Of a DNA stretch of 64,000 nt, positions 1-64,000 are shown in pieces. The translations under genes and the position numbers were made by a program. Below the pieces are notes generated by a model. That model ran no database searches, was not told the origin of the DNA, and was given only the letters and a program-made list of their open reading frames with translations. The stretch's first letter is position 1. Each line of letters opens with the position of its first letter. The DNA is from Eledone cirrhosa (Eukaryota), in contig OZ024747.1 of NCBI GenBank assembly GCA_964016885.1, positions 28,830,001-28,894,000 on the forward strand, read 5' to 3'.

Positions 1-1914
1 GAAAGAAAGTTCAAGCATGTTCTACAACGTGAGGACCAAAAACGTGAGGTGTTCAGGATTGCCAGGCAATGTGTCAAGGAAAACCGTGATATTGTCGGGG
101 AGAAGTGTGTACTTAACGATGATGGCATACTTGCCATCACCGACGCTGATAAGAAGGTAGCTTGGAAGTGTCACTACGAAAGGCTTCTAAATGAGGAGAA
201 CAAATGGGAGAAAGACAGTCTCCCCCAGATCGATCCAATAGAGGGACCAGCAGTGTTAGTTGAAGGTAGTATAATAAGTAAGGCAATCAAAGATATGAAG
301 ACGGGTAAGGCGGCTGGGCCTTCGGAAATAGTTGCTGAGATGCTGAAGGCATCTGGTTCGGTGGGACACACCATGGTCACCCGGATAGTTAACCAAGTCG
401 TACAGAATGGGGTTGTTCCGAAGGAATGGCGTAGCAGCATCATCGTTAACTGCTATAAGGGAAAAGGAGATGCCCTAGATAGGAGTAACTATAGAGGCAT
501 TAAATTAATCGACCAGGTCATGAAGGTCACGGAAAAAGTAATAGCGCAACTAATCAGAGAGAGAATTGATCTAGATGAAATGCAGTTCGGGTTTGTGTCA
601 GGCAAAAGTACCACAGACGCTCTTTTCATTGTACGACAACTACAGGAGAAGTACCTAGCTAAAAGTAAACCCCTATACTTAGCTTTCGTCGACTTGGAGA
701 AAGCCTTCGACAGAGTCCCCCGTTCCATTATCTGGTGGTCTCTTAGAAAACTAGGTGTTGACGAATGGCTTGTGAGAGCTATACAAGCCATGTATAAAGA
801 AACAGTCAGTAAGGTTAGAATTAACAACGAATATAGTGAAGAGTTTAGCGTAAAAGTTGGTGTCCATCAGGGCTCTGTTCTTAGCCCCCTACTATTTATT
901 ATTGCCCTTCAGGCTATAACAGAGGAGTTCAAGACCGGCTGCCCATGAGAACTCCTATACGCAGATGATCTAACGCTCATAGCTGAATCAAAGACCGAAC
1001 TAGAGAAGAAATTCCAAACATGGAAGCACGGCCTAGAATCAAAAGGCCTTAAAATTAACCTGGCTAAGACTAAAGTTCTAGTTTGTAGGAAAGAAAATAA
1101 GGCGGCGGTCCCATCTGGGAAATGGCCATGCTCAGTGTGTAGGAAAGGCGTAGGTAGAAACTCCATTTTATGTCCCAAATGCAAAGTATGGGTGCATAAA
1201 AGATGTAGTGGGATCACAGGTAAGCTAACTAAGAACATAGATTTTACATGTGGCCGGTGCTCTGGTGCAATAAGTAGCAGCAAGTGCCCACAAAATACTA
1301 GCTCCTTCAACTGCGCAGAGGGTTCTATAGAAATAGTGGACAGCTTCCGTTATCTGGGTGACAAAATCAGCAGTGGGGGAGGGTGCTCTGAAAGTACAGT
1401 AGCTAGAGTCAGAACTGGATGGAAAAAGTTCAGAGAGCTTATACCACTATTAGCCGCTAAAGGGTTCTCCCTAAAAATGAAAGGCAGGTTATATGATACC
1501 TGCATACGAACAGCAATGCTGCATGGCAGTGAGACCTGGGCATTGTGTGCAGAGGATATACGCAGACTAGAGAGGAACGAAGCTTGCATGCTCCGCTGGA
1601 TGTGCAATAGTAATATACGTGAACGGCAAAGCATAAACGAACTAAGGAAAAAATTAGAAATAAGAGGGATCAGATGTTGTTTACTCGAGAGAAGGCTACG
1701 TTGGTACGGTCACGTGATGCGCATGAAAGACGACAGCTGTATAACAAAGTGCAGGGCAATAAAGATAGACGGTAGCCACGGAGTAGGCAGACCCAGAAAA
1801 ACATGGGACGAGCTGATAAATTCCGACCTCACACGCTTACACCTCTCCAAGACAATGTCACTGGACCGAGACCTTTGGCGGTACTCAGTAATAGAGAAGA
1901 CCCGCCTTACCTAA
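1..1914 (+). pseudogene. RTE reverse transcriptase ORF with one nonsense codon (TGA 946-948, Trp expected) and an internal PHD-type zinc finger
   Basis: ORFs 49..948 and 1135..1914 are in the same frame; sequence reads GCP*ELLYADD. C4HC3 pattern at 1129-1260. Confidence 0.9.
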
Positions 1915-2082
1915 ATACAAAGTAAAAACCTACTACAGTCAGTAGGCATCTCTATCAAAACACACCCCCGTCCCACCACCTCCACCCCACCCACACCGCC
2001 CCTTTCAATGTAAAGTTATGTTGGTCCCACAACATCCAGGCCGAAACAAATGAGATCGTGTAGGTGTCACGACAAAAAACAC

Positions 2083-2425
2083 CCAGTCCACGCTGTAAAT
2101 GTGGCCGTGTAGGCAACACGGTAAAAACCTCCCAGCCCCACACTGTAAATGTGGTTGGTGTTAGGAAGGGCATCCAGCTGTAGAAAACCCGCCAGACAGT
2201 CCACGCTGTAATGTGGCCGTGTAGGCAACACGGTAAAAACCTCCCAGCCCCACACTGTAAATGTGGTTGGTGTTAGGAAGGGCATCCAGCTGTAGAAAAC
2301 CCGCCAGACAGTCCACGCTGTAATGTGGCCGTGTAGGCAACACGGTAAAAACCTCCCAGCCCCACACTGTAAATGTGGTTGGTGTTAGGAAGGGCATCCA
2401 ACTGTAGAAAACCCGCCAGACAGTC
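2083..2425 (+). repeat. About 3 tandem copies of a 112-bp unit in the RTE 3' UTR
   Basis: Near-identical units cagtccacgctgtaatgtggccgtgtagg...gggcatccagctgtagaaaacccgccaga; the identical ORF starts at 2173 and 2285 are 112 bp apart. Confidence 0.9.
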
Positions 2426-2540
2426 CTATGCGAGCAAGACAACCACTCTTGCCTCAAGTGGGAAAACCCCCGTCCAAACCCATGCAAGCGTGGAACACGG
2501 ACGCTAAACCTGATGATGATGATGATGATGATATATATAT

Positions 2541-2803
2541 ATAATTATCTCATAATTTATCAGTTTGTTGATAACCATAAATAATGGTTGAATAAAATCA
2601 GGTAAAGTACCCTTGGAGAGGGGGAAAAAAAAGAACAGATAGGTCAGCAGGGAATTGAACCATGCATATTATGTATGTCAGTGATTGCATTTAACCATTG
2701 CACCAAAGAGTCACTGGCTGGTGATTAAATATTTTCCATCTCCAAATTTTATTCAACCATTATTTATGGTTATCAACAAACTGATAAATTATGAGATAAT
2801 TAT
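2541..2803. mobile_element. Fold-back element with 58-bp perfect inverted arms around a tRNA-like segment, flanked by (TA)n
   Basis: 2541-2598 is the exact reverse complement of 2746-2803. Minus strand has TGGTGCAATGG (A box) and GGTTCAATTCC (B box) in 2650-2705. Confidence 0.75.
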
Positions 2804-2805
2804 AT

Positions 2806-2837
<32 letters not shown>

Positions 2838-2983
2838 GAGGGGGGAGCCAATCATTAGATCAGACTGAGGAAATTGTTTTCATTGTCGATACAAGCAGTT
2901 CCTGATAGAAGTCAAGATTTGCAGACAAAAGACAAACAAAGAGAGATTGCTAAGGCTAGATTAAGTGTGATAGGAGACTTTAA

Positions 2984-3212
2984 CCTTTTTGATATCAAAC
3001 TGCCTAAAGCTTGCTCTGGTTCTATGATACAATCTGTTTATTTTTATTTCATCTAAAAACATTATCATAATTTTATGTAAAAAATTTTATGTTCCAAATA
3101 CCAACTTAATGATGAAAAAGTTAGTTATAGAATTAAATCCCCTGGATATTTTTTATTATTTTCAAAGTAATTTAAAAACCTGTCTTTCATTAGAAACATG
3201 GTAATGAAAGGG
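2984..3212 (+). mobile_element. piggyBac-type non-autonomous MITE (TTAA-flanked); relatives at about 13590-13842, 32225-32465 and 47700-47895
   Basis: TTAA|CCTTTT ... AAAGGG|TTAA ends; internal similarity among the copies. Confidence 0.65.
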
Positions 3213-3699
3213 TTAAAAGGAAGAGCAGTGTGATTAGATGGAGCTCTCAATAATTGGGATGAAGCCAACTTTGATTTAAAATGATTCACAACAAAAATAT
3301 TTGGATAAGAAACCAATCAATGTCTTCTTCACCTTCTTCTGTATCCTCTTCCTGCTCCTCTTCTTTATATAACTCAACAGATTTCAAATGGAAATCAAAG
3401 TGAAATAATATTTATGCCTGATTTCCCTCTCCACATACATCTCACCTTATTTTATATTTATATTTCAGCACATTCTCACATCACCACCATTATTATCGCT
3501 GCTACCACCACATCTCAAACAAAATCAAATAAGCAACTCACACATTACACACACACAATACACTCACAGTCTGTGAATTCTAGAGAAGTTAAGTTGTGTG
3601 ACATCCTCAGGTCAATTAAGTCTCCATCATGAGCCAGCAACATAAGATACCAGATCAACAGATCAAAGTGTTCCCCCCTTCCTCTTGTGTGTGTACAAA

Positions 3700-3912
3700 C
3701 ATGATATTTTGATTGCTCTAACACAATGAAAAGCACCCAATCCACTCTGTGAGGTGGTCGTGCTAGTCCGATGATAAAAAGCATCCAGTTCACTCTGTAA
3801 GGTGATAGTACACACTGTAAAGGGGTTGGTGTTAGGAAGGGTATTTAGTTGTATGAGCAAGACTTGTTTAATCTCAAAACATCTAACCCAAGCATGGAAA
3901 ATTAAACGGTGG
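3700..3912 (+). mobile_element. RTE 3' UTR fragment
   Basis: aaagcacccaatccac...gttggtgttaggaagggtat...gcatggaaaattaaacg resembles 2070-2510. Confidence 0.6.
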
Positions 3913-4270
3913 TATTCCATATATCTCCTCTAAATACTCTCAGGTGTGTGTGTGCATGTGTGTGTGTAGATTTAGTTGGACAGTATGAAACTAGTAGTTT
4001 AAATCTGTGAGTGATAATTAACCCAGTCATATTATCCCACCCCACCCCACCCCACCATCACTAATGAATAGACTCAGCTATATATATATATTGCAGATAT
4101 AAACAAGTCCATTATCTATTGATACATGTGAACAAACTGATCAAAGCAGGCTTTTCAGTTTTTTCGTTAACGTATTTCTAATAAAAAAAAAAAAATGCTT
4201 GTAATTTTCTTCGAAAGTAATCTAGAGTTTGGATGGATTTAGCAATATAAATAAACCTTCTCATATTTAA

Positions 4271-4497
4271 CCCTTTAGCATTTAAACTGGTTGTACTCAG
4301 CCAGAACTCTCTCATCTCTTTCTGTTCAAACCAGCCATAACTGGCCACTCATACCTACATTAAGGTATTGTTCTCAAAATAAATAACATTAAAATCTCAT
4401 AGATTCGATGTTATATCATAGATTCGATGTTATGTAAGATAAAGCCTTTACTGTGAAAATACAATAGTAATGATAGAGTAATGTTAATGCTAAAGGG
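4271..4497. mobile_element. piggyBac-type MITE with CCCTTTAGCATT terminal inverted repeats
   Basis: TTAA|CCCTTTAGCATT ... AATGCTAAAGGG|TTAA. Confidence 0.8.
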
Positions 4498-6009
4498 TTA
4501 AGCTCATATTTGGAACATTAAGGTTCTTGCATAAAATTATGATGGAAGATTAGATAAGTATAAACATTAAATCTTTCTTTACCATATTTCTAATGAAAGA
4601 CACTGCCTATAATTTTCAAATGGCTTTGAAAATAATCAAGAATTTGGAGGGATTTAGTAAATACAAACAATAATTTGAATGCCATTTTCCTACTAAGTAA
4701 TCAGTCATATGTATGTATATGTGTATATATTAGCACAATAATTTTGAATTGTGATTGTTTATATTTATTATATTTTATTTCAATGGAGTAAGTCAAACAT
4801 CAACAGACATAATGGGCTGCTGACTAACATGGTCATGTGTTCAATCCTCACTATAGCCATAGTGCTGCACCCCTGAGAAAAATATGCAAGACAATTGAAA
4901 AGTGGTAGGATCAGAAATATAAGCACTGGTCTGGCCCAGTAGTAGAGTAAGAAGTGAGGCTACTGTTATTGTTGAAAAAGGAAAAGACTGTGTTGGATAA
5001 TTGGTGTAGCTTCATCAGAGAATAACAAAATATGTGGGAAGGAAAAGATTGTATTAGCAAAACTGAGTCAGAGCAGGAGAGGTTTACCAAATGTGGGGCA
5101 TGAAAAAAGGTTAAAATTATACTAATAATTGTAGTGGGTACTTTGGTACATGGCAACTATTAAAATATGAACATAGACTGGAGAATTTAGAATGACTGAA
5201 AAAATATGATCGCGAATACAAGCAGCCAAAATGGGGTTCTTCCAGAGGGTCTTTGGATTAATGTTAATCGGATTAATGTTACACGATAGAGTGTGTAGCT
5301 CAAAGATCAGAGTCGCTCTAGGTAGAGCCACTACTTCTCCGCATTGAGAGATCACAGCTCTGATATTATGGGCATGTGGTTAGAATGCCTCAGGAAAGAA
5401 TTACAAGACAGATTTTACGGGAAAAGCCAACCGACAGGAGACCCAGGGGTAGATCCTGAACATGATGGTTGGCTTCTGACAGGATCTCCTGGAAGGAGTG
5501 TTTGAGAACTCTGCATCCACAAAAAGAAAAGAAGAAAAAAATTAAAAGAAGAAAGAATCTTACCAGAAGATGATAATATATTTTACAGTCAATGTGGTAT
5601 GGTAAATAAATATATACATATATATCAGGTCCAAACACAAAGGAACCAAACTCCCACTGTCACTGCCTCCGTCTCTCTCACTTTCTCCATCTCTCACTAT
5701 TATGAACAAATGGGGGCCCCACATACTGGCTGACCCACGGCCCCAGTGAGCAGAATAGAGAAGGCACTTTCCCTAGAGGATGGTGATGGAGATGCACCGA
5801 ATGAGCCATTTCAGCTCGTGAGGCTCACACCTGCGTGTAGCCAACTCTATACTGATGGTGGTGAGTAAGGAGGTGGTCCTAGGGCCAAGGACACCAGAAG
5901 TTTCCATGAGAACAGCTCAGATCTTAAACAAGGTTCTTGACATGTAAGCAAATAAAGAAAATCTGAGAGACACGTATGTAGTCATTTGTTACGAATCTCT
6001 CTCAGCATA

Positions 6010-6323
6010 AGATCAGTCTGTTGACTCTCTCTCTTAGCACAATAACTGACATACAACCAGCCTGTTGACTCTCTCTCTTAGCACAATAACTGACATACAA
6101 CCAGCCTGTTGACTCTCTCTCTTAGCACAATAACTGACATACAACCAGCCTGTTGACTCTCTCTCAGCACAATAACTGGTACAAGACCAGCCTGTTGACT
6201 CTCTCTCAGTACAATAACTGGCATACAACCAGCCTGTTCTCTTTCTCTCAGCACAATAACTGGCATACAACCAGCCTGTTGATTCTCTCTCTGTACAATG
6301 ACTAACATAAGACCAGCCTGTTG
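6010..6323. repeat. Minisatellite, about 42-44-bp unit, about 7 copies
   Basis: Repeated gttgactctctctcttagcacaataactgacatacaaccagcct. Confidence 0.9.
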
Positions 6324-6647
6324 AAATTTAGTAATAATAAAGAGAAAATATTTATAGAAAAGAATAATTAAAATAGTTGAAATATTATTGGATTATTATG
6401 GAGACATATGTAGGAAGAAGTCCACTTAATTATGGTGAGATTATAATACAGTTTTAGTGTTGTTTTCATTTCAAAACAATTGTTAAACAACATTAAACCA
6501 GCAAAATATTTCATTGAAATAAAACATCCTCCTTCCTGAAAAAAATGATTGTGGCCTTCAAGTAAAATTTATTGTTGTTCTCAATGTTTAAAGTTTTACT
6601 TTTTAAATTCCCTCAAAACATGCAAACACACCATCATTATTTTTATG

Positions 6648-6760
6648 CTCAAATCCCACCAAGGTTAATTTTGCCTTTCATCCTTACGGGGTCGATAAAA
6701 TAAAACACCAGTAATGCACTGGGATAATTGCAGCCCTTGTGCAAAAAGTAGAAACAATTA
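6648..6760 (+). mobile_element. tRNA-derived SINE family A, 5'-truncated
   Basis: ctttcatccttacggggtcgataaaataa...gtagaaacaatta, matching the full copies. Confidence 0.8.
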
Positions 6761-8519
6761 TTTTTATGTTCACTTTTCCATGCTAGCATTGGTTGGACAA
6801 AATATTTTCTAGCAGTATTCTATGGGTGGATACCATTCCTGGAGTGACTTTTACACAAATATGTGCATTCACTCGTGTATACGTTGCACTTTTTTCATGA
6901 AAATCTCAATTTAAAATATAAGGTACATTGTAAATGTTGTATGTAAAATGGTAGCGTGACTTGTGTGTGAGGGTACACCTCAGGCACCGGGGTGTAAATT
7001 GTGCATGAGGGTGTGACTTGGGCTCCAACATGTACAGTAATTAAATTTTTTTTAGCTTACAACATCAAATATTGTAATATCTACAAATACTAATTGTAGG
7101 TAAGCCATTAGTGGTATGATAAAGATAAATTGAGGTAGGAGAGGAAGAGGTAGTTAACCTGACCTAACCTCTCACCTGACACAATAGGTAGGTAGAGGTA
7201 ATGGTAGATAGAGGTGATGTTAGGTACAAGTGTCTCACCAAATGACGACAACAATTATGTAATGTGAAAAAAGTGGGGTTGAATGATGTGGGTGTGTGTA
7301 CTAGATTTGACACACATGACTCAGCAAGAATAGTTACAATTAAAGGAATGTTCAACAGGGTAGTCAGTGCTTTTTGTGAACCAGTTGGGTGGTCAAATTT
7401 GAAAACTAACTTAACTTTCAAGATGAAAAATGGATTGTTTTGTATTTATATTAATCACCATCATCATCGTGTTTTATATCTATTTTTCCATGTTGACATG
7501 AATTAGATGAGATTTTTGGAGTCAAAAATATTATATATTTTCGACTGTTTTCAAATTTTAGCAGTAAGCAAAGAGAAGCATTGCCCTGCTGAAAGCCAGA
7601 GCTCAAAATGACAATAGTACTTATTTGTAACCATTTGTCCTTCTGGTGTGTATTTGTGATGCACAACACCTTGGTATTCTAAGGAAACATTCAGCATCAC
7701 CTTGATTTTGCTCTGCACCTGGCATTTGTTATGCTATGACAACATTGGATGCTTCTACTGTGATGACTGAACTTTGGTTTCCAGGTCATACCTGCACACC
7801 CATGCCTCATCTATAGTTATCATGTTATTCAGGAACTCAGGACCTTTATTGGCAGTATTGGGCGAAATGAAAACACAAGTGAATAGTACAGCCCCTCACA
7901 CACTAGCTGCCTGACAATGACTGACGCATTCAGTGGGTTCATTAAAACCCATGCATAAGCATTAATGTATGCAACCCCATTCTGCACACTCTTATCTTTC
8001 TAATGTCTTTACTCCGTACAGGGTAAAAATAAAGTCAGTTATGGTATTTAGTTACACAATACCTTATGAAGCCTTAGAGATATTTTATGAGTGAAGTAAG
8101 ATCACCTAGATGTTAGCCTGAATAATTCACTGTGTATGGCGTCGTTCCTTTAGGCTTGAAGTTCAAATTGTGTATGTGTGTGTGTTAGAGGAAATAGTTG
8201 TAAAAATATGGTACATTTAAAGTACTGAGATTGTTTGTAATGGAGTGAGACAGAAATCAACAAGGTTTAGAGGAGCAGAGGCTGCAGTAGTTGTAGTACA
8301 GGTGACAGAGAGTGGACACAGCTTGATAAATAGTAGAGTTTGATGTCAACCAATGTAGATTTGCTTCTAAGAGGAAATGGCTTCCTTGTGTACCTAAATA
8401 GCTCCCTCCCTATATTCTTTTTCTTTCACTGATTTCAGCCATTAAATTATAATTTTCACTATATTTCTTACAGACATGAAACCTCCAAGATTTACACAAA
8501 CACACGAGATAATTCAGTT

Positions 8520-8810
8520 AAATCCGCAAAGGTCTACAAAACATGTAGTAATGAATAAGTTAACAAACCACACACATAAAGAATACGTTCTGTTTACAAA
8601 CCAAACAGCATTAAGTTAAGTCTACAAACTACACACGTAGAAATATGTTAGTTCTACAAACTATGCAGTATTGAGTCTACAAGCCATACATAATATTAAG
8701 TTAGGTCTAAAAACCACACACGTAGAAATAAATTAACTCTACAAACTATACACGTATTACGCTAAGTCTACAAACCAAACACGTAGGAATAATTGTCTCT
8801 AACAAACCAC
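8520..8810. repeat. Degenerate minisatellite (about 30-40-bp unit, agtctacaaaccacacacgtag...)
   Basis: Recurrent tctacaaac(c/t)a(c/t)acacgta motif. Confidence 0.7.
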
Positions 8811-11055
8811 AAAAGCAGTCACTTTTTGCAATTAATGTGACAATTAAAAAATTCGAATATTTCAGATTAGTCGCTTTTTTTTTAAAAATAACTTAATGGA
8901 GGAGGTGGGAGAGGGGTTATTATATGTTGACATGGTTTCAATGTAAAAGTATCCAACCATTGTATATTAAGTGAGGATGACGGTGATATGGTTATGGATG
9001 CTCACATATACACAACAGAGCAATAATGACTGTTTCCTATTGCAAAGTTGACGAAAACAATGACATCTTGGATTTCCGAGTTCGTTCGTGAATCGGAGAA
9101 AAAAATTAATATTCCTTTTATAGATCTTTACTAATTAATCACCGATAAATGTATTACATATTGGTTACTTTACACGCCACACTACTATAATCACCATCAC
9201 CACAACCACTGCTACAATCGCAATTCCTAAATACACCCTCCTCCATCACCAGATTCCGTCTCTCAATTTCTGACCTATTTCATGTAACTGGGAGTTTTGA
9301 TGTTCATGCATTTCTAGAAACTAAACAAATCACCGTTAGTTTTAAAATTCAGATAAATAAAGTATATTGTAGGAGAGGGTCGAGTGAATCTAAAAAAGAA
9401 TTTAGGGTGGGTTACAGTTGTTTGACGTTTCTGGAAGAGAGGAAGAGGACGAGAAGAAAAAAGAAAAGAACCAGTATATCGACAAATTATTCAACTAGTA
9501 GTATGCACGGTGTTTATTTTAGCTTAGGCATGCCCCCCCCCCCCCTTCTCTGTCTATCTAACACAGACATATACAAGTGTTTGAGAGAGACTAGTGACTT
9601 AATCTGCAAGTCAATTACTCTTGGGTCTCAAATAATCGACCCCCCCCCCTCCCCATATTAATTTTTCAGTTTTTTTTCCACCCCTCGTTAATTAAAGTTT
9701 ATAAATCTATCTCCAGTGAAAATTTATTTTAAGTCGTACCATTCCTGCGACAATTAATTTTCTTTATGCATTAAAAACATTCCACATGACAAAAAAAGTA
9801 CATTACTAGAAATCCCCTGTTATAAAATAAATAAGGGTGGGTTGGAGTGTCAATATGTAAACTAAACGTGATTTTTTTAAATCATCAGAGACAACCTAGA
9901 AACATTACCGATTTTCCATCCCCACTCACCCCGCTTATTCCAACCCCGTCCCCTGGGAGTAATAATAATATATGACAATAACCATATCCCCTCGATCACT
10001 AATAATTATATTCAGCTTTTTTTATAATAGAAACCGCAGAGAGATATGTTGTAAACATTACCATTAAATCGACGAATAATGTGTGCGTCTGTGTGTATAT
10101 ATTAAATGGTGGTGTAGCAATAAACATGTGGTGAAGACATCTGAGCACCTTAGTTAATTGAAGGTACAACGGAGAGAGAACAATGGATTTACGACACACA
10201 CTGGCATCAATATCGTGATATGCCAGCTGCACCATACAACTACAAGTGGAAGTAGAGAGATAGTAAATTAGACAGAGGAGAGAAGATATAGATAGATTAA
10301 GAGGCAGGAGGAAATTATAATCACTTCTAGCTTAGTCAGACGTGGACAAATAAATCCATCTAGTCGTTTATAATCTTTACAACATACACACACATTATAT
10401 ATATATAGAGAGAGAGATATATATATACACACACACACACACACCAAAAATACACACGCACACATACGTGTACGAACGAAAGAAAGTAATGAGCATCCTA
10501 TGCATTATGTTCAGAGTTCATATTTATAAGTAAACAGTTGATTCGTTTACACATGTCAAATCCATTCCATTGCTTCTCTCAACACTACATTGTCTCCTGG
10601 TCAAATATGACGAGCAGACAGAGATGAAATGGCAAAGCTGAAATTTTGAAGTCACTGTCACTTTTCTACTCAAATAATAAAATTTATTCTCTAACACGCA
10701 TTGAGTGTTCATTTAGTTAATGTTTGAATACACACAATAATTCAAGGGTAAGAAATTGTCTAAGACAAAGTTATCCGCTCAGATCTTATGTCATTGCACC
10801 TATATAATGGAAATACCTTTGTCTAGACAATTTTTTAACTTTGAATTATTGTTACTGCTCCTAATGAAAATTTTTAATTTTTATATTAATAGAGCCGACT
10901 TTAGGTTCTAATAGTGACTATCTTTAACACTTTGGTTAACTTATTTTTGTCAGACAATGTGACCAATAATTTTACGTATTAATCAATATATACACACACA
11001 CACACACACATTAATTCAAAATATTAACAGAATTGATATTCTTGTGATCAAGTAT

Positions 11056-11119
11056 ATTTTAATATACATATTTCAGAGGTACTGAGTTAACTTCAACAGT
11101 ACGTCCTCATCAGATAAAA
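11056..11119 (-). ncRNA. Type I hammerhead ribozyme motif (inverted copy, one stem I mismatch)
   Basis: Reverse complement of the 11133-11193 motif. Confidence 0.65.
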
Positions 11120-11132
11120 TAAAATAAATTAC

Positions 11133-11193
11133 TTTATCTGATGAGGACGTACTGTTGAAGTTAACTCAGTACCTCTGAAATATGTATAATAAA
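11133..11193 (+). ncRNA. Type I hammerhead ribozyme motif
   Basis: UUUAU-CUGAUGA-GGACGUACUG(loop)CAGUACCUCU-GAAA-U-AUGU-A-UA^AUAAA. Confidence 0.75.
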
Positions 11194-11372
11194 ATATACT
11201 TGATCACAAAAATATCTATTTAATATTAATAACTCCGGAAAACCATTTTTGTTGAGTGCTTCCAATCTATTCTAAAACTCATTTTTTGATTTATTCATTG
11301 AACCTTGTTTAACCTTTAAATACACACACATATATATATATATACATATACACACACAAACACATATATATA

Positions 11373-11531
11373 CAGTGAAATTCCGTTATAACGAAATTCG
11401 CGGGTATAAAAAAATTCGTTGTAACAAAAAGTTCTTTATAACGAGATCGACCGAAACACATCATATGTGTGATTGTGGATTGAAAAAAATTTCACTATAC
11501 CGAAAAATTCGTTATAATAGAATTTTACCTG
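11373..11531. mobile_element. Tc1/mariner-pogo (Tigger-like) MITE
   Basis: TA|CAGTGAAATTCCGTTATAACGAAATT ... AATTCGTTATAATAGAATTTTACCTG ends. Confidence 0.7.
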
Positions 11532-11536
11532 TGTAT

Positions 11537-11790
11537 ATCATCATCATCATCGTTTTACATCCGTTCTTCCACGCTAACATGGGTTAGATGGGTTGTCCTA
11601 TTGTGGGCAGTGTCCAGTCGGCTGACCTTGTCTTACTCATACAGGAACTGATTCTGGCTTGATTTCTACAGTTGGATGCTCTTCCTAACACCAACCTCAT
11701 TTACAGTGAGTGCTGGGTGCTTTTTTTCCCTAGCGCCTACATGTCCACTTTACAGTGGGAGGGAGTGGGGACATATTGTCTATATGCTTC
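11537..11790 (-). mobile_element. RTE-related 3' end. Similar short pieces at about 12705-12850, 20170-20230, 31098-31215, 45190-45440, 48190-48400 and 60138-60290
   Basis: (TCA)n followed by cgttttacatccgttcttccacgctaacatgggttag, the reverse complement of the RTE tail. Confidence 0.75.
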
Positions 11791-13915
11791 AGCTTGTTCC
11801 TGTGGGAAGTCGGGTTTTCTGTATTACTGCATGACGCCAGAGGTCAAGATATATATATATATATATACATACATATACATTCGGAGATGGTCTGTAACAA
11901 CAATAATACCTACTTCGCAGGCCATCTCTGAATCAAATGTTTTCTCTGTTTGTGTTTGCTGTAATTCCTTTATTGATTAACTAATTATGCAATACACACT
12001 TATGATGTCGCTAGAACCTTATGTAGCCAGGCCATTGAAATATATATAGTGTTTTGGGAACAATAAAACTTTAAGGGAATTTCACCAGTCTGGCCTCCTG
12101 TTATTTTAATCAAACTAATATTTAACTCTGTTCCTGCACCACCCACAGGATTCAACCTCAACAATGGATGAGTTGCATAACATTGAGTGCTTTTCCTACT
12201 ATTACATCATGATAACTATATAGAATGACCAGTTCTATCCAGTGGTGAACCACTAAATATAAATGTATATATATATATATATATATATACATATAGGTCT
12301 GGATGTCCTGCAACTGCCACCACCAAGGAAAACATTGATCGTGTTCACCACTGAGTGATAGATGACAGGCAATTGACTATAAATCGAATAGCCAATACTA
12401 TTACCATTCTCTGTGACAGAGTTGATAATACTCTGCACAATGAACTTAGCATGATATGTATATATATCAACTTCATCAATAAAATTATAATCAAAACATG
12501 AAAATATATCTCTGAAAAATGTTTGAGGAAAGGTAAGAATTGGACATAGATTGGTGAGAACATTGAGGGCATCATTAACATTACAGCATATCTTGGCAAA
12601 GATTATACTCCCATATGTCCAGAGTCAGTTGGGGCAACCTAAGATGTTTAAGCATGACAGTAACCTAAAGGATACTGATTAAGGAATAACAAAATTCATC
12701 ACCACCATAATCATCATCATCATTTAACATCCATTTTCCCTGTTAGCAAGGGTTGGACAGGTGATCATAGACCAAGTCAGTATCTCTATAGCTAGATGCC
12801 AACTACTTTACAGGTTGCATTGGGTGCTTTTTTTGTAGTACCAGCACTAGAAAGGTTGTTGGTTATTGACTGGGGGACTCGCCCGATCCATTGGGGGAAG
12901 GGGATGGCAACTTCTACCAAGTGTAATGTGATTAGAGGGAAGGATGGAGAAGAGGGATGATAAGTATGATGCTACGGGTGAATGAGGAGGGAGGATGATG
13001 TCATGAGTGTAAAGAGGGTGATGTGAGAGAGAGGTCAAGAGAAAATGTATCATGGGTGTATGACAATTGTAGTGGGATTTGACAAAGTAATGTGATAGAG
13101 GAAAATGGTGTAGGTGATCTTAGATAGAGTTGGAGGTGGTGATGATAAAGGACTGATTGATGTGGTGGGATTTAACAATACTAGTAAGATCATGTGTCTG
13201 AGGAGACTGAAGAGTTCTCTCTACATATTTTTGATTAATATGTATACATATATGTTGTGTATCTCTTGGTGCATAAGCATATTGTATCCTTGAGTGTTGT
13301 AAGAGGCAACTAAAAGTATTGAAACTAGGAAAGGCATTCGGCCATAAAACATTACTTCAAAAACAACCCCATAATGAGTATAAAGATATCACATGGTACC
13401 CACAACGTTGGAGAAATGACTTTAAAACATTTCTGTGAACACACACACGTATGTATAAATATTTGAATATACACAAAGGTGAATTATTAATTAGCTTAGT
13501 CCATTTACAGTCTCCACTTATTGGTGGGAAAATTAACTCCTGTGCATCGGTAAACATAGTCTTCCTCTCATCACCATAGGCCTATATAACCCTTTTGATA
13601 ACAAAGTACCCCCAAAATGACCCTGGTTCTACAATATAAAACTGTGCATTTTAAAGAGTTGATATTTATCTAAAAACCTTTGATCATAGTTTTATTTACG
13701 AACCTTTGTTAACTTATGCTCCAAATACCAGCTTAATAACAAGAAAGTTATTTTATAAAATTTCTTGAAATTTTTTATTATTCTCATAATAATTCCAAAA
13801 TTATAGGAAGTGTGTTTCATTAGAAATATGGCAATGAAAGGGTTAATTTATTACAATGGTTCCTCTGTGTAGAGGAAACAGGTGAAAGTCCAAAGAAGGA
13901 ATGTCAGGGTTAGAT

Positions 13916-14119
13916 GACTTTCGTCAAATCGAACCGAGGGAACAATGTTTCCGTTGGTCTTTCCAATTGCTAATACTATCTATCGGTCGCAACTCCAGGT
14001 AGAAGGAGCAACGTGAAATAAAGTGTCTTGCTCAAAGACATAACGCATCGCCTGGTCCAGGAATCGAACTCAACCTTACGATTGCGAATCCAATTCTCTA
14101 ACCACTCAGCCACACGCCT
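13916..14119 (-). mobile_element. tRNA-derived SINE family B; near-identical partial copy at 25421-25574
   Basis: Minus strand has A box TGGCTGAGTGG and B box GTTCGATTCC, then tgcgttatgtctttgagcaagacactttatttcacg. Confidence 0.8.
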
Positions 14120-14235
14120 TCACTAGGGTTAGATGAAGGATACGCTAATACTTGATATTTCAGTTTTAGAAGGATTTTAACAGTATGAGGATAGACATTA
14201 TCACAACACAGTGACTTTGGAATTACAGGCCTTAG

Positions 14236-14440
14236 CTTGCCATGTAGTATCTCACCACTGTAATTTGCCATGTAGTATCTCATCACCTTAGGTTGTCATG
14301 TGTCTCACCACCTTACCTTGCCATGTAATATCTCACTACTGTAGCATGCCATGCAATATCTCACCACCTTAGCTTGCCATGTAGTATCTCACCACCTTAA
14401 CTTGCCATGTAATATCTTACTATCTTAGCTTGCCATGCAG
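14236..14440. repeat. About 28-bp minisatellite (ttgccatgtagtatctcaccaccttagc) inside a decayed mariner-like fragment
   Basis: About 7 tandem units. Confidence 0.8.
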
Positions 14441-14699
14441 CACCCTGCTATGATAAACACTGGTAGTTTATATTGAAACCTTCTCCTAATAATTGGTCCT
14501 TGTGAATTCCACCAAAACTGTCAGCATCACATTTTCTATTGTTGGTGGAGTTTTTAATTTTTTCCTGGTAGTCAATCATGGATGTTTCCATTCCTACTAA
14601 GGCATTTACTATCCTCTCTGAAGTGACCAAATAAACTTTATACTCACCAGGAAATATGGTTGTGAATACTAAGTCTTTCCATAGTGAAGAATGCATCAG

Positions 14700-16190
14700 C
14701 ATAAACTAGTGATTAGTGAATTCAGAGGAAGAGCTAAATGAACCAAAAGACACAAGGCAGAATCGAGAAGGAAGGAGTGGAAGCTGAAAGCAACCTTGAC
14801 TAGTTGTAGGTTTGGACAAGAAATAGTTAGAGAACAAATGGGAGGTTCTACAAGATAACCTACAGAGGTCTACATGTAGCTGATGCAAGGTTCCAGCCAG
14901 ATGGAAGATGACATAGAGAAATAGTATGGTAGAATGTGCTATAAAGGTTAACAGACAGGCTTGGAAACACTGAAAGAAAAAGGACAGTAGAGAGTAATAT
15001 CAAAGAAGCTAGATGCTTTGCATACTTAGCAAAGAGGGAAGCTAAAAGTAAAAGATTTATATATGTTCTGCAAGATGTCTTGGAAGAGAAGTATGGAATG
15101 AGAGCAGTGCATTTTCCCTCACAGAGGTTAAATAGAAAGAGGCATGGAAGTGCTATTAGAAGAGATTATTGAATGAAAAAAATGCATGCAAGAGAGCAGA
15201 CCAAACAGAAGGACCAACTATCGAAGTTGATAAAGCAAGTAAGGGTATGAAGGCCGTTGGACTATCAGGTATAGTTGCTGAGATACTGAAAATATCTGGC
15301 ATATCACACATATAATCAATCAGATTGTACAAGATAGTGTCATACGTAACAACTAGTGTAGCAACATTATCATTGTACAGGATGGTATCATACCAAATGA
15401 CTGGTATAGCAACATTATTATCAACTGCTACAATGGCAGAAGAAACTATGGAAGCATTGAATTAATGGACCATAATATAAAAGTTACGGAAAGAGTTATA
15501 GCCCAACTGATTGGGAAAAGAATTAGTCTAGATGAAATGGAGCTCAGCTTTGTGTCAGAAAGAGGTACTACTGATGCCCTCTTCCTCATGAGACAACTGT
15601 AGAAGTACTTAGCTAGGTGTAACTCTCTCTACCTAGCATTTATTGACCTGGAGAAGGCTTTGACAGGGTGTACACTTTGAAATCTGGAGGTTGCTAAGTA
15701 GATGAATGGTTTGTGAGGTGCAGTAAACAAGCTGAAAGTTAACAGAGTACAGTGACAAATTTAGCACACAAGAGATCAGTCCTCAAGGCAATATCAGAGG
15801 AGTTTAAGGCCAGCTGTCTGTGGGTAGTCCAAAATAATGATGAGCAATATTTTATAGTTGAATTTGTAGCATTTGGGGGTGGGGGAAGAAATTCCAGATA
15901 TGGAAATAAAACCTGGAATCAAAAGGCCTCAAAATAAACTTAGCAAAGACCAAAGTTTTAGTAAGCATGAAAGAAAACAAGAAATAGCTAATATCAGGAA
16001 ATAATTATGCTTCATATGGAGCACTAAGTGTAAACTGTGGGTGCACAAGGGGTGTAATAGGGTCACACACAGGCTATGGTTCAGAGAGTTACTACCTCTG
16101 ATGGTAATGAAATGTTTTTCTCTCAGAGTAAAGGACAGATTGTATGATGTTTGCTTACAAACTGTGATGTTGCATGGTAGTGAGATATCT
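14700..16190 (+). mobile_element. Heavily decayed RTE LINE
   Basis: Collinear similarity to 1-1530 (tagatgaaatgg..tttgtgtcaga, gacctggagaaggctttgacagg, LYDVCLQTVMLHGSE). Confidence 0.8.
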
Positions 16191-17199
16191 TCAATGTATT
16201 CCCCCCACACACTTATTCAATTTTGCTGATCTATCTCCAGCAAAATGTTATTGATACAGCAGCTGGAGAATCTAATAATTTTATTTTACATTAAAAAACA
16301 TTATATATAACAAAAAAAGAACATTACAAGAAATCCCATATTTATGAATGTACACTATACAATTACTGATCTCCCCCACCCCACCCCCCTGCTTATAAGA
16401 ATTTAAGCAAATGTCAAACTGAACCACCACTCCCAACTTATTCAGCCCTATTATTTGGGACCCAAGAGTAGAGAACTTGTAAAAAATAGAAAGAAACAAA
16501 GCGAGCATGTTCTGGTGAAAGAAAAACTAGGTATAAGATGATTGAGATGTAGTAAACAAGAGTAAAACTGTGCTGGTACAGATATGTGATGCATATGGTG
16601 AATCACAGATGTATAAAAAAAACAGTGCAGGGTATTTAAAGTGGATGAAACTTGTGGAAGACAGAGTAAAATGGTGAGGAGTGATCTCAGAATGCCAAAC
16701 TTCATGAAAATTGCAAAGGATTACAATGACTGGCAACATGTAGAGCTGGAGAAAACTGGCTTGCCAGTGCAAGCATGGCTAAACATGTTAAAGTGGTGGT
16801 GATAAAAGAGGATGGGAGCTATATTACCTAGTCACAAGTCAAATATATCTGTTGTCCCCACCTTTGATACCCTTTTATTCTCATCTCTATATCACTCATG
16901 CTTTCTTTACTGTCCTGAATCATCTGTTTCCCTTGCTGGCATTAGTTGGCTGGGTCATCACAATCTAAAACTAATCTGGTTGGAGAATCTTGTCATTCAC
17001 ATGTTCCATATTTGACTTGGTTTGTATGATTGGCTGCCTTTCCTAATGCCAACCACTTTTTTGAATAGACACATGGTATCCCAATGTACCTTAAGAAGTG
17101 AATAGAAGAGTTCATATAAAGGGCATCCAGCTATAAAACATTGCCTAAAAAAAGGTTCTGTTCAAACGATGAAAGTATGAAAAAGTGAACATTAGGGCA

Positions 17200-18015
17200 A
17201 CAATTATGTTTATCATCAACACCTTAATTATCTCCTCTACCTTACTATTCAACCACAAAGTCACTCTCCATCTCCCTAGAGACCCACTCCAACCACAAAT
17301 TTCATCTGTTGCCTTCAGTCGGTTATCTTTTATATGGTATGTCTCTATTTGCTCTTCCTTACTGTCAAAAGCATCAATCAACATACTTCTAAATTTGTTA
17401 TTGGTTGATGGGTCTTTTAACTTTCATACTCTTCTCTTCCAGGTTGTTGCTGGGCTCTTCTAGACCTGATTATAAGGTTACTAACTACTAAGTTATGTTG
17501 GGAGGTGCTTTGTGTTCACAACAGTCACTCTGTTTCATCTTCTGGTCAGAATGAAATCTATCTTGCTGGCCTGCTCACCTGATCTATAGGTGATTAAGTG
17601 GTTATCTCCTTTTTTAAAGTTTATGTTACAGATAAATAGGTCATTTACATTGCAGGATTCCAACAGCCTAAAACCTTCCTTGTTTCTAGCACCAAGCCTG
17701 TAACACTTGTGGATCTCGTCAAAGCCCTCACAGTGTTGCCCAACATGCTCGTTAAAGTCACCTGCAATGACTATGAGGTCACTATTGTTTATTTGGAAGT
17801 ACTGTGCATTAGGAACTCTTTTAGTACATCTGGCAGTCTAGATTGAGGTGCATATGTAGATATAATTGTCATGGCTATTCTATTTAATAAAAGTCTAAGT
17901 TTAATTATTCTGCCATTTACTCTATTGGCAGCAATTACTTTGTCTATCCATTTTTCTGCTACTCAAATCCCTACTCCACTCAGCCAATCATTTCCCACCC
18001 AGAAAAAAATTGTAG
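17200..18015 (-). mobile_element. Decayed RTE AP-endonuclease region
   Basis: Minus strand gives fragments like AGDFNEHVG, LITYRSG and IDFILTR. Confidence 0.65.
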
Positions 18016-19397
18016 CATCATTTATATTATATATATATATACACACAAACTGTCATACACACACAATGTGTGTGCATGAGACCACAGGTAGTATGAGAAA
18101 ATGAAGATATTAAACTGTAGATAATATGAAAGAATCATCTCTGAAAAAAACTATCAAGAACACCTACTACTACTAACCCTAATAATATTACTACTACCAC
18201 CACCATGGTTAATACTTCCACCTCCACTACTACTCCTATCTTTACTACTACCACCAACTACAACAACCATCATTACAACCATAGAAGAATGAAAGAAGCA
18301 TAGGATAATGTAGTACTAGATACAAAATGCATGAAAGAAATGAGATGGTCATGATTGGAATGTCTTTGATCGTGATTTGCCTAGAATTAAACAACTACAA
18401 TAAGTGTAGTAGTAGTAGTAAAAATGTTTATGAAAATATAGTAAAAATACAATAATATAGAAATTATTTCCTAATTATTACATATACAACTGTTTTCAGA
18501 CTTAAAACAAGAGAAAAAAAATTAAATAATGAAGGGAAATGGAGCGGCAGACTACACCCTTGGCTAGACGGTATATTAGCTGCACCTTATGGACAAGATG
18601 GCGAAAGCTTTGCCATAAAGAACAGCTAGTGATATTCATTGCATCAACTATTTCACTTCATGGGGTTCCTTCCTCAAACAGGATGCACTCTGATTTTGAG
18701 GAAGAAAACAGCAGTCCAAGGGACAAGGACACTGGAGGTCTTGACAGTGACCAGCACAAAAAAGAAGCAGAGGGCTTTCATATATATATATAATTTTAAA
18801 ATTTACACATACACACAATGTAAGTTCACTTTCTAATCACAAGGTCATGGGTTCTAACCCTGTTTGCCCTCTTTGTAAATAGTTATTTCTCCAAAGCTAC
18901 TCATGCATTTATTCCTCTTACATATATGCTGAACATTTATGTAATTATATCATAGATTTAAATATAATTAATATGTTTAATCACTTCCATGTGCCAGAAA
19001 TCAACAGAAACTATAGAACTCCTTTTAAGCAAACCATTAATTTATCAAAATGCAAATCTTCCAGTGTGTATGATTGTTCATATATACAGTAATCCTGGTA
19101 TATATGGCACACTAATCCTGTACTTCAAAATAAATATGTTCAATACTATTGTCATTATTGACAGCATGTGTCCACTAATACCATAGTATTAATTAGCAGT
19201 AGCACTAACATTGTGTGGTTTATAATAGTCTAGAAAAATTCAGAAACAACTGTCTAGCGTTCTCACCAGCTACTGAGACAGATGTGACATGATCACAGCT
19301 TAAATTCATAGCAAGACTCTTGTATGTTTATTATACATAAACATACCGTATATGCTTTCATATACACCCATATCAATATTGTATTCTTATATTACCC

Positions 19398-19586
19398 GGT
19401 GGATTGGCAGTATTGGTTGAGTCGGACACCATGCTTTGCAGCATAGAGTTACGGTCCTTTATGGTCTGAGTTCAAATCCCGTCGAGGTTAACTTTGCTTT
19501 TCATCATTACGGGGGTCGATAAAATAAAGTACCAGTAATGCACTGGGTAATTGCTGGCCTTGTGCCAAAAGTAGAAACAATTATTA
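19398..19586 (+). mobile_element. tRNA-derived SINE family A, full length; partial copies follow at 19628-19820
   Basis: A box tggcagtattgg, B box gagttcaaatccc, central tcatc..cggggtcgataaaataaagtacc, (ATT) tail. Confidence 0.85.
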
Positions 19587-19819
19587 TATTACCATAACAA
19601 AAAGTACATTATACAGTAAGTATAATTACTTTTCATCGTTTTGGTATTGATAAATAAAGTACCAGTTAAGTACCGGAGTCGATATATTTGACTTTCCCTC
19701 CCGACAAATTGCTGGCCTTGTGCCTAAATTCGAAATTATTATTATACCAGCCATGTACTGCGGTTGATATAATTGACTGTCTCCTTACAAATTTCTGGCC
19801 TTATCCAAAATTAGAAACC

Positions 19820-20660
19820 TGATCATCAAGCAGGCCCTAACTCGGGTAAATATCTCCTTAGTTCTGGAGCTGACTGGATTATCAAGAATTGATGAGAAGA
19901 AACCAGATGGTCTTACCCTTTGTCCTTGGGTAAGAGACAGATGTCTCATCTGGGACGCCACAGTCAATGACTCTTTTGCTCCCTCCAACATCCTGGATGC
20001 TGTGGTAAATGTGAGGGTCACTGCTTTCGTAGCTGAATGGAATAAAATTCTTAAATACTGGGACTTATTGGTAAGTTATTTTTTCCAGCCTGTGACATTC
20101 AAGACGCTTGGGAGAACTGGGCCGCTGGCAGTGAGGTTTTAGTCCTCCTTAGAGGCTTGCCTAACTAAGATCATCATCATCATCATCATCATCGTTTAAC
20201 GTCCATCTTCCACGCTTGCATGGGTTTGGAAATGTCAGGTGATTCTTGTGAAGGTGCTTAGTTGCTTCCTCACCTTAGCCTCGCCATCACCCGCGGTAAT
20301 GCTGTGAGGGTGTTGGCTTGCCTCAAAAAGTATTAAAGGAAGGTCCCAATGCCCCATGTGGTGTGTGACTGATTGACACACTTAGTGATGACTTGATGGA
20401 GCTTTTTTCGCTTTCATTGTATATTTTTGTACATTATATTTATAAGGTTCCATGAATTCTATTTTTGTTTGAAACACCATGATTATATATTTTCTTTCGT
20501 TTTGAATTTATATTTTAATGTGGAATATTAAGTATTGTATATATTATTTATGTATATTTTCATTCTGTAAGAATTATAAACAATTTGTAATGTTATTTAT
20601 ACAACTGTGAATAAAATATTAAAATATAAACTTGTTTTCCAGGCAATATATTGATTGTAA
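19820..20660 (+). mobile_element. CRE-clade-like non-LTR 3' end (restriction-like endonuclease) with AT-rich 3' UTR; related piece at 33560-33770
   Basis: Translates to KPDGLTLCPW..LIWDATV, FFQPVTFKTLG and LSLAITRGNAVRVLACL. Confidence 0.7.
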
Positions 20661-20926
20661 TATGTCCTGGCAAATAAAACAAATCTATTATGATTATTGG
20701 TTAATTTATAGAAAAGTACCCGCTGGTGTTCGCTAAGAATTTTTTTTTTTTTTTTCGTGTTTTCAACTCCGACATGTTCGGATGTTCGGGAGAGAAGGAC
20801 CCTCAGATTATTCTTCGATGGTAATTTTTTTTTTTCTTTTCTAGGTTTGTTTTTGTTTCTTTTCAACCGATCTGACATCACTCGCAAATAACTTCTTTTT
20901 CCGAAAACGGTGGCGAAGGGGACCTA

Positions 20927-21140
20927 GGACTTACAGATAAGCACCTCTCAGCCGTTTAAATATATAGAAAAGCACCCACTGGAGATGGCTAAAAAATGTT
21001 TCCTATGTTTTTTCGCGTTTTCAACTAATCTGGCCTCCGACATGCTCGCAATCGAATTTTGTTTTTTTCGAAAGTGGTGGGAGGGGATTTTTTTTTTTTA
21101 TATATATTTAAACAACTGAAAGGTGCTTATCTGTAACTCC
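20927..21140. mobile_element. MITE-like element with about 40-bp imperfect terminal inverted repeats
   Basis: GGACTTACAGATAAGCACCTCTCAGCCGTTTAAATATATA versus TATATATTTAAACAACTGAAAGGTGCTTATCTGTAACTCC. Confidence 0.65.
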
Positions 21141-21458
21141 GCCCCTCCCCGTGAGTCGGATGTTTCGCTTATAATGATGACTGCTCTTTGTTAACAGCAG
21201 ATAAGACGAAGTTGGGTTTTTCCGATGTGTTAAATACTGTTGAAATATGTTTTATTACGTGGTTGGTTACCGTGAAATACCGAAGAGAAGAAATTTAGGG
21301 AACAACTGTGTGCGCGCATGATTCTTTTGTTAACCGAGGATATAACATTAAATTAAACAGTTGCACACACAGAAACAGCTTTTGTGGGACGGACACACAC
21401 ACACACACACACATAGAAAGTATGTGGAACACACACACACACATACATATATATATAT

Positions 21459-21493
<35 letters not shown>

Positions 21494-23384
21494 CACACAC
21501 ATACACATAAGAGAAAGAGGGGGAAAATGTGTTATTTGTTGAACATGTGTATAGAGGAAGTGGAAGAAACTTTAGTCTTCCTACTACAACAACAACTACT
21601 ATTATTCAGTCTCCTATAAATATACTAGTACTTGTTTTTATATTATACCGTATATTCAATATATAATCGTGGTCCTTTACCAAAGTTGACAGCTCCATTG
21701 TGGGGATGACGAAGCAATCATTGTGCCGTACATGTCGTGGCCAAACTAGTGTGTGTGTGTGTGTGGTTTCACTGTGGTGATGACGGTGAAATGCACTGTG
21801 CCATACCAAATATTTTGTGGTCCTTCTCCCTAGTTGACAGTTTCATTTTGGAGATGAGGATAAGTCTCCTGTTTATTGTTAAACTGTTCATACTTACCCT
21901 ATCTTCATACATTTTTATTTTTATATATTCTTACAGATTGTGGAGACTATCAAGGAACGTTATGGCGCTGTTTGTTCCAATGTAAAAAATACCACCAAAG
22001 AGGACATCTTGAAACTGGAATTTAAAAAACTACTAAGACTGGAAGTGCAATATATCATCCAGGATCTACCAACTATAAATAAGATCTTCCTATATATGAG
22101 GCCAAGAAAAGATTCAACAGGAATATTTAACTGCTCTTTAGCTAGCTGTCCTTGTTTTTCGCCTTTTTTCTTTCTCGTTTTGGCTTCCTAATTGCAAGGA
22201 GTATGATATACGTTTTCCAGTCTGTTATAACTTACCAGTTCTACAAAGACATTTAAAGTGAATAAATAAATACGATAGATATTCATTCGTGTAGCTCCTG
22301 TGCATTGACACGTTCCTATATCGTTCTTCAAATGGAAAAACCTCAACATTTAATTTGCTTTCTCATTATCCCTCCCTCTCTCTCTCTCATCTCTTCTAAC
22401 AATATGAAATATTAGTTGGAATTAATGTTATGTTATTGTTGATATTTAGCCCTAGATTAGCAGCAGTGGTCATGAAGAACTGTAATCCCAAAACAGTGTA
22501 TCTAACTACTGTAGACAGTAGGGTGTGATTTGATGGAAACTTGTCTACTATTTCTAACCTCTTCGTTAACCCGAAATAGCATTAATAGTTGACCCTTGTG
22601 ATGTGCGGCCGATTGTCGCAATTGATGGTCGTTTTCGTTTTTCTTCCCCCTTTGTTTTTATTCTTTCTCTCGCTCTGGTCATATATTTTGGTGCGTTGTT
22701 TTTGTGAAGTTCTTAGCAATAGTTAATTGTATTTGTTGTGTTTATCAACGACAGTATGTTTGTAATGTCATTTATACAACTGTGAATAAAAATTGTATAT
22801 ATAATATTAATAGTGGTGCTAGGGGGTTACAAAACTCGGACACTCGTTGATTTATCCATTCCAGTATTTGATTTTGTTATTTTATTGATCCCATAAAGAT
22901 GAAAAACAATCTATTGCAGCGGGATTTGAACTCAGAATATAAAGATACGTAACCAAACATCGTAACTTCGTCCACCACAAAGATTAAAAAGGAAACAAAA
23001 CTGAATAAACCATAAATATTGTAGATTATGTTGAATATTATCTTATGTTTATAATGTTGGCCTCAATATGCTAAACACCATTGAAGTTGGTAATGGGACA
23101 ACATAAAAACAAATTTATGTATTTGCAACTTCCATAGCTGTTTGTATAAACAATGCAAAGATAATACAAAAGAAAAAAATACAGAAATATTGCCGCTTCT
23201 TCCTTATTAACTCGCATTTCAACTTGAAACGAAAGTTAACCCCAAACACAAAGTCTAAACCGAAAACACTAACCCCCGGCTCTATCTCTAACCAGAAAAC
23301 TAACTCCTAACACTATAGTTAACTGCAAACAGTAACCCTAACCCATAACACAATCCTTAAACCCAAACACTAAACCTTAATTGA

Positions 23385-23565
23385 TATAATGGTTTCTGAT
23401 TTAGGCAATGAGAGGAAAGTCATTTAAATCGACGCCAGTGTGTGACTGGTACTTTATTTTACAGATGAAAGGCAAAGCAAACGACGGGATTTGAACTCAG
23501 AATGTAAAGAGCCGTAACTCTATGATGCGAAGCATGTTGTCCGACGCTATACCGATATTGCCAGT
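23385..23565 (-). mobile_element. SINE family A, diverged; other old copies at about 22845-22980, 41985-42125, 43358-43503 and 52680-52820
   Basis: ctggtactttatttt..gatgaaaggcaaag..gggatttgaactcag. Confidence 0.7.
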
Positions 23566-24180
23566 TTCAATGCAATCTAACTAATTTTACTCAGTATGTG
23601 AAAACTAATGATAAGAACAAAGATGTAAAAACACTTTTTCGTAGATAAACACAAATACATTATTTTATAACTAAACTATTATTAGTCAAACACGGAATCC
23701 GAGTAAGCAGTTACTTATCAAGTTTTACTTACCTATATTTTTATGTACATGAACGATTTTGTGTTGTAATTAATAATTACGATTAGTTTATGTTTTTATT
23801 TTAAAATATAAACTACAATCTTTATTGGCAGAATGAACTTTCCCCATTACACAAAAACATTATATGTATGTTCTATTTAATAATAGCTGAAAGGATCGAT
23901 TTTTAGGTTTTTGTAGACAAATCTTATTGTCTAGAAATAGTAGTAGTTTGAGGTAGTGGATGGATGGATACTAATGATTGACTCTGAAGAAAGCAATGTT
24001 TATTTCATATTTAGTATGACCGAGGAAGAGAAACATGACAAACTGAAAACATAACCTCTCACGCAGTGTGGCAAGCACATATTACCTCAACATGCATACT
24101 TACAATATATATATATATACACACACAATATATATATATATACACACACGGCCGCTGCAGATATATAGAAACCACGTAAT

Positions 24181-24600
24181 ATGACAGCTGCAGCCTGATA
24201 ATGTCCATCGTCTCCAGACGATGCATGGGAGTGTGTTTGGGGCGCATAGTTCTGGAGAATGTGATTATTTTTTTTTTTTTTGTTTAACTTTATTTATAGC
24301 GTGGTGTGTAGGTTGGGCTTAGGTATATGGATGGTATTTGCCTGAGTTCATAGAGAGCTTTGGATTGGAGTCGCTTTGTTATGATAGCGCATTTAACAGT
24401 TTCCCCAAAATGGCTGTCTGAATACCCGTTTTTTTTCCCGTTCTTTCCTCTTCTCGCTCTCTACCTTTCTATTTCATCTTTTATTTCTCATTCTACCTTC
24501 TGATGAAAGACAAGTGTCCGAAACGAAAACCCTCTTTTCCTACTATATCAAGCATTAAACTAATATATATTCTTCATTGTACTGTGTTGTTTCAGTTTAC
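24181..24600 (+). mobile_element. Penelope-like remnant with decayed hammerhead motif (24497-24528)
   Basis: CUGAUGA-AAGACAAGUGUCC-GAAACG; the downstream tail matches 40017-40100 (ccctctt..cct.ctatatcaagc.ttaa.ctaatatat). Confidence 0.55.
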
Positions 24601-24624
24601 TATATGTGTGTGTGTGGGTGTAAA

Positions 24625-24872
24625 GTCTGTCTCAAGCTCGGGAGCTCATTAGGCCGGTGCTTATCCTGGTTTCCTTGGAGTAAAATGACAGAGTACAAGG
24701 CTTCCCCCAAAACAAGACGTCAATCCATCGCAGGGTTAAACCTGATACTCATGTTCAGTTAAGTATTCCGAAGCAATGTGAAATGAAGTGTTTTGCTTCA
24801 GAACACAACATACAAGGCCTAATAACTGAACTATGATCCTAAGTTCAACACCCTAACCACTAGGCCACGCCC
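24625..24872 (-). mobile_element. tRNA-derived SINE related to family B; others at about 35030-35295 (-), 32760-33000 (+) and 49020-49370 (+)
   Basis: gcaatgtgaaatgaagtgttttgct...ccctaaccactaggccacgc. Confidence 0.65.
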
Positions 24873-25232
24873 ATACACACACATTATATATATATATACA
24901 CACACATACAACGTAAACACTTTTTTTTATCAGAAGCTTTCGTTTGAAAGAATGGAGTGTAAACACTTTCCACTATTCCTCTGTACACAGAAAAACATTA
25001 CATATTTCGGAGAGATTGTCTTTTCACCTGAATATAACTATTTATATGATTCTATATAGAGAGGAATATTTAGTATACAGCAATACTATATATGTCAAGC
25101 AGGATGTAAGCTTGAGTGGTCAGTCGATTTTGCACGTCGTGTATTCGTTTGGCAATGTGCTTAATTAATCAAATATTAGATCTGCGGTATATATATATAT
25201 ATAGTTATGTAATAAACAACATAAGGCAATTA

Positions 25233-25292
25233 TTCCATTTACCAGTGGTTTCTTAAAAGCAAAAAATGTTGCTTTCAATCATCAGAATGAAA
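25233..25292 (-). ncRNA. Type I hammerhead ribozyme, apparently intact
   Basis: UUUCAUU-CUGAUGA-UUGAAAGCAA(CAUUUU)UUGCUUUUAA-GAAA-CC(ACU)GG-UA^AAUGGAA. Confidence 0.85.
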
Positions 25293-25355
25293 AAATCCTG
25301 GTCTATTTATTGATTTTGGATTCTAAAAACAAAAATGCAATCTATATGAAAGTGA

Positions 25356-25423
<68 letters not shown>

Positions 25424-25657
25424 CTTTCGTCAAATCGAACCGAAGAAAGAATGTTTCCGTTGGTCTTTCCAATTAATACTATCTATCGGTCGCAACTCCA
25501 GGTAGAAGGAGCAACGTGAAACAGTGTCTTGCTCAAGGAAATAATCCATCACCCGGTCCAGGAATCGAACTCACAATATATATATATATATATATGTTGA
25601 GATCTAGCTGTCGAAACGGCCGGAGCTCAGCCGTCGGGGCCCTGACGCTTTTCCTAT

Positions 25658-25857
25658 NNNNNNNNNNNNNNNNNNNNNNNNNNNNNNNNNNNNNNNNNNN
25701 NNNNNNNNNNNNNNNNNNNNNNNNNNNNNNNNNNNNNNNNNNNNNNNNNNNNNNNNNNNNNNNNNNNNNNNNNNNNNNNNNNNNNNNNNNNNNNNNNNNN
25801 NNNNNNNNNNNNNNNNNNNNNNNNNNNNNNNNNNNNNNNNNNNNNNNNNNNNNNNNN
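25658..25857. other. Assembly gap (200 N)
   Basis: Run of n. Confidence 1.
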
Positions 25858-25938
25858 CGAAAACCAACCAAACAGTGAGTGTGTTCTGTTATTAATTCTG
25901 GCAATATTACACAAATATGACCCTCCCCAAGTATAACA

Positions 25939-25973
<35 letters not shown>

Positions 25974-26049
25974 CATAGAAAGACCAGAATCAACAGCCTA
26001 TAATAGACAATTCATAAAAGCAATACTCCCGATAGGAGTTTGAAATGGA

Positions 26050-26744
<695 letters not shown>

Positions 26745-27321
26745 GGGGTCAATCGGGGGTAACCACAGTAAGGTACTTCGAATGAAAACGGGAAACAGTT
26801 CTAGTCCATTTCTATATTAAATGTGTTATATATATATGTGTGTGTGTGTCTATGATAATATTAGTGGGCCTGTACTCAATTATGACGGCAATAGAGTTGA
26901 ACGTATTTAGTTCTTGGAGTCTAGGATTGGTATGCCATCTTCACTAAGATTACCGGATTTATGAGCAATCTTACAAACTGAGAAATTTATTTTGATAAAT
27001 TAATAGTTTGCATAAGAGAAACCCTATAGTTTATATTGATTATTGACACGTGCAAGTGATTAAAGATAAGAATGATATTTTGATAATTATTTTAATTTTA
27101 GGAAGGATATAATTACATGAATGTTCAGAATATATATATATATATATATGACACAAGATTAAACGTATGAAACTTTGAAGAAGTAGCAGGGACAGATGTG
27201 ATTGGAAAGTGAACTTATAGTAGCGACATGACCGAGATACAAAATGCATTGTATGTATGTGTACATGTTCAAGAGTTACAGACGGAGAGATATACATAAA
27301 TATACAAACACACATGGCGTG

Positions 27322-27352
<31 letters not shown>

Positions 27353-28507
27353 GTATGTGTGTTATAGACGTGTTAAACGCAACACGTAACACATTTAATC
27401 TGAGACAAAATAAATAGCACAACGTGCTCAATAAATGGGTAACAATGAATATATTTAGAAATGGGGTGTTAGTCTGTGAGGTAGATATGGAATAATTACA
27501 TAAAGCAACTTCTCTGGAGAAACCAGACGACATTATGATGTTAACATTAAAATAGAAAGCAATGATTGATGTTGTTTAGCCCTAGGACAAGCAGATCGGA
27601 CAACCCTCATTATCAAACATATTTCAGCCTTGACCACAGTCTTTTGTATATATCCTGAACTACAATATATCTAATGTTGTGTATTTATAAGGCAGGTTTG
27701 GCTGCTATTTCCATAAAGTCCATAATTGGTTTGTAGTAATGATTGGTTTGTTGTCTGGTCTGATTGAACAAACCTACGATTAAAGGTGTTCCGGACATGA
27801 CCTTTTCGACTTTTTTCTATATTAGGTTGTACACTGACCACTGGGTTTGTCCTTTCTTTTTCAAGTTTTGTTATTAATATATATTTAGCTGTTATTTCTA
27901 GCACGTTATGTGACTACTAAGAGACATACACAGCAATGATAGTAGCAGACTGGAAGATGTTGCTGCTATTTCTAGCATGATTTGTGATCATGAAGAGACC
28001 TACCCTTACAGCAACGACAGTAGCAGATTATAATATTTGGGGCTGGTATTTCTAGAATGGTGTGTGACCAGGAAGAGACTTACTCTTACAGCAGTGTTTA
28101 GTGTTCGTAACTGCTATTTCCAGCATGTTGATCTACCATAAAGAGACCTCTCCTTACAGCAACGATAGTAGCAGACTTAGTGTTCGTGGCTACCAGCATT
28201 TTACAACTTCCAATCAAACAATGTTTATCTTTAACACCCAGACATTATCAAACCACACTATGAACTATGAAAGCAACTATGTGTCGGAGGGAATTATGTA
28301 TATACACACACACACATTATATATATATATATTATTCTTCTTTCTTCTCGTTTTTTTTAAATATATATATATATATATACATACAGTGGCAGCATATATA
28401 CATATATAACCACATTTATATTATATACACACACACATATATATACAAACATTCAAACAATGTATGTGCATATATATATATACATTTATTATACACACAC
28501 ACACACA

Positions 28508-28561
<54 letters not shown>

Positions 28562-28700
28562 ATGTGTTCATGTATACATTTTGTATGTGTGTGTGTGTAT
28601 AATATAGTCTTCAGCCCAGCTTGAAACAACAAAAACCACAACGTTACAAATATCACAACAGAAGGAAGTACTTGATTTACATACATATAGATTGTCAAAC

Positions 28701-28761
<61 letters not shown>

Positions 28762-29721
28762 GTGTGTGTGTAAATGTGTATATACACATATAATTACAAT
28801 ATTTTTTGTTACTGGTGTTTAAACAGTGTAATAGTACTTACCAACATCAGAATCGAAAGATCCTGAGTTACCAAATAATGGCATTTTTAGTAATATTTGC
28901 CTGTGTATGTCAACAACAGTGATGTGTGGGGTCAGACAAACGTAATAAGGTGCTCCCTTTCACATTGACACTCAACTACAAGTTGGCTCACACTCTCACT
29001 CTAACTCTACTTCCTACACTCACCTTACTGCGCATGTCACTATGATGTCACTTGCTCTTATTTCCGATTGTTCATCGTACACGTGAGACTGACTAGACAA
29101 CTTCCTCTCAATTCTCTCTATCTCTCCCTCTGGTTTACTTCCTCTTTGTTTGTTTCTTATTCTGTAATTCTATTTTGCTATTTCTCACTCCATCAATCTA
29201 TATGCATACGCATAAACACATAGATAGAAAGAGAGAAAGACACACATACACAGAGGCCGAGTTGAATGGATTTCACTTCGCAACCACTTGGTTGTATGCT
29301 CAATCCCGCTGAGTGGCACCTTCGACTAATGCCTATGTATACATATACATGTGTATAGCCGTGTTTGTGTTTATGTCCCATAACATAGCTGTTCAACAAA
29401 AAACTGATCGATAATATAAGTGGTAGAGTTGAAAAATTAATAGGGTCGACTAAATCAGCATGGCCACAGTCTACTGACCGAAACAAGCAATACATACATA
29501 TAAATATATATATATATATACATGTGTGTGTGTATGTATATGTCTGTGTGTAACAAGGTACTTGATTAAAGACAGCATTGGAACTGTGCCGCTGACCAGA
29601 ACATAAACACTGTTTCGGAATTTTTTAATATTTAAAATGTGTTTTTTTAATGGATATATATATATATATAATAAATAATTGCGAAGGCCATATGAAGTTA
29701 TTTATAAGTTTATTTCAATTA

Positions 29722-29807
29722 GCTATTATATATGTTTCTGTTGGGTCGATGATATGATTAGATGATGTAATCATTACGTAACTATTGGCCCGACTTCATC
29801 AGATGGC
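29722..29807 (-). ncRNA. Type I hammerhead motif with long stem II, slightly decayed
   Basis: GCCAU-CUGAUGA-AGUCGGG...CCCAACA-GAAA-CAUAUA-UA^AUAGC. A partial inverted copy lies at 30092-30133. Confidence 0.65.
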
Positions 29808-30189
29808 GTTTTTATAGAAAAGGTCAAGCAACTGCAATAGTTTATCAATAAGAGGGCCAGCTTACAACATTCTCATTCCTAACTGGCTGACCCTTTTATT
29901 CGATATATATATAAGAATAACATTAAGAAAGATGCTGATGTTACATAAATCATTTATTCATAATAATTAATTCAACGGTTCTCTTATGCAATCCAAGATG
30001 TAATTTATGCATTTATTGTTGTTATGAGAACGGTATCGATTTTGTGTTATGCCGCAGGCAAAAAACACATCTTTCGACTCATGTGCCCGGCTGATTACAT
30101 CACCTAATCATCGACCCCACAGAAACACATATATATATATATATTTATATATATATATATATGTTTGTGTGTGTGTAAACTTGTCTTGT

Positions 30190-30598
30190 AAATCGCCTTT
30201 ATTTTCTCTTCTGGTCACTCCTGTGTGCCATCACACTTCCTGTCTTCCTCTTTCAATCTTTTCTATATCTCATCTGCCTGTCATCATGTATATTTTTTGT
30301 TGCTCTTAAGCTTAAGAACAACAAAAATATAAAGAACTGCCAGGTAACACTCTAATATCATTGCTATCATCATATTTTTAACATTACATCACCTTTCTTT
30401 ATTTCCTTCTTCCTGTCACTTCTGTGTGCCAAAACACTTCTTGTCCTCCTCCTCTTTCAATCCTTTCTGTGTTTCATCTGCCTGTCACTCACCTTGTGGA
30501 TTGTCTCTGTTAACCAATGGCCGCTGGTCTCTGCCTCAGTTATTATTGCCTATCGCTGTCTTTGACAACATTTAGCTGTTTTAACAGTTCTAGTGATT
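30190..30598 (+). mobile_element. Dispersed repeat with an internal hairpin; inverted copy at 53157-53475
   Basis: 30289-30598 is approximately the reverse complement of 53157-53475; hairpin tatattttttgttgctcttaagcttaagaacaacaaaaatata. Confidence 0.75.
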
Positions 30599-33500
30599 AA
30601 TCATCCTGTGTGTACACAGGCAAAACTGCAGAATAGCAAGACTTAACAACAATAAAGAATATACATATGTGTGTCATCATCACTTTCAATGCTGGTCTGG
30701 GACCAGACAGGTTGGAATGACCAGTTTTGCTTGTTATATTCAATATTTGGCATAGTTTATATGGCTGAGTGCCAACCACCTTACAGGGTGTGTTGGATGT
30801 GATACCTGCACTAGAGAGTTTGTCATATGGTAGGTGAAACTGATGGGTCCTATCAAAGCTTATGTTGTTTCTGTTCAATTTTCATTGCAAAACACTGTAA
30901 CCTCCAGTCTCTGAATACATTTATTTTTAATGTCATAGTGCTTGTACTGGTGAATGGGTCTTTTTTATTATGGTATATTAGCAGTCAGCTCAGTCCAATG
31001 TCATCTCTTTTTTGAAGTTCAGTTCTTTGAGGTCATGCCTCCCTATATATATATATGTGTGTATGTGTGCATATAAATAAATATATATATATATATATCA
31101 TCATCATCATCATCACCGTTTTACGTCCGTTCTTCCACGCTAGCATGGGTTAGACGGGTTGTCCTGTTGTGGGCAGTGTCCGATTGGCTGACCATGCCTT
31201 GCTCAAACAGGAACATATATATATATAAATGGCCTTCACAGTTTTGGTGTATTCATCAGCTTGAGATTATAGTAAAAGACCTTGGCTTAAGGTGCCATGT
31301 AGTGGGTACAAACCTGAAAGCATGTGACTGGAAAACAAATTTCTTAACCACACAGCCATTCCTGTGCCAACAGAAAATTCAATGTCAAAACAATTTTTCA
31401 AAAATTGATATATAATTGAATCCATTCCAATTATAATTAGAAAAAATGTTAATATATATTTGTGAAAAAAAATGCATGTTAACATAATTGATTTTATTGA
31501 CTTAATCTATCCATAGAAACAATGCCAAATATAGAATGTATGAGCAAGATGAGGTTACTCCAGCCTGGCTGCTCTCAGACCATGAGATTTGTTCAGCCCG
31601 TAGCAAGTACTAAGATTGCAGCTCATTTGCCAGTTCTACTCTGTAAAGTGGTTGGTGATGGGTAAAGAATTCAGCTACAGAAGCCATGCCAAACAAAGGG
31701 TTAAGAGGACTCTTCTGTCATGTTAAGGACATGATAACCTCTCCTCTGCTGGTGCCATGTTAAAATGCACTCAGTTTACTCTGTAAAGTGATTGGTAATA
31801 TGAAAGGCTGTAGAGACTATGCCAATGATAAAATGGTAGGAAAATGAAGTAATTTTTCCACATTGCTCATCCCTTAAGGGTCAATAAAATAATGAGTGGA
31901 GGATAGTGGAATTGTTACAGCATTAAACAAAAGAAACTTTACAATATTTGTTTTGGTTTTTAATGTTCCGAGTTCAAATCCCACTGTTGTCTACTTGGAT
32001 GGTAGATTTAAACAGTCACCTAGTTTAACACCACCATCTGACTATTGGGTGTCTTTAGAGGACTCCCCTCAGCTGCAATAAGAACAACAATAAGCTTAAT
32101 CAGCTAATTAAATGAGCTTTTCTGTATTTTTTATCAGTTACATTTCTAATAGCACTCTGGCAATACTTGATTCAAAACTCAATATTTCTAAATCATTAGA
32201 TTGGGTTTGACACATGGAAGGCCTTGACCTTTTTGTTACCATATTTCTATGGAAAGACATTGCCTATGATATTCAAATAGTTTTTAAAGGATTCATGAAT
32301 TTTGAGTGATTTAGTAATATGATTAACTTTCTCGTTATTTATCTGGTGTTTGGAGGATAGCTCAAAAAATGTTCTTACATAAAATTATGATGGAAGGTTT
32401 TTAGATTAATATAAACACTTTAAAATATACAGTTTTGTATCATAGAACTAGGGGTAATGAAAGGATTAAAAAGTTTTGATATGTTTTAGTTCGCTGAAAG
32501 ATACCTCTCCTGGTGCTTATTGTCAGTGTAATTTTTTACAATGTTGTCAAACTAACACAAACATTTTAGAAATATCTCACCAAGTTTTAATTAATAAATT
32601 TAGACATTTTGAAGGTTTCAATTCTGGTTTTCTAAAATTTGCTTCATGTACTGATGGTAAATATTGCACCTCTGTTGCCAAATCTTCATCGTTAATGTCT
32701 CTAGAATATTGGGGCTAGCAAAAAGCAAACATACAATTTAATCTTTCTAAACATGTTCAACTCCAGTCGGCGCATTGTGTTCTTGAGTAAGATACTTTAT
32801 TATACGTTCTTCCTGTTCATTCAACTGAAAAAATGAATTGGAATTGTGAATCAAAAGACCAGTGATGCTATGCAATGTCACATTGAATCACTCTGAGAAA
32901 TATGTGGGTGTTGAATGCTCAGCCTCTAGCACGTTAATTTCACGAGCAGGCTGCTCCATTGACAACACCAACTGTAACACTAGTCGTCACAACCGACGAA
33001 GGTCCTACACTGCAGTACACATATTTACATATCTATCTCAGGTGGACATTTTCTTCACATTTTCTTACAAAGTAATGTTTCTTAAATTGTTCAGATTGTC
33101 CTAACACCGTTGAAAATGTCGTTTCTGATGATTAAAGGGAGAATACATTAGCTAGCTAATAGCTTAAACCAACACGAGTATACAGGAGTTACCTCCCATG
33201 GAATTTAATTCTTCGGTTTCAATTATTTTTGTATCATTGTAAACGTTTTTTTTTTTACTAAAAGATAAATTTTTATTATATTCGTCTTAATGTCTTTAAT
33301 ACAAACATAGATCAAATAAAATTAAAAATATAATTTTTCGACTTAATTCAGAGACATCAATGATTGGATGGAATATGATTTTTTCTTTCAACGAATTCTT
33401 TTCACTTATACTTTCTAAATAATTTTTATGTATGTGTGTAGCGGCCAGCGGTAGCAGCAGGATCATAATGAAAAACGTATCACACCTCTGTATAAAACTG

Positions 33501-33889
33501 TACCACACCTATGTATTAAGACGTAGCTGTCAAATCTCCCTCGGAGGAACCATACGCATATGTTAAGTTCCAAGTCTTAACACAAAATGTTCGGAAATAA
33601 AGACGTTCGGTGGAGTAGAGCCGCTGACAGTGAAGTTCTTGTCATCACTGGCAGCTCACCTTACTAAGGTGTCAGGTGATGCTCGTGAGGGTGACCGGTT
33701 ATTTCAGGGTCTTAACCTCGCCATCACCCGTGGTAATGCTGCAAGCGTGTTGGCTTGCCTCAAGTGTGTAGTTAACCCCTAAGGTGCGAGGTGCAGCCAA
33801 TTTTCGCACTTAGTGGTGAATTGCTCTCCCCGTTTTTTTTTCTTCTTTTTTTCTTTCCTTTATCATTTTTGTTCAATGAATTTATATTA

Positions 33890-34066
33890 GAGGATTGGCA
33901 GTATCGGTAGAGGGTCGGACGCCATGCTTTGACGCATAGAGTTATGGTCCTTGCCATTCTGAGTTCAAATCCCGCCGAGGTTAACTTTGCCTTTCATCTT
34001 TTCGGAGTCGATAAAATAAAGTACCAGTAATTGCTGGCCTTGTGCCAAATGTAGAAACAATTATTA
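33890..34066 (+). mobile_element. SINE family A
   Basis: Full head, core and tail similar to 19398-19586. Confidence 0.85.
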
Positions 34067-34159
34067 TATTTTTATACACAGTTTAGACATTATATTTGTA
34101 ATATCCTTCTGAATGAATTGCGAGCAATTTATAATGTTATTTACACATTTGTAATGTTA

Positions 34160-34820
34160 TTTGTATGACAACAATTCCAATCTCCAACTCACAATCTACA
34201 ACCAGCAAATTGTTCAAGTTACGAAGTTTGTATATCTCGGTCACAAACTATCATCAAACAATAATGGAATAGTTGCTGCGCAGTATCGCATCGTTCTAGG
34301 TTGGGCAGCTTGCAACAAGAACAAGGAAGTACTACCATCCAAACGAGTTTCCTATCATTTAAAAGCTAAGATCTTCGATACTTACATCCTACCAGTGTGT
34401 TATATGGTCTTGACTGTGTTAAATGGATGACAGGGTCACTTCAGAAGCTCTCTACATTCCAGAACCACATCATGAGACTTATGACTGAAAAGCAGCTCAG
34501 CGACCGTATCTGTATCGGTAAGCTGCTCAACATTACCAAACTTAGACCAATTACATCAATTGTCAAGTCAAGAGTACTCAAACTATACAGTCATATAAAA
34601 AGATCAACTCGTTCTGTGAGTAGGTTATGCCTAGAAGGAAGGCTGGCTGGTAAGAGAAGCAGAGGCCGGCAGCCAAAACGATGGCTAGATAATGTCAACC
34701 TATGGACTGGACTTGATCTTTGCTCTTTAAACCCTGCTGTTGGTGATCGAACTTTCTGAAGAAAAATATCTTATGTTGATGCGCAGTCTGCAACTGGCAG
34801 AGTTTATCGTCAAAGAAGAA
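34160..34820 (+). mobile_element. RTE-like LINE 3' fragment (different family)
   Basis: VTKFVYLG, KAKIFDTYILPV, LEGRLAGKRSRGRQPKRWLDNV. Confidence 0.8.
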
Positions 34821-35324
34821 TGTTGTTTGTGTATATATTTAAAACATATTTGCAATGTTATTCTACTGTAAATTTATACAAGTGTAATGAATAAATAAAA
34901 AAAAAAAGGGATAAGGTAGAATGTCAAACAAACAATTCTTCAATCGGTTGTTTCTATCACTCAACAACGTCAACCTTACTTATTTAAAGACGTTTATTTC
35001 AAAACATGAAAGTTACGTTTTTGTTGTTGGATCTACGTTGGTTCTGACGACAAGTGTTGCACCTGCTCGTGAAACGAACGTGCAAGTGGCTGAGCATTCC
35101 ACAAACGTGTACCCAATTCAGTGTCACACTGTGTGTGACAAGGCTTCCCATTTGAATTACAGGTACAGCTCATTTTTGCCAGCTGAATAGACTAGAGCAA
35201 CATGAAATAAGGTGTCTTGCTCAACGATATCACGGTATCGAGAATCGAACTTACAATTATGAACAGAATACTCTAACCACTAAATCACATACCTTCACAA
35301 ACCCGAAAGTTATAACACAAAATC

Positions 35325-35705
35325 TTGCCAACAACAACCCTGAGCACCTTTTTGATTTCCATGTGTCTAACACACGTGAGCATGCCCACAAAGTCAGAAA
35401 ACAGCACAGTTCCCATGACTTTCGGAAACATTTTTTCACGCTCAGAGTTGCTGAAGCATGGAACAAACTACCTGCATCAGTTATTAGCTGTCGAGACACT
35501 GCATCCTTTAAAACCTCCATGCTTCCCGAGATTCGCCAACACTACACCTAATATTCCCCCTCCATACACACATGTATATCATGACTCATACACTATTCAC
35601 TTCCCTGACATTTGTATATTATTCTATGCACTATACATGCACCTTTGACGAGTTGTAGTGCACCTGAGCACTTTACACAATAATTTCATTATTATATTAT
35701 TATTT
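35325..35705 (+). mobile_element. CR1-type LINE 3' end with (ATT)n tail; 3' UTR copy on minus at 37627-37750
   Basis: TREHAHKVRK..RKHFFTLRVAEAWNKLPASVI..ASFK. Confidence 0.85.
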
Positions 35706-36039
35706 AATAGTGAGCTATTCAGTTACATGGCTATTATTCTCATCTCAGACACCTTTAGCATATTTTATTCGTGTTTGAAAAAAAGGAAATAGACAATAAC
35801 AATAACCCCCCCCCCCAAAAAAAATGAAAAAAATAAGCAAGACATACTTCCTCAATTAGACACCATAACAAGGAATGTTGGTGTTGACCTCTTAAAAGAC
35901 ATACACACCTTCATTTAGACACCACAACAGAGAACGTTGGTATTGTCCTTTTAAAAGACGCACACTCCCTCAGCTACATACCACAACAGGGGGTGTTGGT
36001 GTTGCTTTCTTTAAAGACACACATTCCCTCAATTACGGC

Positions 36040-36545
36040 TCTACCAGGAGTGACTACACTCTATCGAGTAACGTTACTCTAAAGACCCTTCGGAGGAACC
36101 CCATTTCGGCCGCTTGTATTCGCGATCGTATTCTTTCAGTCATTACCCAAGATTCACGACCATTGGTAAGGGTTGGCCCGAATACTAAATTGAAGATAGC
36201 GAGTTTGGCCTTTACACCTACCTCCCTTCTTCTGATTACTGTATGCTGAAGTTGGCGCATACTGCACCAGCTCCTACATTTCTTGCAGTTAATTCAGCCT
36301 CTTGCCTTCTATCACTCGTGAACACGGTCCCGAAATACTTGAACTTCTCTATCTGCTTAAGTGGAACTCTATTTATATGTAGTGCACTGTACAGGCTTCC
36401 TTGAGAGGACGAGAGCCTCAGTTTTCATAGCACTGATTTTCATTCCAGCCATGCAGCACTCAGCATCAAATCTACCGAGTGCAAGTCAACGATCACCTTC
36501 TGTCACGGTAAGTAATACCATGTCGTCTGCAAATTCCAGTCGACT
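36040..36545 (-). mobile_element. RTE-type LINE fragment
   Basis: FADDMVL, EKFKYFG, KAKLAIF..PTLTNGRESWVMTERIRSRIQAAEMGFLRRV. Confidence 0.85.
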
Positions 36546-37461
36546 GATTTTACTTTTCTAATAAATGAATGTCATTTCTTTGCATTTTAACAGTTACCTG
36601 ATGGTGTTCACAAATAATGGTTTCAGAGAATAAAGTCTCCATATTTTAGAGGAAGATGTGATGTGTGAAAAGCGACGAAAGATAAGTAAAATAGCAAATA
36701 AATGTCCGTGGAAACATTTTCTCATCCATCCGAAAGGTTTGACTCCAAAACGTTAGTGTTCTCTCTTCCAGCTCCACAAAGGAGGAATTCATCCAAATTT
36801 GTGAACGTTTCTCGATAGAATAACTGATCGACCCAATGAGCCCTGTCTGGTTTCCTGACATGCTAGAAAGAGCAGTCAATTTTTCTCTCAAATGGCACCA
36901 ATGTATTTGACTATTCCAGCCTGGTTATCACCCTAGACATATCCCTTATTCTAACCTTAGATCCTGACCCTATCCCTAACCGTAACTCCAAGCACTAACT
37001 CCCTCAATACCGTGATTGTTTTGTTTTGTTTCAAATATTTTTGAGAGAAAAACACAAACATTTCCCGTTGTTATAACATGAGGTAATGTTACGAATGTCT
37101 TGGCTTGCCTCAAGAAATTTTAGATGGAAACACCAACATTCCCTGTTATAGTGTCTTTGTCTTCACTGGTTATTTTTACTCAATTTTTATTGGTTTGTTT
37201 CTTTTGTAAATTATAAGATCTTATTTATTATATAAATTGTGTTTATATGTAACAAATCAATAATTCTAAAGCGGCAGAGTGAGGGAGGAACATACACCCT
37301 CAGTCAAACAGAGAATACTGGTGTTACTTTGTGTCTTTGTTTAAAGCGATTGTCTCCGAGTAATCTAAAACAATCTTCACACAGCTACATGCTGCCTACA
37401 GATCGTTACGACTTGTTCTTGTGTTGGGGTAAGTAGCTTAGTGATTAGAGTGTTGCGTTCG

Positions 37462-37625
37462 TAATAATAATTGTTTCTACTTTAGGCACAAGGCCAGCAA
37501 TTACCCAGTACATTACTGGTACTTTATTTTATCGACCCCGTAAGGATGAAAGGCAAAGTCAACCTCGGCGGGATTTGAACTCAGACCATAAAGGGACGTA
37601 ACTATGCTGGAAAGCATGGCGTCCG
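37462..37625 (-). mobile_element. SINE family A
   Basis: Reverse complement of the family A consensus. Confidence 0.85.
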
Positions 37626-38595
37626 TAATAATAATAATGAAATTATTGTGTACAGTGCTCAGGTGCACTACAACTCATCAAAGGTGCATGTATAGTACAT
37701 AGAATAATGTACAAATGTCAGGAAAATGAACAGTGTATGAGTCATGATATAATAACAATAACAATCCAGGACCACCAGGTAGATGGAAGCTGTTTACCCT
37801 TCTCAATGATATTTTTTTATTAACCAGAAAAGGTTCGCATGAAGAAAACATTAAAGATCGCTTAGGACAATAGAGTGTTATTGTTGTTGTTTTTTTTTCG
37901 TGTAAAAATATATCAAAAACATCAACATATAAAATTAAAACAAAATTCCCCAATAAGGAAAGGCTTCCAGGGATCGCTTGTGGAGAAAACCCGCAAAAAA
38001 CCACGGCTAACCTGACAGCTAGGACAAGTGTCCCCTTCCGGTTATTCTTCACTAACAGACAACACTCAGAGCAAGGCCTCTCACTTGAAACATGCTTGCC
38101 ACTCTCATTATCCACCTTTCAACAAACTGGCTGGAGGGCAGCACTTCCCTCTCCACACTGATTTTCCTCTTCAAGTAACAATGAAAAAGTTAGGGCCAAA
38201 GAGGGAAGTGTTTGTCCTCAACCCTTTCAATCGCGTCCACCACTCAACCTCTTTCGACATAGTCCCCGGACAGATGAAAACTACCTCCCTATCCCGACTA
38301 AAGAAAAACGGTGGGGCGAGCTTCATGGTGGACTTAGCTGTTAGCCGAAGCTATCCCCAACTACTAATCCACTATAGAACGCCAAAATGAATTTTTTTCC
38401 GTCACTGGTAAAGGGATGTAAGAACTTGATGATATTCCAGTTGCCAAGCGCTCACTCTTGGTGGGAATTAGTTTGTAAAGTAATTTTAAAATTATACAAA
38501 ATTGGAATCACTATCTTCTGGCAGATAAATTAAGGGACATAACTCTTGGAAGCATAAAAGTTTTACTGTTATTTCCTTCTATTGGCCCAGGACTT

Positions 38596-38631
<36 letters not shown>

Positions 38632-38634
<3 letters not shown>

Positions 38635-38730
38635 GGTGTCCCCAAAAAATGTATATACACTTGAACAGCATTCTAATAAATATTGCATGCACAGGTAATC
38701 AAAGTGGGTATACATTTTGGGGGGACCCTG
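38632..38730. mobile_element. Short Tc1/mariner-type MITE in (TA)n
   Basis: CAGGGTGTCCCCAAAAAATGTATA ... TATACATTTTGGGGGGACCCTG|TA. Confidence 0.75.
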
Positions 38731-38765
38731 TATATATATATATATATATATTAATAATATTAATT

Positions 38766-38826
38766 TATTTTATTATACATATTTCAAGGGTACCAGTATT
38801 TTGGTATGCTATCGTCAGATAAAATA
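38766..38826 (-). ncRNA. Type I hammerhead motif (same family as 11.1 kb)
   Basis: UAUUUUAU-CUGACGA-UAGCAUACCA(AAAUAC)UGGUACCCUU-GAAA-U-AUGU-A-UA^AUAAAAUA. Confidence 0.75.
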
Positions 38827-38840
38827 TATTTGGTTTAAAG

Positions 38841-39023
38841 ATAATTGTTTCTACGTTTGGCACAAGGCCAGCAATTATCCAGTGCATTACTGGTACTTTA
38901 TTTTATCGACCCCGTAAGGATGAAAGGCAAAGTTAACCGGCGGGATTTGAACTCAGAATGGCAAGGGCCGTAACTCTATACGTCAAAGTATGGCGTCCGA
39001 CCCTCTACCGATACTGCCAATCC
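38841..39023 (-). mobile_element. SINE family A
   Basis: Reverse complement of the family A consensus. Confidence 0.85.
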
Positions 39024-39529
39024 ATCGACATATGAGTTTAATGTTATGAGTTCAATATAGATAGTGAATAAATATTCAAAACTCGGGATGAATATGCTAA
39101 TGTGGATAACGTTAAAATTGAAAAGGACCGTTATGTTTAGACGCTAGATATATTTAAATAATTATCTCAATTATTTTTTTAATTTCTTTTTAAAAAATAA
39201 GACGATACGAGAGGTACACAGTAGAAGTGAGGAACAGGTTCAGTGCTCTATGTGGAGAGGCAGAGGAGAGAGAGATTGGAGGGACTGAGGAGAGTGTGAC
39301 AAGGAGGTATGCCACTCCAGTGGCAGAAACAAGTGAAGATTGGTGCTAAGGAGAAAGAGAAAGTGGAAGGCTAACAGCTCTGTAGACCCGAAAGTGTGTG
39401 CAGCCAGGGAACACCTGAAAGCTGCCAAGGACCAATTCCATGCTGATCCTATGGAGGAGAGGAAGGAAAATGTAGAGGTGAGGGAGGAAGAACTCTCTAC
39501 TGCTTACAGTGAGGCCGGAGATGAGGTGA

Positions 39530-39915
39530 CACAACAAAAAGTGCCCAGCCCACAATGTAAAGTGGTCGTGTAGGTGTCACAACAGAAAGCACCCAGTCCA
39601 CACTGTAAAGTGGTTGTGTAGGCGTCAGAACAAAAAGCACCCAGTCCACACTATAAAGTGGTCATGTAGACATCATGACAAAAATCACCTAGTCCATATT
39701 GTAAAGTGGTCATGTAGGCGTCTTGACAAAAAGTACCCAGTACTCACTGTAAATGAGGTTGGTGTTAGGAAGGGCATCCAGTTGTAAAAACTAAGCCAAA
39801 ATCAGTTCTGTATGAGCATGACAGGGTCACCTGACCTAGCATTGCCCACAACATGTCAACTCATTTAACCCTTGCTAGCATGGAAAAATGGACGTAAAAT
39901 GGTGATGATGATGAT
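39530..39915 (+). mobile_element. RTE 3' UTR with about 46-bp tandem subrepeats and (TGA)n tail
   Basis: Repeated aaaagcacccagtccacactgtaaagtggtcgtgtaggcgtc; ends gacgtaaaatggtgatgatgatg. Confidence 0.8.
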
Positions 39916-39980
39916 AAGAGATGTCAACATGAATGGACCTGTTATTTTTATCTAAAGACATTTTTTCCAATTCCATTCTT

Positions 39981-40016
39981 TCTTCTGATGAAGGGCTAGC
40001 ATCTGAAACGTTAAGA
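39981..40016 (+). ncRNA. Minimal type I hammerhead motif of a Penelope-like end
   Basis: UCUU-CUGAUGA-AGGGCUAGCAUCU-GAAA-CG-UU^AAGA; palindromic AACGUU in place of stem III. Confidence 0.7.
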
Positions 40017-40619
40017 CCCTCTTCCTGCTATATCAAGCGTTAACCTAATATATCCCTTCCATATACTGTACGATTGTGTGTTGTTATTTCTGTTTACCTT
40101 TACATACATATATATATATATGTGTGTGTGTGTGTATTTATATATATATATATTGTTATACTTTGGGAGGGTCATGTTGCCAATAAAAAACACGCGCACC
40201 TGTTGGTTTTCACTTCAATTTATTATAAATTTCCGGTTGGTTGGTTCGTTCATTAACCGGAAGGTTGTTTATATATTGTCAAGGCTCTTTCATCACGCAT
40301 TCTGCGACCTCCTCAGTGACTAGGTTTTTATTTTGTGTGTCTCTCCTTTGTTCTGTTGTTTTTGTGTGTATGACAGAACATGGATAGAAATGGCTTTTAC
40401 AGGACTATATGTATATATATATGTAGATAAATCTACCAAGAGTTTACGGTAGTGTACAATCCGTATGAAGAACTCAATGTAATCCGGATATCATGGAAAG
40501 AAGAGATGCAATGAAAAATCACTTTCGGTGAAAGATAAACGGAATACAGAGTCAAGATAAAATATTAAAAAAATAATGAATAAAACAATGAAACAGTTCC
40601 TTATATTAAACAAAAAAAG

Positions 40620-40774
40620 TTCATTATTTAACGATCGTTTCTAGGATATATATGTGTTAGAATTGGCATGCATATTCAACAGATCTATGTACAAAATTAT
40701 ACAAAATTATACAAACTATCAAAATTAAATATACATACCAAACACATATATATGCCATCTTCAGAAATAATGAA
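40620..40774 (-). ncRNA. Type I hammerhead ribozyme with greatly extended stem II
   Basis: UUCAUUAUUU-CUGAAGA-UGGCAUAUAUAUGUGUU...AACACAUAUAUAUCCUA-GAAA-C(GAUC)G-UU^AAAUAAUGAA; perfect 10-bp stem I. Confidence 0.85.
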
Positions 40775-40873
40775 ATATATTTATTGATAATAACAACAAT
40801 TCAAAATTTCAGGTCCGTTTGGGAACAGAGTTCAAATTGACCAATGAAAATACAAAAAATTTTATGCAGTTTG

Positions 40874-40913
<40 letters not shown>

Positions 40914-40914
<1 letters not shown>

Positions 40915-41249
40915 TTTAAGCTGATTGTTCCTTTTTATCCCTTTGTCTTGCTCACTCTCTGCTTCTTTCACTGAAAGAAATCAGCCTTAAGAGGGATGGG
41001 GTTCACCAGGTTTAAAATGCCCAAGTCATGCCATGTCTAAGACTCCATCAGAAGCCAAGGGCCTTTTCCTTATCTTTTTCCTTATCTAAAGTAATCAGAT
41101 CTTTAATTTCCTTTCAGATTCCTCAACTGTACATTAAAACACTAACCTCACTTTATATAAATGGCCTCAACTCTACCTTAAAACAATATGCATTATTGAC
41201 CAGAGATGCAACTTCCTCATTCGGTTTAGATTTCAACACCAATTTCTTA
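40914..41249 (+). repeat. About 330-bp repeat, inverted copy at 43036-43358
   Basis: Both copies give the ORF start MPCLRLHQKPR, on opposite strands. Confidence 0.85.
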
Positions 41250-41326
41250 TACCATCATCATCGTGGAAAATGGATGTTACACGAAGATGATGATGATAAT
41301 GATGATTTATATATATATTGAATTAA

Positions 41327-41536
41327 CCCTTTAGCATTTACATTACTCTATATATACTGTTACATTTTCATGGTAAAGGCTTTACCTCGCATAATTATCT
41401 CACATAATATCGAATCTATGAGATTTTGAAAGTATTTATTTTGAGAACAATACCTTAACATCAGTTTGGGCGACCAGTTACAGCCAGTTTCAACAGAAAG
41501 AGGTAGAGAATTTTGGCCGGTTTGAACATTAAAGGG
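41327..41536. mobile_element. piggyBac-type MITE (same TIR as 4271-4497)
   Basis: TTAA|CCCTTTAGCATT ... TAAAGGG|TTAA. Confidence 0.7.
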
Positions 41537-42479
41537 TTAAACAAATCTTACCATTTATCAAGGTATTTGGATGATTTGAAATTTGAAATGTTGAAATTCA
41601 AACACGGAATTGCTATAAATGGACATAGTGTTAGAGAATCAGGTAAAATATCCTTAGAAACAGAAAAAGTGGCTAGCAACCATTATAAAAAAATGAACTC
41701 TATATTTCTTGAATCCTGGCCAAGTGTGTTACCCTCTCTGTAGTGACTGCTGGACACTTATGTATGTTGCTAAGAGTATCTTTACAGATTCTTTAATGCT
41801 ATTATCATCTATAGTGATTCTGTGTTTGGATTTCAACATTTCAAAAAAATATATACAAGTTATATTCAAGAGGTTTTGAGATTTTTATCAGCAAGACTTT
41901 TATTTAACTCAGATCAACACAAAACTCTACTCTCTCTCAAAGTAGGATCCTCCAACTTCAATGTAGAACATTCAGGATGTGAGAGTGTTGCACCAGCACT
42001 GGACTGGTACTTTCTTTATCAACCCCAAAAGGATAAAAAGGAAAATGAATCTTAGCAGGATTTGAATTTAGAGTGTAGAGAACAAATACCATAGCACTTT
42101 TTCTCTGATGCTCTACCGACTCTGTAAAAGATATATTGCTGTGAGAACAGAAAATATGGCAGAGAAAAAGAAGAGCAACTAAGATGTAATTATTAATAGA
42201 TAACAATATTATGGGAAGTGATATAGAAACCTTGAAACAGCTTTGGTTGATTATAATGAAACTGTGATTATAAAGCAGGGAAAATGACCTTATAACACTT
42301 GTGATATGATTCATCATAGCTTGACTGTGGAACATTTAGATATGATAGGAATAGCAGCATAATATGAGATGGTATTAGATAAAGTAGGATGTGTTGGTGA
42401 AAAACAAAAATAATTTCTAGCGGATATTGAAGAAGTATTAAGATCAATGGCATAATATTCTAGAGTGATTGCTAGTCGC

Positions 42480-42720
42480 TTTTCCATTTGATAAACATGA
42501 TGCCATTGATATTGGTACTATGAGCAGTAAGGGATTGAGATGAGAGGCAGGTGGTATAAAATCAATCATATGTCTATGGATGATTTGAAGCTGTTTATAA
42601 AGAATAAAAATAGTTTCTTTAGTATAAAATATCTGTGACTTCAGTGGAAGATGTTAAAATGGAATTTGATATATAATAAATGTGGTATTTTAATAATGAA
42701 ATGAGGAAAATCTGTGGAAT
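42480..42720 (+). mobile_element. R4/Dong-like RT fragment
   Basis: INH..MDDLKLF and EDVKMEFDI..KC-like remnants. Confidence 0.5.
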
Positions 42721-42742
42721 ATAAAAGGATGGGGTTACAAAC

Positions 42743-42925
42743 TAATTGTTTCTACTTTAGGCACAAGGCCAGCAATTAACCAGTGCATTACTGGTACTTT
42801 ATTTTATCGACCCCGTAAGGATGAAAGGCAAAGTCAACCTCGGCAGGATTTGAACTCAGATCATAAAGGGACATAACTATGCTGGAAAGCATGGCGTCCG
42901 ACCCTCTACCGATACTCCCAATCCA
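42743..42925 (-). mobile_element. SINE family A
   Basis: Reverse complement of the family A consensus. Confidence 0.85.
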
Positions 42926-45704
42926 CTTGAAGGAGGGAAGCCAAGAGATCTATAAATAGTTAAACAGAAGAACAGAGTTAGATAAGATAAAGGAAACCAG
43001 CAAGAAGGAAATAACAGAAGACTTTAGCAGAAAGGTAAGAAATTGGTGTTGAAATCTAAACCGAATGAGGAAGTTGCATCTCTGGTCAATAATGCACATT
43101 GTCTTAAGGTAGAGTTGAGGCCATTTATATACAGTGAGGTGGGGGGATAGTGTTTTAATGTACATAATCTGAAAGGAAATTAAAGATCTGATTACTTTAG
43201 ATAAGGAAAAGACCCTTGGCTTCTGATGGAGTCTCAGACATGGCATGACTTGGGCATTTTAAACCTGGTGAAGTCCATCCCTCTCAAGGCTGATTTCTTT
43301 CAGTGAAGGAAGGAGAGAGTGAGTAAGTCAAAGTGATAAAAAGGAACAATCAACTTCAGTACCAGGCTATTACTGTATTTATTGACTTCAAATGGATGAA
43401 ACGCAAAGTTGAACTTAGCAGGATCTGAACTCAGAATGCAATAAGCTGGAACAAATACTGAAGCATTTAATATGATGTCCTAATAACTCTGCCAATTCAC
43501 TGCTTAATTTAGATTTTAAAAAAAATTTTTTAATTCCAATGACCATATAAGGAGAATTATATTTCAGAAATGGTATTTATAGGACTTATATATCTTGGAT
43601 AAAAAGAGATAAAATTAATTGGTTACAAAGAATTGAAGCAGAATGAGAAGGGGTTAATGGTTTAGTTGAGGAAGGAATAATAGTATCCATGATCCTTTTC
43701 AGGTGGCCTCTATGGTTGGTGGAAGTGGGAGGGAAGAATTTATCCTCTGACCAGGGACTAAATGGATTTAACAAAATGGACCCTACTAAATGAACTGAAG
43801 TCCCCTTTTTTTAAATGCTGAGGTATGATTTGAGGATATTTGGTGCCATTTCTATCTAGTTGAGCAACCACATAGAGCCTTCATCATTTATTCAAAATAG
43901 AATCAAGATAATTAGTAATGTTGAAATAAATCATATCACAACAGGTAAAACCTGAAATTGCCAATGTCATGTCTTTCGGTAAAGAATGTCTTGTAAGAAG
44001 TCACACACCTTTCACATACCTGTCACAAACTACTTAATATCAGAAGACTTATTAACGAGACAAAATACTTTTTTTTAATGTCCAATTGAAATTCATCCAT
44101 TTATAATGAAAAACACTGACTATGATTTTCAAATAATTATGAAAATAGCTAAGTTTTGCTGGATGCTCTTTCAAATGCCAATCATGGGCTTCCACACAGT
44201 CTCTTTCTACCAAATTACACTTAAAAGTTATTGGTCAATCAAGACTGTAGCAGAAACCATTTGGTTATGAAGCAAACTCCTTACACACACAGCCATGTTT
44301 ATATATTATTAAATATTCATTTTTTTTTTATCATTTAAATGTTGAAACATAAGAGTGATTATAAAGATTTCCAATTACAAATATTATATTTAGTTTTCAT
44401 TTAATTTTTAAAATCTTTTTTTTTTTAATTCAGACACTGTGTTTTTCTCTTTCCAAATCATTGACTAAAACCTTGGAAAACAGACATAAAATGATGAAGA
44501 CAACGATGATGGTGATGATGATGATAATGATGATGATGATGAGAAAGAGGATGACAGTGGTTGTGGTGGTAGGGATGTTGGTGGTGACCAATTCTTCCAG
44601 AACTTTCTATTTCCATTCCAGTCAATTCTATTGATGTAATTTTCTCCTCAGCAATCTCCATAAATAATTTGTTCTCTCTCCTACACCAGCCATTATCTTT
44701 AAACCATATCGCTTCAGCTTTCATTCCCTGGACATATTGGTCTTCCAACACCAATGTCTCTACAACAACACCTACACTTTCTTCACTTCCCACACTATCC
44801 ACACCTCCCACAATACCCACATTTCCCCTCCCTCACACCTTACAGTACCACGACTCCTACACCCCTGAACACTAATATCTCTACAACAATATTCTTGCTT
44901 TTCACAGTACCTACAACTCCCACACCTCCCAATACCAATATCTCTACAACAATACCCATATGTTTACATATAAAATGTTGATAAAATAAAGCACTGGGGT
45001 CAATTTAATTGACTTTCCTCTTTTCTCCAAATTGCTGACCTTGTGCCTAAATCAGAAACCATTATTATGAACGCTGGTAATGTTAAAAATGACAACACAC
45101 ATTTAACGCAGAAGTTTACTTATTTTCACCACCAATTATTAAGACAATTTAAACCCTAACCCTAACCCAAACCTAACACTAAAACTATTTATATGTCCAT
45201 CTTCCACGCTAGCATTGGTTAGACAGGTCCTATTTTGAGGCAAGTTGTGTCGGGTGACTGTGTCTCACTCATATAGAAGTGTTGCTAGCTGGTTTTCTAC
45301 GGCTGGATGCCCTTCCTAATGCCAATCACATTTACAGTGTGGATTGGATGCTTTTTGTCGTATCTTTTACACATCCACTTTACAGTATGGGCTGGGTGCT
45401 TTTTGCTGTATCTTTTACACGTCCACTTTACAGTGTGAGCAGGGGTTACAACAGCAGAAGTTCGATGAGCTTTTGATTCCAGAGTCGGGCCAGATCGATA
45501 TAGATCGAACCTTGAGCTGATCAATAGCGAAATGCACATCACCAATCAATAAACGTAATAAAGGCTTAATAAATTGTTCTTCTATTATTATATTACACTC
45601 TGTTGAGCTCTACACCTCGTTACTTTCGTGAACCTAAACACCGAATGCTCACCTGGGTGAACCAATAAATGTAATGAAGCAGGAACCATTTGTCCTTGTA
45701 TTAT

Positions 45705-45737
<33 letters not shown>

Positions 45738-45823
45738 GGTATATTATATATATATATATATATATATAGGTATATGTGTATATTATATATATATATAAAT
45801 AAATACACATTCATACATATACA

Positions 45824-46169
45824 CATAATTGTTTCTACTATTGGCACAAGGCCAGCAATTATCCAGTACATTACTGGTACTTTATTTTATCGACCTCTTA
45901 AGGATGAAAGGCAAAGTTAACCTCGGTGGTTTATCGACCTCTTAAGGATGAAAGGCAAAGTTAACCTCGGTGGGATTTGAACTCAGACCATAAAGGGACG
46001 TAACTCTTTGCTGCAAAGCATGGCATCAGACCCTCTACCGATACTGCCAACATACATATACACATAATTGTTTCTATTTTTGGCACAAGGCCAGCAATTA
46101 CTCAGTGCATTTCTGGTACTTTATTTTATCGACCCCGTAAGGATGAAAGGCAAATTTAACCTCGGCGGA
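45824..46169 (-). mobile_element. Two adjacent SINE A copies; the first has an internal tandem duplication of about 44 bp
   Basis: ttatcgacctcttaaggatgaaaggcaaagttaacctcggtgg occurs twice; the second copy starts at about 46063. Confidence 0.85.
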
Positions 46170-47088
46170 TAACGAAGATGGGATATATGGCTGATGATGA
46201 GCATTGAGTAGTGGTCAGGCCCATTAAAAGATAACACACATGCACACACACACCATCTTACAAAGACAAACAAATAAATACTAGTTAAGATATTTAGGAA
46301 GTTGTTTCTATCAGTATGACTGTGACATGTCTTTATTGTAGACTGCAGTTAATTAAATAGGCTATACAATACACACATTGCAGTAGAACTTTCTGGAACT
46401 AACTGGAAAGAGTGGAAGAACTAAAAATGAAGTAGTAGAAGTGAACAAACAAAGTATTTAGAAGTTCTGTGTTGGCTAAGACCCTATTTGACAGCTGACA
46501 TTTCATATCACCCACCTGCTCTTCTGGAGGACCTGTAATGTGGGTCATCCAGTTTGTGGTGGAATCAGCAAAGGTTAAAGGTCAAAGATTATTAATTCTA
46601 AAGCCCCACCCCTAGCCTACCATTCCCCCTCCTCAAACTGATTTACCTCATACATGGAATTAATAGAAAGGAAGCATATTTTCAAAAATATGAAGAGAAT
46701 AATCAAAGATTTAAAAACTTTGGAATTTTAATTATCAGCATGCTGTTTTTTTATGGTTGTGGGCATAGTTTCGGCAAATGGTTAAGGAATTTGCTTCACA
46801 ATCATGACATTCCAGCGTTTGGTCCCGCTGTGTCGTTATTTGGTCAAATGTCTTTTACCATAGCCTCAGGTCAACCAAAGCACTGTGAATGAAATTGGGT
46901 AGACAAACTATTTGGAGACCCATTGGATGTACTGTACCTGTAATACAAAAAGGCAGTCTTGCTACATTTGTGTCACGCTAAATATTTGCTGTGGATACAG
47001 TCCACCTGATGGGTTTCCACACAATTTCAATCCAATTTTCCTGGCATGATTTAAGTTGAACTGAGCCTATGGTAAATGACATTAAGCC

Positions 47089-47156
<68 letters not shown>

Positions 47157-48617
47157 GAGTATAACCGAAGTTGCAGATGCAAGTAGCAGGTTCACATCTG
47201 ATTTTCAAAGGCATTCAGCCATGTAGAGCGAAAAAATTATTTTTTTTATTTGAATGTGGCAAAGCCGGCCATTTATCACTCGTATACAGGAAACTGACTG
47301 GCCAGTCTGCTGATATGTAAATCTGGCTGATCAGTGGATCTGCTAATATGCAGATCTGACTGATCTGCCAGTCTGCTAATATGCAAATCAGGCCGATCAG
47401 TCACTGTATATTTTAGAAAATAGTATATATTTTCACTAGCTCTGATAGTTGGCAGGTGAACATTGAGCTGTACTGATGAAGGGTGATACCCAGAAACATT
47501 AGTGCCTGCAGTTCTGTTTACATGCCAACACAAGAGCAAGAATGAAGGGTTCATTCTACTGACATGGCTTTAAAAATGAGGCTTGTTTGCATAATTGCAA
47601 ACGAATCGAATGTTATTATTAATATTCGAAAAACTCAGATTACATTTAAATATATATATATCAAAATAAATTAACGGAGTCATAAACTTGCGTTTATATA
47701 TATTTGTATATTTATATTTGGAGATATTTAGTACTATAACCAAATTTCTTATTATTAAGCTAGTGTTTGAAACATAATATAAAGGTTCTTACTTAAAATT
47801 AAAATTAAAGTTTTTAGATAAATATAAACACTTCTAAACAGATTTGTATCATAGAACCAAACATGATTTCAGGCAGTTTGGTATCAAAAGATTTAAAATC
47901 AATAGGAGTGATCATAACTATTGATCCTGTAAGGTTAAGTAATTAACTGTATTTATTTCACGAGGGAGTGTGAGAACTAAACAGTTACCTGGTAGCTGTT
48001 TATTACAATATATTATTTATGAAGCACACACACATGTATTAACTGTTGAGCCAAGCTGTTGACATACACTTTGTGTTGTTGGTGGTATTGTAGTACAAGG
48101 TGGTGGTAGTATTAGTTATGTTGTGGTTTATCAAGTTAAATACATTCACCACCAAAAAAAGATTATAGCAATCTGAAAGTACCAGAAATATATCATCATC
48201 ATTTTGTCTGTTCTTTTTTTTTTCAATGCTAGCATAGGATGGACAAGTCAGGACAGACCAAGTCAGCACATAATTGTAGGTATTTTCTTCCTAAACTGGC
48301 CAATAGGGCCATGTCTTGTCTTGCTTATACACATTCCAATTTTATCAGTTTCTATCACTGGATGCTCTTTCTAACACCAACCATTTTACAGAGTGTACGC
48401 TAGGGATGACAGAGAGAAACAAAAAATAATATATATGTAAGTCATTCAAAACTAACTAGCCTGAAACCGTTTATATTAATATGTTCAAACTTTAAATTCA
48501 AATAATCAACATCATATGCATCAGCTTTCCACATCGGCATGGATTGGTTGGAATAATAGTCACAGGTAAAGCTCTACTACATTGAAGGAAGGATGAATTT
48601 GGGGATTGTGACTACCA

Positions 48618-48950
48618 CTGTTCTATGGTACCAATACACCTGAGACACTGTTCTATGGTACCAACACACCTGAGACAGATCTATGGTACCAACACACCTG
48701 AGACAGATCTATGGTACCAACACACCTGAGACAGATCTATGGTACCAACATACCTGGGACTAACACTGTTATATGGTACCAACACACCTGAAACTACTAC
48801 TGTTCGATGATACTAACACACCTGAGACTGTTTTATGGTACCAACATACCTGTGACACTTCTATGGTACCAACACACCTGAGACTAATCTATGGTACCAA
48901 CACACCTGAGACTGATCTATGCTACCAACACACCTGGGACTACCTCTGTT
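48618..48950. repeat. About 28-30-bp minisatellite (ctatggtaccaacacacctgagacagat)
   Basis: About 11 tandem units. Confidence 0.9.
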
Positions 48951-50408
48951 TTATGACAGTGTATATCAAATTGTAGATCCAGCCATTGTTGAGTGGGTGT
49001 ATTTATCATAGTCTTGGATTGACTCAAACTTTATGAACAAAATTGGGTAGACAGAAACCGTGTCGAAGCCCATCGAGTAGTCTGTAACTCTAAGTCATTG
49101 GTCCATCTTGTCACATATTGTGTTACTTTGATTTGGTTTGGGAATTTATTACATTAAATGTACTACACTATAATATAAGATGGACTCTACGTGTAATTTG
49201 AAGGCCCAGCCTTCTTACATATTTTGACATATTGATTTGGTTTGGGAATTATGTTAGCATAGATGCGTCTGTGGAATACTCAAACTCTTGCACATTAATT
49301 CACAAGATGGATGTCCAGATGATTGAACAACTGAATCATCGTTGTCATAATAGATAGAGTATCCATCAGAAATATTGTTGTCAAAGGGTTAAACACACAA
49401 TGGTTAAGGAAGTAAGTAAACCTTCTGACAATTAGTCCATTGCTCTGTCCATCTGATGCTCTACTGTCTCATATTGTGAGAGCTAAACAGTTTCTGTCTT
49501 CAGTCTTCAGTTGACTGATCTGATATTAATATGGGTAAGAAAGAAAAGAAAAACTGTAATAAAAATGGTCTTTTAATCAGTGACTAGTTGTAGGTTTAGA
49601 AGAAGAGTTAAGTTGCTTGAGGCTGACAGCTACTTTTGAAAGCTTTCAGGAGGAAATACACACACAACATCTGTTCCTGTGTGACCACTGAACTCAAACA
49701 AGGTCAAGTTGGGTGACTGACTGCTTGGAAAACCAGGTGCTGATGTGAATATATATTCTATGCTGTGTATGTAGTATGTGTTGTATGTTGTATACATTGT
49801 ATGTATTGTAGTCTAACTACCTGCTTGTTTCACTGTGATGGCTGCATTGGGAAAACCTTACACTTTAATAATCCATCCACCCTCTCTCTCTTTCATCTGT
49901 TTCTCTCTGTCTTTTCCTTTCAAATTCTTTCCCTTCTTCTATGGTGATTATTTCTCCAGTTGTTCCTTGCTTCACCAGCCAGCCTGCCATCATCTATCTA
50001 TCCACACATCAGCCTAAGTTGCCAACTCACTAAGCAGCTAGCCAGTCAACCAAGCTAGCTAAAACACCACCACATAACAACCACAACCATACAACCAATA
50101 CTCACCGCCAGCTGAGCATTCCATGAACCAGCCAAAGAGCCAACATGCATGTGCTCACTCAATCTGCTAGAAGTAGCAGCCAAACCTCCTTCAAACCGTA
50201 CCCCAACCTTAAAAAAAAAGAAATAACACATTGGATAATAAGATCTTCTTAGACATCTAAAAAAAGATAAAGAAAAAATTGAAATACCTTTCTTCATGGG
50301 TTTGCTGCATCAAGGCCGACTTGAAGCTAAACAACTAAATAGCACACACTATATACACACATATATATATAAAAACGGTGATGATGATATACACACAGAC
50401 ATATATGT

Positions 50409-50442
<34 letters not shown>

Positions 50443-51205
50443 CGTGTTTAAACCTATTAAAGCACAACAAAATAGGATTTCAGTTATACAAATTGAAATA
50501 TAAAATACACACTTTTGTTATTAAAAATTAATATTTTGAAGTAAAGCCTGTTTGGTTGGCTGAGTTTACTTTACTCAGAAAGTGAACTTTCCATTAGGTT
50601 ATTTTCATATATGGTTTCATTTATTGGGCCATGGCCATGCTAAGGTACCACTTTATACTTATTTGTTCATTTGCTTTTTCTCTCCTGTTACAAGGGAATG
50701 AATGAATGAAAAAGTGAAAGAATGGAAGGATGGATAAACTAGTGTGCTTGAGAAAACCAGGTGTTATATATGAATGAATACTGGTGGTGGTGGTGGTGGT
50801 GGTAATGATGTTTGGTAGAGTCTGAAGTTGTGTTTTGGCTGTTTGAACCAGAGACTGCCTACCTGCTTAGTAAATGTAAGATAAGGAGATAGGGTGATGG
50901 TGGGAGGATAAGGAACAGGGCGAAGAAGAAAGGTGAATAGTGGGAGGATAAGGAAAAGGGTGAAGAAGAAGGGGGAGTCATGGAAGGATACTGAACAAGA
51001 TGAAGGAAGAGGAGGGGTATTGAAGGAGATTGTTGTAGTGACAATAACTACAACAAAGAACCTAACATAACAAACAACAACAACCACAACAACAAAGAAA
51101 TGAATAGATTCCTGAACACTGAAGCATTTTATATCCCATCTAATTTCCATAGAGATAATAGTTAAACAAGTGTATGTGTGTGTGTGTGAGAGAGAGTGAA
51201 TGTGC

Positions 51206-51258
<53 letters not shown>

Positions 51259-51439
51259 ATGAAACCTAGTAAGGTAAAAGCATGTTAAATAATGATGATG
51301 ATGATGTTGAGGATGTCTTAGCGTGTGTGTGTATCTGCAGCCATAGCTACATGGTGTTAAGGAATTCATTTTGCAACCACGTGGTTTTGGGTGACACCTT
51401 AGGCAAGTGTTTTCTGCTGTAGCCTTGGGTTGAACAAGT

Positions 51440-52540
51440 GCAATCTAGCCATAGCTGCAGCAACACATATTTCTAGCTATAGACAAAAGAACTACAACAC
51501 CACAATACTACATATTGTTAACAATAGACCAGAGTATCACAACACCATATATTGCTAGCTACAGTACCACAATACCCCTCAATACCACAACACAACATAT
51601 TGTAAGCTCTAGACTAAACTACAGCGTCACAACTCCACATATTGCTACCTATGGCTATAGTACCACTGTACCACAACACAACTACATTACATTTTGCTAG
51701 CTATAGACAAAAGCACCACAATACCACTTATTGCTAGCTATAGACAACAACACTACATAACGCTAACTATGGACCACAACACCACAACACAACATGATCC
51801 TAGTTACAGATCACAATACCACAACATCACATATAACAAGCAATAGGCGACAGCACCACATATTACTAGCTACAGACTACAGTATCACAACATCACAACA
51901 CCCCACATTGTTAGCTATAAACAACGACACTACAATGCTACATACTGCTAGCTACAGACCTCAACATGACAATACTACATATTGCTAGCTATAGACAATA
52001 ACTACACATAAATCTAGCTGTAGTCAACAGTACCACAGCATCAGAACCACACAACACCACATCTTGCTAAGTATAGACCACAGCAACACAATTCCACATA
52101 TTTTAAGCTATAGACTTCAGCACCACCACACCACATCTTGTTAGCTATAGACTTCAGTACCACAACATCATATCTTTTTAGCTATAGACTACAGTACCAC
52201 AACAAAACATATTCCTAGCTACAGAATACAATACCACAACATATGTGGCTATCTATAGAACATATCACCACAACATGTATTGCTACTTATAGGCCTCAAC
52301 ACCACAACACCATGTAATGCTAGCTATAGACTATAGTACCACAACACCATGTAATGCTAGCTATAGACTATAGTACCACAACACCACATATTGCAAGCTA
52401 TAAACAACCGCCTTACATATCACTAACTATGAACCACAGCATCATGCAATGCTAGTTATAGATCACAATACCACAACACCACATATTGCTAGCTATAACC
52501 CACAGTACTACAACACTGCTACACCACATATTGTGAGCAA
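51440..52540. repeat. Degenerate 35-40-bp minisatellite (cacatattgctagctatagac.acagtaccacaacac)
   Basis: Recurrent gctagctatagac and accacaacac motifs. Confidence 0.85.
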
Positions 52541-55079
52541 GCCATAAGCTTGGATCAATCAACTATTTACTCTAAACTAACAACTGCAGCAGCTACACCA
52601 TAACATTGATAGTGGTTTGTTAACTTATAGTGCTGGGTTCAACTTTTCCTGTCAGTCTGAATAATTTATTTTTCTTAATATTTTATCACTAAAGCTGTTT
52701 AATGCTTTACAGTATTTATTCTGGCTCTTTGTGCTCTTGGGTAAAGTTCCACTATGGTAAACTTTGCCTTTTATCCTTTCTTGGTCAATAAGTACAGTGT
52801 TAGTTCAATACTGGGGTCGATTCTTCATATATGTTACTTTCTCACTTCTCTGTTTGTCCCCCACTCCCCTTCTCCCTCGTTCTCTGGAAAAAATCAACAC
52901 AAATGAATATAACAATAGTCAATCACTGTAAATAATAGTTGAGAAAATTGGGTAAAGTACCCTTGGAGATGGAAAAAGGGGATAGAAACACCATTTTAAA
53001 AAATATATTCTGGTAACAATCATGATAAATTAATGAAATGGAATTTTCGCCATTTTATAATTCAAGAAAATTAGTAATTTGTTTCTTGAATTAATTATAC
53101 CATTTATGAATAATTTCATCTTAGGAATAGTACATATAAAAATGAGAAAACTCATCACTAGAACAGCCATTAAAACAGCTAAATGCTGTCAAAGACAGTG
53201 ATGGGCAAAAATGCCTCAGAGGACAGAGCCCAGTGGCCAGTGGTCAACAGAGAGACAATCCACAAGATGGGTGACAGGCAGATGAAACACAGAAAAGATT
53301 GAAAGAGGAGGACAAGAAGTGTTTTGGCACACAGAAGTGAGAGGAAGAAGGAAATAAAGAAAGACGATGTAATGTTAAAAATATGATGATAGCAATATTA
53401 GAGTGTTACCTGGCAGTTCTTTATAGGTCTTTATATTTTTGTTGCTCTTAAACTTAAGAGCAACAAAAAAATATACAGCCCTTAACTAGTTTCCTCTATT
53501 AATCCTTTGATGAAGGAATTTCATCCCAAAATATAAGGACCTACAAAGAATTGCAAGGTAACATCCCAAAATCAGTGTTGTCATCACATTTTTAACATTT
53601 ACCATCCAATTCATTCTTTTTGTAGTCTCCAAACAAAACATTATTTTTTACAATTTACACAATGCTTCAAACAAACAACAACACCCTCTCATCTTAGGAA
53701 TATTTTTATTTTTTTATTTTCAGCAACACTTTTCCCATCCTTTTTTCCTCCTTGGAAACCCAAATAGTCTACAGGGAGTAGTTAACTGTAGTTTGATGGG
53801 TGAAGTCGATAAAGAGATAAAACTTCCCTTGCCTATGATGTCAATCTATTACAGGAGGTAACTCACCAAAGATAATTGGTATGTATTCTTAACTGATTCA
53901 CAGAGAGAAAGATAGAGATAGATGGAGAGATATATAGAGATAGATAGATAGACATATATATAAATAGAGAGAGAGAGGTGGGGTTGGCAGCTGGATCATA
54001 TCTGTTGGCTAGGTAAAATTTATAAGAATTATGTATGCATTTAGTGGATATAAACATTCCTGGCATTGCAATAATGACCTTTAACTTAAAACAAGTGACC
54101 AGAGTTTTATTTCTCTTAGAATCTTCTCAGTACCAATATAGATGATTAGTTATTAGAATTGGCAGGTTAGTGATGGTGTGTTAGTGAAAGAGTGTGGAGC
54201 TAAAAAATATAAACTAGGATTCCAGACTTCGAAATGTGTTTTCTTTTTTTTTTTCATTATTTTCATCATACCTTTTTCTACAAGGCCTCCTGACATAATG
54301 CTGACATACAACAAACTGCTGCAATGTTGATTCAGTGGAAAACATAACTTGGCCCCAATACCTTTCAGTCTAGTGTGTTTTTGCAAATACAAGGGCTGCA
54401 TTTTCATATCCATTGCCAATCTTGGCTTGCAGGCGGATTTGCAATATTTTGCCCAAATTCAACTCCAGTGTGTTACAGTCATATGACACACCCCTGTACA
54501 TCTTAGAAGCAGAGCAACTCTAATTTTTTAATGAAATTGTAGGAGAATGTGAAGTGTTGTTTTGATGATACAATGTTCTCTAGGGTTTGCTTTACTAGGG
54601 AAACAACTTCCACAACTCTTCTCGTCAGAATATGAACCACCAATTGGGTATTTGTTAATAGCATGAAACCTCATGCTCTGAGTAACTTGTGTTGTACAGA
54701 ATTACTATTTGAGCTCTTTGTCCATTTTTGAAGTATACATACTTAACAAGAACAAAGCTTAAAAACAAATACACAAACTTTAAATGAGTATAACATTTTT
54801 TTATTTATGGAATATATCATGTACCCAGTTTAATAGAAAAAGAAAAAAAGAAAATTTAGATTGGGAAGAAAAAATCAAATGTAAAATAGGAAAATATGAA
54901 GGAAAAAAAACAAACAAATGGAAAGGGGAGGGAGTGGCAAGGACTCTAGTGTCACAGAAAAATGGGGAGGGTGAGGGTAATTGGACTCTGGACCTAGGGT
55001 GCAGCGGTAATGGGGCTGTGCCCCAATAAGCCAAAAACTGTGATACAAATATTTAAATATTGATGATGATGGAATAGAT

Positions 55080-55675
55080 TGCAACTATTGGAAGTATTTT
55101 GTAAAGAACAATGTAGAAGAGGCGATATTTTGCAATAATTGAGAAATTAAAATTTTTGCGAGATTGTTGAAGTTTAGAGAACTACTAGCTCTGTTGACAA
55201 CAAAGGGTTTCTCCCTACGAATGAAAGGTCAGCTGTATGACACGTGTGTGAAGTGCAATGCTGCACAGTAGTGAGACATGGATAGTGAACACGGTAGATA
55301 TGTGAAGGCTGGATAGAAAGGAAACAAGCATGCTTCGATCGATATGCAATGTTAATGTGTGTGAACAATAAGGCATGGATGAATCAAAGGAAAAATAGCA
55401 GGAATCAAATGTAGGGTACAAGAGAGAAGACTGTGGTTGTATGGACATCTGATGCATATGAATGATGATCGATGTGTTAAAAAGTGCCTAGAAATCCCAG
55501 TGGAAGGAATCTGCAGGAGAGGAAGATCAAGGAGATAGTGAGCTGATCTCAAGTCACTGAAGCTCACAAAGGAGATGACAAAGAAATGCAGCACATGAAG
55601 GGATGTTGTACTGAAAAAGACCCATCCAATCTATGCAAGCATAGAAAAGTGAACACAAAATGGTAATGATTATTG
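55080..55675 (+). mobile_element. Decayed RTE 3' portion
   Basis: Similar to 1400-1900 and 61100-61620. Confidence 0.8.
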
Positions 55676-55699
55676 TAAAGGAGGGAAAATTGTTGCTCA

Positions 55700-58600
55700 T
55701 CTACCCCAAAGGATGCCTCCCAGGTTCATCTTGTCCAGAATGGGGTATATGCATAAGTGCCCTACCTGCTAAAACTCTGTCCAGAACATATAAACATATA
55801 ATCCCAGCACCTACGACCAACTGACCCTTATACTTACAGAAAGGCCCCCAACCCTATATCCCCCCCTGATCTCAAAGATCACCTCACTACATGTGAAAGT
55901 CCACCATCTATCCAAGTGGCCGATGCTCCTGCTGTGACCTCCACAGAGCTGGGGCACCACTCACATCCTCTCCTCCTTCATTGTCATCCAATGAACTGAT
56001 GATCCTGTGAACATATCAAAATATGACACAGAATTTCATCCATGGACACATTGTTTTTGGAATTTACATCTATTACAGTTCCTTTCCTGTATGAATGCAG
56101 GCCTTCCCTCTTCCACAGGTCCCTGAACATGGCTGTTGCCATTTATATTAAAATGTTTCTTTGTGTGGTACCAACTCTTCAGCTTGATCTGACAGAGGCG
56201 AGATATTATACCAAAACACTGCCTTAATTGGTAATATATATCCCCTGTTGGTAGTGCATCACATCCACTGCTAGTCGTTTCCAGTTGTGTTTCATTGGAA
56301 TGTTTCCCATCTTGTGCACACCCTAACCACTTTCTGAATGCTCTGGCAGATAATATCAGAGTTTATTTTCCTGACTAAGATCAGAGTCCTATCCACTCCC
56401 CATATGATGCATGGTATGCAGTCTCTTTAACTCCGAGTCACTCAGCTGACACACTGCAGCTACCCTACTCTGAATCTGCTGGCACTTCCAACAAGGTTTT
56501 CTTCACCTTGTTTAAAATGACCTTACTCCCTTCCGAGGTCACAGAGACCACACTCAGCTTCAGGTCAAACTCAGCAACTAGCTCTCCCATAATTCCTAGG
56601 TGGCACTTTATTAATATCTTTCATCCTTGTTGTTCATAGCCTCCTCTCATTGGTGATTACTGATCTCACCCATCCAAGTTTAGTGGCCAAATCAGTTCGG
56701 ATGTTGATAGTACAGAGGCCCCATGTCAGGGCCAGATTCACTCCCTTCAGCATGGTGTCTAATTCAACCATGTTGATGTGGTTGCAGTTATCCTTCTTCC
56801 TGAGCCAGGCTGCATCCTCCACCTTGACACACCCTTTTTCCAGAACAACCCCTATCACTATGCTGCTAGCATTGCACCAAACAGTCCAGTTCTCTAATCT
56901 GGGTAAATACCAGCTTCCTCTTACTGGGTCCTCCACCCTTATCCTCTCCAGGATCTCCCACATCATAGCCACCATCCTCTCTCCCTCTTTGTCCCCACCC
57001 CAGCTCCCCCGTCTGCTCATCACCTGACATGGATACATGCTGTTCGGAGCCATTCTGCAATTGGATAGTGGCCCACCAGTCTCTCACACATCAGGAACTT
57101 GTCTGTTCATGCTGGTGCTCACTTCTGGGATTTCATTTCCTCTCTGAAATATCAATATGACTGCCATGTATCTTCATAGCTTGAGCCCCAATGCAGCTCT
57201 TCCTTTCATTGCTCCCAGTAGTTTTGTGGTTAATGCAAACCTCTTTAGGTGGCCTATGATTTTTGTTGCTGACACCACGATCTCATCCAAGATGTTAATA
57301 TATTGGTGGCCCTTTTCACCTTGTCCACCTTTCCCAGGATGGCCTTGAGAACCATCGCCATGATTTTTGGTGCTTAATTCAACTGAAACTTAACCTGGTC
57401 AAACAGTACATCTGACCCTTATATCTTACCAGCTGATACTTCCATAGTTTCTTGGCCACATCTAGCTGCAGATACGCAAACTTCAAGTCAACAATAGTGG
57501 AATCCCCAGTCATCTGTCTACATTCTTGCAAGGTTTCCCTGCAGACGTTTGTAACCTCATCACCCATGTGGCACGATACGTAGTTGTTCAACATTCAAAG
57601 GTCCAGTACCAGCTTGACCTTGTTTTTCATTGGCTACACCACAGCCATTAGTGGCAACATTCCACTCTTTAGCTCCTCATTCCAGAGGATGAAAATACCC
57701 TCCTCGATCCCTCTTTCCACCTCTCTCTTGAACTTGCTCCTGGTATCTCCTTTCAAGGTATGCTGAATAGCAGCTCACCCTATTACTCAATGTTGGGACC
57801 TCTCCCTTCCAGTACCACTCAACTCTCCACCACAGACCATTGAACAGACAGCCTGAAAATCCTTGTTTTCAATGGTGTGTGAAGCACATTTTCCTTCAGG
57901 GCTCTCCCAACTCTCCTGTTGTATACTATGGCATATGGTGCCCCTGCACCACCAACCGTTACCCCATTCTCTCTAACTGTAACACCTAAATGGCTGATCA
58001 TATCCATGTCCATTATCACATCAACTCCATCTACGATGGGGTCGATCACAATTGTTCACAACCTTATTCTCGTTCCTCACACCATCTCCACTTCACTGCT
58101 GACTCTCCATCTAATTTCTCTGCTCTCAACTACTCTCACACTTCTCATTCCAATCTACTTTTTAACCATCTTCAGGGTCACTAAGGTCATTGTGCAACTC
58201 GTGTCAAAGAGGCCTCATGACACCTTCCCCCACTACAAGTAGTGACTGCAGGAGTGCCTCTATTTGCTTGCAGGGATAGCTACCATGCAGTAGTTGCCCT
58301 TTGACCATTCCCTTGGCTGCAGTTGCTGGCGATATGGCCTGCATGCTTACACCATAGCAAATTAGCTCAGGTTTTGGTTCCTTGCAGGCCTTTAAACGAT
58401 CATGGCCACTCTGCAATTCTTCTTTCTTCATCATTTGTTGAATGCTGCCTAATGCTGTATGCTTCTGTTGCTGCTTGTGTCATAGCATTCTGTCCAATGC
58501 TTCATGTTAACACATGGGCTTGAACGAATAATTGACCTATGGACAGCCTCATCAATATTTCCTCAGGGAAACTGTTTTTGAATGCTATCCACATCACCTT

Positions 58601-59112
58601 TTCCAGGATTCCTCCTGTAAATCCAGAGAGTGTGGCCAATATTTGAATTTCTACCACACACATCCACCTGCTCTTTGATCCAGATCACCTTTCCTAGTTT
58701 GGCAAATGCAGCGAATGACCCTTCCGTGAACACTTCCTTTAAGTGCCGTTCAATCTTCTCTATGTCCAGTTGATCTGCTTCGTCCTTCTCGAGGTTCAAT
58801 GGCAACACATTTCCCAGTGCCATGAGGCTTGCCACATCTTCGATGCCTTGCAGGCTGGCCACCACCTCGATCTTCCGAATCCAGGTGAATACATCATCCT
58901 CGGCACAGAAAGGTCTGGTGACATTGCTACCAATTCTTAACTTTGTCAACATTGTCTGCAGCCAGGAATGAGAGAAGATAGAAAAAAAATGCACAATGTT
59001 AAAATAGGTTGTTGTACAGCTCACCTATTTCACGGAATCTTTGGTTGATCTTGTCCAGAATGTGCCCTACCCACCAAACTTCTGACCAGAACATATAAGC
59101 ATATAGCTCCAG
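55700..59112 (-). mobile_element. Decayed Gypsy-type LTR retrotransposon (gag, zinc knuckle, protease, RT, RNase H, integrase remnants)
   Basis: Direct terminal similarity atcttgtccagaat..gtgccctacc..ccagaacatata at about 55727-55812 and 59047-59112. Gag-like ORF 58563-59024, ICYG..H knuckle, FDTSCT protease, IVDLKFAYLQL RT, VWCNASS..HINMVELD RNase H. Confidence 0.8.
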
Positions 59113-59124
59113 TGCAAATAGCAA

Positions 59125-60113
59125 AATCACATTCTTTCTTGATCAGCAATGCAATGGTCTCAGCATTTCTGCCATTTTTGGAATCCGGCCTGGAAGTCAT
59201 TTTTTGTAAGCAAGTTGAGAACTTTCTGTGATTCACTCAGGATCTCAGCAACAGTGTTAAAATAGTGACCTTTGAGCTGCATTTCAGCTTGTAGAAGAGG
59301 GTGCATTGTTATTTGTGAAGAATCCAATTCTTTGTGCTCCACAGATTGAACGTCCTCCTTCAAACACCTCAAAACATTGGAGTGGAACTCTCAATTGATA
59401 GTCTGACCCTCGGGGACAAAAAACGATGAGCATGCTCTTGATTGAGATGTGGCTCTGTCATACCTTCTTCAGTTATGGAGATGAAGGGCATTTCCACTGT
59501 GTCAACTGCTGCTTTGTCTCAGAGTCGTACCTGAAGCCCCCACTCTCATCACTGGAGATAATCTTCGATATGAAGGATGGGTCATTAGCGGCAATATTGA
59601 CAGACTTCGACACAATGTTCTTTCTGTTCAGTGGTCAGCAGATGGAGGCAAACTTGGCAGTGACATGCCCTATGTTCAATTCAGGCGTTAGGATTGCTTA
59701 CATGGACCCAAACGACAGACCAACAACATCAGCAATATCGTAGATTGTCCTGACGATCCTCATGCACAAGCTGATTAATTTTCAGGAACGATGCTCGTGG
59801 CAGGTCTTCCAGATCATTCATCATCTTCGAGGGACGTTCTTCCCCTTTTTAAATGCCTGTGCCACTCAAAACATTGCATGCGACTCATTGCCTTATTGTC
59901 ATAAGCTTGCCAAAGCATGCTCAATGTCTCTGTAGCAGACTTCCCAAATTGAATGCAAAGTTTCACGTTCCTGTTCATGACAAAATCAAAATGAACACAC
60001 CGATGCCACTTGGCACACTGGCGCATGAAGGTCATTGCTAGCTCTCACTGCCATGTGGTGCCATCTGTTGGTGCACTACAGAACTAGCCTAGAAACATTT
60101 TGATATCACCATG
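59125..60113 (-). mobile_element. Decayed mariner (Mos1-like) DNA transposon
   Basis: N-terminal HTH-like GKSATETLSML..QAY..AMSR.QCFEW..LKRGRTSLEDDE; C-terminal FQAGFQKWQ. Confidence 0.8.
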
Positions 60114-60494
60114 TATATATATATATATATATATATATCATCATCATCGTTTAACGTCCATCTTCCATGCTAACATGGGTTAGACAGGAATTATCCCACT
60201 TGAAGCAAGATTGATTGGGTGACCATGTCTCGCTTGTATAGGACTGTATCTGGGAGGTTTTCTACGGCTGGATGCCCTTCCTAACACCAATATATATATA
60301 TATATGTGTGTCTGATGGTAGCTAAGATGCTTCTATAGGCGGTATGCCGGTTGAGCACTCTATGCTCTTACAGAGCAGAGTATGATAGAATAGAAAACAA
60401 AAAATCAGTGATGCATCTGAACTCAATTTATTGTGTGTTACAATTGTTTCCCCGGCGGACAGCTCGAGACGCGATCATTGTGTGGATCTGTCTG

Positions 60495-60678
60495 ATTCTG
60501 GACCCGCAGGTTCGACGGACACGTCTAATGATTTCGGAGTATATTCTCTCACTGGAGTATCTGACCCTCTGGGCCAGTACCTCCTTTTGACGATACTGGC
60601 CCAGAGGGTCAGATACCCCAGTGAGAGAATATGCTCCGAAATCATTAGACGTGTCCGTCGAACCTGCGGGTCCAGAAT
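60495..60678. repeat. 85-bp-arm GC-rich near-perfect palindrome
   Basis: Arms 60495-60579 and 60594-60678 with 2 substitutions and a 14-nt spacer. Confidence 0.9.
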
Positions 60679-60769
60679 GTCTTGCTTTAAAGGCATCTAA
60701 TATATTATATCATAGTTCCTTCTCCTTTTTTCTTATGATATATGTCTCTTAATTTGATATATATATATA

Positions 60770-61635
60770 TATAGCTAAAACAAGTGTTGATAAGTAGAAG
60801 AGAGGACAATACTCTGATTCCATTGGGGAAATGGCCATGTTCGATATGTAGGAAAGGAACTGGCATAAATTCCATAAAATGTACGCAATGCAGATCTTGG
60901 GTACACAAGAGATGTAGTGGGATAGCAGGTAAACTAACAGGTAGGGAAAACTATGTATGCAGTAGATGTATAGGGAAAGTTGGCAGTAGTAATCGCAGTG
61001 ATAGACACATTTTTCCAATGCAGGTGGGTTCTATAGAAGTGGTTGAGAGCTTCCGGTACCTAGGCGATCAGATTAGCATGGGAGGGGCGCGTTCCGAGGC
61101 CATAGTATCTAGAATAAGGATGGGATGGAAGAAGTTTAGGGAGCTGCTTCCTCTGTTGACAAAGAAGGGTTTCTCCCTGCGTATGAAAGGATGATTATAT
61201 GATGCCTGTGTGAGTTACGCGATGCTGCATGGTAGTGAGACATGGGCAGCAACTGCAGAAGATATGCGACGGCTGGAGAGAAATGAAGCAAGTATGCTCC
61301 ATTGGATGTGCAATGCCAATGTGTGTGAACGACCCAGCATAGATGAGTTGAGAAAGAAACTGGGTATAAGAGGGATAAGTTGTGGTGAGATGGTATGGAC
61401 ATGTGATGCGCATGGAGGATGACCGCTGAGTAAAGAAGTGTCAAGAAATCCCAGTAGAAGGAAGACGCAGTAGAGGTAGACCACGAAAAACATAGGTGGA
61501 GATGGTGACAGCAGACCTCAGATCACTGAAACTCACGGAGGAGATGACGAAGGACCGTGACAAGTGGAGAGATGCTGTGCTGAATAGGAACCGTCCAACC
61601 CTTGCAAGCAGGTAAAATGATGATGATGATGATGG
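60770..61635 (+). mobile_element. 5'-truncated RTE copy with PHD finger and (TGA)n tail
   Basis: WPCSICRKG..CTQCRSWVHKRCSG..CSRC, ESFRYLGD, MLHGSETW; tail at 61618-61633. Confidence 0.9.
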
Positions 61636-63155
61636 TGATATATATATATATATACAAGATATACAAGAACACACATACTCACACACACGTGTGTGTGTAT
61701 GTGCGTATTTATATGTCCTGTAACTTAGCGGTTCAACAAATAAAGATCGATAAAATAAATAAGTAATGGAGTCAATTTAATCCACTAGATTCCTTGAAAG
61801 TGCTGCTCCAGGATGACCACAGTTCATAGAACCAATAATAGAATAAGATTTTATATATATATATATAGAGAGAGAGAGAGTGAAGGGTGTGAAAACCCGG
61901 ACCTTGTGATTGTAAGTGAACTTCTTGTAGTAACATGACTGAATTAGGAAAGGCATTGTGCATGTGTGTGCATATTTGTTTGTGTACATTTTAACGAGTT
62001 ACAGACACACACATATATATAAGAGGGAAAAGGAATGGAAAGGTGCTGATCGTCATTTAAAATGCATTGTCTTTGATATCACTTTATTCCTACTTTTCCA
62101 TTGTCTTTCATTTAAACTCACATCTCCTCGGCCCCAGGAGGGTGGGGGCGATTTATATATATATTTATATCAGTAATGGGCAATCACTAAGAAAATCCAT
62201 TCTTCCTCACGTGCTGCTGAAATACATCTCATAAATAGATACATAATAAAATTAAAATAACTAGTTAGTTACTATTTCACTGTTTATATGTTTCGTCTGT
62301 GGCCATGCTACAGCACCTTATGTAATGATATGTTTATATTCCATTCCTTTTTGTACAAGTGTTCATTATTTCATATTTATTTAAATAGCTTTCAAATTAA
62401 TTTTGGAAAAAAAGGAAAAAAACAGTAACAAAAATATTTTGTAATTAAGATTAACTAATATTAACCTCTATTGTAAAAAAGAAAGGCAAAAAGATTTTTT
62501 TCAAAAATCGAATTGAAAAAATAAAATTCAATATTATATTAAAAATTTACTTAGTTCTGGAAGTTAACTAACTATTAAGTATAATTAATATTTTCCCCAT
62601 CGTTTTAATAAATAATAAAAATCTATGCTGCATTCTTTTGTGGAATTAATTCTTCCTTTCTCTTTCACTCTCTCCAAATAAAATAAGATCCGAGAAATAT
62701 AATAATAATTATTAGTATATTTCTTTATTTTAAAACTGATCCCTAAAAAACCACCCACAAAATGTAAATAACGCGGCTATCCTTTAATAAACGCTGAAAG
62801 CCCTTTTTTATAGTTCCTTCCATTTACCGAAATATAAAATATAAAAAGAAAAATAGAATTAAAGAGAGAGTGAAAGAAGGAGAAAAAAGAAATAGGAAAA
62901 TAGAGAGAAAAAAGAAATAGGAAAATGGAGAGAAAAAGAGAGAATGAAGAAAGAGAGAAAGAAGAAATAAATAATAGCAAGAGAAAGAGAATGAGAAAAA
63001 AAAAGATAGAGGGAGGAAGAGCGAGAGAGAAAGAAAAAGGGAAAAAAGAGAGAGAGAGATTGAATACATCGGTGAAAAAAGAACAAAAAGTGAAAAAAAA
63101 CTGTTATGAAATTATTTCATTTTCAATTTAGAACAAAAGGTAGCGGCGTTTCACG

Positions 63156-63214
<59 letters not shown>

Positions 63215-63269
63215 TAATATATATGTTTGTATATACATATATATGTTTGTATATTTATAGTAAGTATAT

Positions 63270-63306
<37 letters not shown>

Positions 63307-63863
63307 GTGTCGGTCACTAGTATAAAGTTATAGTAAGAAACAATCAACCAACACTTTCATTAAATAAGTTTATGTAGAATTAATTCTATACGGAATTTAA
63401 TATAAAACATATGTAAACACATTTGTATATATTTCTATTTCTATGTGTAGTTGTTTTCTTTCCGTTCCACACTTTAATTATTCTTTCTTTAATAAGACCG
63501 AACGGTTATTTATAGCAATTATATAAATTAACTATAAGATAATCTAAAGATCTCAATTTAAGGACCAAATTCACATTTAAGTGCTTTCATGACGTACATT
63601 GATGATAATAATATTAATAAAAAAAACATGAAGACAAATTTATTCATAGCCCATCCCATATCCTTTCTTTGGTTCGTTTTTCTTTTTATACATCATCAAT
63701 TTCCTTACGAATGTTGCTATCCAAGAAAACCGAATATTTCGAGAAGAACGTAAAGCCCCTTAATAAAGGCAAGCACTTAGGCCAGGCTAATTGTGTGTGT
63801 GTCGTATGTCACAACCATGAGGCGTTGAACACGATTGTGCTTCTTTACCCAGAATCCTCAGTA

Positions 63864-63998
63864 TCAGTGGCTACCCACAACTGAAGCCGAAGCGGCCTTT
63901 ACATCTGTGGAGCTTCTCGCTTTGGTTAGCTCCTGCTTTTGTCGCCAGAGTACGTCCACGGTAAGTGCGCCGAAACCTTCTTCTCTAGCATCGTGCGT
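63864..63998 (-). CDS. Possible last coding exon of an unidentified host gene, running off the window
   Basis: Stop-free minus frame THDAREEGFGALTVDVLWRQKQELTKARSSTDVKAASASVVGSH*, in CpG-rich non-repetitive sequence followed by AT-rich UTR-like DNA. No motif recognised. Confidence 0.25.
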   Translation of the reverse strand, partial: THDAREEGFGALTVDVLWRQKQELTKARSSTDVKAASASVVGSH

Positions 63999-64000
63999 TT

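What the first reader, a model, noticed from the sequence alone, without database searches (positions are those of the whole stretch)
25233..25292. Canonical-looking compact hammerhead forming most of a ~135-bp insert between two (TA)n tracts
Seen: 7-bp stem I (one G·U), 10-bp stem II, 3-bp stem III with ACU loop, intact core and GUA cleavage site. (TA)n lies at about 25188-25203 and 25339-25420. This is the best candidate for monomeric activity. The insert is little more than the ribozyme, like a minimal retrozyme or truncated PLE end (inference).
Basis: partly seen in the sequence, partly recalled or inferred. Interest (0 to 1): 0.75.

Follow-up and report, generated by a model that had tools for sequence, protein, structure and literature searches.

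The report
Hammerhead tail of a Penelope-like retrotransposon
This is a real hammerhead-ribozyme motif, but it is only the clipped-off end of a common jumping gene (a Hydra-clade Penelope-like element with thousands of copies in this genome) and is predicted to fold better as a pair than alone, so it is an ordinary member of a known kind.

Summary
The type I hammerhead is there, on the minus strand, and stem II shows compensatory changes across sister subfamilies. The insert is 155 bp (25204-25358), not 135. It is not a free minimal retrozyme: it is the 5'-truncated 3' end of a Penelope-like element. All 29 other close copies examined extend further 5', and about 8,500 core-intact motif matches exist in the genome. 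Intact parents encode a 710-aa RT plus C-terminal GIY-YIG-type protein with the Hydra-clade motifs; the (TA)n tracts match that clade's insertion target. Published Hydra-clade hammerheads share this architecture. The 'monomer' claim is weak: stem III is a pseudo-palindrome and the double-hammerhead fold is about 9 kcal/mol more stable. One oddity: the 4.3-kb parent carries two hammerheads, the inner one mostly with a GUG site. No sharp peak of 5' ends at the cleavage site and no circle-junction chimeras were found. The scan's notes held nothing relevant. New member of a known kind.

The parts
25204..25358 (-). 5'-truncated insertion: last 155 nt of a Hydra-clade Penelope-like element (3' UTR / pseudo-LTR end, short 3' terminus without the tail)
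   Evidence: 98-100% identity over full length to the 40 best-scored of 1868 genomic candidates; 29 of 29 other copies continue 5'; 93.5% to HH2 of an intact unit
25233..25292 (-). Type I hammerhead motif (the terminal hammerhead, HH2, of the parent element)
   Evidence: descriptor scan, shuffle control, pair counts on 23 relatives
25241..25249 (-). Stem III / loop 3 pseudo-palindrome ACCA-C-UGGU: 3 bp plus triloop as monomer, 4+4 bp intermolecular helix as dimer
   Evidence: sequence; cofold; same ACCA-N-UGGU form in Hydra-1_oBim
25239..25240 (-). Predicted self-cleavage site after GUA (untested)
   Evidence: hammerhead numbering; GUA occurs in natural hammerheads (PMC1636495)
25188..25203 (.). 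(TA)8 tract at the 3' junction, likely the cut target
   Evidence: 18 of 30 close copies end at this same point and run into (TA)n
25359..25420 (.). (TA)31 tract at the 5' truncation junction

Best explanation
The 155-bp insert is the 5'-truncated 3' end of a high-copy Hydra-clade Penelope-like retroelement, likely written into a (TA)n microsatellite by target-primed reverse transcription that stopped early, and its hammerhead is the parent's terminal ribozyme, predicted to fold best as a double hammerhead. Shown: family membership, copy number, parent anatomy (terminal hammerhead - about 230 nt - 710-aa ORF - about 400 nt - inner hammerhead - 1.1 to 1.5 kb of microsatellite-rich spacer - terminal hammerhead), two fixed 3' ends about 65-70 nt apart, conservation of core and stem II. 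Inferred: the endonuclease nicks (TA)n, RT starts 36 nt (or about 100 nt) 3' of the cut site on RNA that is uncleaved there, and falls off after 155 nt. Inferred: in the parent the ribozyme is a weak, dimer- or protein-assisted processor of tandem transcripts; the lone copy here has no partner, no ORF and no known promoter, so it is most likely inert.
For: 1868 candidates, top 40 at 98-100%; 5288 + 3250 core-intact motif matches, 0 in reversed controls, some double-counted. Upstream of other copies lie the shared leader, a second hammerhead and the ORF. 18 of 18 loci chosen for long frames hold a 713-715-codon frame; 17 of 18 have both hammerheads behind it; tandem spacing 4.25-4.33 kb. ORF has RWK, DKT, CxCx5C, CxxC, CxH and lacks DKG and CX2-5CxxC, the Hydra diagnosis of PMC8557442 section 11; by eye it resembles Hydra-1_Obim. 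Published Hydra hammerheads show the same unpaired or variable base after CUGANGA, U-A start of stem II and ACNN-N-NNGU stem III (File S2). 3' ends: 18 short, 12 with the tail, of 30, like the two RT start sites of PMC11167929. 5 of 11 stem II pairs change on both sides; N7 takes all four letters while the rest of the core holds. Dimer favoured by 9 kcal/mol; metazoan PLE hammerheads are weak and dimer-type in vitro (PMC4209133).
Against: No cleavage assay and no RNA data. Covariation is partly shared ancestry: the pair-count measures were not beyond shuffles (56/500, 85/500) and 10 or so rows were chosen by a core-and-stem-III pattern, so stem III invariance says nothing. Clade assignment rests on motifs and by-eye comparison, not on a tree with reference sequences; Pfam and PDB gave no hit for the ORF. 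The monomer fold is within 0.1 kcal/mol of the minimum in isolation with stem III pairing near 0.4, sturdier than minimal PLE hammerheads, so monomer activity remains possible. No target-site duplication can be read inside (TA)n.
Confidence: 0.88

Rival explanations
1. The motif is an efficient stand-alone (monomeric) hammerhead, so this solo copy would cut any host transcript that runs through it on the minus strand.
For: 3-bp stem III with two C-G pairs; monomer fold -10.1 kcal/mol, stem III pairing 0.37-0.40 in isolation; GUA sites work in natural hammerheads; core conserved.
Against: Pseudo-palindromic stem III and 9 kcal/mol dimer gain; stem I probability about 0.01 in the 155-nt context; no G10.1-C11.1; thousands of genomic copies, this one included, were reverse-transcribed straight through the site, and 13 of 18 full-length copies also read through the upstream site.
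Confidence: 0.25
2. The insert is a non-autonomous minimal retrozyme that spreads as a small circular RNA.
For: Type I hammerhead, high copy number, low GC; retrozymes are proposed to derive from PLE pseudo-LTRs (bioRxiv 10.64898/2026.07.22.740005).
Against: No fixed 5' end (29 of 29 others extend); retrozymes are tandem arrays of 150-450 bp units (PMC7229834) and none of this unit was seen; 0 junctions of the kind a spacer circle would leave, against 49 normal inner hammerheads.
Confidence: 0.04
3. The hammerhead is a non-functional relic carried along by the element.
For: No sharp peak of 5' junctions at the cut site (8 of 87 at +/-1, 4.7 expected, p=0.09); cleavage was dispensable in vitro for the anole PLE; Naiad PLEs thrive without canonical hammerheads; the inner copy decays.
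Against: Terminal copy keeps core and A17 in 39 of 39 ORF-selected reads while N7 changed; compensatory changes in stem II across subfamilies whose loop II differs wholly; the motif is kept across the Hydra clade.
Confidence: 0.15

Closest known systems
Hydra clade of Penelope-like elements, closest Hydra-1_Obim (Craig et al. 2021, PMC8557442; section 11 and supplements S1, S2 seen)
   Same: C-terminal endonuclease ORF of about 710 aa with RWK, DKT, CxCx5C, CxxC, CxH; (TA)n insertion; type I hammerhead near the 3' end with variable base after CUGANGA, long stem II and ACCA-N-UGGU stem III.
   Different: A sister family, not Hydra-1_Obim itself (different ORF and hammerhead letters, compared by eye). 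Unit is 4.25-4.33 kb against under 3 kb, has clear pseudo-LTR tandems, a microsatellite-rich spacer and two hammerheads per unit; File S2 lists one per element apart from inverted or pLTR copies.
Minimal hammerheads of metazoan PLEs (Cervera and De la Pena 2014, PMC4209133; first half of text seen)
   Same: In PLE terminal repeats, long helix II, palindromic helix III, mostly scattered as single truncated copies, often in close inverted pairs.
   Different: Here helix III is 3 bp plus a triloop rather than absent or 1-2 bp, and the conserved G10.1-C11.1 pair is missing.
Anole Poseidon PLE PAc (Frangieh et al. 2024, PMC11167929; first half of text seen)
   Same: Two RT start sites defining a short end and a tail; AT-rich targets; copies made from RNA uncleaved at the hammerhead.
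   Different: Other clade; there the hammerhead overlaps the ORF start, here it lies about 230 nt upstream; tail about 65-70 nt against 30-40.
Non-LTR retrozymes (PMC7229834, passages seen; bioRxiv 10.64898/2026.07.22.740005, parts 1-2 of 5 seen)
   Same: Type I hammerhead, low GC, no ORF in this copy.
   Different: Not a tandem unit; variable 5' ends; continuous with an autonomous ORF in other copies.

Membership tests
Type I hammerhead ribozyme | CUGANGA / GAAA / UH core with helices I-III, helix I open | tested here: met
Type I hammerhead ribozyme | Canonical G10.1-C11.1 pair closing stem II | tested here: not met
   U-A here; not paired in 10 of 23 relatives; published Hydra-clade motifs also vary here, so this is the Hydra variant, not the canonical form
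Type I hammerhead ribozyme | Structure kept by compensatory change | tested here: met
   5 of 11 stem II pairs, 1 of 7 stem I pairs; covariation 0.171 vs 0.120 shuffled, relatedness caveat
Type I hammerhead ribozyme | Self-cleavage after H17 | not testable with these tools
   indirect genomic test inconclusive
Hydra-clade PLE (parent element) | Single ORF, RT followed by C-terminal GIY-YIG-type endonuclease | tested here: met
   710-aa ORF with YRDD at 346 and YVG at 594; no Pfam hit
Hydra-clade PLE (parent element) | RWK and DKT motifs, CxCx5C linker, CxxC and CxH, no CX2-5CxxC | tested here: met
   against PMC8557442 section 11
Hydra-clade PLE (parent element) | Insertion into (TA)n; tandem/inverted pseudo-LTR structure; optional tail | tested here: met
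Hydra-clade PLE (parent element) | RT phylogeny groups with Hydra references | not tested
   reference sequences were only readable in a supplement; compared by eye
Neptune / Nematis PLE | CX2-5CxxC linker and DKG motif | tested here: not met
   neither found
Non-LTR retrozyme | Head-to-tail repeats of a 150-450 bp hammerhead unit with no linked ORF | tested here: not met
Non-LTR retrozyme | Expressed as circular RNA | not testable with these tools
   no RNA holder listed

The most novel reading that the evidence does not exclude
This family has turned a self-insertion into a built-in partner: the inner hammerhead keeps its catalytic core but has lost its own cut site (GUG), so inside one transcript it can pair with the terminal hammerhead as an asymmetric double hammerhead that cuts only at the element's end. 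It would be a natural one-way, enzyme-only hammerhead and would let a single PLE unit process itself without a tandem neighbour.
Probability: 0.15. Interest if true: 0.62.

Novelty: new member of a known kind. Interest (0 to 1): 0.3.

Why it matters
The solo copy matters little: it is one of thousands. The family is a useful test bed, because what PLE hammerheads do in vivo is unsettled and no cleavage data for Hydra-clade hammerheads turned up in my searches. It has many intact young copies, a non-canonical stem II base, and a natural pair of hammerheads per unit, one with GUA and one with GUG, so monomer, homodimer and heterodimer can be compared directly.

Tried and rejected
Rfam: no hammerhead match. 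Pfam and PDB: no match for the ORF; 1342 homologues exist but nearly all unnamed. First guess of Neptune clade dropped after the motif test. Lead that 5' ends of copies mark the cleavage site: L054 and L051 start there and 39 copies match that pattern, but among the first 100 of 311 truncated copies re-fetched (9 dropped as intact, 4 outside the range, 87 tallied) 8 fell at the site +/-1 against 4.7 expected (p=0.09); a post hoc 6-nt window gave 16 vs 9.3 (p=0.02 uncorrected) and other windows held as many: inconclusive, not used as support. Circle-junction chimera (terminal 5' flank joined to inner 3' flank): 0 found, with an exact-match pattern. One search was swamped by a subfamily with a longer loop II and was not used for counts. 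RNA: no RNA holder listed; laid contigs only confirm a high-copy repeat. The scan's own notes had nothing near and one unrelated hit.

Full report
Observation. The flanking tracts are (TA)8 at 25188-25203 and (TA)31 at 25359-25420, so the insert is 155 bp. Rfam gives no hammerhead match, the 60-mer folds no better than shuffles (z -1.03), and stem II starts with U-A rather than G-C.

It is a repeat. The 155 bp returned 1868 candidates in the own genome; the 40 scored were 98-100% identical. Core-plus-stem-III patterns count 5288 and 3250 matches, 0 in reversed controls, with some double counting. In the 30 loci fetched, all 29 other copies continue 5' into a shared pyrimidine-rich, then microsatellite-rich leader; the window's copy alone breaks at 25358. 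At the 3' end 18 of 30, the window's included, stop at the same base and run into (TA)n, and 12 carry a further tail of about 65-70 nt.

The parent. Further upstream lie a second hammerhead and an RT-endonuclease ORF. A protein search gave 150 scored copies at 93-100%. In 18 loci picked for long frames, all hold a 713-715-codon frame and 17 show ORF - inner hammerhead - spacer - terminal hammerhead; tandems repeat every 4.25-4.33 kb, the terminal hammerhead sitting about 230 nt before the next start codon. The 710-aa protein has RWK, DKT, CxCx5C, CxxC and CxH and lacks DKG and CX2-5CxxC. PMC8557442 (passages, section 11 and supplement parts seen) gives exactly these as the marks of the Hydra clade, with (TA)n targeting. 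Its File S2 lists Hydra hammerheads with a variable base after CUGANGA and ACNN-N-NNGU stems III, including ACCA-A-UGGU in Hydra-1_oBim. By eye the ORF is a sister of Hydra-1_Obim; no tree was built. A cephalopod host is a likely inference from that, no more.

Is the structure under selection? On 23 relatives 90.7% of cells pair and 6 of 21 pairs change on both sides, 5 in stem II; the covariation score beats all 500 shuffles but the pair-count measures do not (56/500, 85/500), and rows are related and partly pattern-selected. N7, the one free core position (recalled rule), takes U, G, A and C. In ORF-selected loci (some overlap, so counts are not independent) the terminal hammerhead keeps core and A17 in 39 of 39, while the inner one has G17 in 40 of 40 and an intact core in 36 of 40; in an older set 38 of 49 inner copies have G17 (counted by eye). 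G17 blocks cleavage under the NUH rule (recalled).

Monomer or dimer. In isolation the monomer fold (-10.1 kcal/mol) ties with the minimum, stem III pairing about 0.4; in the 155-nt insert stem I falls to about 0.01. Two copies as a double hammerhead score -29.2 against -20.2, and the cofold minimum is that fold (concentration not modelled). Natural inner-terminal pairs gain 8-9 kcal/mol too, in 7 of 7 pairs from 6 loci. PMC4209133 (first half seen) found metazoan PLE hammerheads inactive alone and weak as dimers; PMC11167929 (first half seen) found the anole one protein-assisted and dispensable in vitro, with two RT start sites that define the tail. GUA sites are natural (PMC1636495, passages).

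Genomic traces of cleavage. Two copies start at the predicted site and 39 match that pattern, many behind inverted segments. The unbiased test was inconclusive: 8 of 87 junctions at the site +/-1 against 4.7 expected, other windows as full. 13 of 18 full-length copies read through the upstream site, 1 starts at it, 4 lack it. No spacer-circle junction was found (0, against 49 normal inner copies). No RNA run was available.

Mechanism. Shown: a truncated terminal fragment of an abundant, recently active PLE between (TA)n tracts. Inferred: nicking of (TA)n, RT start 36 nt 3' of the cut site on uncleaved RNA, early stop after 155 nt. Inferred: the ribozyme works weakly, as a dimer or with the element's protein, on tandem transcripts, and this solo copy is inert. 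The inner hammerhead has the same anatomy as the window's insert (a truncated 3' end between microsatellites) and is likely a captured self-insertion; it may be decaying neutrally (3 of 40 have a changed A6, stem II mismatches accumulate) or may serve as an enzyme-only partner, the most novel reading, at about 15%.

Verdict. Real motif, known context: new member of a known kind, interest 0.3. Searches for prior work on this clade's hammerheads returned only the 2021 description; papers outside the library, Repbase entries and bioRxiv supplements were not seen and may already describe this family.

Noticed in passing
window 24500 (+), 39985 (+), 47473 (+): Three related minimal-type hammerhead-like cores (CUGAUGA, short stem II, GAAAC) of another repeat family; 24500 and 39985 share downstream sequence.
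   Followed up: no
window 11031-11220; related copy near 38818 (-): 92-nt inverted repeat carrying two back-to-back hammerhead-like cores of a third family, the usual inverted PLE insertion shape.
   Followed up: partly
window 25590-25657 (+); also L004: GAAAC followed by a hairpin ending in GUC, like the 3' half of a hammerhead with a long stem III but without a matching core nearby; cut by the assembly gap at 25658-25857.
   Followed up: no
window 25421-25575: Very high-copy SINE-like repeat next to the (TA)31 tract (depth); unrelated to the insert.
   Followed up: no
window 1-1911 (+): Two long frames of a LINE-type reverse transcriptase, also seen in L032 and L040.
   Followed up: no
L133, L151, L200; also G000 C14:16886884, C22:9295554, C26:12648891: Head-to-head fold-back copies joined at the stem III pseudo-palindrome or just 3' of the cut site, a possible template-switch hot spot.
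   Followed up: partly
L036 808-3162 (+), L031 2803-4416 (-), L033 9487-9999 (-): Other, more distant Hydra-like PLE families in the same genome, one with an intact 784-codon frame.
   Followed up: no
L101-L110: Older sister subfamilies with longer stem II and different loop II; whether they carry one or two hammerheads per unit was not settled.
   Followed up: partly
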